Assembly (NCBI RefSeq): GCF_000143415.4
Contig: NW_003314261.1
Location: forward strand, 1,812,117-1,876,116
Origin: Selaginella moellendorffii
Taxonomy: Eukaryota > Plantae > Lycopodiophyta
DNA length: 64,000 bases
Reading direction: 5' to 3'
Shown: in pieces, positions 1 through 64,000 of the stretch
How positions within the stretch are numbered: position 1 is the first letter of the stretch
How the letters are laid out: each line of letters opens with the position of its first letter
The notes under the pieces: model-generated
What the model was told of the DNA's origin: nothing
What the model saw: only the letters and a program-made list of their open reading frames with translations
Databases searched by the model: none
Made by a program: the position numbers and the translations under genes

Positions 1-1525
1 AGTATACTAATACTCAAACCCTTCTCAGAAAATCAAGATCAATCTATGGTACACCCACATTTGATATAACATTACTTATTGTTAATTTTTATATGTTTTA
101 ATGATATTTAGATAAGCCATATGTACAGAATACTATTTTCTTATTATATTTGTAAATACTGTTAAAATTAAATATAAAAGTTAATTTTGACCTAAACTAT
201 TCAAATATTATAATACTTTATAAAACAGAATAAGTTTAGATAAAGGTGATTATTTTATTCATTAAGAAATAAAAATAATAATGTATATTTACTCAGCAAC
301 CTGTTAAACAGAATTTACATATTTGCCAGTTTTAAATTTTGATTTAGTGATGCCACCAAAGACATACATAATCTATCAGCTCGGGTTTTGGGATTGTAGA
401 TCACTTCGTTCCATTCACTGGCGAGCAAAGCACAAAAGACTAAATTGCAGACATTCACAAAGCCAACTAGCAAAGCAGCAGTACCACTCTTCGTTGAAAT
501 TATGTTGCCACTTTCCACTGCAATTGTAGCTCTTACTTTCGAATGCATCAAAAAGGCCACACATTTAGAAATTGTTAAAAGGCTGGCCATGGCGGGGAAT
601 TCTTGCACAAGGCTCCATAACAAAGTTGCTTCCAGATTCTTGCAGAGCCTTTGAGCATCAAGGAAAATCATGTGGTGGCCCTCATGAGAAAGGTATCTCA
701 CAATGGCATGGCAGACTTTTTAGTGTTGGCTGGTCCGATTGTATACCAAAATCCATACATATGGGTTGCCTCACCTCTCATTGCGACTCAGAAATTACAC
801 CCTCTTCCCACAGTACTTCTAGGCATCCGCGGATGAAATCAATCAGCCTTCCTCACCCATATGATGGCAAGGGATCAAGCATGGGCGAATCTTAAGGATC
901 CTAGCGAAGAAATCCAGAAAAAAATCACTTTTTATCTTCCGTGCTAAAACTCTTCTCTTACCTTGGAGGCAAGGATTGTGGCGTCCTGTTCCAAGAAGAG
1001 AGTCATGTGGCTCGTGAGATTGATTTGGTGAGCTGATCATCATGCCTCCCAGCTTGCCAAAGCTGCCAATGTGATCAATTGCCTTCAATTGCCTTTTAGA
1101 ACGCCTTGGTGTTAAGCATGATCCCGTTGCTCACTCCCCCAAAATCGGCAATGGAGAAAATGCGCGGCCACGCCATCAGTAGCCCTGGGACCAGCCTGCT
1201 CTCCACGCTGTTGCATCCCTGGATAGCTAGCAAGCAATCACCCAGCAGGAACAGTGATGGTGATGCATTCTTCACAATGCTTTCTTCACTCAACAGTTAA
1301 CACTTTGCATGTGACACGTGTCATAGTGCCTTCCTCTCCCACCGAGAGCAAACTTCAGTTAAAACATGTGGTTAAAGAAGTAACCTTTTTACAGTTACCC
1401 TTGTGATTGGCTTAATCCAGCAACCCAAAAATTTTGGCAACTCCTTATTGTAATAAATTTCAGCAAAACGTGGTTAAAGAAATACCCCCATTGGACAGCT
1501 GCCATTGGCTGGATCCAGCAGCCTA
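1..1525. repeat. Duplicated block, copy 1 (copy 2 at ~4959-6910); patchwork of AT-rich DNA, gene fragments and ~90-bp subrepeats
   Basis: 1-50 matches 4959-5010; 55-380 matches 5455-5962; 550-1525 matches 5968-6910. Copy 2 lacks ~383-545 and carries extra inserts. The left end runs off the window. Confidence 0.9.
847..1293 (-). pseudogene. GH28 polygalacturonase 5' fragment (exon 1, intron, start of exon 2), copy 1
   Basis: Translates to FSIADFGGVSNGIMLNTKAF, INLTSHMTL..EQDATILASK | DP*DSPMLDPLPSYG*GR, the typical plant GH28 N-terminal motifs. Contains stops and frameshifts and is truncated after the DPLPSYGRGR motif. Confidence 0.8.
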
Positions 1526-1628
1526 GAAGGTTCAGCTATTATTATAGATAAATATAAATTGAACTTTGGCCATACCACGTGGAATGCATTTCAAACAAAG
1601 CTCAACCATACTATTATTATGTTCTCCT

Positions 1629-1720
1629 TTGGCGCCCATAGGATTTGAACCCAGGAGCTCAAGGAGAAGAACCTTGTCAAAGCTACACTCAAAGCTTTAA
1701 CCGTTGTTTGTTATATCCAC
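1629..1720 (-). other. tRNA-derived/SINE-like relic
   Basis: Minus strand has a D-loop-like CGGTTAAAGC, a T-loop/B-box GGGTTCAAATCC and ends GGCGCCA; no clean cloverleaf. Confidence 0.3.
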
Positions 1721-1859
1721 ATTATCACTTTCATGATACCTCTGTTCTAGCTATTTGAACAGTCGAAACGTGGAAATTTGGAATCTCTCCGGCCGGGGGA
1801 GTCATTTAAAAGGTTTACTGTTTGAGACTTGGCCGCGCCCAGCTCTCGCAAAGGTAAGT

Positions 1860-3044
1860 ATGTGCTCACTGCTTCCTCTCTGCTGCTCTAGAACAGAGCC
1901 CCCGGAGGCCGCCAGCAAACACGATGGTCACAACGAAGCTCTCATTGTTGGAGTGACCGGCATAGTTGGCAATAGCCTGGTCGAAGCTTTGCAGCGTCCC
2001 GACGCACCCGGAGCCCCGTGGAGAATCCGCGGCATCGCTCGCCGGCCCAGGCCCCGCTGGTTCGAGCACCCGGACGTCGACTATATCCAGTGTAACCTGC
2101 TGAATCTGTCCGAAGTCACACCCAAGCTCTCCAGCCTCGACGGAGTGACTCATGTATTCTGGGTTGCCTGGGAAAAGAAGAGCACCGAGGAGGAGAACTG
2201 CGAAGCCAATGGTTTCATGCTGCGATCTGTCCTCCAAACGCTGCTACCAGTTGCCAAGAAACTCAAGCACGTCTGCCTCCAAACCGGTGTCAAGCACTAC
2301 CTGGGACCGTATTTTCACTTCGGCACCATCAAGCACTATCGGCCTCCATTCCGCGAGGACCTGCCCCAAGTCCCCGGCCTTCCAAACTTCTACTACACTC
2401 TGGAGGATATCTTGTTCGAGGCATGCTCGCCGTCGTCGGGCATAACGTGGTCCGTCCACCGGCCTAACATAATCTTCGGCTTTGCTCCTCGGAACCACGC
2501 CAACGTTCTTGGCAGCTTGGCCATATATGCTGCTATTTGCAAACACCAGAAGCTCAGCTTTAATTTTCCAGGAAACCGGCAGTCGTGGGAGACGCTTACG
2601 AACGTTTCGGATGCCGACCTTGTTGCGGAGCAGGAGCTGTGGGCTGCGACGAATCCAAGAGCCAAGAATGAGGCGTTTAACGTTGCCGACGGAGACTGCA
2701 CGAGCTGGGAGAGGCTCTGGGCTGTCATGGCTCGGGAGTTCAAGCTTGAGTGTCCGGTGTACGATGGAAAGCCAGTCAGTCTCGATCAGCTTCTGAAGAA
2801 TAAGAAAAACGTGTGGGAGCAGATCGTTGTCGAGAACGGCCTTCTCGAGACGGCAGTACAGGACGAGACGTGGTGGGCTGTCGATTTGTGCCTCAACTTC
2901 CCGTTCCAGGTAGTCAGCTGCATGAACAAGAGCAAAGAACACGGCTTCCTCAGTTACAGGAACAGTGAAAAGTCCGTAATCTACTGGATACGAAAGATGA
3001 AAGAGAAGAATATCTTACCAGACGACAAATTTTGGACCAGCTGA
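1860..3044 (+). CDS. VEP1: Progesterone 5-beta-reductase/iridoid synthase-like (PRISE, VEP1-like) short-chain dehydrogenase
   Basis: GVTGIVG Rossmann motif, ARR, VTHVFW, QTGVKHY, NFYYTLED, WSVHRP, MNKSKEHGF. Uninterrupted ORF; the first ATG is at 1860 and the exact start is uncertain. Confidence 0.93.
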   Translation: MCSLLPLCCSRTEPPEAASKHDGHNEALIVGVTGIVGNSLVEALQRPDAPGAPWRIRGIARRPRPRWFEHPDVDYIQCNLLNLSEVTPKLSSLDGVTHVFWVAWEKKSTEEENCEANGFMLRSVLQTLLPVAKKLKHVCLQTGVKHYLGPYFHFGTIKHYRPPFREDLPQVPGLPNFYYTLEDILFEACSPSSGITWSVHRPNIIFGFAPRNHANVLGSLAIYAAICKHQKLSFNFPGNRQSWETLTNVSDADLVAEQELWAATNPRAKNEAFNVADGDCTSWERLWAVMAREFKLECPVYDGKPVSLDQLLKNKKNVWEQIVVENGLLETAVQDETWWAVDLCLNFPFQVVSCMNKSKEHGFLSYRNSEKSVIYWIRKMKEKNILPDDKFWTS

Positions 3045-3496
3045 GTCGTTGCTCGTGCGGTTCGAATGCTCTGGCCCATCTAATAGCAATTACGTGCTTC
3101 CCTTCTCCACCCTTCCAAACTTTAAGAGAACAAAAAATCCGAAGAATCCAGCTGTCCTTCGCTATCTAACTTTCCAAATCCTGCTTATCTTACACCTGTA
3201 AGTGACGGATCAGGACGGTCTGTCTAGAAAGACCGACTCCACCGATCGAAGCCCCTGATAACTGGCGTCAAACACGAGCTCCTCAGTTCCCACAGGCTTG
3301 GTCTGCTTCTTGAACTTGAGAAAAGCCAACGTGCTCGGATCGGTATCGATGGACTCCTCCACCCGCTTCTTATCCTTGAAATCGTCGTGCTTGTCCAGGT
3401 ACCCACGCTGCATTTGCTTCCGGATAACAGCAGACTTCCCAATTTCTAATATGAATAGATATTAGCATAGGGTGGAGAAATTTGGACACAACAAAC

Positions 3497-4560
3497 CTCC
3501 ATATAGAGCTTGCGACTTTGAGTACCTCTATTTTCATCAGTTCCCTACAGAAGAATAACACTTAACACTTCAAACGTTGCAATAGCAAGTAAACCTCAAG
3601 GTACTGATCATAGAGTTTGCAGATCCAGTCTTCTGTAGCTTGGTCCCCTTTGTAGTTCTTTTCACCAACTCCTTGAACGTCGTTGGAGAATCCTTCTTCA
3701 GCCTGACAGTTTTCCAACAATTAATGAACCCATTTAACATTATTGTACCTTTGCCTGTATCGATTGTACCCTTGAGCGAACAATTTCTGTCAAGCACGCT
3801 TCATATGCGACAAACGATGTTCCTTTTCGTGCTTAGCGACTAAAGCCCATTTCGACCATCTCCTTCAAATTTCTCTACAGATGTAAAGAAATAAAACATC
3901 ATTCTAGTAAACAACAGGGTGGAGAAAAGTACCTTAAGTGTCTTCAAGTGCATCAGATGACCAAGTATGCTCATCAAACAATCGATAAGCTCGTCAGGAA
4001 CTTTTTCTTGCCTCGCCTACAAAAGCACAACGGACTCAGAATCGGTTCGTAAATATCTTTACTGCATACCGCAAGTCTAGCAACTTTCGCTATTTTGGCC
4101 TTTATTTCCCTTGGCAAACGCCTTACTTTTCCGGTGGCATTTGGCTCTAGAACATCTGGAATCCGACGCACTAGTACAAAGAGCCACGTTAGAAATCACC
4201 ACAAAATATATAACTTTCTTATGCTCCAGGTTTTAGATCTTGAATGGCCCTTTCCAACAGTGACACTTTCGCTGTCGAGCGTTTTTGGGGATGAACGCTC
4301 GAGTTTCCTAACGTTGAATTCTGCTAAACAAAAGTTAGAACACCAACTTAAATCTTTCAGACTTACTGCTGACGAAGAAACTTTGCAGGCATCTGCACCC
4401 GAATATGGCTTCACAAACTTTGGCCGGCTTGGACTTCCAACAGTGCTCTTCTTTAGAGCTACCTCATTTCTCTCGCTTTCCTTGGTGTGGGAGCTGTTCT
4501 TCATCAACCCTTTCAACGACACATTTCTTGATATGTAATTGGCTTCCCTGCAACTACTCC
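3497..4560 (-). pseudogene. Ubinuclein (UBN)-like gene fragment, frameshifted and 5'-truncated
   Basis: Spliced pieces read RRLPREIKAKIAKVARLA / QEKVPDELIDRLMSILGHLMHLKTLK / RNLKEMVEMG..HEKEHRLSHMKR..TEIVRSRV / EDWICKLYDQYLE / RKLYME, matching the plant UBN middle domain. Two frameshifts lie in the ~3750-3875 exon. Confidence 0.7.
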
Positions 4561-5652
4561 TATCCCTTGAGAAAAACTAGTATTTGCCCATCATATGCTA
4601 TGTAATTAGTAAAATATTGTTTTGATTTTTTAATATATTAAAAACTAAATTGCAATAGTATCAAAATAAAAAATATTATATTCCACTTTGATTAAGGGAA
4701 TTATGCCTAGAAAGTGCTAAATGAATACAAAAATCAATTCTTGTAAACTTGATAATATAAATATTTAGAACAAAATATATTTCTAGGCATAAGTAAGAAT
4801 AAATATTCATTAACAAAAATATAATACACAGATTATTCTTTGAAAATATGAATATATTTAGAGAAATACCTGACAAAGAGAAAAGTAAAAATGATTTTTC
4901 TATTATTAAAAATATATTATATATAAATTTTGTTTTTTTCATTTTTTGGGTCCTAGCAAGTATGCTAACACTCAAACCTTTCGTAAAAAATCAAAGTCAG
5001 TCGATGGTACATTTCAGAAGGGGATCTCATGAATTAATTTCCTTTCGCTTATATGGGTTTAACACCCACTGCAAGACATTAATTAATTATATATTTTATT
5101 TAGAATATAAAATAATAAGTTTTTAGAAACATTAATATATTACTACCCAAATCCAATCAAAAAATAATTATTTGTAAATATATATGTTATAGAAACTATA
5201 AATTCAAATCTTATATTCCATAGTATTATGTACTAATAAACTATATTTGCAGTTAGTAAAAATATTTTAAAATATTACTATATAATCAAATATTGCATAC
5301 ATTATCGTAGTTTTGTTGATAATGAGTTAGATTGTAAATAGCTAAGGCTATATATAAAAAATATAATATATACTTTTATTTTTAAAGTTGTTTAATGTTT
5401 TTGTATTAACACTTAAAACTTTCATGGTTTTACACATTCATAAAACTAAGTCAACCCATATTTGATATACCATTACCTGTTGTTGAGTTTTATATGTTTT
5501 AATGATATTTAGACAGGCCATCTGTACAGAATATAATTTTCTTATTATATTTGTAAATACTGTTAAATTACATTATTAAAGTTAATTTTGACATAAACTA
5601 TTCAAATATTATAATACTTTATAAAACATAATAACTTTAGATAAAGTTGATT

Positions 5653-5818
5653 TGTGAGTGCTTGGAATATAAAAAGGGAATACAGAAAATGTGCATATCA
5701 ATTAGCCTAAAAACCCTAGCTTATATACAAGAGCGAGTGGTTCAAATTGAAACCAATCCGACGGTTACTAAAATCCTATTATACATATAGCATCGTAGTT
5801 GTACACTTGGCCCTCATA
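5653..5818 (-). mobile_element. Solo LTR (166 bp) of the short-LTR gypsy family at 15219-23790
   Basis: TGTGAG...CTCATA termini flanked by a GATT duplication (5649-5652 / 5819-5822). Copy 1 shows the empty site (ggtGATTatttt at ~248). The reverse complement aligns with 15219-15375 and 23674-23786. Confidence 0.8.
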
Positions 5819-6263
5819 GATTATTTTATTCATTAAGCATTAAAAATAAAGTTATTCACATAAAGTATATTTACTCTGCAACCTGTTAAAAAGAATTTAA
5901 ATTTTTGCCAGTTTTGGATTTTGATCTAGTGATGCCACCAAAGACATATATAATCTATCAACTCAACGAAAAGCCACACATTCAAAAATCGTTGAAAGGC
6001 TAGCCATGGCAGGGAATTCTTGCGCAAGGCTCCATAATAGAGTTGCTTCTGGATTTTCACAGAGCCTTTGAGCATCAAGGAAAATTATGTGGCAGCCTTC
6101 CTAAGAAAGGTATCTCACAACGGCATGGTGGACTTTCTAGTGCCGGCTGGTCCGATTGTATACCGAAATCCATACATATGGGTTGCCTCGCCTCTCATCG
6201 CGACTCAGAAATTACACCCTCTTCCCATGATACTTCTAGGCATCTGCGGATGAAATAGATCAG

Positions 6264-6635
6264 CCTTCCTCGCCCATACGATGGCAAGGGATCGAGCATG
6301 GGCCAATCTTAAGGATCCTAGCAAAGAAATCCAGAAAAAAATCACTTTTTATCTTCTGTGCTAGAACTCTTCTCTTACCTTGGAGGCAAGGATTGTGGCG
6401 AGTCATGTGGCTCGTGAGATTGATCCGGTCAGCCGATAGTTGCACCTCCCAGCTTGCCTCGCCTTCTGGAATGCCTTGGTGTTAAGCATGATCTTGTCAC
6501 TCACTCCCCCAAAATCGGCAATGGAGAAAACACACGGCCGCACCATTGGTAGCCCTGCTTTCCACGCTGTTGCATCCCTGGATAGCCGGCAAGCAATCAC
6601 CCAGCAGGAACAACAATGGTGATGCATTCTTCATG
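6264..6635 (-). pseudogene. GH28 polygalacturonase 5' fragment, copy 2
   Basis: FSIADFGGVSDKIMLNTKAFQKA, INLTSHMT, ATILASK | DP*DWPMLDPLPSYGRGR. Confidence 0.8.
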
Positions 6636-7079
6636 GTGCTTTCTTCGCTTGATGGTCAACACTTTGCATGTGACATGTGTTGCAGTGCCTTCCTCTCCCG
6701 CCCCACGAGGTTTGGTTGCCTTCTATTGGCCAGGAGCAAACATCAGCACGATTATTCGCAAACACATGGTTAAAGAAATAACCCCCCCATTAGACGTTTG
6801 CAATTAGCTGAATGCCACAGCCCAGAAAATTCAGCAACTCCTCCTTATTGTGATAAATTTCAGCAAGACATGGTTCCCATCAGACAGCTGCCATTGGCTG
6901 GATCCAGCAAACCAAAAACTTTCTAATTGTACCAACCACTTACAAAAGCACCCAAAACTTTATAGTGGGTGACAAACCAGCTATATTTAAAATCTACTTC
7001 CCTGTTGAAGCTCAACTGGAAAATTTAATTTGCGAGAAAGGACAAACCAAAACTCTTAGTTAAAAGAAGATTCACATTG

Positions 7080-7934
<855 letters not shown>

Positions 7935-8323
7935 TGCTGATCGATCCTCCTCCTCGCCCCCTCCGCCGCGCGCAAGAACCCTAAAGCCTGCTCAAAACCC
8001 TAGAAGGGATCTAGGGCTTTGACGTGGCATTTCCCCAGGTGGCTTGGCGCCTCCTCAAAGCACGAAGACCGGGCGGCGAGCAATCGATCGCGATCGAGCG
8101 GGGAGAGCTAGGGCGGGGATCGTCCCGGTGGGTTGGAGCTTGCGGCGTCGCAAATCCCTGCTCTCCGAGTGAGCCGTTCTTGGCCTTGGCGATCCGGTAA
8201 ATATTTTGTGATCTTCCACGCTGGGCGCTGCTGGTGTCATTGCGCGATCGATCGCTCGAGCTCCCTCCAATATCCATCGATCGCAGAGAGAGGGAGCAGC
8301 AAGAGAAAGAAGTAGTGTCTACG
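7935..8323. promoter_or_regulatory. Bidirectional promoter between RPS9 and the SHIPPO-repeat gene, with telo-boxes
   Basis: Divergent ATGs 390 bp apart. AACCCTAA at ~7977 and AAACCCTAG at ~7995 are telo-box motifs typical of plant ribosomal protein promoters. Confidence 0.55.
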
Positions 8324-9904
8324 ATGATGGGGCACTCCAACGATCCTCGCGATTCACCAATGCCCGACATAGACATGATCGTTCCCTCGTCTCCAACGCA
8401 CAGCCAGAAATCCACGTTTGGTCCACAAGTGAGAATATCTTTCTAGTTCTTGTGGCTTCTAGAGATTTTTACTTTGGATTTTCTACCAGGTTCTTTCGCA
8501 CAGGCTCACTGGACCATTCACTCTCTTTGGAACTTCCGATCGCGTGAACATGGAGAAGGTTTCCTCCTTACTTGGTGTGACTATCTTTTCTTTCTAACTT
8601 TCGGCGTTTCGACAGATATACATTGACAAGGAACTCAATAAGTTGATTCCGGGGAACAACAGTCCAGGTAGAGCTTCTAGTTTTTCCTAGCTCGGTCTTT
8701 CTTTTCTTATGAAAACTCAAGCTTCTAAACAGGACCAATCTACAATTCTCTCTCGTCTATCGGCAAGCAAGTCGAATCTATCAATGGCAATGCACCGTGC
8801 TTGACTTTTGGACGGGATAAGCGGTGGAAGGTATTACGAATCAAGTTCTTTCCTGTGAAGGCTCCGCTACAAACTAACACGCAGGTTCCTACAGGGAAGG
8901 CGCTCTACAGGCGTTCCTGGTCCTGGAGCCTATGAGGACAAAGTCACGGCATTTGGAAATCAGGTGTGTTTGCAAGTGTGGAGTTCACCATTGAAACTGT
9001 CGAGTCTTTTTTGTTTTCATTTGCAGTGTGTATCGTCCAAGCAGTCACCAGAGAAGACTGACTTTGGAAAGGCTACGAGGGAGCAGACGTATAAGATTGA
9101 AGAGAAGGTATACCGAGATGTTTCTTCTAAGCGGCTGTTCTGAGGCTGGTTGTGCATGCACAGGCGAGATTTATCTCTCCAGGTCCAGTGAGATGTGACG
9201 AAAGATCCTCCATTGGCAGCCAGATCCATTCTGCAAACTCCACAGCCCCAAAGTTTCGATTTGGCCATGAGAGACGCTTTAGAGTACGTCTCCTCGGAAG
9301 TAAAAACAAAGAAAGAAGATGGGAATGGGGGAGAATGCAGACTCAGGTGATCAACAAGTTATCGTTGTGTGTGTTCTTCTTCAGGAGGGGCCTATTTCAG
9401 AAGGTTCGACTCCTGGAGCTGGACGCTATGATTGCCTCAGTTCGGTAGGCAAGCAGCACGAGTCCAAGAAGGGGAACTCGCCGTCCTACTCGATTGGAAT
9501 TGCAACCAGGCAGAACCGAGAGAAGGTTCGCAAAGCTTCCTCTCTTTTGTATCTTTCTTTCTTTGTCTTATATTCCTGCATCCTGCATTGTCATGTGGAC
9601 TAGCCACTCTGATTAGGATGGAGCTCATCTTCACTCGTGCTTGTGCGCAGGTTTTCCTGTCCAAAGAACACGATAAGTCACATTTTGGCGAGAATTCTCC
9701 TGGGCCAGCTGGGAACTACAGAGTACGATCGTCACTGGTACGTAGTGCTGGGTGTTCCTTTCTTGTTTTATATCTATCTTCTTTTCGCAGGGTCACCAGC
9801 CAAACTCAAGAAACTCATCCGCCTCGGCATTTAAGTTTGGATCAGAGCAGCGTTTTAAACCATACTCGGACGATCGTCCAGGCCCGGGTGCCTACGACAC
9901 ATGA
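8324..9904 (+). CDS. SHIPPO/PG-rich repeat (ODF3-like) flagellar/axonemal protein, multi-exon
   Basis: Spliced exons give repeats NSPGPIYNSLSSIGKQVES..APCLTFG, VPGPGAYEDKVTAFGNQ..SPEKTDFG, SPGPVRCDERSSIGSQ..APKFRFG, TPGAGRYDCLSSVGKQ..SPSYSIG, SPGPAGNYRVRSSLGHQ..SAFKFG and RPGPGAYDT*. Confidence 0.8.
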
Positions 9905-10276
9905 TTCGCGGCTTAGCTCAGCGGGTGAGAAAAACTTTTGTTTTTGCTTGTTTCGTTCTTGTGGGTGGTGGGAGGGAGCCTATCTGCTGACGAGAGGTAT
10001 CGCAAAATTTATATTTCACTATAAAAAGCTATTTTGTCCATTTGATGGCTTACAAACTTTTCACAGCAAACTCACCCGTGCCCGATCTCGGATGTCCCGA
10101 ACGACTTCTCACCGAAGAAACTTTGGATCTTCACAAGAATACGTTTCCGGCCTTCGTTGGCAAACCGCACCACAAGCTCCAGTGCCGTCATCACTACGTT
10201 CGTTCTCGTGGAGCAGTGATGACCAAAGTAAGCTCAACAGCACTAAGGTAAACTCGTGCTGTTCTACCGAGAGCTT

Positions 10277-11794
10277 TCAGGAGACGGCCACCATGCACGG
10301 GTTCCTGCTGCTCGCTCGCTGTTCGCTCGCCAACGTTGAGAGGCCAGCCTCGATCAACACCGACGCCAGCCCCGCCACTCCAGCTGGCTTGATCTTCCGG
10401 GAGCTGCCGACCGCAGGAGGCTTCCACTCGGTCGCCACTGCCGTGATCTCGTTACCACCTCGGCCTCTTCGAGACGGTAGCAACGATGAACTTCCAGGTT
10501 CCGTGAACTTCTTATTCGATTGTTGGAGCTCACTGACAGTGTTGGCGGTGATGGTGATCGCAGTAGCCGTGGACGTAGAAGTATCGTTTCTTTCCACCAT
10601 TAGGAGCTCCACCTCGTTGGTGAAGCGCGAGTGCCATCTCGAGCCCCGCAACAGTGCCGTGTTGAGGAGCTCTCTCTTCTCATCGCTCGTCTCGTGGCGA
10701 GGCGGGGACTCGTTGGTGGTTCTCTTGTAGGCCGAGAGCCACTTCGCTCTCATGTACTCGGGCTTCCTCCACGGCGGCAGCGGCATTCCTCGCTTCTTGA
10801 GCGACTCCTTCACTCCATTGCACATCAAGTTTACGATCTGCTGGAGCCTCTCGGCGCCGCCGACGAAGATCGCTGGCAGCTCGTGGACGATGGCGGTGTA
10901 GCGATCCGTGGGACGGGCGATCTCGAACTGGCCCCGGAAATCTATGTCGACGATCAGTCTCTCGAGTTTTCCATCGCTTCTCTCGATCAAAACATCAATG
11001 TATTCGTAGTCACCTGGGAAACACGAAAACAAAATCGATGAGTTCCTTGACGATCGAGAATGGAAAGTGGTGGAGGGAAACTCACCGCCTGGAAATCCAC
11101 CACCGTGATCCCAGCGAGACTTGCAAATGGCGGCGTTGTGGCCAGCGGATCGCAAGGACCTTAGCGTGGCTCGCTTAGCGCATCCACTGGCGCAATCCAT
11201 TCCCTCGTTGCAAATCTCAATAGCTTTGTTCTTCACAACGGTAACCGCCGCCGTAACGTCTGAAAGGAGAGCCAGCTCTTCTTCGCTGGAGCATGCTGTG
11301 AATCCCTGCAAGGAAGAACAAGCATTACGATCCATCGATCAGCCCGTCCAGAAGGAAAGAAAACTCCGAAAGCGATGACACACCTTGAGGTAATCCAGGA
11401 CCTCTCCGCCGAGATCGCTGCCGCGCTCATCGCCCTTGGAGGAGCACGGATTCTTGCTCCTACATTTGCCGAATGCTGCTTCTTCCATGAATTCGTCCAC
11501 CATCGCTGCCAGGCACACGGAGCTGGGCTCGTGCTCGCTGCCGCTGCTCTGGTAGATCTTGCCATGATCACCGCCGCTGTCGCTCGACGCCACCTCCTTG
11601 GCCCGGACCTCCGCGACCGGATTGTTGGCTCGCGAGACCAGGTGGAAGGCCGAGACTACCGTCGCCGGGTTGATCGCCACGGCCGCCTTCTTTGCTTGAG
11701 ATGTCTGAGCCGACATCGCAAAATCCTCTCTTGGCTGCTCCATCTTGCGCGCCATGCTGGATCCCACATTCTGGTACGCCAGCATCGCAGTCAT
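10277..11794 (-). CDS. DUF506 (PDDEXK-like) family protein; exons 11794-11384, 11305-11086, 11013-10277
   Basis: EHEPSSVCLAAMVDEFMEE, LRSAGHNAAICKSRWD, GDYEYIDV, RLIVDIDFRGQFEIARPT, LPPWRKPEYMRAKWLS, TEWKPPAV. Confidence 0.93.
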
Positions 11795-12137
11795 ATCGAT
11801 CGAACCGAAAATCCCAAAATCAAACTGGGCAAGAAAGGAGAGGAGCGCAAAGGGAAATAAAATAAGCCGCGGTCGATCTGGTCAATACTATGCTCCTAGA
11901 ATGGGGATTGATCGCGCCGGATCCTCATCTCCGCGAGGAATCCGTCCCCCAATGTCACAAACCCTAGCTCTCTATCTCTGTCTATATCTCTCTCTCTTCC
12001 TCGCTCCCGGGCGAAGAACATATAAACGAGGAAGAAAATTTCCTCTCGCCCACTGTCGGATCTTCTTTCTTCACGATGAAGTCATTTCGAAGCGCACACA
12101 CGGGGAGAGAGGAGCGAGAAATTGGCCAGGTACGGAA

Positions 12138-12476
12138 ACACGTCAGCAGATATTCGCATCCATCCGCCACGGATATCCGTGCCACGTCGGGGCCTACCAC
12201 GGCAAATTTTCGTCCACGTCCAATGAACTTAGCCGCCACCTCGGAAAGCTCTGCTGACGGGGATCTATCCGACATGAGCGGGCGGCTTCTTGGCGCCGCG
12301 TCGCCACGTGTCGGAATCTGCCCGGCACCAACCGTCTTATGCCGGTGTGCCCGCTCGAGCCACCGAAACGTGTCCCCTGCTGGCCGCCAGTGAAGCGAGA
12401 TCCGGGCCGTCGATCGCCAGACTCCACGGCCAGTGTCGACATCCTCGACATCTCAAATCTCAATCAGGCCACGTGG
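12138..12476. promoter_or_regulatory. Cluster of ABRE/G-box (ACGT-core) elements plus a P1BS-like site upstream of the DUF506 gene
   Basis: ACACGTC 12138, GCCACGTC 12181, TCCACGTC 12213, GCCACGTGTC 12303, ACGTGTC 12368, GCCACGTGG 12468; GGATATCC (GNATATNC) at 12171. Confidence 0.55.
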
Positions 12477-14820
12477 TAGTTGAGAGCCTTATCCATTTGT
12501 GATTTTATAGAAACCGAGAATTATGAAGGGCAAGTTGTTGTAACGGTTCAGTGCTAATCAACCTTAATAATTCGTAATGCTGGTGAAAAGCTAGGACCTG
12601 CATACATTGAGGACGAATCTGGTCAAGAATTGTTTTCCTTACATTGAACATAGTCATATGTCTATACTATAATTATTTTAAAGTAGTTAAACATAGATTA
12701 AACATCAAAGAACTCTAAAGAATGTATACTGTAGAAATGTACAACATTTTAGACCATAGAATTTAAATATTTCACAATCTACAGTTGTTTAAATTATATA
12801 ATCTAGAATATAGCTCTTTAGAATATATGGCTTCTATGGTCTTAAGCCAGGAGTAGTGTATTTAGTAATACTATATACATTTTTTAAAGCTCATTAAAAT
12901 TTAAAATGTTAGAATGATATTTGGCAATTTAGCAAACAAATATTTAATATAGTTTTATATTCTAGAGGTTTGATTAGATATATACATACATTTACATATT
13001 TAAATGTAATTAGGTTTATTATATATGTACAGTCTAGAATATTTACTCTCTCTCTCTCTATTAGAAAAGATTGTTTTAATTATCAATTAATTTCTTAATG
13101 GAAATCAGTCATTTTTAATATACAACTGAATATAAATATTTAAACCATTGTAAATTAAAGAAAGAGAGTTGAAAATACTTTATATAAATAATTTATAAAA
13201 TAAACTATAAGACTATAGGTACTATAGGTACTTTCTCATGAACCCTTTAGCTATAATAAATATTTATATTTTATATTTACAAATTAATTACATTTTTAAT
13301 TATCTTTATACTTATGTTTCAATTATATTTTATTATTTATTATTAATATTGTTCTTAACTATTTATTGGAATATGTTTATATTCATATTTTGTAGTTAGA
13401 AATGAATACTTATATATACAAATATATATATACCTATTTAGATAATACACTAATTTTAATACCATAATATATAAGCCATCTATTTGAGACTAAATATGGT
13501 CCATTCTTGAATATAAACAGATATCTAGACCCTAATTAATATACCTATTCCTATATCTTAAACACTCACATTGTGTAAGCAATTAAGAAAAATAGTTTTA
13601 AAGATAATTTATTAGAGTTTAAATATAGAACACTAATATTTTATAAGAAATAAAAAATAATGGTTTAAAAGATAAATATAAAGGGAAAAGGCCCATGAAT
13701 AAAAACACACCCCTTTTCAATTGGTTAAAGGTCTTTTTACAATAATTAAAGGTTTTGACATACTTCTTGAATTTATATAATATCAAGTTAGAGTTTATAT
13801 ATTCTCTTGATAACTTTTTTTATTGATGTTTTTGTTTTAATTATTGAGTTATGTGTTGAGGAGGTTAAGGGGTGTGAATCCTTTATTTATTCTATGATGG
13901 CTGAAGTTTTTTGAAATATAAGGTTCTTTGTTTTCCAAATTTTGAGAATATTATCTATTTTTTATTTCCCTATTTCCACTTTAACAGTTATTAAAAGTTT
14001 TTTTTTTTTTTATCCAATTTTTCTTCTTCCATATTTTTCATTTCTCATTTTTCTCATTTTTTCTCCCTTTTTTCCTCTTTGCCCCAATACTTCAAACCTT
14101 TTTTTTGGAGGGGGTAAAAGGGATAGACAAAAGTCTAATAGTGAGGATAGAATAGTATAGCATAAATGAACTATATGAATTATACAGTGAGAATAAGCAT
14201 AAGAATTCCAAACGGAACATCCAACCCCAACATAATGAGATTAAAAAAATATGGTAATGGAGTGAGGCCAAACATTGATGGCAAAGCAAGGATAAATAAT
14301 AATAAGTTTGAATGAGAATAATATTTCAAAAAAAAATTTCCTTCGATAAGGGGATAAAAAGAATATGAAGAAAGAATGGAGTAAATTTGAGTTAATATAA
14401 GTTTTAAAGGTTGACCAAAAGGAGGTTGCAACAACATATTCTATAAAAAAGAAGGTTGCAACAACATATTCTATAGATAGTTGAGTTTGAGTTAATGGTG
14501 ATTTCAAAGGATGGATAATAATTTATATTGTTTGTTATAATGGTGCTTTGTGGATTGTAATAGCTCTCAAAGTCTTTTGCTTTAGTTCAAAGTTATATCT
14601 TTAAGGTTGGTTTGAGCATTTTGTAATTGCACACAAAATTATAATTTATTGGGATTCATAATTGATTGATACTTATGCCAGAACTTTGCATTTTATTTCA
14701 ATTATGATAATAGTGGTTTTGTGGGAACTTCAAGTTTATGTAACAATCTATAATCACTCAATAGAAGCTCTAAATATTCCACTTAACTTATTATCTCTTC
14801 TGAAAGGTGGATAATAAGTC

Positions 14821-14824
14821 ATAT

Positions 14825-14906
<82 letters not shown>
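14821..14906. repeat. (TA)n microsatellite
   Basis: A short (ATAC)n run followed by uninterrupted AT dinucleotides. Confidence 0.98.
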
Positions 14907-14909
<3 letters not shown>

Positions 14910-17449
14910 CAAAGTTAAATTATAAATTTTTACATAACTTTACACATGATTAATCACTGACTGCAATCATAGTGATTGATAATTAATCAAAGTATTAAAT
15001 AATAGAGTGTAAAATATTAATTTATTATATTTTTATACTTCTTTTGGTTTCAATTGTAAGTAAAATTGTTGCTATCTCATATTTTAAATTTTAGTTCAGT
15101 AAATTCTTTATCTTTATTTGTATTTACATAATAATGAGATATTTGAGGTAAAGTTGCTAATTCCACTATTTTTTATGATGAATAAATTTAATAATTTAAC
15201 TTAATTAACAACTTATGTTATGAGGTCCAAGTTTATAGTTACAATGTTGTATACTAATATTAATATAGTGGGATTTTGGTAGCTGTCGAATTGGTTTCAA
15301 TTCGGACTACTCACTCCTATATATAAACTAAGGTTTTTAAAGTAATTAAGATGTAGATTTAGTTTTTTCTATTCCTTTTTTTTGCTATTTCCTTTCAAGA
15401 TTTTGGTTTAGATTTAGCTTTTGTATTGTTTAAATCTCCCTTTCCTTTTATCTTTTTTCATTTCTTTTCTTTTGCTCTTTCCTTTTCATTCATCTTCATG
15501 GTAAAGCAATAGTCTCCTCCTCCTCTGACTCTAGAGTAGCAATTGGTACAATTGCTTGATGTTATGCGATTGTAATTGAATAACTAAATTTAGTTGATAG
15601 TGGCATTCACGGCATATGGTACAACTCCTCTTGCTCTTGGTGCCAATCCTCGCATTTGAGTAGAGTTCTTTCATGGGAATCCTAAGGATAATATGTACCA
15701 TTGGTTCAATCACTTCATAGTGATTGCCACATATCATTCTTAGATAACATTTACATGAGTTTCCCACATGTCTTTAAGGGATGGCACTGTAATGGTACAA
15801 TAGTTTAAACACAGCTGCTCGTGGAGATTGGAGTATTCTCCCAAACATTTTCAAACACACATTCGAACATGCTAATAATTGTGATGATGCCTTCCAAAAA
15901 TTGCATTGTCTTTGTCAAAAGCCATCTGAGTTAGTGATGCAATTTAGTGTTCATTTCCAAAGCCTCCTGTTTCGTATAGAGCTAAATATGTCGGAGCAGA
16001 TCAAGTTAGGAATGTTGTATCTAGCACTTTTGTCAAGATCTTGTAAGACTTATGCATGCACTTCCTCCAACCACCCTTGACGATACTCTTTGTTTGGCAC
16101 AATATTATGAAACATTGCCTCTTCCACTTTTTGCTACACATCCTTCAGCTCCACTTCATGTGGGAGATAGTCTTGTTCCAATGAAAGTTGATGCTACTGC
16201 TACTCAAGTTCAAGGATAAGGGCAAAGACATGGTTATGACCATGATGTTCACTACTAGACGTGTGATAAAATTGGTCACACTTATCGGCGTTGTTAGCAT
16301 TTTCTAGATTGGTGACTTTCATTTCCTGGGTGAAGATCTTGGCATCAATAATATCTTGTTGATGCTACTGCAATGGAAGGACTAGACACCAAAATGCATC
16401 TGGGAAATGAGGAGTCACGTGAGTAATAAAGGGACCTTGCGCAAATAAATTAGTGACCCCTCCATTTTTCTTTCGGGAGTATCATCAAGGGATTCACTTA
16501 ACACAAGTTCATCTAGTGTTTACTTTCCAAGCTCGTTTTTATAATAAAAGATCTCCTATTATTCTCTCTATATTGGTTGATACAAGTTTGATTTTATCTT
16601 TTATCACTCGATCTGTTGCCACATATTGTCGTCTATATTTACATTTATGCATTAACTATTGTCTGTTAAATGAAGTGACAATCCTTAATATGTACCCTCT
16701 TCCTTAAACTGCTGATCTCTTGGATTGTTTGGGGAGAAGTTATTAGTTCACCAAGCTAGATCTTGCTTTTAGGTATTAGTAAATACTAATGGCCTAAGAA
16801 GATATTCCTAAGACTATTTTTCGTACACCATTTGGTTTATATGAGTTTTTGATGATGCCATTTGGTTTGAACAATGCTTCAGCGACTTTCTAGCAAATGA
16901 TGGATAAGGTTCTTTGCGATATGCCGGAGGTGATTGTTGACTTCATTGATGATGTCTTGATTCACTTAGAGGGGATGTGGTAGGAACACATCCATGATAT
17001 TCATAAAGTGTTGGATTAGCTATAGAAGATTAGTTCAAAACTGAAGTGGTCAAAGTGTGTGCTTAGGTCCAAGGACACAACTTATCTTGGGTACTGTAAT
17101 TCTCCTAAGGGTTTACAAGTTGATTTTGACAAACTTGTGGTTATTCTAAAGTTTCTTACTCTAAAGCATGTGAACACTTCTTAGGCAAAGTGTAGTATCT
17201 CGGTCATTTTGTGGATCATCTTTCTGATCACAGTACACCATTATGAGCGTTGCTGAAGTCATCAAACGTTATCTTTCATTTGGTCTGCAAACTGTGAATG
17301 GGTGTTCGTGGATCTCAAAAAGCTATTGATGACTCCTTTGGTTTTAGTATATCCTGACTAGTTATTGCCATCCTATTGCATATATAAGCCATACATTACA
17401 ACTAGTAAAAGTGAATTACTCCACGATAAAAAATCTATGACAATAGCAG

Positions 17450-17838
17450 ATTGATTTCAAGAAGAACATGATCAATTCATGGAGAAGATGATCTATTCAA
17501 GGAGAAGAAGCACACTCTTACCTGCATTTTGACAAGCGGCTTCCAGTGCCAAGCCGTAGTGCACACAACTTCTCCAAAACAAATAGAACCCTTTTAAGTG
17601 GGAGAAATTCTAGTCTAGACACATGTAATGAAGAGGGATGACTGAGATTGCACTAAGAATATTCGTGAGGGTGAAGGATTCCTGAGATATTTGCTCTAGA
17701 TTCTATTAAGCATATTCCTCTATGTTTAAAATTTGATTACAGAAAAACGTTAGATAAGCCTACCAAGTAGGGTTTGGTGAAAACCAAGCCTCACTACTCC
17801 ACTTGCGATGATCGTGGCCAACGTACTCCATATAGTGC
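17450..17838 (-). other. Captured copy of the 3' end and 3' UTR of the multi-RRM gene inside the gypsy RNase H region
   Basis: Aligns with ~26677-27018 and is flanked by a ~68-bp direct duplication of element sequence (17366-17433 / 17836-17903). Confidence 0.9.
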
Positions 17839-18427
17839 CATCCTATTGCATATATAAACCATACGTTACAATTAGCAGAGGTGAATTACTCCACGATAGA
17901 AAAAGAGTGTTTAGTAACAGTCTAAGGTTTTGAGAAACTTCATATATATCTATATGGTTCTTGGACGTTACTAAAAGGTGATCATACTGCCATTACTTCA
18001 TTATTAAAGTAGAAGAACTTGGTTGGTCATACTGCTCGATTGCCAAGCTCGTAATATTCCCCCTCGTGAAGTCAATTAGAGTTTCTGTCCATTTAAGTTA
18101 GTGGCATTTGATCTTATAGGACCTTTTCCAAGATTAATTGCTAGCAATGAATATGTTATTATTGCTTCTAACTACTTGACTTATTGGGTGGAAGTTGGTG
18201 ATCTTACTAGCACCTCTGCATTTGCTGTTGAATACTTCCTCCTCAATCAAGTAGTGTTCCAGCATTATTCTCTAGAGCGAATTCTTTCAGATAATAATCT
18301 TATATTTATGGTTGAGGTTTTTCATGTTTTGATGTCTTAATTAGGGATATGCCACACTTTCACGAGTGCTTATCATTCATAGTCCGACGGTTTGGTGGAA
18401 TAACTTGTTCAAACATTCAAAGGGATG

Positions 18428-21400
18428 TATAAGCTATAAATTTTTCCTTTTCAATTTGCCAGCTTACCTCGTTTATCCAACCAACACTGCCTTGGCTTTT
18501 GCTAAGTTCCCTCGCCAAGGTTCCTGCCTATTGTACCAGCTCTTACTTGGTCCTACTTGGTTTTAGCTACTCATTGCACGAACAATGGAGTGTTAGCCAT
18601 CCATCCACGGATTCCCAAATCTCTCCTAATCCCCTTCCCCGGGTTAGACTGGACTTAAAGTTCGGCTACACTCCCCGTAGGCACAAGCAACCAAACACAC
18701 CAAGCCTCCAAGTTCCTAACATCCCTTGGTACAACAAGACTTGATCATGGGACCCTCTAAATCCCAAACCTTGGGTGCAACACTTGTTGCGGGACGCTGG
18801 GGTGAAACACCGTGGCCTAACGGCCCAGTATGGGTACCTCTACCCCCCCTCTTCCATCCCAAAGGGAAGGCCCAAGCCCCTAGGAAGGGCGAGGACCAAT
18901 GAGCCACAAGGTACTCAAGTGGGGCACCACTCCATATGAGCTAGGAGCACCGCAATCGGTTTCCCTTTCGGAAGTGGGAGCTGCTCTTGAGCACTTCCTT
19001 GGGTGGCCCTTCCGGCACCACCCAAGTCTATGCTCACTCCCACCCAAGGCCCCTCGGCCCCAGTCTCAACCTCAAGTCAGTTTAGAAGCACCACTGGAGA
19101 GTTCCTTCAAGACCCGACTTCGGACTCGGTCTCGGACTCGATCTTGAACTCGATCTCGGACCCAATCTCGGACTCAACCTCGGACTCGGTCTCGGACCCG
19201 ATTTGGATCTCGGACTTTGTCTCAAACTCGGTCTCGAACTCTGTCTCCGATTCGGCCTCGAACTCGATCTCGGACTCTATCTCGAACACGGTCTCAAAGT
19301 CGGTCTTGGACTTGATCTTCGACTCGGTCCCATCTGATGAACTCTTTGTCATTTTGGTCAAGCTTTCGGGGATCCTTTAACCTACGGCACCTCGGGGAGT
19401 TGGTTCCTTACAACTCCACCACCCATAGAAGAAGTTCGATGCCCACATCAAACGTCTCTTTTTATCCTACGACTTGTTGACCATGTCTCCGGGGGCATTT
19501 CCCCATTTAGCGGTGTGCCTAAGTTAGCCTCCCCGGCCAAGAGCCCATGACAACGGAACATAGGTGTCCCTATACCCCTCACCCCACCACGCCCTAGTAT
19601 GGGGTTGGGACTTGAACCCAGCCTTGCTTTACTAGGGGGTTGGGACTTGAACCCAACCTCCATAGAATATGTTTACGGATTTTACATCCCCGTGGGGAGT
19701 CGAGTGTAGTTCTTTATGCCTAGTCAACCTAGCTAACCTATGCTAATTAGCTTACCTTCGGCATTCCTTCGGGTCCTAACATATGCCATTGCTCAACTTC
19801 ACAAATTGATATTTTAATTGAACTTTGCATAAGTACATAGAGTTTTGCCTTGCAGAAATTCCTCCACTAAATTTCACGCGTTAGCTAGGTTCTCTTTCGG
19901 TTCCCATGTTGCTTCGAAGTGTGGAAATCCTTTCCACTTCACATGGAACTCTCTCACCTCGCGTCCTTGTTGCTTGCTCTTATGCGCATTGAGGATGGCC
20001 TCGACTTCGTATTCCTCTTCCCTTTGGATAACCTCAGGTAAAAGTCTTACTTGGTTCTTGCGAAGCAGATCCTCAAAGTATGACTTGAGTATGTTCACAT
20101 GGAACACTAGGTGCATCTTCCCCATCTCTCGAGGAAGTCGGAGATAGTAAGCCACTTTACCGATTCGTGCCTCAATCTCGAAAGGCCCTACGAACCTACT
20201 TAAGGAACTCAAGATTAATTCATTTACAGGAATACATGCATTTTTACCTTTGGGTCAACTTCCGGCTGATCCCACTTGGTAGCCTAAGGTTCTTGGTGTT
20301 CAACCACACCTTCTCCCTAGCTTGGAACTCTACATCCCGACACTTCTTGTTCGCATACTTGTTTTGCCTTTGTTGAGCCCGTTCCAAGGAATCCCTCACT
20401 AGATTCCAGATGTTGAGTCTTTCCGCCGTGAATGCCTCCACTGCGGGTAACTCTCCATGATACTCGGCCACGCCGAGTTCCACAGGACCTTCAATAGCTC
20501 GCCCATTGATGACTTCCCATGGACTCACCCCGATACTCGAATGTGGTGAGTTGTTATAACACATTTCCTCAAGTCCTAAATGACTTACCCAATCAGTCTA
20601 GTCTCCCAAGACATAGCATCGCATTGCAAAGCACCCATGTCAATAAGGATTTTAACAAAGCTACCTTCGAGCTTCCCTTGAAGGGCTAGTAGATGTCGCG
20701 AACGACTCTTTACCAAAGTTGCTCGTATAATGAGTAACTTTGAGCTAGGGACTGGATCACATACCTCAATTTGGATTTCACCTGACTTAATGGCCATATT
20801 GACTCTGGCCTTCTTTAGGTAGGGACATTCCCTCAAAAAATGTCCCACTTCACCGTAGTTGTAGCATATATTGTTTCCCACGCTGTTAAACGACTTGACC
20901 TTCTTATCCGTGGGTTTGTCTCTTTTTGCTTGACTCCCCCACGTACTCACTCACTAGCCACCGGATTTGTCTTTTCGGAACCCCGAAGATTCATTCTTAA
21001 AGAAACTCTTCTTGAATTTCCCTTTGCTATATGTTCCCCTTGGTTTGGCCCCTTTGCTAAATGTGGACCCCGACCCCATCGTATTCCCCTTTCACAGGTT
21101 ATCGTTGAAATGCACCTTGATAGCCGCATCTAATGCTTCTTTGTAATTTGTTGGGTTCTAACGCATCACCTCACCGCGAGCCCAGGTTTGCAAGCCTGAT
21201 ATGAAGACATAGAACACATCCATATCACCCATATTCGTGACCAGTATCCTCTTTGCCATAAATCCATTCACATACTCTTGAATGGTTTTGGTCTACTTCA
21301 GCCTACTTAGCTCATCCCTTAGGTGCAGAGTAACATTCGAAGGAACATATATTACGCAGATCCTCACCTTCATCATTTCTCAAGTGGCCACCAATCCTTT

Positions 21401-23280
21401 GTTGGCCTTTGTCGTTCTCCACCAAGACTTGGCATTATCTACCAAGTATGGTTTTGCACATGGGACCTTCTCCGAGCTCGGTAACTGCAACTCTCGGAAG
21501 TAGTCCTCTATATCATAAAACCAATCCTCCACCACCTTATAGTCATTCACTCCCTTGAACACTGGTGGGGGCTTTAGTTTGTATTTGGGAACTGCCTGAG
21601 GGACTGATTCCACTTTGGTCTGTTTGACCTTGTTTGGTTCTGCCTCAATCCCTACTAAAGGGTCTGCACCTTTTGCGCTACTAGCATCCGCAGTCTTTCG
21701 CTTTTTCTTCCACTTCTCATCACGCTTTAGCTTGCATACGAGAGTCTCCAACTATGCCAATTGTCCTTCTAGAACATCCAATCGAGCCTTGGACAACCGA
21801 ACCTCACCACCGGACTCCTATTTGAAAGTTTCCTCACTGGAGTCCTCCTCATGCAAGGATTCCTCATCCATAGCCTTTTGTTCGACTGAAGGCTCCAGCT
21901 CCGGCGAAGGTTCTGTCTCCGCCTGGGTTCGCTTGCACCCTACATTTGCCATCTCCCAGCAATTCGCCTCTATCCTTCACTAGAACTGAGAAAAAGGCTT
22001 TGATACCAAATTTTAAGCCATAAATTTTTCCTTTCCAATTTGCCAGCTTATCTCGTCTATCCGACCAACACTACCTTGGCTTTTGCTAAGTTCCCTCGCC
22101 AAAGTTCTCGCCTATTGTACTAGCTCCTACTTGGTCCTACTTAGTTTCAGCTACTCACTGCACAAGCAATGGAGCATTAGCCATCCATTCACGGATTCCC
22201 AAATCTCTCCCAATCCCCCTCCCCGAGTTAAATTGGACTTAAGGTTCGGCTACACTCCCTGCAGGCACAAGCAACCAAGCACACCAAGCCTTCAGGTTCC
22301 TAACATCTCTTGGTACAACAAAACTTGATCATGGGACCCTCTAAATCCCAAACTTTGGGTGCAACACTTGTTTCGGGACGCTGGGGCGAAACACCGTGGC
22401 CTAACGGCCCGGTATGGGTACCTCTACCCCCCCTCTTCCATCCCAAAGGGAAGGCCCAAGCCCCTAGGAAGGGCGAGGACTAATGAGCCACAATGTACTC
22501 AAGTGGGGCACCACTCCACATAAGCCGGGAGCACCATAATCGGTTTCCCTTTCGGGAGTGGGAGCTGCTCTTGAGCACTTCCTTGGGTGGCCCCTCTGGC
22601 ACCACCCGAGTCTATGCTCACTCCCACCCAAGGCCCCTCAACCTCAATCTCAACCTCAAGTTAGTTTAGAAGCACCACTGGAGAGTTCCTTCAAGATTGG
22701 TCCCTAGACCTCACTATCCTTACTATACTTTTGGAACCCCCTACAGCCCCCCCCCCCCCCCCNNNNNNNNNNNNNNNNNNNNNNNNNNNNNNNNNNNNNN
22801 NNNNNNNNNNNNNNNNNNNNNNNNNNNNNNNNNNNNNNNNNNNNNNNNNNNNNNNNNNNNNNCCCCCCCCCCCCGGGGAGACACACGCTTTGGGCTTTCA
22901 CCCCTTGACCCGTATTAGTGCTCGGACTTAGTCTTGGACTCGATCTCGATCTCGGACCCGATCTCAGATCTGACTTCGGACTCCGTCTCGGACTCAATCT
23001 CAGACTCAATCTCGGACTCGATCTTGGACTCGACTTCGGACTCGACCTCGAACTCGGTCTCGGACCCGATTCGGATCTTGGACTCTGTCTCGAACTCGAT
23101 CTTGAACTCGGCCTTCGATTTGGCCTCGAACTCGATCCCGGACTCTATCTCGAACTCAGTCTCAGAGTCGGTCTTGGACTCGATCTCCGACTCGGTCCCA
23201 TCCGATGAACTCTTTGTCATTTTGGTCAAGCTTTCAGGGATCCTTTAGCTTACGGCACCTCGGGGAGTTGGTTCCTTACA
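18428..23280 (-). mobile_element. Nested Ty3/gypsy chromovirus, internally deleted (non-autonomous)
   Basis: TSD GGATG (18423-18427 / 23281-23285); LTRs 18428-19412 and 22012-23280; PBS TGGTATCAAAGC (tRNA-iMet) at 22008-21997; PPT-like GGGTGGTGGAGT next to 19412. Contains gag with CYNYGEVGHFLREC, protease start ILIDMGA, integrase C-terminus and the chromodomain EYEVEAILN..FHVKWKGFPHFEATWEP. RT and RNase H are absent. Confidence 0.93.
19115..19330. repeat. TCGGAC/TCGATC 6-/12-mer tandem array within the LTR (second copy 22920-23198)
   Basis: Visible degenerate hexamer array; it produces the spurious SDSI/ESE-rich ORFs. Confidence 0.9.
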
Positions 23281-23956
23281 GGATGATCACAAAGTACATT
23301 AACTTTCAGCATTTAGATTAGGATGGTTTCTCTTCAGTATGCATATGTCACAAAATGGATAATTTAGTGTTAGTATGTTTTCCTCATCTTACGGTACATG
23401 GTTTATCTAAGGGGCGACTTGCTCAGTGAAAAGGACCATATCAGGTCTTGTAGCAAGTGTGACCACAAGTTTATGAGGTTTAGCATAACGTCCAACAGAC
23501 CAATCCTCCAAAATTTATGCATATGCAACAATTGAAACACTTCATACAAAAGGATCAGGAACAACTAATACCATTTACAAATCCATCAATACCTCTTTCT
23601 AATGTTCCTCCAGATTCTGGCCCATCTACAAAGAACCTTAATAGTTTTCTATTATTCCAAAAGGAAGGGATAATATAAAGTCCAAGATTACAATAACAAT
23701 GCTATATACTAATATTAATGTAATGGGATTTTAATAAACCACTATAAGCTAAAGCTGTTAGGCTAATTGAGATGCACATTTCTATTAAGAATAATAGAAA
23801 AATAAGTAATAAAAACGTTAAGAATTTTTAGATACTTGTGATCAATTTACTCCCTTGAACATAACTTGCCAGCACGATGGACACTTGTCGATGCCATGAA
23901 GCAGCACCAGACTATAAGCCTGTAGCCTTTTGAGAGCTGTTCACAAATTTTTGGCA

Positions 23957-24157
23957 ATGGCGGATGTTGTGTCGCTGATAATTGGAGCAATTCTCTTTTT
24001 GATCTTGTCACCAGGGCTGCTGCTGCAAATCCCCGGCACGGAGAGGGCGGTGGAATTCACCAATGGTCGTACGAGCGTCGCTTCCGTTATCACGCACACC
24101 ATCGTGTTCGTCATTCTGCTCTACTTGTTTCAGCTCGCCTTCCATGTCCACTGCTGA
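23957..24157 (+). CDS. DUF3339 small transmembrane protein
   Basis: MADVVSLIIGAILFLILSPGLLLQIPG..VEFTNGRTSVASVITHTIVF matches the plant DUF3339 pattern. Confidence 0.9.
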   Translation: MADVVSLIIGAILFLILSPGLLLQIPGTERAVEFTNGRTSVASVITHTIVFVILLYLFQLAFHVHC

Positions 24158-24229
24158 AACTGGAAATTCGTAGTAACTACTCTGTCTACTATTCCTTGTC
24201 TTGATCAATAAGAGGCGATTCATTCCACT

Positions 24230-25058
24230 CTACTTGAGATTCAATGGCGCACAAATACCAACGATTTCCTCCCCGTCTTCAAGGGAGCCGAGCTTCCAAT
24301 CCGGGTCGCCGTCGCGTATGGCATTCACTTCAGTGTGATCTACGAAGAATTCCGTGTTTATCCTGAAGCCGGTAATTTCTCGCTTGTGGATGTAAGGTAC
24401 CTGTACAAGGAGATGCGTGAGAAATAAAAGAGAGTAACATTTCAAGGGGTGTTTTTACTTGCGATGAACGGATGATGCCCACAGCATGTTGTGTGAGAAA
24501 GCTTGGATCAACTCGTGTGTTCGTGGCCGATTCCAGTGCACGAATCGCGTATGGATGACTGGACACAAGCCCGGCAGCGACATCCGATGGCCCATCCAGC
24601 GCACGCTACAGAACAAAAGCTTGGATAAAGGAGAATAGAAAAACGAAGACTCGCCTTGATCAGCTTGGTTGCCACTCCTTGGTGTCGAAACAAAGGATTT
24701 ACGACAAGTTGTATAATCCACACCACGTCCCCTGTTTCAATTAAGCAAAAAGAAACAAACTAAATGAAAGAAACAATGGAGAAGAAAAGGATGACACACC
24801 TTGAAGAGGCCCATACCAAAAACGCCGGCAAAACGCTTGCCCAATCACCTTGTTCTCTAGGAGCGCCAGAGAAACAAAGCAGCGGTCGTCGAAGAAGATC
24901 TCCCTGCGCATCCATGAGACGCTCATCTTGGCTCGCTTACCAACACGATCCGGCGGCGCTCCTCTTCCCCAAACTCCATACGACGTGGAGAAGAGCTTCG
25001 CGCACTGCACCGCGAGCTCGTCAGAGAGAGTCGACGCAAGACGAAACTCCATGGACAT
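24230..25058 (-). CDS. GNAT-like acyltransferase-fold protein (copy B); 4 exons, intron 2 GC-AG
   Basis: Splices in frame: AKLFSTSYGVWG..RVGKRAKMS..GQAFCRRF | VWIIQLVVNPLFRHQGVATKLIK (GNAT motif A) | GLVSSHPYAIRALESAT | VPYI..NTEFFVDHTE..WKLGSLEDGEEIV*. Start is at 25058 or 25079. Confidence 0.75.
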
Positions 25059-25083
25059 GAAAGCCCTAAAGCTACACATCCCT

Positions 25084-26265
25084 TTACTTTTCAAACGGTA
25101 AGACGACCGCCACGAACTCCTTTCCCTCTTCCAGTGCTCCTAAACTCCAGTCCGGCATCTTGGCTAGCAAGTCGAGCACCTCGCTGTGATCCGCAAAGAA
25201 TTGGGTGTCCACGAAGCCATCGGCAGGCCTTGCAGGTAAGGCACTCCAGAAGCCTTCATCATCGCTGGGCCATACACGACGACCATATCTGGAGAAACAC
25301 GCTTCCCTGTCGCCCTTTCTAGCGAGCGAACCGCAAATGGATGGCTTGTGATAAGCCCCACAGCCGCAGGGATAGCACCCATTGCATTCTGCAAGACAAG
25401 AAAACAAGGACAACCGTAAATCCCACTCCACTCTCCAATCATAAGAAGTTAAGAACTCACCTTCATGAGTCTTATCGCAATCTTCTTGTTACGGTGATTG
25501 GAAGACACCACCAGTTGCGTTATCCAGAGGGCTGGGCCGCCTGGTGAAAACCACATTATAGATTTGAATCGAAAGGAGAATCGAGGCAAATACCTGCGAA
25601 GCGAAAGCTTCTGTGGAACACGTAGCCCGCTAGACTCCCGTTCACAGTTGCAAAGGTGAGGCAACAGTCGTCACTGAATAGATGCTCCTTTCGGAGCCTT
25701 TGCACGGTAGTCTTCACCTGATGCCCCACCCTAGCAGCCGGAGCTCCGGGTCCCTAAGTGGCATAGCACGCACAACTCTTGCAGCGTCTCCTCCTGGATG
25801 TCATTTCGCTGGAGCGTGGTAAACTTTATCCCATCTTGATCCTGTGGTCTCGATTAGAAACGAAAGTGGTTCCAACGTATTTACAAGTCACGGGTCACAG
25901 GCCCTTGTCCAGTCGAATTTTCTCCCCAGGCCCAGAGGCAGCCTGTAAGCACTACATCACGATTATCAACATATGCTACAATGTAATATACCTTTGGCTT
26001 CCTTTTCAACCAAGCCTTGATCATTTTGCCGAAGTTCTTTATATTCTTCCGAGCTGACGAACTTAATTCTGCATGCGTAAAAGGCAGCCAAAAAGATGTC
26101 AAAGTGGAAAAGCCAAAACACACCTGGCACAAGTCATCCAACTCCTTTCAGTCTCTCTCGAAACTTCCTACCATCACTGGCTCGCGTATTCCCTCCTGTA
26201 GATGCTGTGAGGTCATGTCAACGCAGCGCAAATGTCAAACAAGAAAAGAAGACACCATACATCAG
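25084..26265 (-). pseudogene. GNAT-like paralogue (copy A), disrupted, with extra upstream small exons
   Basis: YAT*GPGAP..RVGHQVK..LAGYVFHRSF | LWITQLVVSSNHRNKKIAIRLMK | GLITSHPFAVRSLERAT..GVPYL (frameshift ~25222) DTQFFADHSE..WSLGALEEGKEFV. In-frame stop plus frameshift near 25755-25770. Confidence 0.7.
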
Positions 26266-26329
26266 TGATCGAGATATAAGCCCTGTGAGAAAATAAGAAC
26301 GACGGAAGCGAGTTGATAACCTATGAAGA

Positions 26330-26760
26330 ATGATCGATCCAACGACTGGAAATACGACCACACGCACACGCGAATAAATGTTCGATCGACAAACCTGGAT
26401 CGGCCGATTGAGAAATATTTCGAGAGAATTCAAGATCGATGGAAAGAACGCACGGAAGAACAAAGCCGGATCGAGAGAAAGAAGGATCGACCGAAAGAAA
26501 GCCGGAACGGCCGATTGAGAAATATTTTGAGAGAAAGAAGCATTGGCCGAAAGAACACACGGACGGACAAACCCCCGGTTGAGAAATATTTCGAGAGAAA
26601 GAATGATCGGCCGAAAGAACGTATGGACATCGGCACAAAGAAAACATGCAGGGAATGGCCGGAGCTGGTAGAATCGTCGATTTCAAGGAGAAGATGATCG
26701 ATTTCAAGGAGAAGATGATCGATTTCAAGGAGAAGATGATCGATTCAAGGAGAAGAAGCG
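26330..26760. repeat. Tandem repeats: GATCGGCCGATTGAGAAATATTTCGAGAGAA-type units and a 21-bp GATTTCAAGGAGAAGATGATC array
   Basis: The TTGAGAAATATTT(C/T)GAGAGAA core occurs at ~26408, ~26515 and ~26579; the 21-mer is repeated about 3.5 times at 26679-26757. Confidence 0.85.
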
Positions 26761-26939
26761 CGCTCTTCGGCTTCCAGCGCCAAGCCATCTTAGTCCAGAC
26801 ACGTGCAATGAAGAGGGACGGCTGAGATCGCGCTAAGAATATTCGTGAGGGTGAAGGATTCCTGAGATATTCGCTCTAGATTCTGTTAAGCATATTCCTC
26901 TATGTTTAAAATTCGATTGCAGGAAAACGTTAGATAAGC

Positions 26940-29799
26940 CTACCAAGTAGGATCTGGTGAAAACCAAGCCTCGCTACTCCACTCGCGATGATCGTGGCCA
27001 GCGTACTCCACATAGCGCTTCCTGCTGCATCCGCGATCATCTCTGTCGATCACGGTGCTAGAATAGTAGTAATCGCGCTCGGCTCTGTCAAAGTAAATGT
27101 ACCTCTCGTGACGTTCGTCCTTGTATCCAGAATGGTACTCGACCTGCCGTCGCCTCCACAGATCATCCGCAAAAGGATCTCTTTCCCAATTGAGATGATC
27201 TCCTTGCATGCCATCGTCACTCTTCCGCCGATGCCAGTGATCACTTTCCATGTCATTGTCTCTCTTCCGGCGCCTGGAGCCTGGTTGACACCGCCTCTCG
27301 TCGATGGACTCATCTCTTTCTCGCAGAGAATGGCCTCTCTCCCGACGTATGGAACAAAGATGTCGCTCCTCGGTTGAGCACTCTCTTGAGTGACGCTCCA
27401 CCTCAGTTGAGCACTCTCTTTCCCGCCGCATAGAGTGACGCTGCATCTTGCCGAAAGAACGATCTCTTTCCCCCTCAGTTGAGCACTCTCGCCGCATAGA
27501 GTGACGCTGCATCTCGCCGAAAGAACGCTCTCCTTCCCAACGAGCGGACTCCAGCCGCCTGCGGTCGATAGTAGGATGTTCTCTGGAGCTCGAGTATCCC
27601 TCCTGCTTTGGACTTGCTCCATGACCACTACGGTTTCTCTCCGTTTGTCCCTGCTGCCTAAAGCTCAAATCCTTCTTACGCGCAAAGCTGAGAGCTGTAC
27701 CACCAAGTTTGATAGGATGCTCCAGCGCAAGCACCGCTTCCGTAGCAGCAACCGAGTAGAAGTTGATGAAGGCTTTGTCGCCCGTCGGAAAAAACTTCTT
27801 CAGCAGCTCCTTGCCGTATTCTCTGACCGAGCTGTTCGATGCAAACGTCCTGTCCAGCAACTCGCACAAAGCTCCCTTGACTAAATCTCCTGGAAGCTTG
27901 GGAAGGCCGGACACTCTGATTGCATCCGTCTTCTCGTCGTTCACAACGCCACTGGTTTTATTTACAGCACCCGGTCGGCAGTAATCGGCGTGTCGGAAGA
28001 TTCGAAGCGGCAAGCCTCCGAGAAGGAACTTGTCCGGCTCGTCAACGTAGACGTCCATGATGGCATCCGCGGCAGCCTCGGAGCTGCAGTGCACAACAGC
28101 GTTGGGCCACCGGGAGATACAAACCTTGCAGCTCTCGTCCGGTTTGATCTCTCGGAGGAGGCACTGGAAGAACATTTCCACGCTTCCAATATCATCTTCT
28201 GCGAGCAGATTGACCACCATTAGTTTCACGTTCGATAGTCTTGCGAGTGTTCTGTAAGACTTCGGTCTCTCCAGGCGAGTAGCGTGAGTGCTCGTCTTGT
28301 CGAGCGACTCCAGCGTGAGTTCTCCAGTGTTAGTCCGACCATTGCAGTCCTTGGCGGAAAACGTTTTGCTTTCTTGAGGAAGTCCTTCAGCAGTCCCGAG
28401 TTGAGGAGTAACATTATCGGACCCGGGAGAACATACGATCTCAACTTTATCTCTCGGCGCTGTGTTGCTGCGACAGAGGAAGGAACCCATGGAGATGGAG
28501 TCCAGAGACCTGTTTTTACCACACCTGTAGAATATCAAATCTGCCGCGACCTCCGACCCCATACCCAAAAGTGCATCCGTCCCCTCGGGAGAAATATCCA
28601 TCGACTCGATGATCTCGCCAACTTCCTCTTCCGGCAAGATTTTCTTGAAGTGTTGCTTGAGGGTATTCTCCGTCCAGTCTTTGCTCGGTCCCCGAAAGTA
28701 TACGAGCAAATCTCCGCATCTCTGAGACACAAAGTCCATGGAGAGAATTTCCATAGGCGAGTAAAGCCTTCGAATATCGAGCTCCTTCTCCTTGACGTAA
28801 GGCGGGCTCAACATGCAAGCCTCGAAGAAGAGCTCAGCCACCACCCCTGATACGAACTTAAACTTTGCAGCATTCCCGTCGCGCGAAACCATGACGAGCT
28901 CAGCCTCTTCCGGAACAGCCTCAAATCTGCCATGAACCAGTGCCTTTAGATCCGATAGCTCGCAGCTCTCTGGAACATCTTCGGCAACTATCTTCCACTC
29001 GTAAGCTTGACGAATCGGAACTGGTGGTGGAAATCCTGGTGGAAAGCCAGTATCACAAGACTCCTGTTCCATATCACAAGTATCCTCGAGCTCTTTCAGC
29101 TCTTGAAACTCCTGTAAGCCCCCAAGATCCCGTAAGTCCCCGAGCTCCAGCAACTCCTCATCCTGTAGCATAGAAGTTGACGCAAAGTTTGCAAAGCTTT
29201 CCTGCCCGTCTTTGTGATGCTCTTCGGCAGAAGTCGAAGGCAAAGCGAGCATGGGAATGTTCTCCTGGACGTTCCTGTGCGCTTGATGCGAGGCGTCCAA
29301 GTTTTCAGCATCCTGCTCGGCCTCCTCCTCGCCCAGCCGTGGCTTGAATCGAGAGCATCTCGTCAAAGGAGCAACTCGCTTCCTCTTTTTCCCGATTCGA
29401 GTCAGCGGCCAGGACGCTTGTTGCAAGAGTGGTCTCGGAGCAGCGACACGCGCCACCTTGTTCTCGACGCACCTCTTCAAAAGGAGAACCTCACGTATCA
29501 CAGGCTTGTAGCCCCTGGCTTGGATCGTTTCTAGGTTTCCCTGGTATTCCTACGAAGAAAGAAAAGAAAGAGAGCTAGACGTGAAAAACGAAGACAAAGA
29601 AGAAGAGACGAACCTCTAGAGCCCTGGCAGCGCCAAGCCGGACACTTTCCTCGTCAAACAAACTCTTTATCGGCTCTCCGGGGGCGATGGCATACTTCCG
29701 CCTGAACGCCGCCTCGTTGAGCTCCATTCCCCTAAAGATCCTCGCTATGCGATCGATTTGCTCCATCCCTACGAAATCCGGCAGCTTTACGACCCACAT
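26940..29799 (-). CDS. Uncharacterised protein with ~4 degenerate RRM-like domains and an Arg/Glu/Ser-rich repetitive C-terminus; intron 29550-29613
   Basis: An 853-codon exon is joined in frame to upstream exon MWVVKLPDF. RRM-like segments include AIRVSGLP..DKAFINFYSVAATEAVLALE..IKLGGTALSFAR and KLMVVNL..AVVHCSSEAAADA..LGGLPLRIFRHADY. Confidence 0.7.
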
Positions 29800-32700
29800 T
29801 TCCTTGCGTGCGCGAACTTACCCCGGGCAAGCATCTCATCGCCGCGATCGCGAGAAAGAACGCGAGCTCCACCTGGGTGGAAAGGCGGCAACCCTAAACT
29901 AGCAACGCTAGTTCCGTACGCTCGTACTATTTTAAATTTTGGACAGCTCCGCGCCATATTTTCGTTAGACCCTTTTAAATCGCTTTCACGCATTTTCTGA
30001 CCAACTAGCCGTGATAGCAAATTACGTTTAGAGATACTACCCATGCATATACGCCAGTTTGACCGAGAAATCCTCGTGATATACGCTGTATGGCATAGCT
30101 ATCAATGGATCGATCAATAGCCAGTGTCGTATAGACGTACGCCGAGGGCGTGGTCTATTCCTTTGATCCCAAGATCATTCTTACTTATTGACATGGTTTT
30201 TACTCCATGCAAGAGGGGTCACTTTTCCAGATTCAATGTGATTGCCCAAGACAAGCTATGAATGTTCCTGGCTGTTCGTTAGTTTTTCGCCGTGAAATCC
30301 TATAAGAGCTTTCTCCTTTTCTTGACTAGCAGTACAGATTATACACTGTCAGTTTGAAAAATCTGTATATATATGTTTATAAAATACAAACAGAACAGGG
30401 TCCTTGAAACTTTGATATCTTTTTTTTTGTGGCCTCTTTTTTCCTGTATGTGTTTGAAGAGTGCTGGTGGAGTGAATTGAGTGGAGCAGTCATCTTTTTT
30501 GAAGGGGTCAGAAATAGCGACACAGACAACTCTTTTATGGGTGGTGTCCAAACACTTCTTCAGTAGAGGAGCAAGAGTTTTCTTTCATGACAGCTTCGCT
30601 CCAAGTATATATACATAAAATATTTCAGGAATTTATATGATATAATCTGTGGATGGATCGTTCGTCGGTGTTTGCTGCGTGAAGACCAAAAGAGGAGAAA
30701 TTAGCTGTGCGTTTGTGTAAGGGGATGTGACACTTTGGTTGGGTGTTTTTGGTCGTGGGCCGGTCTTTGAAAGCCTTGCAGTGCTCGCAGCTCTGATATA
30801 TCCTGTTGAGATGTTGAGCTGTTTGGAGCCTGTGTGTCGCGTTACGGACATTGAAGCTAGAGCTCTTCCATTCCATAGAAAATCCGGCTAAGCGCGTTCA
30901 CAGTAGTCTCCATAATGCTGTTTGACAAAACGTATCATCGTTAAAGAAATCAACTATATGATTCCTGATTTCAAAGGTTTCTGGACCTGGATTTGACTGA
31001 AGAGTCAAAAAGTAGTGCGTTTTCCCTGGAAGATAAATAGCCAGACTACCGACCTTTCTGCAGCGAAACAGAGCGATGGTGCTATAAAATGTGGGGAACC
31101 CAGAGGTTGACAGCGGCCAGATTGATCCTGGCGTACGATCTCTGTGTACGAGCATCACCCCCATGTTTCCTTGAACAGCAGCAGCAAAACAAAGTCGCAT
31201 TCTCGCCACTATGAAACAAGTATCTTGTGGTGGTGCATGATCACGAATCCTTAAGTTTTGGTTTAGTGGAATCTCTCAAGGATTTGATTATTCCGTGCAA
31301 CCGGGCGTACCACAGATCCTGGAATTGCTCCATGATTACTGTGGGTGGTGGTGGCCTCATTAAAAACAAGACTTTGGATGTTTTCACTTCAAGCTCTGGC
31401 TCCAAAGTTGACAACGAGTTTGTTGTTTGTTGTCTGCACGGCAGGGCAGCAGGACATTCCACTTTGCTGCGACGCTGGAGGCTCGCAAAAGGGCCCGAAT
31501 ATTCGCCTGCCACCTTGTTTCAAGGGCTTTGCTTTTGCGTTGTTGTTTATCGAGAAAGGGGGGATCAATCCCTTTGTCGGAGCGCAATGATTATCAACAC
31601 ATGATCAGTAGCATTATTCAACATTTGTGGTGCACATGGAAAATAAAAGAGAGTAAAAACTGAGTTAGAAAACCAAAATGCATGCAACAAAGAGCAAATG
31701 CTTGCTGGCTCGCCCCTTGTTTCAAGTACAAGCAGTTGCCCTAGTTTCTCATGTTTACTATTAATTTTGCCTTAGAGGATTACTATAAGTAGATGACCAT
31801 TTCTTTTACTCCTACTCTGAAAATGGAAAGGTGGCCTAGGTTGAATTGCGCGGGATTCTCGCCACCCGGCAAAATCTAGTCACGCTGGCCTAGATTCGCC
31901 GTGCTTGATGATAACCATGCATCGGAATGCCCATGCTAATTCCATCACTAACAATGATTATGTTCGCATTAGCAACTTATCTAGAAGACGAGGTTGGTAG
32001 GGGCACAACATTAAATGAGTTCGTGATTTGTCAACCTCTCAAGAAAGAGCATTGCACAAATGCTTTTCACGTTTCGGTTCATATTAAGTTGTCATGGTAG
32101 ATAGAGATATTGTTTAGTCATGGGATTAGACAATGGATTTTCTAGCAATTAACACAACTATTTGTTCTTAGCACAAGGAAAGAATGGAGATGTTGATAGT
32201 TTTAAAAGAGAGAGGCCATGTGCATGTGGTTCATGACTATGATCATGAGGTATCGGTCAAAGAGCAATAGGTTACAACACGGAGAGTGAAAACAAAATGA
32301 AGAACTTTCAGCCACACATCAATTTCTACCAACTGGATTTTGCATTTCCACTGAAGACGCAGAAGTGAGAACTGGCATATGGATGGTCATTTGAGCTGGC
32401 AGAAAGTATGAATATGCCTTGGATGCTTCTGTGCCTCTAGAGCTCTATGATGCTCAAGTTGATGATGATGATGGTGAATGATGGTGGAGTGGATTTGGAG
32501 AGGGGTTGAGATAACTGACTTGACTGGTGGTGGTGCTCTGGTTCCTTCTGCTGTTGTGGTGATGGTGTTGTTGTTGGATGGCTGGCTGGAGCTCTCTCCT
32601 TTGAGCTCTTTTAGTCCCTTTCAGCTATCTACTTAAAAAACTTTAAATAAATTCTTACAGGGACAGGGCTGAACATTCAGCTACTTACCTAGGTAGTGAG

Positions 32701-33898
32701 GATAGTAAAATGGGGGGGAGGGATTTCTCACAGCCTGGGCCTATCTATCCCTTCTCTTGATCAATCAGAAGCTGCATTTGAAAATCCTCATTTCACGATC
32801 ATTCCCAATCCAATCTTCCAGGAAGAGTGCTAGCCAGTTGTGTGAGAACAAGCTCCCCCCTCTTCTTTCTTCCCTTTCCAGCACACACTTGATATGGGAA
32901 GATGGGATCCAGGCTTGGTGGTGCAGCAGGGAGGGGAGGAGCTAAAGCAAAAGAGGGGTATGCTCAGGTGGAGGAACAGAGCACACTGAGAAGCACAAAC
33001 CTTGAGGGGAAGGGGCGGCAGCTGGAGCAGCAGCAGTGGTGGTGTCTTTTCGTTTTCTCCTTGCTTGACATTTATATTTTTTTGTTTTCTTGCTTCTCCT
33101 TGCCCAGGGAAGTGCTTGATGATTTTTGTATGAAAACAGCAAAGATGGCAGTGGTGGGCAGGCCTTTTGTAGTACCATGGACACACACTGTGGTGGTGGA
33201 GGTGGTGGTGGTGGTGGACTGCATTTCTAGAGTAGTATAGTTGTTGGCATCTCCTTGTTCTTCTCCTTTTGTTCTTGTTCTTTCTCCTTTCTCTCATTCA
33301 TTAGGTGCACCAATAAGCAAAGCCAAAGGCCGTTCAAAGGAAAAGAATCAAAAAGGAGAAGAGGGAAGGAGAAGCGGAAGTGTCAAACCTTGCACACACA
33401 CTGGTTTTTATTTTCCCTGGGCATAGTTTTTTTCTTGAGTCTTTATATTGCTTTTCGCGGCTGCTGCTGCTGCTGCTGCTGATGGATGGCTTGCTGGCTG
33501 GCCGGGAAATGGTTTTGGGTTCGTTGGGCTGCTGCTGGTGATCTATCAATTCCGCTGCTATCTCAAGAACAGAACCGAAAAAGCCAACACCAGCCACTTG
33601 ATTGATGATTGGGAAGAAGAAGAAGCACAAGAAGAGACAACACGCATTCATTTCTCAAATGATTCTTCTCCTGTGGGTTGGATTCAAGGGATTCAGCTGG
33701 AAGATCAGCATCATCATTGATTCATGTGGGTGGGATCGTGAAAGCAAGGGGAAATTGGATTTGTGGCATGGTCAGCCTCCCCTCAACGCAAATGCTCCAT
33801 AGGTAGCAGCAGCAGTAGTACACACTCAAAAAGTCAGTAGCATCACTAGGATCAGCAAAAGCATTCTTTTGGTGGGGTGGGGTGGGGAGGACTTATGC

Positions 33899-35201
33899 AT
33901 GGCTGATCAAGGCACCGCCAGTGCAATTGTCCCACTTGTGGTTGCAGCAGCATCATCGTCCTCAGCAGGATTGACATCACCAGCATCAGGGGCAGCAGCA
34001 GCAGCAACGCCACCGCCGCCGCCAACACTTGAGATCGAACAACAGCAGCCGCAACAGCAGCAGCAGCAGCAGCAGCAACTCGAGGCCTTGGACAGCAGCC
34101 GGGGTGGAGGCGGGGGAAGCCGGGAATACAGGAAGGGCAACTGGACGCTCCAGGAGACGATGATCCTCATCCAGGCCAAGAAGATGGACGACGAGAGGCG
34201 GCTCAAGGGCGGGGACAAGGAGAAAGGCAAATCGGCCGAGTTCCGGTGGAAATGGGTGGAGAACTTCTGCTGGAGGAAAGGGTGCCAGCGCAGCCAGAAC
34301 CAGTGCAACGACAAGTGGGACAATCTTCTCCGGGACTACAAGAAGGTGAGGGAGTTTGAGTCCAAAGTGATGGCCGGATCATCCTCTTCGGCTGCTGCTG
34401 CTGCTGCTGCTGGGGCTGCTCCCGTGGTGAATCAAAAGAGCTACTGGCAGCTGGAGAAGCACGAGAGGAAAGAGCGAGGGCTGCCGTCAAACATGATCAT
34501 CCAGGTTTACGAGGCCCTTCACGAAGTTGTGGACAAGAGACCACGGCCTCTGCTGCAGCAGCAGGCTCAGGCTCAGGTTCAGGTTCAGCAGCAGGTTCAG
34601 CAGCCGTTCCCGCAGCAGATTCCCCTTCACCCCCAACAACAACAGCAACAAATCCATCAACTCCACCAACACCAGCAACATCACCATCAACAACAACATA
34701 TTTTTTCTCAAGTTCACTTGCCTGGACCAAGTAGTGCTGCTGCTGGAGTTCCACTCCAACAAGCTACAGGTATCTCTTTTTGCATCTTATGCTTTTTGCT
34801 TGGAATTTTCTTTGCATGATGAACGCTAAACATTGTTTGACCTCCACCACTTTGGTTTTCTTCTTTTCCCTCCTCCAGAGGTTTCGAAGAGCACCGAGAG
34901 CGAAGGCAGCGAAATGGAGCGATCGCCGTCGGGGAAGCGTCGCAAAGTTTCCCGAGAACAAGGCTTGGCCCCGACGGTGTCAAAGAGCGCCTACGAGCTC
35001 TCGCAAACGCTGCTAGCCTGCGAAGAGAAAAAGGATAAGCGTCACAGGGACTTGCTTGGACTCGAGGAACGCAAGCTCGGCTTGGAAGAGGCCAAGACCG
35101 AGATCAGCCGCCAAGGCATGGAAGGACTCATCGCGGCCGTCAACAATCTCGCCAATGCGATCCTCACGCTCGTCTCAGATCGACAGCAACCTCCAGGCTG
35201 A
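33899..35201 (+). CDS. Trihelix (Myb/SANT-like) transcription factor, ASR3/SH4-like; intron 34770-34878
   Basis: REYRKGNWTLQETMILIQAKKMDDERR..RWKWVENFCWRKGCQRSQNQCNDKWDNLLRDYKKVREFE..SYWQLEKHERKE; C-terminal coiled coil; polyQ/polyA tracts. Confidence 0.93.
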
Positions 35202-35614
35202 CTGCTCTAATCTCGTTTCCTTCTTTCTTTCTTGTTGATTATTTTTCCCTGACCACCGGCCGCCACTCGAAGATTAATTTTTTCTTTTTCTTTTCCGTGA
35301 TTTTTTTCCCTGAAATTTTTTTCTCAGCCTGTCGGCTGAACTGCTGTATCTTTAACCGTTTTCCTTTAATTTCTTCCGCATTGTTCCTCTGTAAGATCTG
35401 AAAAAAAAAGAGAGACGAGGTTACATCCTCTCGATGGTTACCACTGTTTTTTGCTTCATAACTACGTGAAAAAAGTGCCCACCAACGAGATGTTACTATC
35501 AGACCAAGGTACACATGATGAGTATGACTGCCTTCGATTGAGCAGCATTCCTGGAAAAAAAGAGAGAAGGAATTGACGGATGTCTACTCCTCTAGACTGA
35601 GGGAGAATAGTACC

Positions 35615-37645
35615 TCACACGTTGAAACGAAAGAGCATCACGTCGCCTTCCTGTACAACGTAGTCTTTGCCTTCTGATCTTAGCTGTGCAATTAGCACAA
35701 TGAAAATTCAGCGGGTCAGAACTGTGGCAAAAAGAAAAAGCAAGCAAGGCTCACCAGTCCCTTCTCTCTCGCGGCCTGTAGCGAGCCAACCGATACGAAA
35801 TCTTTGTAGGCAACCTGCACGGGAGAACGCAAAACTTCAAGATTTGAGGAAACGAATCCTTTCCTCCATATTACCGTCTCAGCTCTTATGAATCCACGCT
35901 CAAAATCCGAATGTATTACGCCCGCTGCTTGGGGCGCAGTCATGCCTGTGATGTGTCAATGACGAGCTCTCCACTCACCGTCTTGTTAAGCAAAAAAGCC
36001 TGTCAAAAGTACCTGACTTGATCGTCCATGCCTTGGTCTCCTGCATATCAGTGTGAGAAGGTTTAGGATTCGTTCGTATACCACTAGCACATGAACCTTT
36101 TCTCCGGTGGTGAAGTACGTCCGTAACCCCAGAAGGCTGTAAGTTGCTTTGACAAGAGATCCAAGTCCACCTTCAGCTGCTCCAAGTGACTCCAAAAACT
36201 CTTTCCTCTCCTTGGCATCAAGTTCCGCAAGCTCCGATTCTACCTGAAAGGCAAAGAAAATATCAGAGCCTAAAAAATGGAATACGAAAGACGTACACAC
36301 GAAAACAATGAAATAATGCATACACAATTCCATGAGGAGGAGAGAATTACTTGAGCAGAAACAACCACTGCTTCGGAGCCGAGATCAGCAGCTGTCTTCA
36401 CAACCCTCTGAACGTACTCGTTTTTAGAAGGGTCTCCGAGGTCTGTCTCAGCTACGTTGGCAGCATATATAACGGGTTTCATCGTGAGTAGACACAACTG
36501 TTGGACTTGTTTCCTCTCATCGTTGGAAAGGTCGACGGTTCTTGCGGCCTTTCCAGCCAGTAAAGCCTCGTTTATCCTCTCTAGTGCAGCAGCTTCCATA
36601 TCTTCCTGAAAAACCGCGTTATCCTTCATAGGATTGTCTTACCCATGCGAACCTTGGCTTTGGTTTGTGGATCTTTAGCTCTCCCCTTTTTAAGCTTCTC
36701 CAATCTTTTCTCGATCTGGACGAGAAAATCTCATTTAGATGACAACAAAACTTGCAACTTGAGGTTAGACCTGTGCGATATCAGAAAATGCAAGCTCCAA
36801 GTTGATAATGTCAATGTCTGCCTCCGGATCAACTTTACCATTGACATGGAGGATGTCCGAGTCGTCGAAACACCTCACAACCTGCCGAAAGCACACAGTG
36901 AAAGGGAAATGAAGAGAAAAAAGAGAAACAATATTTAAGAGCGAAAAAAAGAAAATGGAGAAAGGAAACTTACCTGGACAATCGAGTCAACTTCACGTAT
37001 GTGCTGAAGAAACTTGTTACCAAGGCCCTACACGATCACACAATGGATAGTTATTGAACTGGTTGTTTGTGTCACTGGAAAGTGGAAGAAAAAAAACTCT
37101 TACCTCACCTTTACTCGCACCTTTGACGAGCCCAGCAATGTCCACAAACTCCATGCTAGCGGGCACAGTTTGCTTGGAGCTACTTATATCGGTGAGCACG
37201 CTCAAGCGAGTATCTGGAACTGCCACAATTCCAACATTCGGTTCAATCGTGCAGAAGGGAAAATTCGCTGCCTGAGCTTTGGCATTCTCTACCTACAAAA
37301 ACAAAGAGAAGAAATCCAAGATATAGCTAGCACTAGGCAAGTAAGAAACAAAAACAAGAAGAAACCACCAGCCTAGACACATTTTAAGTTCTGCTTACGT
37401 ACCAGAGCATTGAAGAGCGTGGATTTGCCGACATTAGGGAGCCCTACGATGCCGGAGCGCAAGCTCATGCTGATCTTGGAGGACATTCCTCGCCGGAACA
37501 GCCATAGGGCGTGCTGGCGCGGGAAAAGCCCCACATTGCCACCAATTCCTGGAGAAATCCATAGCGACACCGATGCCGATGTCAGGGACGAGGAGGAAGA
37601 CGCGGCGGAGGAGAAGAATGCCCTAGCGCCAACTAATCTAGGCAT
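35615..37645 (-). CDS. YchF: Organelle-targeted YchF/OLA1 Obg-like ATPase, multi-exon
   Basis: Ser/Ala-rich transit peptide, [88 protein letters not shown]. Confidence 0.95.
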
Positions 37646-38054
37646 CGTCTCCCTCCCGCTCTCCAGAAGAAAACCTTGGGGGTTTATCTCTATCCCCAGG
37701 TCGAGGGTTCGAATCCCGGGAACGCCAACCACGAGGTGGTTTGTGTTCGAATCCGGGGAACGCCGCTTTAAGAAACCTCATTGTTTTAAAATCCCAAAGC
37801 CTGGTATCTCTGGAACAAGGAAATTATTCTACCATGTGGAAGCGTCAAATTTTTCAACTCGTTGTCACAGTGGTGTTGATCGATCCTCGTGAAATGAAGA
37901 GCTTGTGAGACTTACACTGGAAATATTTTTTTCATAGACGTCTGTAAGAACTGTACACAGGATTTTAGCACTGGATGCTCGATTTGTATCGTTCTGTGGA
38001 GAGCAAAAAAAAAAGGAAAAAAGTAGTGTGTTGATCTGACCTCTCCCTGAAAGT

Positions 38055-39494
38055 TTAGAAGAAAGCTCGACTGCCATAGAAGACCCTGGGCGTGTTAGAA
38101 CTAGTCAAGTTTCTCTTACCTCCACCGCTGCTCTCACCACTCCTCTCGGAGCCACTGCTAGAGTTGTTGTTGTCATTCGTGTTCTTGGTGTCTTTGCTGT
38201 TAGTCGTCTCCGAGGAGGCGGCCTCGTCCAGCTTGATCAATCCGTTCTCGTCCACCGGGAGCTGCATCTTTGCGAGAGCGTCGGAGAATTGCTGCATGCT
38301 CCTGGTGTACATGTCCATGATCTCCTGCTGCATTATCCTCGGCTCCGGCTGGATCACAGGCTTGCTCACGAAACCAAACTTTGCGGCCTCCTCGTCGCTC
38401 ATTACTCCGCCCTCTCCACCACCGCCGAGCTCCGCAGCTCTGCCATGTTTCTCCTCGTCCGCCTTGCTGATGGAGAGATCCTCCTTCGGCTTCGAGCTGG
38501 GAGTGGGAGTTACGCCGTTACTGACGGACGATTCCAGCAACGATGGGCTCGCCGGAACGTCTAGCTGCTTGAGTCCCGGCTTGGAGATGTTTTCCTTCTC
38601 ACCGCCGCTAGCTGCTGGAGCCGAGAAGAGTTTATCCGTCCCTTGTTCTACCACCGACTGCTCGTCGTCCAGCTCCGGAACTTCATCTTCAGACCGCGCC
38701 TCGTCCGCTGCTAAACTCTTCCTCACAGCCGCGCAGTCGAGCTTGAGAAACGGAGGACCTGTGTAGATACCATCGTCCTTGGCAGCCGCTTCCACATTCT
38801 GTTTCCTCTGGATGAAATCCGAGACGAGCTCCTCGTCCTCCCGAGCGTCGGCAAGGTCCGCAAAAGCCACCACCTTGGAGTCTATGCCGTCGAGGCTGCT
38901 GGCCGAGAGGTTCGAGGTGGTGGAGTTGCACACCGTCACTTCGCAATCGTTGCTTTCTTCTGGGCTTGCCTTGTCACCGAGCTTCGTGATCTCTTCAAAC
39001 TTGAGACTCATGGTGATGCTTCCTGCCGGTGAGTGGAACAGCTCCGTGGACGAGAGCTCAAACTCGTTAAACTCCTTGTCTTTCCCGACCAGTGTGGACA
39101 GCGGTATGGTGACTGCCCCCAGAAGCTGGTCCTGGAGATAGTCGCGCATCTTGCTGGCCATCCACACCTCGCACCTCAAAGCACGGTCACTTTGCACGAG
39201 AGAAGTGCAAAACTTCTGGTTGAAAACTGGATCTTTACCTCCTTTGTCGACCACCTCCGTGTAGAACGCTGTTGGCCCGCTCCCGCCGGCGGCGTCGTTG
39301 AGCGATAGCTTGGCGTACACGTCCTGCTTGGCGTAAATGCAAATGTTGTGGAGGTTGCGAGCTTGGTGAACTTCCACTTCCAGAATGCCGCCAGCAGCGC
39401 TGGCGGGAGCACCGTTCGCAGCAGCCTGGCCTCGCACGGGCGGGTGCTCGGCGGTGAAAGGAGCAAAACCATTCGGAAACTCGGACGACGCCAT
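38055..39494 (-). CDS. C2/CaLB-domain protein, intronless
   Basis: N-terminal C2 domain (LEVEVHQARNLHNICIYAKQDVYAKL..GGKDPVFN..YLQDQLLG), MQQEIMDMYTRSMQQF and a conserved plant C-terminal RVFYGSRAFF. Confidence 0.92.
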   Translation of the reverse strand: MASSEFPNGFAPFTAEHPPVRGQAAANGAPASAAGGILEVEVHQARNLHNICIYAKQDVYAKLSLNDAAGGSGPTAFYTEVVDKGGKDPVFNQKFCTSLVQSDRALRCEVWMASKMRDYLQDQLLGAVTIPLSTLVGKDKEFNEFELSSTELFHSPAGSITMSLKFEEITKLGDKASPEESNDCEVTVCNSTTSNLSASSLDGIDSKVVAFADLADAREDEELVSDFIQRKQNVEAAAKDDGIYTGPPFLKLDCAAVRKSLAADEARSEDEVPELDDEQSVVEQGTDKLFSAPAASGGEKENISKPGLKQLDVPASPSLLESSVSNGVTPTPSSKPKEDLSISKADEEKHGRAAELGGGGEGGVMSDEEAAKFGFVSKPVIQPEPRIMQQEIMDMYTRSMQQFSDALAKMQLPVDENGLIKLDEAASSETTNSKDTKNTNDNNNSSSGSERSGESSGGGKRNLTSSNTPRVFYGSRAFF

Positions 39495-40659
39495 CGCTCA
39501 CAGCTAGAAAAGAAAGAAAAACACTAGAGCTCTCAGACACAAGAGATGGTTTGGGCAGAGAAGAAGAGCTTCAAGAGCGTTACGAAGGGATATTGCGGAG
39601 ATAAAGCTCACGGCTCAAAAAGGAAAAGCTGGAGACCCGAGCAGAAAAACTAGACTAGAAAACAGTTTTTTAGATTCGTCTAGCACAGGAAGCTGCCACA
39701 GTGACCCCTGAAGACCATGAATATGTCATAAGGAGACGTGTAGCGTTTAAACAAAGACCAGACGAGGCTCCGGGAAAAAAAAATTGAAAAAAAAACGACT
39801 CAACAGTGAAACCATGTAGCCTCTCGCTCGGCCAGAGGAAATCTCGCTGCCTAGACCGCCACAGGAGGCACTGCTAACCCTACAATCGTGTTCTCTGGGG
39901 AACAGGAGACGAATTTCGCAGCTCTCGACTCGACTCTCTAGGATCGAGCACAAACCTCGGGAAACCGCCGTCGCGCAGGAGGGAAATCCACGCCCGCCAC
40001 CGAAATGTGAGGCGAATTTGAGAGCGCGCGCATCCAATCGCGAGGAACACGAGCGCCCGCCAGAAGCGAGAGAAGTAGAAATGGAAATAGGGGTTTTGTT
40101 CTTCCCCAGTGAGCAACGTCTTTGACCATCCGTCAGTCATATATCAGGAAACAACCCCTTTGACTAAAGTAGGATATTCCGCTCAAAAGAAAGCGGTGTT
40201 GGATCGTCAATATTTAGTGACGTGTTGGCTCCTTTTTTATATTAAAATCCCATATACATACTTGTTATTTACAGTAATTTTTGGTTTGCTTAAGCAAACG
40301 ACTGAGTGGATATATTTAAAATATATTTGAATATTTTCAAATATTCTACATCTAACGGTTGTTATTCATTTAAATTAATTTTGTATTTATAATTTATAAA
40401 CATGTTTATAATCTATAAGCTTGCTTAAACCCTTTCTAGTATATTCTCTTTTATTCTATCATCTAATCAATAAAATTAATCTTGTGTTTATAAATTACAA
40501 ACATGCTTATAATAATAAACTTTATTTAATCAATTAAATTAATAAGTAATAATAAAATTACTGCGTAGCAATTTATTTAGTATTATTTGTTCCTGTTGGT
40601 GTTTAACACAAAATCTTTGATTTTTTTAATCTAACGGTTCTGTTTAGGGAAATGACATT

Positions 40660-40947
40660 TAACTATCCTTCGCCTTGGATAAAACCATTCGAGACGACGA
40701 AGGGATTCACTACGCCTTCACCCTGGAAGATCCCGTCAGCACGAGAAAGATGGAAGTGTGGACGAACCAGCCACGAGTCCAGTTCTACTCCGGTAACCAG
40801 ATAGTGAGCATTCAAGGGAAAGGCGGGGCTGTCTACTCCAAATATGCTGGAGACTCGAGGCTTTCCCAACGCTGTCAACCAGCCAAACTTTCCCCGCGTG
40901 ATCCTCAACCCGAAGAAGTCTATAACCGTGTCATGGTTCATAGCTAG
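40660..40947 (+). pseudogene. Aldose 1-epimerase (galactose mutarotase) 3' fragment
   Basis: LEDPVSTRKMEVWTNQPRVQFYSGN..GKGGAVYSKYA (frameshift) LETRGFPNAVNQPNFP; no 5' part, preceded by AT-rich DNA. Confidence 0.8.
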
Positions 40948-41108
40948 ACGCTACTGCCTGATCACATAGAAACTTGTTAATATCATACATTCAAAGAAAG
41001 TTCTTGAGTTTTTACCTGAGCTCGTTACCAATCGAAGAGAACTAAGTTCAGCAGCTCCTTGTGAGCTGTCGGTCATTTTGAGAATCCAAGTGTGTTAAGG
41101 GACGAAGA

Positions 41109-43565
41109 CTAACACTCCAAGAGATCATGTGTTGTATCGTTTGGTTCTAGGCCCGCCTCGGTCATTTCTTCCAAAAGCTTTCGAGCCAAGTCGGCTCGGC
41201 CCGACTTGCAGTAGCCCCCGATGAGAGTGTTGCAAGTCTCGATGTCTGGACAGCAGCCGAGCTTGGACATTCTCTGGACGAGCTCGTACGCGTCGTCCAC
41301 CTTTGCGGCACTGCATAGCCACGAGATGACCACGTTAACCGTGGAGATCTCGGGTGCCGGACCAGCTGAAACCATAGCCTCGAAGACTTGAGTAGCTTCG
41401 TCCCACCTTTGGAGCCTCGACAGTCCAGAGAGAAGCCGGTTATACGACGAGACTGCCGCTGCAAAGCCTCTCTCGGACATTTTGTGAAGTAGCTGCTTGG
41501 CGTCGTCTGTTTTTCCCACCTGGCACAGTGATTCTACCAGCGCGTCCACGGCTGAGGAGCTCGGATTAAACTTACGGTCCCGCTTGTCAATCACTTGCTC
41601 CAGGACAGCAAGTGCCTTGTCGTGCTTGCTTGCTCTTGCCATGCCTTCGACAACTAAGTTGTAGATGAGAGCATCATCGGTGCAGCCTCTAGCGGCCATA
41701 GAATCGAAGAGTTGTATGGCTCTCTCCGTGTGGTTTCCTTCAAAGAGCCCCCCAAGAACAGCGCTTAACGTATTGACTCTGGGAGGAAAGCCTTTGGATG
41801 CCATTTCTTCCACGAGCTCTACGACTTCCACCGCTCTCGACGTCTTGCAGTACTCGAGAATCAAGCTGGTGTACGTTGCCAAGTCGGGTGAGAATCCCTT
41901 GTCGACCAGCATGGAAAAAATTCGGCAAGCGTCCGCCATCCTGCCCAACGCAGCGTAACCATGGAACAGCGTGCTGTAAGTGACTGCGTTGGCCGCGGAC
42001 ACACCACTCTCCGGGATCGTCTGGAAAAGCTGGAATGCCTCGTCGACTTGGAAGCTCTTGCACAAACCATCTATCAGACTGTTGTAGGTGATGATATCCG
42101 GTGCGCAGCCTGTTTCTCTCATCCGGTGGTAAAGCTGGCGCGCCTCCTCGATCCGCTTGGCCTTGCAAAGCCCATCGATAAGAATGTTGTGCGTGACAAC
42201 GTTGGGCGGACAGTTCCTTCTTTCCATAAGCTGGAAGAGCTCATAGGCGTCGTCAACCTGACCTTGCTTGCAAAGCCCGTTTATAACCGTGCTGTAAGTC
42301 ACGACGTTTGGCGAGCAGCCCCCCATCACCATCTTCTCCAGAAGCTGCTGAGCTTCTCCGACCCTGTTCGCCTTGCAAAGTCCCGTGATCAAGATCGTGA
42401 AGGTGAAGACGTTTGGCACGCAGCCTTTCTCGATCATCACCTCGAGGAGCTTGTACGCGCTGTCGAGATCCTTGGCCTTGCAGAACCCGTTGATGACGAG
42501 ATTGAACATTAGAACAGTCGGCGTGAAGCCCTTCGCGATCACCACTCCCAAAACTTTGGAGGCCAGCTCCACAGAGTTGTACTTGTTGCACAGCCTCTGG
42601 ATGATGGTCTCGAAAGCGGCATCGCTGTTACCCATCCCACGCTGTATAACATCCTCGAGCACCCGAAAAGCCTGTTCTTCGCTCCCAAACTTGCAGAGCC
42701 CATCGATCAGTGTGCTGAAAGTCACCGTGTCAGGAGCACAGCCTTGGGCGACCATCTCACGGAGCATACCTTGCGCTTCATCAAACTTCCCAGCCTTGCA
42801 GAGCGCATGGACGAGCGCGGTGTAAGTCATCACGTCGGGAGCACAGTCCTTGGCCATGGCTCGAAAGTGCTCCAGCGCTTCCACCACACGACCTGCATCA
42901 CACAGTCCCTTCATGAGAGTGGTGTGGACAACGGCATTGCCCTCAAACCCGCTGCTTTTCATCTCCTCGAGGAGCTGGATGGCGATGTCCAAATCACCGG
43001 CAGAGGAAAATCCCCGGATCAAGATGCCATACGTGAACTTGTTGGGCATACAAATCCTGGCCATGGCGTTGCGGAAGAGCGCCAGAGCTTCTTGACGGCG
43101 ATTGAGCCGGCACAGCATGTCGAGAGCGCAGTTGCAGCTAAAGACATTGTGGCCGACTCGCGATCGCGCCCAATCGAAGAAGAGGAGGACGAGCTCCGGC
43201 TTGTCCATGCACTGCATCACTCTGCCAGCCTTGTCCGGCCCTAGATTCTCGACTCGCCCGGCCAGAGCATCGTCCAGATCATCTCCCGGCCTCACGGCAT
43301 CGAGAGCTTCCAGGATCGGCTGCAAATCCATAGGAATGCTGGAGACCCTGTCGGGACGTCGCCATGGGGACTTGGGATTCTCGAACCGCGCCCTGTCGGG
43401 CCTTGGCGCCGGGATTTCTTGCTGCTGGGAAACCCTAGGAGATGGAGAAGAAGATGGATGTCCCAGCGCCGCATTGAGCTGGAAAGAAGAGGAGCATAGC
43501 CCTGTGGATGGCGAGGAGGGATTGAACGCCGAGGCGCGCAGTGGCAGCGCTGATGCTGCAGCCAT
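41109..43565 (-). CDS. P-class pentatricopeptide repeat protein with transit peptide
   Basis: Tandem 35-aa PPR motifs (PNVVTYSTVINGLCKQGQVDDAYELF etc.), no E/DYW domain, intronless; first ATG at 43565. Confidence 0.96.
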   Translation of the reverse strand: MAAASALPLRASAFNPSSPSTGLCSSSFQLNAALGHPSSSPSPRVSQQQEIPAPRPDRARFENPKSPWRRPDRVSSIPMDLQPILEALDAVRPGDDLDDALAGRVENLGPDKAGRVMQCMDKPELVLLFFDWARSRVGHNVFSCNCALDMLCRLNRRQEALALFRNAMARICMPNKFTYGILIRGFSSAGDLDIAIQLLEEMKSSGFEGNAVVHTTLMKGLCDAGRVVEALEHFRAMAKDCAPDVMTYTALVHALCKAGKFDEAQGMLREMVAQGCAPDTVTFSTLIDGLCKFGSEEQAFRVLEDVIQRGMGNSDAAFETIIQRLCNKYNSVELASKVLGVVIAKGFTPTVLMFNLVINGFCKAKDLDSAYKLLEVMIEKGCVPNVFTFTILITGLCKANRVGEAQQLLEKMVMGGCSPNVVTYSTVINGLCKQGQVDDAYELFQLMERRNCPPNVVTHNILIDGLCKAKRIEEARQLYHRMRETGCAPDIITYNSLIDGLCKSFQVDEAFQLFQTIPESGVSAANAVTYSTLFHGYAALGRMADACRIFSMLVDKGFSPDLATYTSLILEYCKTSRAVEVVELVEEMASKGFPPRVNTLSAVLGGLFEGNHTERAIQLFDSMAARGCTDDALIYNLVVEGMARASKHDKALAVLEQVIDKRDRKFNPSSSAVDALVESLCQVGKTDDAKQLLHKMSERGFAAAVSSYNRLLSGLSRLQRWDEATQVFEAMVSAGPAPEISTVNVVISWLCSAAKVDDAYELVQRMSKLGCCPDIETCNTLIGGYCKSGRADLARKLLEEMTEAGLEPNDTTHDLLEC

Positions 43566-43699
43566 AACGTAAACCCTGCGCGCCACATTAGCCTCAAAAT
43601 GCGGTATAATCTATTTTGATTTTTTATTCTTTATGCCTTTACACGGTTGATCTGCTGTGAGTTTTGAAATTTTCTTTTGTGGTCAATCCATCTCAACCA

Positions 43700-46600
43700 T
43701 CCCTTATGTGAGGATGTTCAAGCTGATACCAAGTCTAGTTCTTACATTTGTAATGTTGTGGCTCTTGGAGAGGATGAAATATATTATCTCTTTGACTAAC
43801 ACTAGATATGCCATAGAAACATGAAAGACCAATCATAGACGAATCAAATGAATGCGTAGAGAGACATAGCCCTCTTGCCGATTGGACGTATACAATAATA
43901 GTATGAAAAAAAGAGATAGTATAGTATAAGGTGGAAAAAAAGTACATTTTATTCTAAATAAAATTCTATTCCTTTTAATGTGAAGCTATCTTAACAATAT
44001 CATAAGGCCTAGACTTGTTGCAATAGGCCAAGAAAGAGAAAACCAAAATGGAATAAAAAAAGAATAGGAATTAGAGGAAAAACTGAAAGGGAAAAACTCT
44101 TGGGACAAATTGAACACTTACAATGCCTAAGGTGAAGGAAATGTTTAGAGAAAAGAAAAATAAGACAGTGAAATAAATGAGAGGATGAATAGTGAAAGTA
44201 GAGCTCTAGGAAAATACAAATTTGAAAAATATTTTGTTGAAATAACCTGTAGTGCTTAGGAATAAGATGAAGAAAAATGAAGTTACTCAAAACACTTTTA
44301 TAAAAAAACAAGTTACTAAGGGGTTAATATACAAAAAGGATTGAGAGTTATAGAAAGAACAACCATGTCAAACAATAAGGCCACCAAACAATTAAAATTT
44401 TAAGCTTTATTCAAGAAAAAGAGAATGAGCAAAGAAACTAAAAGAAACATGCCTAAATTTAAGACTCAGGAGATGTTGTTGACTGGAATAATTTTGGAGT
44501 ATTTTGTTATACTAAACAATATTCTTGTTAAAATTTTAGTAATTAAATAAATAGTTTTAGTTAACCAATATTTATCTTCTACTTTAGAAGGATTTAAAAA
44601 CTTAATATAACAAACTTATATTCAAGTAAACCAATAGTCTTAAATTTTTAGCAGCAATAATTATTGATTATCATAATCTTGGTGGTTTCCTATTCTACAC
44701 TAGTTTATCAGATAATAATTTCCTTAAAATAACTCTTATTTTACACTTAAGTTAAAGTATTGTATTAATATTAAATTCAGTGTCTGAAAAACAAAAATCT
44801 AAAACTACATCATAAATAAGAGAAGTCTAACTCTAATAAATAGCATTAATAAAGTAAAAAACATTTAGTATAAAACTATTTAATTAATAATATGGAATTG
44901 ACTTTCTATGAGGTTTGTCTTCTTTCCCTATATTTTATATTAATAGTATTATAAAATTCATAATTTATATTTTGATATTATATAGTGATGGATTTAAAGT
45001 TAAGAATTTGAATTCACCTTCTTATTTACAATTTCAAAACTATAAATTTTACACTCATGGTAATAATATTGTTACTTAATGCTAGCACATTTAATTTTTC
45101 TTTCAAATGCAATGCTTTTAAGTATATTGTTTTTTCTTCTTTCAACTAAGTATTTATTATTTTTGTTTTAAGAACTCTTGAGAAAAACATTGAGTTTAAT
45201 TATAAAGTGTTCTTTTTAAATTTAAAGCATTATATTCATTAAATTATATAAACTATTATATAAATTTTTAAATTAAAAGTTCTTAGGAAGTCACCCATCC
45301 TAGTATTGCTCAAACCTTTACTCAAACTTTTACTCAAAGACAATTAGTTACATATATCTGAAAACCTTTAATTGATTAAGAAAGGAGGTGTAATTTTATT
45401 TATAAATATTTTCTTTTTATATCTGACATAATGAATTATTTTTTAAGTTGTACTCCTTAAGTACTTACAATTCTCTAAAATTCATACCTTTCTAATCTAA
45501 CATAACAAACATAACATATTTGAACTAAAAACTCTAACTCAAAAAGTCAAAAATAACTTTAAAAACATTTGAGGAATAAGTATGAAGCAATTGAGAAATG
45601 AGCACAAAGTAGCTGATAAGTGAGTCTTTAGAAAATGATAAAATAAATTTTTAACATGTGGCAAGTATTATAAAACATGGTAGTGTCAAGACCAAAGTTT
45701 TAGAACCCAATAACTCAAAATGGAGAAATGTCAAAACCATCTCACCCCACCAAAAATCCAAGTGAATGCAAAACATATTGAAGGCCCAATATATTTGGGG
45801 CCAAACATATTGGGGCTAAACATATTTAAGTGCATTTTACAAACCCTGAGGGATTTAGTAAGTCCTTCTAGAATAATGAAGGGAAGGATTTTAAGGGAAC
45901 TAGTGCAAAGAAGGCATATTTATGTGGTGGGTGATGATATGAATATTAAAAAGTTCAAAGCTAAAATGAATAGAAATAGATAAATGGTGACTTGATAAAG
46001 TGTTCAAAAGATAATTCTAATTACTTTGGGAGATTAAATTGTCAATTCTCCCAATCCAAGTATAGGTGGCACAACTTATTTGAATACTTAATATGGCTTA
46101 TTGAAACTTTGTTCTAGCCAAATAGCTAGGGCACTTTGGTGGTTGAAGTTGGGGAGAGTACCTTTAAGGCTTATACTAAATTGCAATATTCAAAATCTTA
46201 TTCCAAAATCCTTGATTATGGAAAAAAAAAGTTGTTCTCTTGATTAAGATGTGGCTGCATGATGAAGAAGTCTTAAAAGTTAGTAGGATTTAGTGGATAG
46301 ACCTTTAGATTTTAACCCAATGGCAGTGTTAGTGATCACTATTGTGATTGAAGAAGGATTTGGTAGGGATTTAAAAAGTGATATTAAAGGATGTACTATA
46401 GTTTAGTTTAATGTTTCTCTAATTGATGTTATAATTATAGTAGAATAAGAATAATTTTATAATCACCTCCCTCCCTCAAAAGATAGATAACAACACATTG
46501 GGAGATTGACATTAGAGTAAGATATACAAGAAGGATAAAAATGTGATGAAGAACACTAACATATGGTAATGGTATAAAATCTAGGATTATGATATAATTA

Positions 46601-48000
46601 TACCAAAGACTTGTAAAATTTATGATTTTACAATATAATTTTAATGCATGAAATAGTTTATTATTTAGCTTTCTATACTTTGATAAGTCTTCATTAAAGA
46701 TGGAACAAATCTTGAAAGCTTTGATCATTAAACTTTACGTTACATGATTCTGTCTACCTTGCTCCAGTCAGTGTGCAACACCACATAGTGACTTTGTAAA
46801 TAAAAGAGAGCATAGGATGTATTTTAGAAAGCTTACAAATGGAAGTCATATTTGCAGTAGCATTGCTATCTTACACTTGTCCTCACATATATACATATTA
46901 TTATTATCTATAGGAAGAAGATTTACTATTCTTGAAACTCAGAATTAAATAATTATTTTAAGTATTTATTTAAATATAAATATGTTAAATATACATATAA
47001 TATATAATAGAGAGAGAACGATATTAAGTTAATTCCTTTATATTTTTCATATTATAGGGGCTAAAAGTGATAAAACATAATGATTGCAAGGTTTGTATTA
47101 CCTACTTTGATATTTTTAACATTTACATGCATTTTTTCTGAAGATATTGAATATGAAATAGGCCAGCTTAATGCTTTAACTAAAGAAGTAGCAAAAAATA
47201 TTATAATTAATATTTAAAAAGAAATTAGTAAAATACCAGACAATATAATTCCTTTTGGTCAAAAGATATTTCTGATATTATCTCATTTGGTATTTATGCT
47301 TTAAATACAGTTTTTCAAATTTGTCATGTAGACAATGATGGTAATTCAAATGGAGGACTTATTATGAGAAGTTCATTATATGAAATTTTAGGAGGTTCTG
47401 CTTGTCATATATTAAATTCAGCTGCTTCATATATAATTAATAAAACAAATCATTTTATTGTTTACTATTTTGTTAGAAACTATAATTGTCAAAATGTTAA
47501 TCAAAATATAGATATAAAAACATATATAAATATAAATATTGGATGTGACATTTTTACATATGCCTTAATAAGTGGTTATACTAATATGCCCCATCAATAT
47601 GTATTTCAATCACAATCTTTAATCTCCTTAAATAAAAAGGCACATTTATATCTAGATATTTATTGTAATTTAATAGTTTATTCACTAAATAAAATTTTTT
47701 TGGTCAACAAAATTATCAAATAAAGGCTTCAAATGCATTTTAAGACTACAAGAAGATGGAAATTTAGTTTTATATTCTTATGATAAAAGTGTTGTTTGGC
47801 ATTCAAATACATATTGTAAATATAAACATTGTCATGAAAATGCAAATTTAGTAATGAAAAATAATTGTAATTTATTTTTGTATTTTATATATCAAACAAC
47901 ATTAAGCACTAAACCGTTAACTAAAGTTTCGTTAGAAAATAAAATTTCTGAATCTGTTTTTTCAAGGCAGTTTTGTATTTTGCAATGCATCATGTGTTTG
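43700..48000. mobile_element. AT-rich, highly decayed TE-derived region (class unresolved)
   Basis: Strong CpG depletion and AT bias with no recognisable intact ORF. Confidence 0.35.
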
Positions 48001-48359
48001 ATACTATTCTTAAAAGTTAAATTTGAAACATTTTAACCATGTTGAAATATAACCAAATAGATTGCTTGCTTCCCGGGATTTTCAGTTGCCTTACGTCCTT
48101 TGCTTCTCCTATATTTTGCGACCTATTCTTCCAACAACACCCCTTCCTGAGGAGCATTCCTTCCACGCAACTCTTATCCACAAGCCAAGCAATCCTCCTC
48201 CGCTGCTATAAAATAAAACTGAGCATCAAGTTCTTACCAAAAGATGGTCCCTTTGATGCTCGCCTGCTTCCTCTTTCACTCGCTCCACTTCGTCCTCGTC
48301 CTTGCCAAGAACAAGTAATCGATCCTCTGACCACTGTCTCTATAGATCAATCATCCTCC

Positions 48360-49754
48360 ATGGCTCCAGCGTTCTTTCGTCTAGCATTTCTCCTAGTCAG
48401 CCTCCTGTCCAGCTTCGTCTCGCCCTCCCCGGTCTTGAGAATGGACCTCACAATGCGCAACGTCTCGTGCAACGATCTCGCGGGCTCAGGTTTGGGGGAT
48501 CCGCTTCTCCACAAGCTGTCGTGCATGGCGAAGAAGACCACCTTTCGGGCAAACCGGATGGTCCAGGCGCTGAGGAGCAAGCTCGCCGCCTCGTCTCTCA
48601 TCACCAGCGAGGTTCCATACCCGCCGTCCGTGAGCACCGACTACGAGAGCCCCGTCGCCTCCGGCGGTGGTGACTACGTCACGACGATCTCCCTGGGCAC
48701 TCCAGCCAAGGTGTTCTCCGTGATCGCGGACACCGGCAGCGATCTGATATGGATCCAGTGCAAGCCGTGCCAGGCGTGCTTCAACCAGAAGGATCCAATC
48801 TTCGATCCGGAAGGCTCGTCATCCTACACCACCATGTCCTGCGGAGACACCCTCTGCGATTCCTTGCCGAGGAAGTCGTGCTCCCCGAACTGCGACTACT
48901 CGTACGGCTATGGCGATGGCTCTGGAACCCGAGGAACGCTGTCGTCCGAGACCGTCACCTTGACGAGCACCCAGGGAGAGAAGCTGGCCGCCAAGAACAT
49001 CGCCTTCGGCTGCGGCCATCTCAATCGCGGGAGCTTCAATGACGCCTCTGGCCTCGTGGGTCTTGGCCGGGGCAATCTCTCGTTCGTCTCCCAGCTGGGC
49101 GATCTCTTCGGCCACAAATTCTCCTACTGCTTGGTTCCATGGCGAGACGCCCCCAGCAAAACCAGCCCAATGTTCTTCGGCGATGAAAGCTCCTCCCACT
49201 CCTCCGGGAAGAAACTCCACTACGCTTTCACTCCTATGATCCACAACCCGGCCATGGAGAGCTTCTACTACGTCAAGCTCAAGGACATCAGCATCGCTGG
49301 GCGGGCGCTGCGAATCCCAGCGGGATCCTTCGACATCAAACCCGATGGAAGCGGCGGGATGATCTTCGATTCCGGGACGACCCTGACGCTCCTGCCAGAT
49401 GCGCCTTACCAGATCGTGCTCCGGGCGCTGCGATCCAAGGTTTCCTTCCCTGAGATCGATGGATCCTCCGCGGGGCTTGACCTGTGCTACGATGTCTCGG
49501 GATCCAAGGCGAGCTACAAGAAGAAGATCCCGGCGATGGTGTTCCACTTCGAGGGCGCGGATCACCAGCTGCCCGTGGAGAACTACTTCATCGCCGCCAA
49601 CGATGCCGGGACGATTGTGTGCCTGGCGATGGTGAGCTCCAACATGGACATCGGGATCTATGGAAATATGATGCAGCAAAACTTCCGCGTGATGTACGAT
49701 ATCGGGAGCAGCAAGATTGGATGGGCGCCATCGCAATGCGATTCCTCACAGTGA
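48360..49754 (+). CDS. Secreted nepenthesin/CDR1-like A1 aspartic protease
   Basis: Signal peptide from ATG 48360, catalytic DTGSDLIW and DSGTT, Cys-rich NAP insert, GNMMQQNFRVMYD; intronless. Confidence 0.96.
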   Translation: MAPAFFRLAFLLVSLLSSFVSPSPVLRMDLTMRNVSCNDLAGSGLGDPLLHKLSCMAKKTTFRANRMVQALRSKLAASSLITSEVPYPPSVSTDYESPVASGGGDYVTTISLGTPAKVFSVIADTGSDLIWIQCKPCQACFNQKDPIFDPEGSSSYTTMSCGDTLCDSLPRKSCSPNCDYSYGYGDGSGTRGTLSSETVTLTSTQGEKLAAKNIAFGCGHLNRGSFNDASGLVGLGRGNLSFVSQLGDLFGHKFSYCLVPWRDAPSKTSPMFFGDESSSHSSGKKLHYAFTPMIHNPAMESFYYVKLKDISIAGRALRIPAGSFDIKPDGSGGMIFDSGTTLTLLPDAPYQIVLRALRSKVSFPEIDGSSAGLDLCYDVSGSKASYKKKIPAMVFHFEGADHQLPVENYFIAANDAGTIVCLAMVSSNMDIGIYGNMMQQNFRVMYDIGSSKIGWAPSQCDSSQ

Positions 49755-50035
49755 TTGATTCCCCCTGCCCAAGAACCCTAAATTCCTCTCCTGTGAATGG
49801 ATTTTTTAAAATTAAGCGTTGGATACCCGTTAAAAGTCTTAGAATTCAACGGTTGCGATCACTCCACGGCGATTTTCGTGAAAAGATAAGCCATCAACTC
49901 AAAGGAGCTAGGGTTCTAGGCAAGCGTGGAGGAAGAGAATTCTCGGCGCGCTCGATCGATCTCTGTCGAGCCGCATTCTCTCCCACAAGCAATTTCAGCT
50001 CTGGATTTATGAATGACGCTGATTCTGGCCCTCCA

Positions 50036-51188
50036 ATGTCGTCATACGGCCAGCGATTGGAAGCATCCGAGTCGACGCAATCGCTGCTCAGCCGGCGAGG
50101 ATCAGGTATTTGGCCAAAATCCCAATAAAGATCCCATCCAGGAGCTCCTGGAGCGCGGTAATCTCACCTCTCTTTTTTTTTTCCAGAATTTGGCAACAGA
50201 TACGTCCAGATCGACGACGCGGGCATCTATCTCTCCTCGCTCGCCGTCACAATCCTCCTCTCCTCGGTGGCCACCATCGGCATCCTCCTCTTCACGCTCG
50301 TCGTCACGCTCTCGGTGATGCTGGGGTCGTGCCAGAGCCAGCCGATGCTACTCCACGGATCATGGGGCGAGATGATCCGGGCTCCTCCTTGTCGTCAGGA
50401 AGAAGCCCGTGGGAATCCCTGCGAGAGCTTCCGGCTCAACGCGGAGATGAATAACCTCCAGGGCTGGCTCCTCCCCAGGGAGTGCTCCAGCTACGTCGGG
50501 AATTACATGGTCAATGGGCAGTACCTCCTGGATGTCGAAGCGGCCGTGGGCGCTGCCAGGAGCTACTTGGAGGCCATCGCTCCTGGTGGCGATGGTTTGG
50601 ACGCCATTGTCCTGGACATCGATGACACTGTGCTCTCCAACGTTCCATACTACACCGAGCATCAATTCGGGTAAAAAAACCATTCTTCGTTCGATCCTCT
50701 CTCTTGATCCAAAGCTTCTTCATGGCAGTGTAGAGCAATATAACGTGACCGCGTGGAACGAATGGGTGGAACAGGCCAGAGCCCCGCCTCTAAGATCGAT
50801 GCTTTCTCTGTATCGCCAGATGGTGGACGCGAACTGGTCCATGATCTTCATTACCGGGAGGCCCGAGCAGCAACGAAACAAGACCGCGGAGAATCTCTTC
50901 AAAGCCGGCTTCTCCGACTGGATGTCTTTGAATCTAAGGTAAGCTTTCTCGTTTTGCGCTTGACTCTCACGATCTGTTTGGTATTTTGGTTTGCTTCTCT
51001 TTACGTCTAGATTCCAGAACGAAGTTGGAACCACAGCAGTAAATTATAAGTCGAGTAGAAGGATGCACCTCGAGAGAAAGGGATACCGTATACGTGCCAG
51101 TATTGGCGACCAGTGGAGTGACTTGATTGGTCCCGCCGCTGGAAACAGAACCTTCAAGCTGCCGAATCCCATGTATTACATTTTTTAA
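50036..51188 (+). CDS. HAD subfamily IIIB acid phosphatase with N-terminal membrane anchor, multi-exon
   Basis: TM segment, CESFRLNAEMNNL, DIDDT (DxDxT), FITGRPE, IGDQWSDL..RTFKLPNPMYY. Confidence 0.92.
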
Positions 51189-51276
51189 AGCCGCTGGATC
51201 GATTGGATTGGCTCTGTAAAAAGTCGCTATTCTCTGTGAAACAATTGGTCAGTATTGAAAAAGTTTTAGTTGTTTT

Positions 51277-52370
51277 CTACCTTTTTCTTTCTGGTGTAAG
51301 TCGTAGCTTTGCCCGTCGCTGTGAAAGCATGTGTGCGTAGAGGAACAACGCAAAGCCGGGATATATGACTAGCAAAGCCTGTGATAAAAGCGAAGAACAC
51401 AAAGAAACAAAGATAAAATAACTGAAAACTGGAATTGCTGGCTCTTGCCATTATAAAGCCGTGATAGCCGAATGGAGCCCATCTGAAGAAACTTGAGTAC
51501 ATGTTTTCCTTGCGGATGAAGGGCAAGGCAGAATACATCAAATGCACTGCAAACAAAATCAAGAATAAAAGAAACGAAAAAGTGGGATAGGCTGGTTTCC
51601 GAACTTACTTTCAGAGAAGAACCCAATTGGATAGAGCACAATGAAACCAGAATATCTGTAAGAGAAAAAGTTTTTATAGAGTTTCGCCAGTTAGTGAGTG
51701 AAGCTTTTCTTGCCTCGCCCAAGTTAGCCATGGTGGACACGTTCCAAGAATGCTAGCCACGTATTGTGGATATCGTATCACCTGAAAGGGATTTTTGCAG
51801 GACTAGTGAAGAGAGAAAGTGCGAACCTCCGAAAGCGACCAAGCTCCAAGCAATGTGACGAGGCAGGGGCTGTTTTGGATCTGACACGAAAGGAAAGAGA
51901 TTAAAGCGTTCGTTTCTCTACGATCAGACAGAATTCATTTACTTCTTCGATTGGAGCCACGACTGCAGCGATGACGTGAAATCTCCCACCCCATTGCAGC
52001 AACGCTGTGAGAGTTCCACTCCGAACAAGGCCTGTAAAAGTTACAAGAAGATTTTCGAGTATTTAACGGGGAAAAAACAAATTTCTCACCGAGCAAAGAA
52101 TGTATCACTTCTAACAACGCGAAGAACTGGAGGAAATCTTCACAGCCAGAAACGTAGGCATTGAGAAATGGAATCGAGAGCCGAAATTTCGACAGAAAGT
52201 TTTACATGCGAGGCGAATTTCTCCCGTTTTCACCTTTCCTGGCGCCAAGAGCAGCCGCGCGAGTAGCAAAGCCCTAGAATCCCATGAAATTTAGCAAGGA
52301 AAACACAGCGCTGCGCTCACCAGCCTCCCGCCTGCGCTACATTGTACGCGACCAGGTAGCCTCTCGCCAT
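51277..52370 (-). CDS. PTPLA/HACD (PAS2-like) very-long-chain 3-hydroxyacyl-CoA dehydratase, multi-exon, two GC-AG introns
   Basis: MARGYLVAYNVAQAGGW, ALLEVIHSLLG, LLQWGGRFH, AWSLSEVIRYP, WLTWARYSGFIVLYPIG..E, LYAHMLSQRRAKL. Confidence 0.88.
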
Positions 52371-52510
52371 GGCCAAGAACCCTAAAATAACGTCTATAAG
52401 TGTTTACCCTAATTAGACTCTTAGAATATTCGATGTACGAGGTTTAAGTGTTTCTTTAACCCTACGCCACCCTGAAAGAGAATATACTGTTGGGGTTGCT
52501 CGTTTGCGGC

Positions 52511-53152
52511 ATGAGTATGGATGTGTTCTCTTGCGATTTCATGGTGGATGATCTCGCGATGAATGATCTCGCGCTGGACGATCTCAACGAAGATCAAGGC
52601 AAGTTTACTAGGCTGCAAGTCGATGATGGTGATCCATGGGCGGGTTTGAGCTGCCCTCCCTGGGATCCCCAGGCGCTCGAGGAGCCCAAGCCAGTAATCT
52701 CCAAGAGAGCTACCAGGCGGCCTCTTAGATTCGCCTGTATGGATCTGGAACAGGACGACGAAGAGGAAGAAAAGCCCACGAAGCCCAAGCCCAAGAGAAA
52801 ATCCAGGCCCACCTCCAAAAGTGTTGCCGCGCCGAGGAAGACCAAAGCCGAGAAGCCCAAGAGGATTTCCAGGCCCGCCTCCAAAAGAGTTGACGAGCCC
52901 AAAGCCGAGGCGAGGAAGAACGCCACCTCCAAGATCTCTCCCGAGGAACGGGAGGAGCTCAGGAGAATCCGAGAGACTCTGCCGGATCACGCTTTGTGCC
53001 CGAGGTGTGACGAGTTTTGGCGCACGAGGTTCTACGACTTCAATAACTATCGCAAGGACCAGATAAGGTATAAGTGCGTGCCCTGCAACAAGAAGTGGAC
53101 GCTCGGTAAGCCGCCACGAACGAGAACCAAGCGTGCTAAAGTTGCAATCTAA
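52511..53152 (+). CDS. Protein with a divergent C-terminal Dof-like C2C2 zinc finger
   Basis: CPRCDEFWRTRFYDFNNYRKDQIRYKCVPCNKKWTLG parallels the Dof consensus CPRCxSxxTKFCYYNNYxxxQPRHFCKxCRRYWTxGG; acidic N-terminus and Lys/Pro-rich linker. Confidence 0.7.
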   Translation: MSMDVFSCDFMVDDLAMNDLALDDLNEDQGKFTRLQVDDGDPWAGLSCPPWDPQALEEPKPVISKRATRRPLRFACMDLEQDDEEEEKPTKPKPKRKSRPTSKSVAAPRKTKAEKPKRISRPASKRVDEPKAEARKNATSKISPEEREELRRIRETLPDHALCPRCDEFWRTRFYDFNNYRKDQIRYKCVPCNKKWTLGKPPRTRTKRAKVAI

Positions 53153-53250
53153 GAGGAGAGAGAAAGATTTATTCAAGGTTTGCTTAGGTACCTGGATTCT
53201 GGGAAGTTTTACGACGGATGCTTCAACCGGTTGTGACGCTGTAACGTCGG

Positions 53251-54910
53251 CTACCGGGACAGTTCTTGAATGAGATCTACGACGCTCGTCATCGCTCCGT
53301 CGTTCTGCGGGGCGCCAAAAGAGTTAGCAGAAGAACACGAAGTTTTGCCTAGACTTAGAGAGAGTGTTCTTACCAGAACAACGATATCAAACGCGGTTGT
53401 GTAGGTGCTTAGCCAACTGTTTATGTTCTCGTTGCTGCAAAAGAACGAAAACGTTTTCGTCCTTCACCGTGAGATAGATGAAATACTTACAGGAATCCTA
53501 TGGTAATACGGTTGTCATAGTCAACTCCATCCGACATTCCGAGGTCTCCAATGTGATCGCCCAGAAGTATCACGTTCCTGCGGTCTCGCACAAGAGAGTA
53601 CCCGTTCTTGGCATTGTTGACGACTTCGTGGCCCTGATCGTCATGTAGTGGAGCAGCCATCTCTAGGGAATGCTCGTTCTTGTTCAGAACGTGTATCAGC
53701 TTCCCTGTTGATCGCAAAGCACTTCAGTACGAATGTAGATAGCTAGCTCGCTACCTTTGAAACCCAGGAGATTGCCATCACCATCAAAGTTCATGCGATT
53801 TGATACGACACGGATGTTTTTGAAAGAACGATGAAGCTTTTGCCGCATAACCTCTTCGATGATATCAGCTAAACCAGCAGAAAATATCAAAACGGGGACG
53901 CTCTTGGCCTAAGGTATCTAATGTAAGTGGCAACAAAACTATAGAAAGATTTTACCTCTAAAATCTCAAGAAGTTCGACAACGCCACTCCGGAAACCAAT
54001 AACAGCATTAGCCACCGAGGTTTGAATAGCTTTGAAGGTAAGACCGCCTTCTACAAGAAGGTTATGCGTCTTTCCCCACCTGAAACGGGAATATCTATCA
54101 GATAAACAATACTACTGCGTCGCAAGTACTTACCACTCTTCCATAAGTTTGGTCTTCTGTTCAACAGGAATTGTTGGACATGTCTCGAGAGGATAATAGT
54201 GATCGAATAGCTGCTGACGCTTTAAATCATATTCAGCGTTTCCTTGGTTCAAGAGCGCGTGAGTACCTGTTTTTATTTTGTAAATAAAAAAAACTAAGCA
54301 AAAGGGGTCGAAAGTAAGGGGAAAAAACACTTACTTTGGCCTCTTGTACCATTGACCATGTATTTTGTCAAGGTCATGTCGAAGTCTGCAATGACCTGGT
54401 AGACAAGGAAATAATTTATAGAATAATAATGTTCTACAAGTCAGACCTGCAAGGAAGACAATCCAGCAGCTTTAATAGCACGCTTTTTCCTCTCCAGCTC
54501 TTCGGGGTTCCCAATGACAATCTGTGGGACTCGCGAAGCAACAGTAGCTCCCAGCTTTGTTTCGCTACTATCCATTTGAGAAGCGGCAGTGGCAGTAGAC
54601 CTGTATCAAACAACGATGGAAAGAACAAAACTTTAATCTTCCCATAACAGGAAGAAATCATCGCACCTCGATCCAGGAGCTACAACTTGTTCTTGCAAGC
54701 TCCTCTTGCCGGAACTAATCGTCATGGACGACAACGCCTTGCACAGTGCTGCGCGGGTGTGAGTCATGAGTGGAGCCCAGGAATTCTTCGCGCACAGCTG
54801 AGAGGGAGTGAGATGATGAGAAATAGGCGAGCGGTTCTGAACCCATGCCGGGTTCATTCAAGCCGCCGCCGGCGCTCGTCTTGTCACGCCGCCGCGCAAC
54901 TGATTCCCAT
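53251..54910 (-). CDS. Pyrimidine 5'-nucleotidase (cN-III/UMPH-1-like HAD), multi-exon, N-terminal transit-like extension
   Basis: VIADFDMTLTKY, HYYPLE..KTKLMEEWWGKTH, IFSAGLADIIEEV, IHVLNKNEH, NVILLGDHIGDLGMSDG. Confidence 0.92.
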
Positions 54911-55189
54911 GCTCTCTCGGGATCAGCAGCGACAGAGAAGGAATGCAAATCAAACCTGGAATGCGTCGCGGCCGCGATCGATCGCCCTCGCTCGGAAAAA
55001 CCCTAGAACTCGGGGGCTGGAGAAAACCCTTAACGGACACAATGCACGGTTGGCTCCATTTTTTGTTTCATCACTTTGGGAAGAATTGCCCTAAAAATAA
55101 GTGGACAGTGGGCTCGAATCTCTTACAGTATATCCAATGATTTAATGTGAACTTTATGCTAAACGTTTTAGTTTGTTTATAAGTTAAGC

Positions 55190-58100
55190 TTAAACTGTCC
55201 CTCGAAGATCTAGCTCGGACTTGACAGCCTCTCGGAGCGTCCTGAGCAGCCCTTGGTGCTTGCGTTGGATCCACGCCGCGATCTCTTCCACCAAAAACTC
55301 CCCATCGTCCCAGGCCTCGGCAAGCTTTCTCCTGCTATCCACCACCGTTTTCCATCCTTCCTCCAGCTTGTAAACCAGCTCCGCCACCCTCTTGTGCGCC
55401 ATCGCCTCCGGCTTGAGCAGCATCGCCGGATCGGCAGCGAGATATTGTCGCAGAGGAGCCAAGCTCGCCAGCACTCGGCCCTCCAGCAACGCCGACGCAA
55501 ACACCGCCACCGTCTTCCTCCCCGCCGGGAGTTCCATGGCGTGCAATGGTAGCTGCCAGTTGTGGGGGCCAAAAGTCGCGGACACCCAGCACTTGACTTG
55601 GTCGGCTTCTCGGTCATACCACGGCGGAGGATCGTCGAGCGGCCTGGAGAAGGAGCAGAAGAAGCTGGCCTCGGTCACCAGAGCGTGTGCGTCGATGGAC
55701 GAGACGCACGCCATGTAAGGCCTGGAAGTCTCCACGATCTCCTTGTAGACGACGAAGTCCGACGCGAAGCTAAACGTTGACGAGGACGGGCCGAGGTAGA
55801 CGATGCTGCGTCCATCTCCCTCTTCGTCTCCCCCATCCTCTTGTCCGTGGAGCGACGAGGCCTGGTAACGAATTCCTCTCTTGCGTGACTTGGCCGTGTC
55901 GAGCCTGTCGCGACGAGTTACTCTTCTTGCAACTCTGTCCGGCCACCCCGCGCAGAGTGCATAGATGAGCGCCTTCTCTTCGTTGGTGCTGAGTTTCTTC
56001 CGGCTTAGCTGCTTCCAGCCTTCTTCCAGGCCGGAGCCAATCAAAAGATCCTCGAGTAGCTGTTGACGAACTAGTCTCGAAAGCTGGCCCCTCAGCTTGG
56101 ACATCTCCTTCATGATCTTCTGATTGAGATGGCTGGCCGTGCAAAACTCGGCCTGGTTGCTTGATTCTTCGTAGGCCCGGAGCGCGTTCATGATCGTCAA
56201 TGCGTCGCTCGAGGTGTTTTTAAATCGGTGACGCTCGGGTTTCTTTGTTGCTTTCACGGCTTCTCCGCTCGGCGTTGTAGCAGCGTCTTTCTCGTCTTTG
56301 GATGACTCTTCGAGACTGAAAAACGGATTCTCCACGCTTAGCGCAGCTGCGATTGCCACTGCACAAGCGGCTATCACCGACTTTCTGGACTTGCCACCCA
56401 TAACGCGGGCAGACTGTAGCGCCGCTATCACCATCCGTGCATGCCGAGGATTGATGGGATATAGTGCCATTGCTTTTCCGATTGATGTCGGCAAACCCGT
56501 CGTTCGATCCAGAGCTGATAATGCTGTCAGACATTTTTCTGCCTCTAACAACGCTCCCTTCTCAGGTGGCGTGGGGAAAGGAAAGTTCATTACCTGGAAC
56601 ACAACGAGAACCTCAGTGAGAGGAACAGCAAAACGAAGAAAATGATACCTTGTCGATGCCCATGCACTTCAACACAAGTACTACCCCCTCGATTGGAACC
56701 AAACTGATCTCTGGAGGAGCGAAGTCCGGAAAGTTGTGGTGGTAGTGCGTCTTAGAATAGAGCTGATAACAATGTCCCGGACCAGTTCGACCAGCTCTTC
56801 CAGCACGTTGGTCCGCTGACGCCTTGCTGATCCAGCCGACTTCAAACCTGGACACTCCGCTGGAGCCATCGAACTTCCTCTCTTTTGCACGACCACAGTC
56901 GACCACGTAACGTATGCCAGGTATGGTGATAGATGTCTCGGCTACATTTGTGGCGACAACAATGAGCCTTTTCCCTTCTGGAACGGCAGCAAAAACTCGT
57001 AGCTGTGCCTCAGCTGGCAGCATAGCATAAAGCGGAAGGACGAGCGCTGGACCCGGTTTTCTGACGTGATCCATGTTGCTGGTTTCATTACCTGGCGTTT
57101 TATCTGTGTCTTCGACGTCTGACACGCCACTGCTGCTGCTATCATTTTCGCCTGTAAATCCGTCAACATCTTCTTCCCAGTCCGAAGAATCATCATCCTC
57201 TTCATCAACAGCGTCTGCCACTGATCTCATGTCCAAAGCTCCACATTCAGTCCCTGACAAAAGCGCTGAATCCTCTCGTTTAGCAACTGGCTTCCCATCT
57301 GAAGACTCTAGCTTGCTTGAAGGTGTAAACGACAGTCTCAGCCTCTTGCACAGAGCTTCCACTTCACGCCGGCCAGTGACAAAAACTAATATCCCGCCCG
57401 GCGGGAGCTTCCTGTGGATGGCACAGACTTTCCGATATGCTGCACTTTCGTAATCCTGAAGCTCCGTCTTTCTACTGGAATGAACCGTGACGGGGAACTG
57501 TCTCGCTGTTACGTGAATCACCGGCGGTGGAAGACGAAACATCTTTTGGTTTGCCGTGAAGTCCTCAACCCGAAGAGTTGCACTCATTATGATCAGTTTC
57601 AGAGGGGTGACGGCCTCGGACCTTTTGTTTTGAAAATACAGCCTCTAGAAAATTTTAAAAGATTAATAGAATCAGCATCTAGGGAATATAGAAACTTACA
57701 TTTCGCAGAGGTAGAACTCTAGATAGCATTCCAACGAGAATGTCGGTGTTGACACTTCTTTCGTGTGCTTCGTCCAGCACAATCACGGAGTACTTTGTCA
57801 ACAAAAAATCTGACTAAAAGATGTTTGAGTCGCTTCGTAGAAGCCATGCTTTACCTGGATTTCTCTGAGAAGAATACCATCCGTCATAAACTTGATAGAG
57901 CTTTTCTCTCCAATTTTCCTGTCATGCCTAACTTGAAATCCAACTTCTTTGCCTAGTTGGAGGTTGAGCTCGTGTGCCACGCGCTTCGCTGTTGTCAGGA
58001 CCGCAATTCGCCTGGGCTGTGTGATCCCGATGATGCCACAGCGATCCTTGTACAATGGAGAGCCATAACCAGCTTCGTACAAAAACTGACACACGAAACA

Positions 58101-59117
58101 CAATTAATCTCCACTCACACAAAAAACTAGAGATAGTGAAATACCTGAGGTACTTGAGTTGTTTTACCGCACCCAGTCTCTCCACAAATAATCACAACGT
58201 CGTTCTCCTGCACTGCCTCCATAACCTCTTGCTCCATCATGATAATGGGCAATTCACGTCTACTCTTGTCCACCTCTTCGGATCTCCAGACGTTGACAAC
58301 AAATTTTCGCGTGTTGCTCGCAGATGCTGATGCGACTGCAGCGAGTGACAGGGAAATATCAGTCCCTTCAGCGTTGGCACAACTTTCCTTGATGGCTTGG
58401 CTATTTCCTCCGTCCTGGATTACGGACTGGCAAAAGTCGGTTCTTTTGGTCTTATTGTGGACTTTCTCCGTTTTCGCTGTAACGGCCGGCCCCGGCTCAA
58501 CCACTGAATCGTCCTTGGAAACAATCCTCTCTCGAAACAGAGGAATCTCGGGAGGAACGTCCAATCCAGCGGCCCTCAGCTGCATTCCCCGTCGAAGCTT
58601 CTCCCGCATTGTCTCCGCCTATTGAACGTCATAACGCTGAGAAAAAATGAAAAGCAAGAACAAAACAGGTAAACCTTGCCTAGCGCACTCGACGAGGACA
58701 TAAGTGCTTGCACATTGTCCGAGAGCTTGTAATTCCTAGAAAACGAAAGCCATCAAGCTACGAGAAATTGTCAATGTAGAGGTATAACTTACTCCAACGT
58801 CTCGAATGCCTGTTCTCGCAGTTCTCTCTTCTCCTTCTCTTCCTAGGGAGCACAAACTTCGTGAAGAGATGCCAAAAAGTAGAATTTCTTCCATACAAAC
58901 CTGGAGCTTCTTGAGCTTCCGCTGCATGCTCTTGCTGATCCTCCCCGCGTCAGGCTTGCTCTAAGAAATCCCACCAATTAGATAGCTCCACGATATCGAG
59001 ATCCCATACCGGCAGCACAGATTCCTTGTTTTTCTTGCGCTTTGCAGGCATTTCGATGGCGTTGCTGTCGGCGCCGGCCCCAGCGCCATCGCCACTCCTC
59101 CCGCGCTTCTTCTTCAT
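55190..59117 (-). CDS. DHX37: DEAH-box RNA helicase DHX37/Dhr1-like
   Basis: [79 protein letters not shown]. Confidence 0.95.
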
Positions 59118-59421
59118 CCCAATGCCCTACTACGAAAGCCCTAATCTCCATAGAGAAAAGATTCGATTTTTGTCCTCTTTCTCTTGTCTGGATCCAAGTT
59201 TAAGCTCTAATAAGAAGCGAATGGTCCACAGAAAAGGAGAAAAGAAAATGGCCTTTATCTCGCAAGAACTCGAAGCTGTTGCCTTTACGGTACTAGAACA
59301 CCTTTGTTTCTCTTTCTTGCCTGTCCTTCTTTCCAGTTCTAGATAGGTACTGCGCTCTTCGATCAATCACTCGCTCCCTCACTCGCGATTTCATTCTCTC
59401 GTAGCTGCGAATCCGAGTCCT

Positions 59422-61455
59422 ATGGAATGGATGTCCGACGAGCTCCTCGACTCCATCTTCTCGTTCATCGATCACCCCATGGACCGGCGAGCGCTATCCG
59501 AGGTTTGCAAGCGCTGGTACCTTGCAGACGCCAGGACTCGCAAGAGCATCACCATTGGCTTCTCCTACGCCATCGAGCCATCCAGCTTGAGCCGAAGGTT
59601 CGGCAACATCCAGGCTCTCAAAATCAAAGGCAAGCCTCGAGTGTCCGAGTTTGGGATGGTTGTCAAGGACTGGGGTGCCTACTGCGAGCCGTGGATCCAA
59701 GAGCTCGTCAGCCAAAGGCATCCCAGCAGCGCTACAGCATTCGCCTCTCTAACGTCTCTCCACTTTCGACGCATGGAAGTCTCGGACACGGCCTTGAGAT
59801 TGCTCGCTCGGGGCTTCGGCTGCTCGCTCCAAGTTCTCAGGCTGGACAAGTGCTCCGGGTTCTCCACCGCGGGATTGGAAGCCGTGGCTCGAGAGTGCAA
59901 GTAAGTTCTTCTCTTATCTTGTCGGTGTTCTTTATTTTACCTTTATCACTAGATCCCTGCGAGTTCTTTATCTGGAAGAGAGCGTGATCGAGGACGATGG
60001 AAGCCAGTGGCTCCACGAGCTGGCAGTGAGCAACAGCGCCCTGGAAGTCCTCAACTTCTTCCTCACTGGCTTGGATCTTTCGAATCTCTCCGACCTGGCG
60101 CACATTATCGCGAACTGTAAGTCGCTGACATCCCTGAAACTTGGCGAGATCAGCACGGGCGTGGTGGACCTCCCGGCGGACATCTTCATCGCGGCCAAGT
60201 CGCTCAAGGAACTGGCCGTGATCTTCGCTCGCAACAACATCAGTGTCAACTTGCCCAAGACCCTCACTTCTTTCGCCGGTGACCTCTTGTTCCCGCTGGA
60301 TCCACACGTGTGCTCAAATTTTCGCGAGCTGGATCTCATGTCCACCACTCTCAGCGCCGAGGAGCATATGCAAGTGATCCAGTGCTGTCCAAATCTCGAA
60401 GTCTTGAAGGTAGAAAATCCTCTCCTTGTCGTAAAAAAGTACCTTATTTTTGTGTTTTTCTTGTAAGTACGTTTGACTGGGCTCCCCGAGCTTTGGTTTT
60501 ATCTCCTTATCCTGTGTTCGTGGTTCTTTAACTTTCCAAAGTTCTCAGTCCCTGTCGTAAAAAAGTCTCTCTTTACCGAGAATGTGTTCTTAGTTCTTGA
60601 ACTTCTCTTCCTTCTCAAAGTTGTTTCCCAAAAGTTCGTAGTGAATCTTCTCAGAGCTTGATGTGTTTGTTCGCCGTGGAGCAGGTCCGGAACATAATCG
60701 GCGATGCCGGCGTCGCCACGCTCGCCAGCCTCTGCCCAAAGCTCCGCCGCATCCGCATTGAGAATCTCGAGGACGCGCACGGCTTCTGCTCTTACAATGG
60801 CCTCATTTCCCTCGCCTCGCGCTGCGTCAACCTCCAACACGTAGCCATTTACGTCTCCGACATCGCAAACTCGGCCCTCCGAGCTTTCGGCACGCACTGC
60901 CCACACATGCTCGACTTCCGAATCGTCCTCCTGGAATCCACCTTGCCCGTCACGGAGCTGCCGCTTGACTCCGGCGTCCGGGCACTGCTCCAAGGCTGCC
61001 GCAAGATCACCCGCCTCGCCATCTATCTCCGCAATGGCGGCCTCACCGACGCTGGCCTGGCCGCAATTGGAAGCCTGGGCGAGCACTTGACGTGGCTGCT
61101 GCTGGGCTGCGTGGGGAGCACCGATCAGGGCCTCATTGATCTCGCTTCCGGCTGCCGGAGCTTGCAGAAGCTGGAGCTCCGCGATTGCCCCTTCACTGAG
61201 AGGGGGATTGCGGTCAGCGTCCGCCTCCTCGCGTCGCTGCGCTTCTTGTGGATCCAAAAGTACCGCGAGTCCAATCCCTATGATCTCCTCCAGATGGGTG
61301 ACTGGGTGGTAGAGTACATCGTACCCAGTAGCGACACCACACCATCACAGGTGGTGGCGTATCGATCCACTGTGGGGCACCGCAGCGATTTCCCTGAGGA
61401 GGTGATCCCTCTCAGCCAGATTGCCTGGGCATTTGGCGGGGAATTTCATATTTGA
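59422..61455 (+). CDS. COI1: COI1-like F-box/LRR jasmonate receptor homologue; introns 59901-59952 and 60410-60684
   Basis: F-box DRRALSEVCKRW, KIKGKPR, LDKCSGFST, WLHELA, RRIRIE, AIYVSDI, DFRIVLL, AIYLR, WLLLG, LQKLELR, FLWIQ, GHRSDFP. Confidence 0.88.
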
Positions 61456-63044
61456 AACTACTTCAACAAAGACAAACTAGGATGAAGTCCAGCGTTGCGA
61501 CATGGAAGCGCGAGTTGCAAAAAGTAATGTTTTTTTCTCTACGATGCATTTGCAGCAACCGAAATCGGCTCGCGGCGGAAATCTTGCGGCAGCTCCAGAG
61601 ATGGTCAGAATCCTCTAGTCATATATGTAGGACAGATTGGGTTTCTGGGACAAGAGTCTATGAAATAGTTCCTTTCTTAATAATTGCAATCCAAGGGAAC
61701 AATAAAGACAGAAGTGGAAGACAGATAGATATCAACACGGGGCCATACTAAAGTTTATTAATCCATAGCTCGAGAATGCATAGCATTTCCTGGGCTTTAT
61801 AACAATAAAATTGAGTTCTCAATTTGAGATTTAAGCAGAGACGTTTAGTTTGTTATTAATTTATGAAAATTCTTGCATTCCTCCCACTTTTGTCAACAGT
61901 AAAAAAAAGCTTACCTTGTAACAAAAACTCTTTCTCTAGAGACCATATAAGCCTGCACAATTATCTAGAAAAACATCAACTCTCATGTCTGATCAAATAG
62001 ATAATGATCTCAATGTATACAAGCTGCAAATGGAGCCTGCAGCACATCGAGCTTTGGTTGGCAGACATGGATCACTTCATTGTTATCAGTTGAAGACAAA
62101 AAAAAAAGAAAAAAAGCTTTTAAGACAGAAACAAAAGCTTGATAATAAGACCAGATGCGAACTAGCTAGACTCTAGTTGAGAGCAAATTCTTCCATCTCA
62201 TGACTAGAAAAGACTTGAAGGTAAGTTTTGAAGATACATTGTTGTTTTAGGCATTGTCAGGAGAAAGTTCTTGTATGATGCGCTCTTGACATCCTAAATT
62301 TGGATGAAACAAACAGCTACTTGAGAGCACCTCTTAAGTCATGCCTCCATCTAAAGACCGTACCATTGTATTATAAGGCCTGCTCGTTTCCCTCCTACTG
62401 GCAATGAGGATGAAAAAGCTAAAAAGAAAACAAAGAGCTTTGAAGCATAAGATGAGATCTCCTAGAGGGACTACCATGCACTCCATAGTATCATATGGCA
62501 CAGAGTGTTGATGTCTTCACATCCACCTATGCGTCTTCCTCAAATCCAAACCGAATATTGACCTCTTAAGAGTATTACAAACTAAATGTGGTGTAAAAGA
62601 TACATATACATTTTACTAAGCACTATCATAGGAAAATCTGGCTTTAAATTTATTGCATATATTATTTCTTTCACTTAATTGTTTGATAATAAAGTTGACT
62701 ATTTTATCCTTATTTATCCCCTATTGTTCCAAAGATCTGAAAGCGATCATACATTTTTTGTGAGATCCATAATTAAAAGGGGGATGAAAAATTTAAGCTT
62801 AGAAACTAAAGAGTAACATTTAAAATTCTAAGATTTGTTAAGACTTACTGTTCTAACTCACCAAAAAATCCCACCTATTGCACTATTCATAACAATGAGC
62901 TAAAACTTAAAGATGACTATAAATCTATATACTATCAATTAAAGTTGCCACCATCATGCCACTTTCATGAGGAGACCATTTAATGGAAGTTAAAGTGGTG
63001 GAATAGTTTACTCTCCTTATGTGACGATCTTACAAAACTTAAGA

Positions 63045-63436
63045 TATGAGGAATAAATATTGAAGTATAAAAGCACACCTAAAAACAAAAGAGCTTTTCT
63101 TATATTTTCAGTTAGCTCAACTTCAAATTTTTCTCAAACTACCTCCTATATATAAGCTAGAATGTGCATAGTTTTGTATTTCATTTATGCTTTTAGTTTA
63201 AATCTAGCTTTTGTATTTCTATTATTTTTGTTGCTTTTTTTATTTCTTCTATTTTGTTTTTCTTATTTTTTTTCATTTTTATAGCAGAAGAGTAGCCCCC
63301 TTTGACTTAGGAGTAATAATTGGTGTGCTATATAGTATTAAACTTAATTGATAATGGCATTTATGGTATTTGGTGCAATTCTTTCTACTTTTATTGCCAA
63401 TCCTTGTGTCAAACTAGAGTTCTTTTATGGGAATCC
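63045..63436 (+). mobile_element. 5' fragment (LTR/leader/gag start) of the same gypsy family as 15219-23790
   Basis: ~63140-63436 aligns with ~15315-15683 (e.g. TAGAGTTCTTT(C/T)ATGGGAATCC, TTTAGCTTTTGTATT). Confidence 0.7.
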
Positions 63437-63478
63437 ATATATTAAACCATGTTGTATGAAAATGACTTGAAATACACT

Positions 63479-63910
63479 CTATAAAGGTTTAAATATAAAG
63501 GAAAAGGCCTATAAACAAGAGTGCACTTCGTTTTCCAATTGGTTAAGGGTTTTGGGATACTTAAGGTTAAGTGTCCTTAGGTTTGAATAATACTGAGCTA
63601 GATGATCTCTCGAGAAATTTAAATTTCAAAGGGGTAGGGTGTCAAAAAAGCAAAGCTTTGGGAGAGTTGTGGCTCTTAGTTTTTGTTTATGAGGGCGTGA
63701 ACTTGTAGGGAAGCATTGTGAATTGTAAATAATTAAAAGAAATTATTTAAAAGATGATCTATAAAGGTTTAAATATAGAAGGAAAGAACTTATGAATAAG
63801 AGTGCACCCTCTTTTCTAACTGGTTAAAAGTCTTGGGATACTTAGGGTTAAGCATTTTTGGGTTTGAATAATACTAAGCTATGTGACCACTCGAAAAGTT
63901 TAAATTCAAA
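63479..63910. repeat. Direct repeat with ~280-bp period; related copy at ~13672-13732
   Basis: CTATAAAGGTTTAAATATA..GAGTGCAC..TGGTTAA..GGGATACTTA..GGTTTGAATAATACT at 63479 and 63759. Confidence 0.8.
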
Positions 63911-64000
63911 AGCTTACATAGATAAATGCTTAATCAATTTCTATATCTTGTTTTATTTAAATTAAAAGATTGTGACAAATAGGAGGAATCTTTATAAGCT

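What the first reader, a model, noticed from the sequence alone, without database searches (positions are those of the whole stretch)
24230..26265. Tandem GNAT-like genes resembling an uncharacterised fungal/bacterial family: candidate horizontally acquired acyltransferase system in a plant
Seen: two adjacent paralogues share the order LFS..YG(V/I)WG, G.R.K.S, G.AF.R.F, WI(T/I)QLVV...(F/H)R..(G/K).A..L (GNAT acetyl-CoA motif A), GL(V/I)(S/T)SHP(Y/F)A.R.LE.AT, VPY, (D/N)T.FF.DH.E and W.LG.L.(D/E)G.E. Copy B splices into an intact ~210-aa ORF; copy A is disrupted. Both carry short host-type introns at two shared positions, so this is an integrated gene and not contamination. Inference from recall: this motif string matches conserved hypothetical GNAT-fold proteins of filamentous fungi and some bacteria, and I do not know it from seed plants. 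The substrate is unknown.
Basis: partly seen in the sequence, partly recalled or inferred. Interest (0 to 1): 0.8.

Follow-up and report, generated by a model that had tools for sequence, protein, structure and literature searches.

The report
Foreign-type acetyltransferase gene pair in Selaginella
The spikemoss Selaginella moellendorffii carries two neighbouring, transcribed and spliced genes for an uncharacterised type of acetyltransferase that is otherwise seen in fungi, a slime mould, green algae, giant-virus-like DNA and bacteria but in no other named land plant, so it was probably acquired from outside the plant lineage; its substrate is unknown.

Summary
On the minus strand lie two tandem genes of one GNAT subfamily. 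Copy B (CDS 25058-24230, four exons) gives an intact 217-aa protein. It is 98% identical to NCBI's LOC9636095 of Selaginella moellendorffii, and spliced RNA contigs confirm its structure, including a GC-AG intron. Copy A (26216-25084) is broken here by six lesions, but it is an intact 294-aa gene on the other haplotype and is also spliced. Pfam (PF00583, 40 bits), an AlphaFold model (pLDDT 95.6) and fold searches (Z about 13) show a GNAT fold with no close solved relative. A profile search finds 1146 cluster representatives. The only named ones are Selaginella, two chlorophycean algae, Physarum, Armillaria-group fungi and bacterial GNAT-methyltransferase fusions. Several others lie on giant-virus-like contigs. 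Flanking genes are ordinary plant genes. Both copies fall in a supported clade (96/95) with the fungal and virus-like members, apart from the algal clade. AU tests disfavour a plant-plus-alga clade (p 0.002; fairer test 0.04). Copy B's first intron matches a basidiomycete homologue in position and phase. Horizontal acquisition is likely, the donor is unresolved and the substrate unknown. Interest is moderate.

The parts
24230..25058 (-). Copy B coding region. Exons 25058-24800, 24731-24655, 24605-24459 and 24400-24230 (stop included), giving an intact 217-aa GNAT protein.
   Evidence: The exon joins are the same as in P0001/LOC9636095. PF00583 scores 40 bits, E 5e-10, on P0001. A 914-nt spliced contig (X5 record 20) covers all the joints.
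24732..24799 (-). Copy B intron 1: 68 nt, GT-AG, phase 1, inside the Gly codon four residues before the invariant Trp of WIIQLVV.
   Evidence: The joint 24730/24799 is seen in three runs. The Guyanagaster homologue has an intron in the same alignment column and phase, and Haematococcus has one 1 nt away.
24606..24654 (-). Copy B intron 2: 49 nt, GC-AG, phase 0. Copy A has an intron at the same position.
   Evidence: The joint 24605/24655 has ends CT..GC on the plus strand. The position was mapped.
24401..24458 (-). Copy B intron 3: 58 nt, GT-AG, phase 0, before VPY. Copy A has no intron here.
   Evidence: The joint 24397/24456 is; the copy A sequence is continuous at this point.
23995..24229 (-). 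Copy B 3' untranslated region. It overlaps the convergent DUF3339 gene on the plus strand.
   Evidence: X5 record 20 extends to 23995. The DUF3339 gene is called at the equivalent place in L008.
25084..26216 (-). Copy A, a pseudogene allele in this haplotype. The gene model on the other haplotype has six exons and encodes 294 aa. The GNAT-like part lies at about 25840-25084.
   Evidence: The intact reading on L008 is. P0161:75-298 scores 234 bits against the family HMM. Spliced contigs give joints 26068/26124, 25539/25593 and 25388/25461.
25755..25774 (-). Two copy A lesions in the exon that encodes the N-terminal family motif: a 14-bp deletion at 25774 and TGG>TAG at 25755.
   Evidence: Window versus L008 alignment; three-frame translation.
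25214..25215 (-). Copy A lesion: a 7-bp deletion causing a frameshift between VPYLQG and the FFADH motif.
   Evidence: Contigs of run X1 break at this point.
25892..26180 (-). Copy A lesions in the upstream exons: 1-nt deletions at 26180 and 25923, and a 15-bp deletion at 25892 that removes an exon end and its splice donor.
   Evidence: read against the L008 exon model.

Best explanation
This is a tandem pair of nuclear genes of Selaginella moellendorffii. They encode members of an uncharacterised subfamily of GCN5-related N-acyltransferases. Shown: copy B is intact, transcribed and correctly spliced. Copy A is a null allele on this haplotype, but it is intact and transcribed on the other. Both proteins keep the family's conserved residues. 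Copy B has the acyl-CoA loop R-x-x-G-x-A after strand beta4. Inferred mechanism: the enzyme binds acetyl- or another short acyl-CoA at the beta4-alpha3 loop and the beta5 bulge, and passes the acyl group to an amine on an acceptor that is not yet known. The family-specific elements probably shape the acceptor pocket. These are SSHPY at the beta5/alpha4 junction, PY, the T-x-F-x-V-D-H-x-E motif, the W-x-L-G motif, and the two extra helices between alpha4 and beta6. Inferred history: an ancestor of this lycophyte acquired the gene horizontally, most likely from another eukaryote. A fungus is the best candidate. Large DNA viruses that carry the same family are possible vectors or alternative donors. 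After acquisition the gene gained the intron that lies after motif A. It then duplicated in tandem and the copies diverged to 37.5% identity. Copy A is now being lost on one haplotype.
For: GNAT identity:
- PF00583 scores above its cut-off.
- The AlphaFold model has pLDDT 95.6 and the canonical strand/helix order.
- The model matches RimI, Ard1 and Naa10 at Z 12-13 over about 144 residues.

Expression and splicing:
- RNA contigs from runs of four different studies carry the expected joints.

Host integration:
- The neighbours are PPR, TAXi aspartyl protease, PDDEXK_6, trihelix, C2 and DHX37-like genes.
- The same arrangement is found on both haplotypes.

Distribution:
- The profile search found 1146 representatives.
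- Among the named relatives, the only embryophyte is Selaginella. That search did recover Armillaria-group fungi at 29% identity, so its reach was adequate.
- The nearest ESM Atlas clusters are Ascomycota and Basidiomycota.

Phylogeny:
- Both copies lie in a 38-row clade (UFBoot 96, SH-aLRT 95) with Guyanagaster and the virus-like contigs. This clade is separate from the algal clade.
- The AU test rejects Selaginella plus the algal clade (p 0.0018), and gives p 0.041 when only named taxa are constrained.
- A union with the fungal group is not rejected (p 0.21).

Introns:
- Copy B intron 1 and a Guyanagaster intron share alignment column and phase.
- Three introns against three, over about 650 possible positions, gives roughly a 1.4% chance of an exact match under uniformity (my arithmetic).
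- The second A/B shared intron is absent from the fungal and algal genes. That fits a duplication after the intron was gained.
Against: - Inside the 38-row clade the tree is a polytomy, so no donor is identified.
- The two copies are not recovered as sisters, although a sister relationship is not rejected (p 0.27).
- The fairer AU test is only marginal.
- Green algae have the family, and Haematococcus has an intron 1 nt from the shared site. An old eukaryotic gene with many losses therefore remains possible.
- The highest pairwise identities (46-47%) are to a protein on a 233-kb virus-like contig, not to a fungus.
- Most relatives are unnamed metagenome proteins.
- Other lycophytes, ferns and the 1KP transcriptomes could not be searched. 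The collection evidently lacks plant transcriptome contigs: P0001's cluster has no Logan member, although Logan contigs of this species hold the transcript.
- Between haplotypes copy B shows 5 non-synonymous and 3 synonymous differences (pN/pS 0.52), too few to show constraint.
- Copy A has Lys in place of the Gly of the CoA loop.
- No biochemical data exist and the acceptor is unknown.
Confidence: 0.55

Rival explanations
1. The family is an ancient eukaryotic gene inherited vertically. It was present in the ancestor of green plants (and of fungi and Amoebozoa), then lost repeatedly. Among sampled land plants it survives only in Selaginella.
For: The family occurs in Chlorophyceae (Haematococcus, Astrephomene), Physarum and Agaricomycetes. 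An intron at, or 1 nt from, the same site is found in Selaginella, a basidiomycete and Haematococcus, which could be an ancestral eukaryotic intron. The fair AU test is only borderline (p 0.041). The deep divergence of copies A and B (37.5%) implies long residence in the lineage.
Against: No named streptophyte alga, bryophyte, fern or seed plant appears, although the search collection includes UniRef, nr and EukProt. Selaginella groups away from the algal clade at 96/95, and the union is rejected at p 0.0018. Many independent losses would be needed.
Confidence: 0.2
2. The pair derives from a giant virus (Nucleocytoviricota) that infected a Selaginella ancestor, or was carried in by one. The introns were gained afterwards.
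For: Several family members sit on dense, intron-free, virus-like contigs:
- P0054, on a 233-kb scaffold with a 991-aa D5-type primase-helicase, Bro-N and DSPc genes.
- P0094, on an 812-kb contig of ORFans with MYND and ankyrin genes.
- P0005, next to genes for the poly(A) polymerase regulatory subunit and Rpb5.
- P0004, next to PolX and DUF5759 genes.

The best BFVD structural match by far is a Terrestrivirus protein (E 1.6e-19, TMq 0.83). P0054 has the highest identity to copy B (46-47%). Maumus et al. 2014 (PMC4083422) showed that S. moellendorffii holds at least one NCLDV-derived gene family.
Against: There are no viral genes beside the pair; all neighbours are plant genes. The genes have spliceosomal introns, and one sits at the same position and phase as in a fungal homologue, which a viral DNA donor does not explain. 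Two pattern scans of IMG/VR confirmed no family member. The D5-like protein's nearest clusters include Uroviricota as well as Nucleocytoviricota. The tree does not resolve a virus-Selaginella sister relationship. The gene is not among the Selaginella NCLDV-like genes listed in PMC4083422.
Confidence: 0.15
3. Contamination or an assembly artefact: the sequence is fungal or microbial DNA mis-assembled into the plant scaffold.
For: The protein family is of non-plant type and the introns are short (49-72 nt), as in fungi.
Against: The pair lies between plant genes on one contig. It is present with the same neighbours on both haplotype scaffolds, which are 95.6% identical across the aligned 2.5 kb, indels counted. 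Both alleles appear in RNA contigs of Selaginella runs from several independent studies.
Confidence: 0.01

Closest known systems
GNAT superfamily, Pfam PF00583 (Acetyltransf_1); nearest solved structures RimI (5isv), archaeal Ard1 (4r3k, 4pv6), Naa10 (4kvm, 6c95), EctA (6sk1)
   Same: It has the same core fold and strand order and the same acyl-CoA loop after beta4. The Pfam hit is above its cut-off, and the structural Z is 12-13 over about 144 residues.
   Different: Sequence identity is only 10-18%. The best PDB profile hit is E 7e-6 and covers motif A only. About 70 extra residues are present: a long N-terminal conserved motif, and two helices plus conserved motifs after alpha4. No NCBIfam model matches. 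The acceptor therefore cannot be inferred from these relatives.
Bacterial bifunctional GNAT / class I SAM-methyltransferase proteins of about 510 aa (Bacteroidales and Planctomycetaceae MAGs)
   Same: The N-terminal half belongs to the same subfamily, scoring E 1e-40 to 1e-60 against the family profile. The Atlas structural TM by query is 0.89-0.90.
   Different: They carry a C-terminal methyltransferase domain that the Selaginella proteins lack. They form a separate, well-supported clade.
Stand-alone eukaryotic members: Guyanagaster/Armillaria (Agaricomycetes), Haematococcus and Astrephomene (Chlorophyceae), Physarum
   Same: They have a similar length (about 220-245 aa), the same motif set and 29-39% identity. 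The Guyanagaster gene shares the position and phase of copy B's intron 1.
   Different: None is characterised. The other introns differ between them, and the Astrephomene gene has none.
NCLDV-like genes of Selaginella described by Maumus et al. 2014 (PMC4083422)
   Same: Both are non-plant-type genes in the same species with relatives in fungi and giant viruses.
   Different: They are different proteins (EFJ10148 and EFJ26844, against EFJ38393 here). The present pair is not mentioned in that paper.

Membership tests
GNAT superfamily (PF00583) | Profile match above Pfam's curated cut-off | tested here: met
   P0001 scores 40.0 bits against a cut-off of 20.7, E 5.3e-10. Exon 2 of the window alone scores 20.3 bits.
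GNAT superfamily (PF00583) | Mixed alpha/beta fold with the order beta1-alpha1-alpha2-beta2-beta3-beta4-alpha3-beta5-alpha4-beta6-beta7 | tested here: met
   The AlphaFold2 model has pLDDT 95.6 and pTM 0.91, with elements in that order. 189 PDB representatives match at Z 8 or more, the best at 13.0.
GNAT superfamily (PF00583) | Motif A acyl-CoA loop Q/R-x-x-G-x-G/A after beta4 | tested here: met
   Copy B has R-H-Q-G-V-A at residues 102-107. Copy A has R-N-K-K-I-A, with Lys in place of Gly. That Gly is not invariant in the family.
GNAT superfamily (PF00583) | Acyl-CoA-dependent acyl transfer | not testable with these tools
   This needs an enzyme assay.
Uncharacterised 'WITQLVV / SSHPYAxRALE' GNAT subfamily | Full-length match to the family profile, including the N-terminal LFSxxYGxW motif, SHP, PY, TxFxVDHxE and WxLG | tested here: met
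   The alignments show these columns as invariant or nearly so. Copy B scores 212 bits and hap2 copy A 234 bits against the family HMM.
Horizontally acquired gene in a plant | Absence from related plant lineages | tested here: inconclusive
   No named embryophyte other than Selaginella, and no named streptophyte alga, appears among the relatives. However, most hits are unnamed, other lycophytes could not be searched, and chlorophyte members exist.
Horizontally acquired gene in a plant | Gene tree incongruent with the species tree, with statistical support | tested here: met
   A clade supported at 96/95 separates Selaginella from the algal clade. The AU p-values are 0.0018 and 0.041. The second value is marginal, and the groups were defined after the tree had been seen.
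Horizontally acquired gene in a plant | Genuine integration in the host genome | tested here: met
   Plant genes flank the pair, both haplotypes carry it, and spliced transcripts exist.
Endogenous giant-virus (NCLDV) insertion | Clustered with other viral genes, and intron-free ORFs | tested here: not met
   The neighbours are plant genes. Copy B has three introns and copy A five.

The most novel reading that the evidence does not exclude
A eukaryote-to-eukaryote transfer of an intron-containing gene, most likely fungus to lycophyte, in which a donor intron survived in the plant. The same GNAT family is also carried by giant viruses, which may move it between eukaryotic lineages. The pair would then be a rare case where intron position traces the donor of a plant HGT, caught while one paralogue is being lost on one haplotype.
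Probability: 0.3. Interest if true: 0.65.

Novelty: new member of a known kind. Interest (0 to 1): 0.45.

Why it matters
Genes of non-plant origin in early-diverging land plants are used to argue that horizontal transfer shaped land-plant evolution. Well-documented cases with expression, both alleles and intron evidence are still useful. This case adds three things. First, a large GNAT subfamily (more than 1000 cluster representatives) has no characterised member, and a tractable plant copy could help to study it. Second, an intron position shared between a plant gene and a fungal homologue could identify the kind of donor. Third, the same family sits on giant-virus-like genomes, which bears on whether such viruses move host-type enzymes between eukaryotes. 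The biochemical role is unknown, so the practical importance is open.

Tried and rejected
- **Pfam on single exons.** It gave only a weak GNAT hit on the 25-aa exon 2. The full-length database protein was needed.
- **Word-based search with P0001 alone.** It found only five metagenome relatives.
- **IMG/VR scans.** Two pattern-based scans matched patterns but confirmed no relative. The viral link therefore rests on the gene content of metagenome contigs and on one BFVD structural match.
- **PDB sequence profile search.** It gave only generic motif A hits. Foldseek and VIA-align gave a flat list of GNATs, with Z values tied within 1, so no acceptor can be inferred.
- **NCBIfam.** No model matched the stand-alone proteins.
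- **Cluster look-ups for names.** The tree neighbours returned almost no organism names. The contig for P0020 could not be read. P0001 is not in the gene-position index.
- **Literature searches.** Searches for the locus tags, and for Selaginella + HGT + acetyltransferase/GNAT, found no paper on this gene.
- **Trees.** The 213-row quick tree placed copies A and B apart, while a 130-row quick tree placed them together. Placement inside the large clade is unstable, and I do not rely on it. The careful search on 130 rows did not finish.
- **Bacterial gene neighbourhoods.** Those examined (Prevotella MAGs) were not conserved and gave no clue to function.
- **Earlier notes of this scan.** There were none at this place.
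Full report
**What is in the sequence**

On the minus strand of 24230-26216 lie two head-to-tail genes.

Copy B starts at the ATG at 25058. Its exons are 25058-24800, 24731-24655, 24605-24459 and 24400-24230, and the product is 217 aa. The introns are 68, 49 and 58 nt. The middle one has a GC donor.

A word search with exon 1 returned P0001, 'uncharacterized protein LOC9636095 [Selaginella moellendorffii]'. It is 217 aa, 97% identical over exon 1 and 98% over the aligned length. Its sequence has exactly the exon joins of my model.

**The host genome**

The rest of the window holds typical land-plant genes:
- a 16-repeat PPR protein;
- a TAXi-type aspartyl protease;
- PDDEXK_6;
- a trihelix Myb/SANT gene;
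- a C2-domain gene;
- a DHX37-like helicase;
- a PRISE-type reductase.

The genome is therefore Selaginella, and the pair sits among host genes.

**The two haplotypes**

The older GenBank models P0007 (SELMODRAFT_437314) and P0161 (SELMODRAFT_440007) fuse the two genes. P0007 matches the window letter for letter. P0161 and P0001 come from scaffold GL377573.1, which I fetched as L008.

The two loci are collinear and 95.6% identical across the aligned 2.5 kb, indels counted. I take them for the two haplotypes known from the published assembly (my own knowledge of that assembly).

On L008, copy A reads through as a six-exon, 294-aa gene with canonical GT-AG introns of 55, 49, 57, 53 and 66 nt. 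In the window the same gene carries six lesions:
- 1-nt deletions at 26180 and 25923;
- a 15-bp deletion at 25892 that removes an exon end and its donor;
- a 14-bp deletion at 25774;
- TGG>TAG at 25755;
- a 7-bp deletion at 25214.

So copy A is a null allele here and apparently a working gene on the other haplotype. The intact copy A scores 234 bits against the family HMM, even better than copy B at 212 bits.

**Expression**

I laid contigs of four runs from four different studies of the same organism on 23900-26400.

One 914-nt contig (X5) joins 25057-24799, 24730-24655, 24605-24456 and 24397-23995. This confirms all three copy B introns, including the GC-AG one. It also shows a 3' end that overlaps the convergent DUF3339 gene.

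Other contigs show copy A joints at 26068/26124, 25539/25593 and 25388/25461, at lower depth. Alleles of both haplotypes are seen.

The runs are recorded only as 'RNA?'. The spliced joints are what show that the contigs derive from RNA. Contig depth is not a measure of expression level.

**Paralogy and introns**

Copies A and B are 37.5% identical over 200 residues. They share two intron positions:
- The phase-0 intron after the Lys that ends the motif A helix is identical in both.
- The phase-1 intron in a Gly codon before the invariant Trp of WI(T/I)QLVV is one codon apart, next to an indel.

Copy B has a third intron that copy A lacks. Copy A has three more in an N-terminal extension of about 80 residues.

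I mapped the introns of three other eukaryotic homologues:
- The basidiomycete Guyanagaster gene has an intron in the same alignment column and the same phase as copy B's intron 1.
- Haematococcus has one 1 nt upstream of that site.
- Astrephomene has none.
- The second intron shared by A and B is absent from all three.

With three introns in each of two genes and about 650 possible positions, an exact coincidence has roughly a 1.4% chance under uniformity (my arithmetic). Proto-splice-site bias would raise that figure.

**What the protein is**

- *Sequence.* P0001 matches PF00583 at 40 bits, against a cut-off of 20.7.
- *Model.* With a 62-sequence alignment, AlphaFold2 gives pLDDT 95.6 and pTM 0.91, with the GNAT strand/helix order plus two extra helices between alpha4 and beta6.
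- *Solved structures.* Foldseek and VIA-align return a flat list of GNATs. RimI, Ard1, Naa10, NatC, EctA, a glucosamine N-acetyltransferase, AAC(2') and others match at Z 12-13, with 10-18% identity and about 144 aligned residues.
- *Sequence against PDB and NCBIfam.* A sequence profile against the PDB finds only motif A (E 7e-6). No NCBIfam model matches.

The protein is therefore an acyl-CoA-dependent N-acyltransferase by fold and motifs, with residues 102-107 reading R-H-Q-G-V-A. It belongs to a subfamily with no characterised member. The acceptor cannot be inferred.

**The family**

An exhaustive profile search gave 1146 representatives at E 0.001 or better, and 329 at 1e-30 or better. A tree of 213 domains splits them into two groups:
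- a clade of bacterial fusions of about 510 aa, with GNAT plus a class I SAM methyltransferase (Bacteroidales and Planctomycetaceae MAGs);
- a clade of stand-alone proteins.

The named stand-alone members are Selaginella only among embryophytes, Haematococcus and Astrephomene, Physarum, and Armillaria-group Agaricomycetes. The nearest ESM Atlas clusters are Ascomycota and Basidiomycota.

Several unnamed members lie on contigs that look like large DNA viruses:
- P0054 is on a 233-kb scaffold with a 991-aa D5-type primase-helicase, Bro-N and DSPc genes. The helicase's nearest clusters are viral, either Nucleocytoviricota or Uroviricota.
- P0094 is on an 812-kb contig of densely packed ORFans with MYND and ankyrin genes.
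- P0005 lies next to genes for a poly(A) polymerase regulatory subunit and Rpb5.
- P0004 lies next to PolX and DUF5759 genes.

In BFVD a Terrestrivirus protein stands far above all other viral GNATs (E 1.6e-19, TMq 0.83). Pattern scans of IMG/VR confirmed none.

**Phylogeny**

In a careful 73-row tree, both Selaginella copies fall in a 38-row clade (UFBoot 96, SH-aLRT 95). That clade also holds Guyanagaster, P0054, P0094 and P0025. It excludes the clade containing the two green algae, the Physarum clade and the P0004/P0005 clade. Inside the 38-row clade nothing is resolved.

| AU test | Result |
|---|---|
| Copies A and B as one clade | not rejected, p 0.27 |
| Selaginella with the 12-row algal clade | rejected, p 0.0018, delta lnL 53 |
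| Only the four named green-lineage rows held together against named others | p 0.041 |
| Selaginella with the Guyanagaster group | not rejected, p 0.21 |

The clade used was defined after the tree had been seen, so one search is the fairer test, and it is marginal.

**Reading**

Five observations make horizontal acquisition the best explanation:
- the patchy distribution of the family;
- the separation from the algal sequences;
- the affinity to fungal and virus-like members;
- the absence from other annotated land plants;
- the clear integration into the host genome.

The intron shared with a basidiomycete gene points to a eukaryotic donor rather than a viral or bacterial one. The intron shared only by copies A and B suggests that the tandem duplication followed the transfer.

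The deep divergence of A and B predicts that other Selaginella species should have both copies. I could not test this. The protein collection evidently lacks plant transcriptome contigs: P0001's cluster has no Logan member, although Logan contigs of this species hold the transcript.

Vertical descent with many losses, and a giant-virus route, both remain open.

Between haplotypes copy B differs at 5 non-synonymous and 3 synonymous sites (pN/pS 0.52), and at 5 of 175 intron sites. These numbers are too small to judge selection. Long-term constraint is shown instead by both copies retaining the family's conserved residues.

**Literature and novelty**

No paper in the searchable library mentions these locus tags or this gene. 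Maumus et al. 2014 (PMC4083422) describe two other Selaginella gene families with NCLDV or fungal affinities, but not this one.

I did not test it.

I class the finding as a new member of a known kind: a probably horizontally acquired enzyme gene in an early-diverging vascular plant.

Noticed in passing
window 23930-24157 (+): A small DUF3339-type membrane-protein gene lies convergent to copy B. Its ORF overlaps copy B's 3' UTR, which reaches about 23995, so the two transcripts are natural antisense partners. Contig depth is very high over this stretch.
   Followed up: partly
window 26320-26790: Tandem repeats of roughly 60-120 bp (ttctttctctcgaaatatttctcaa-like units) lie just upstream of copy A. 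The other haplotype has 117 bp more repeat sequence here.
   Followed up: no
window 26940-29501 (-): An 853-aa intron-free ORF with no Pfam match, rich in charged low-complexity sequence near its C-terminus. It is called as a 940-aa gene on the other haplotype.
   Followed up: no
L005:1380-5419: In a Prevotella MAG the GNAT-methyltransferase fusion is packed between a Ser/Thr protein kinase with MORN repeats (8-nt gap) and an FGE-sulfatase-domain protein (28-nt gap). This may be an operon. The arrangement is not conserved in L007.
   Followed up: partly
L011 (ENA ERZ27297441, contig k141_908580, 812 kb): A very large metagenome contig with densely packed, mostly unannotated, intron-free genes, including zf-MYND and ankyrin proteins. 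It is probably a giant-virus genome and carries a member of this GNAT family.
   Followed up: partly
window 25076-25214: One contig (X1 record 6) runs unbroken from copy B's exon 1 through the 25-bp spacer into the 3' end of copy A. This suggests read-through transcription, or pre-mRNA or DNA carried in that run.
   Followed up: no
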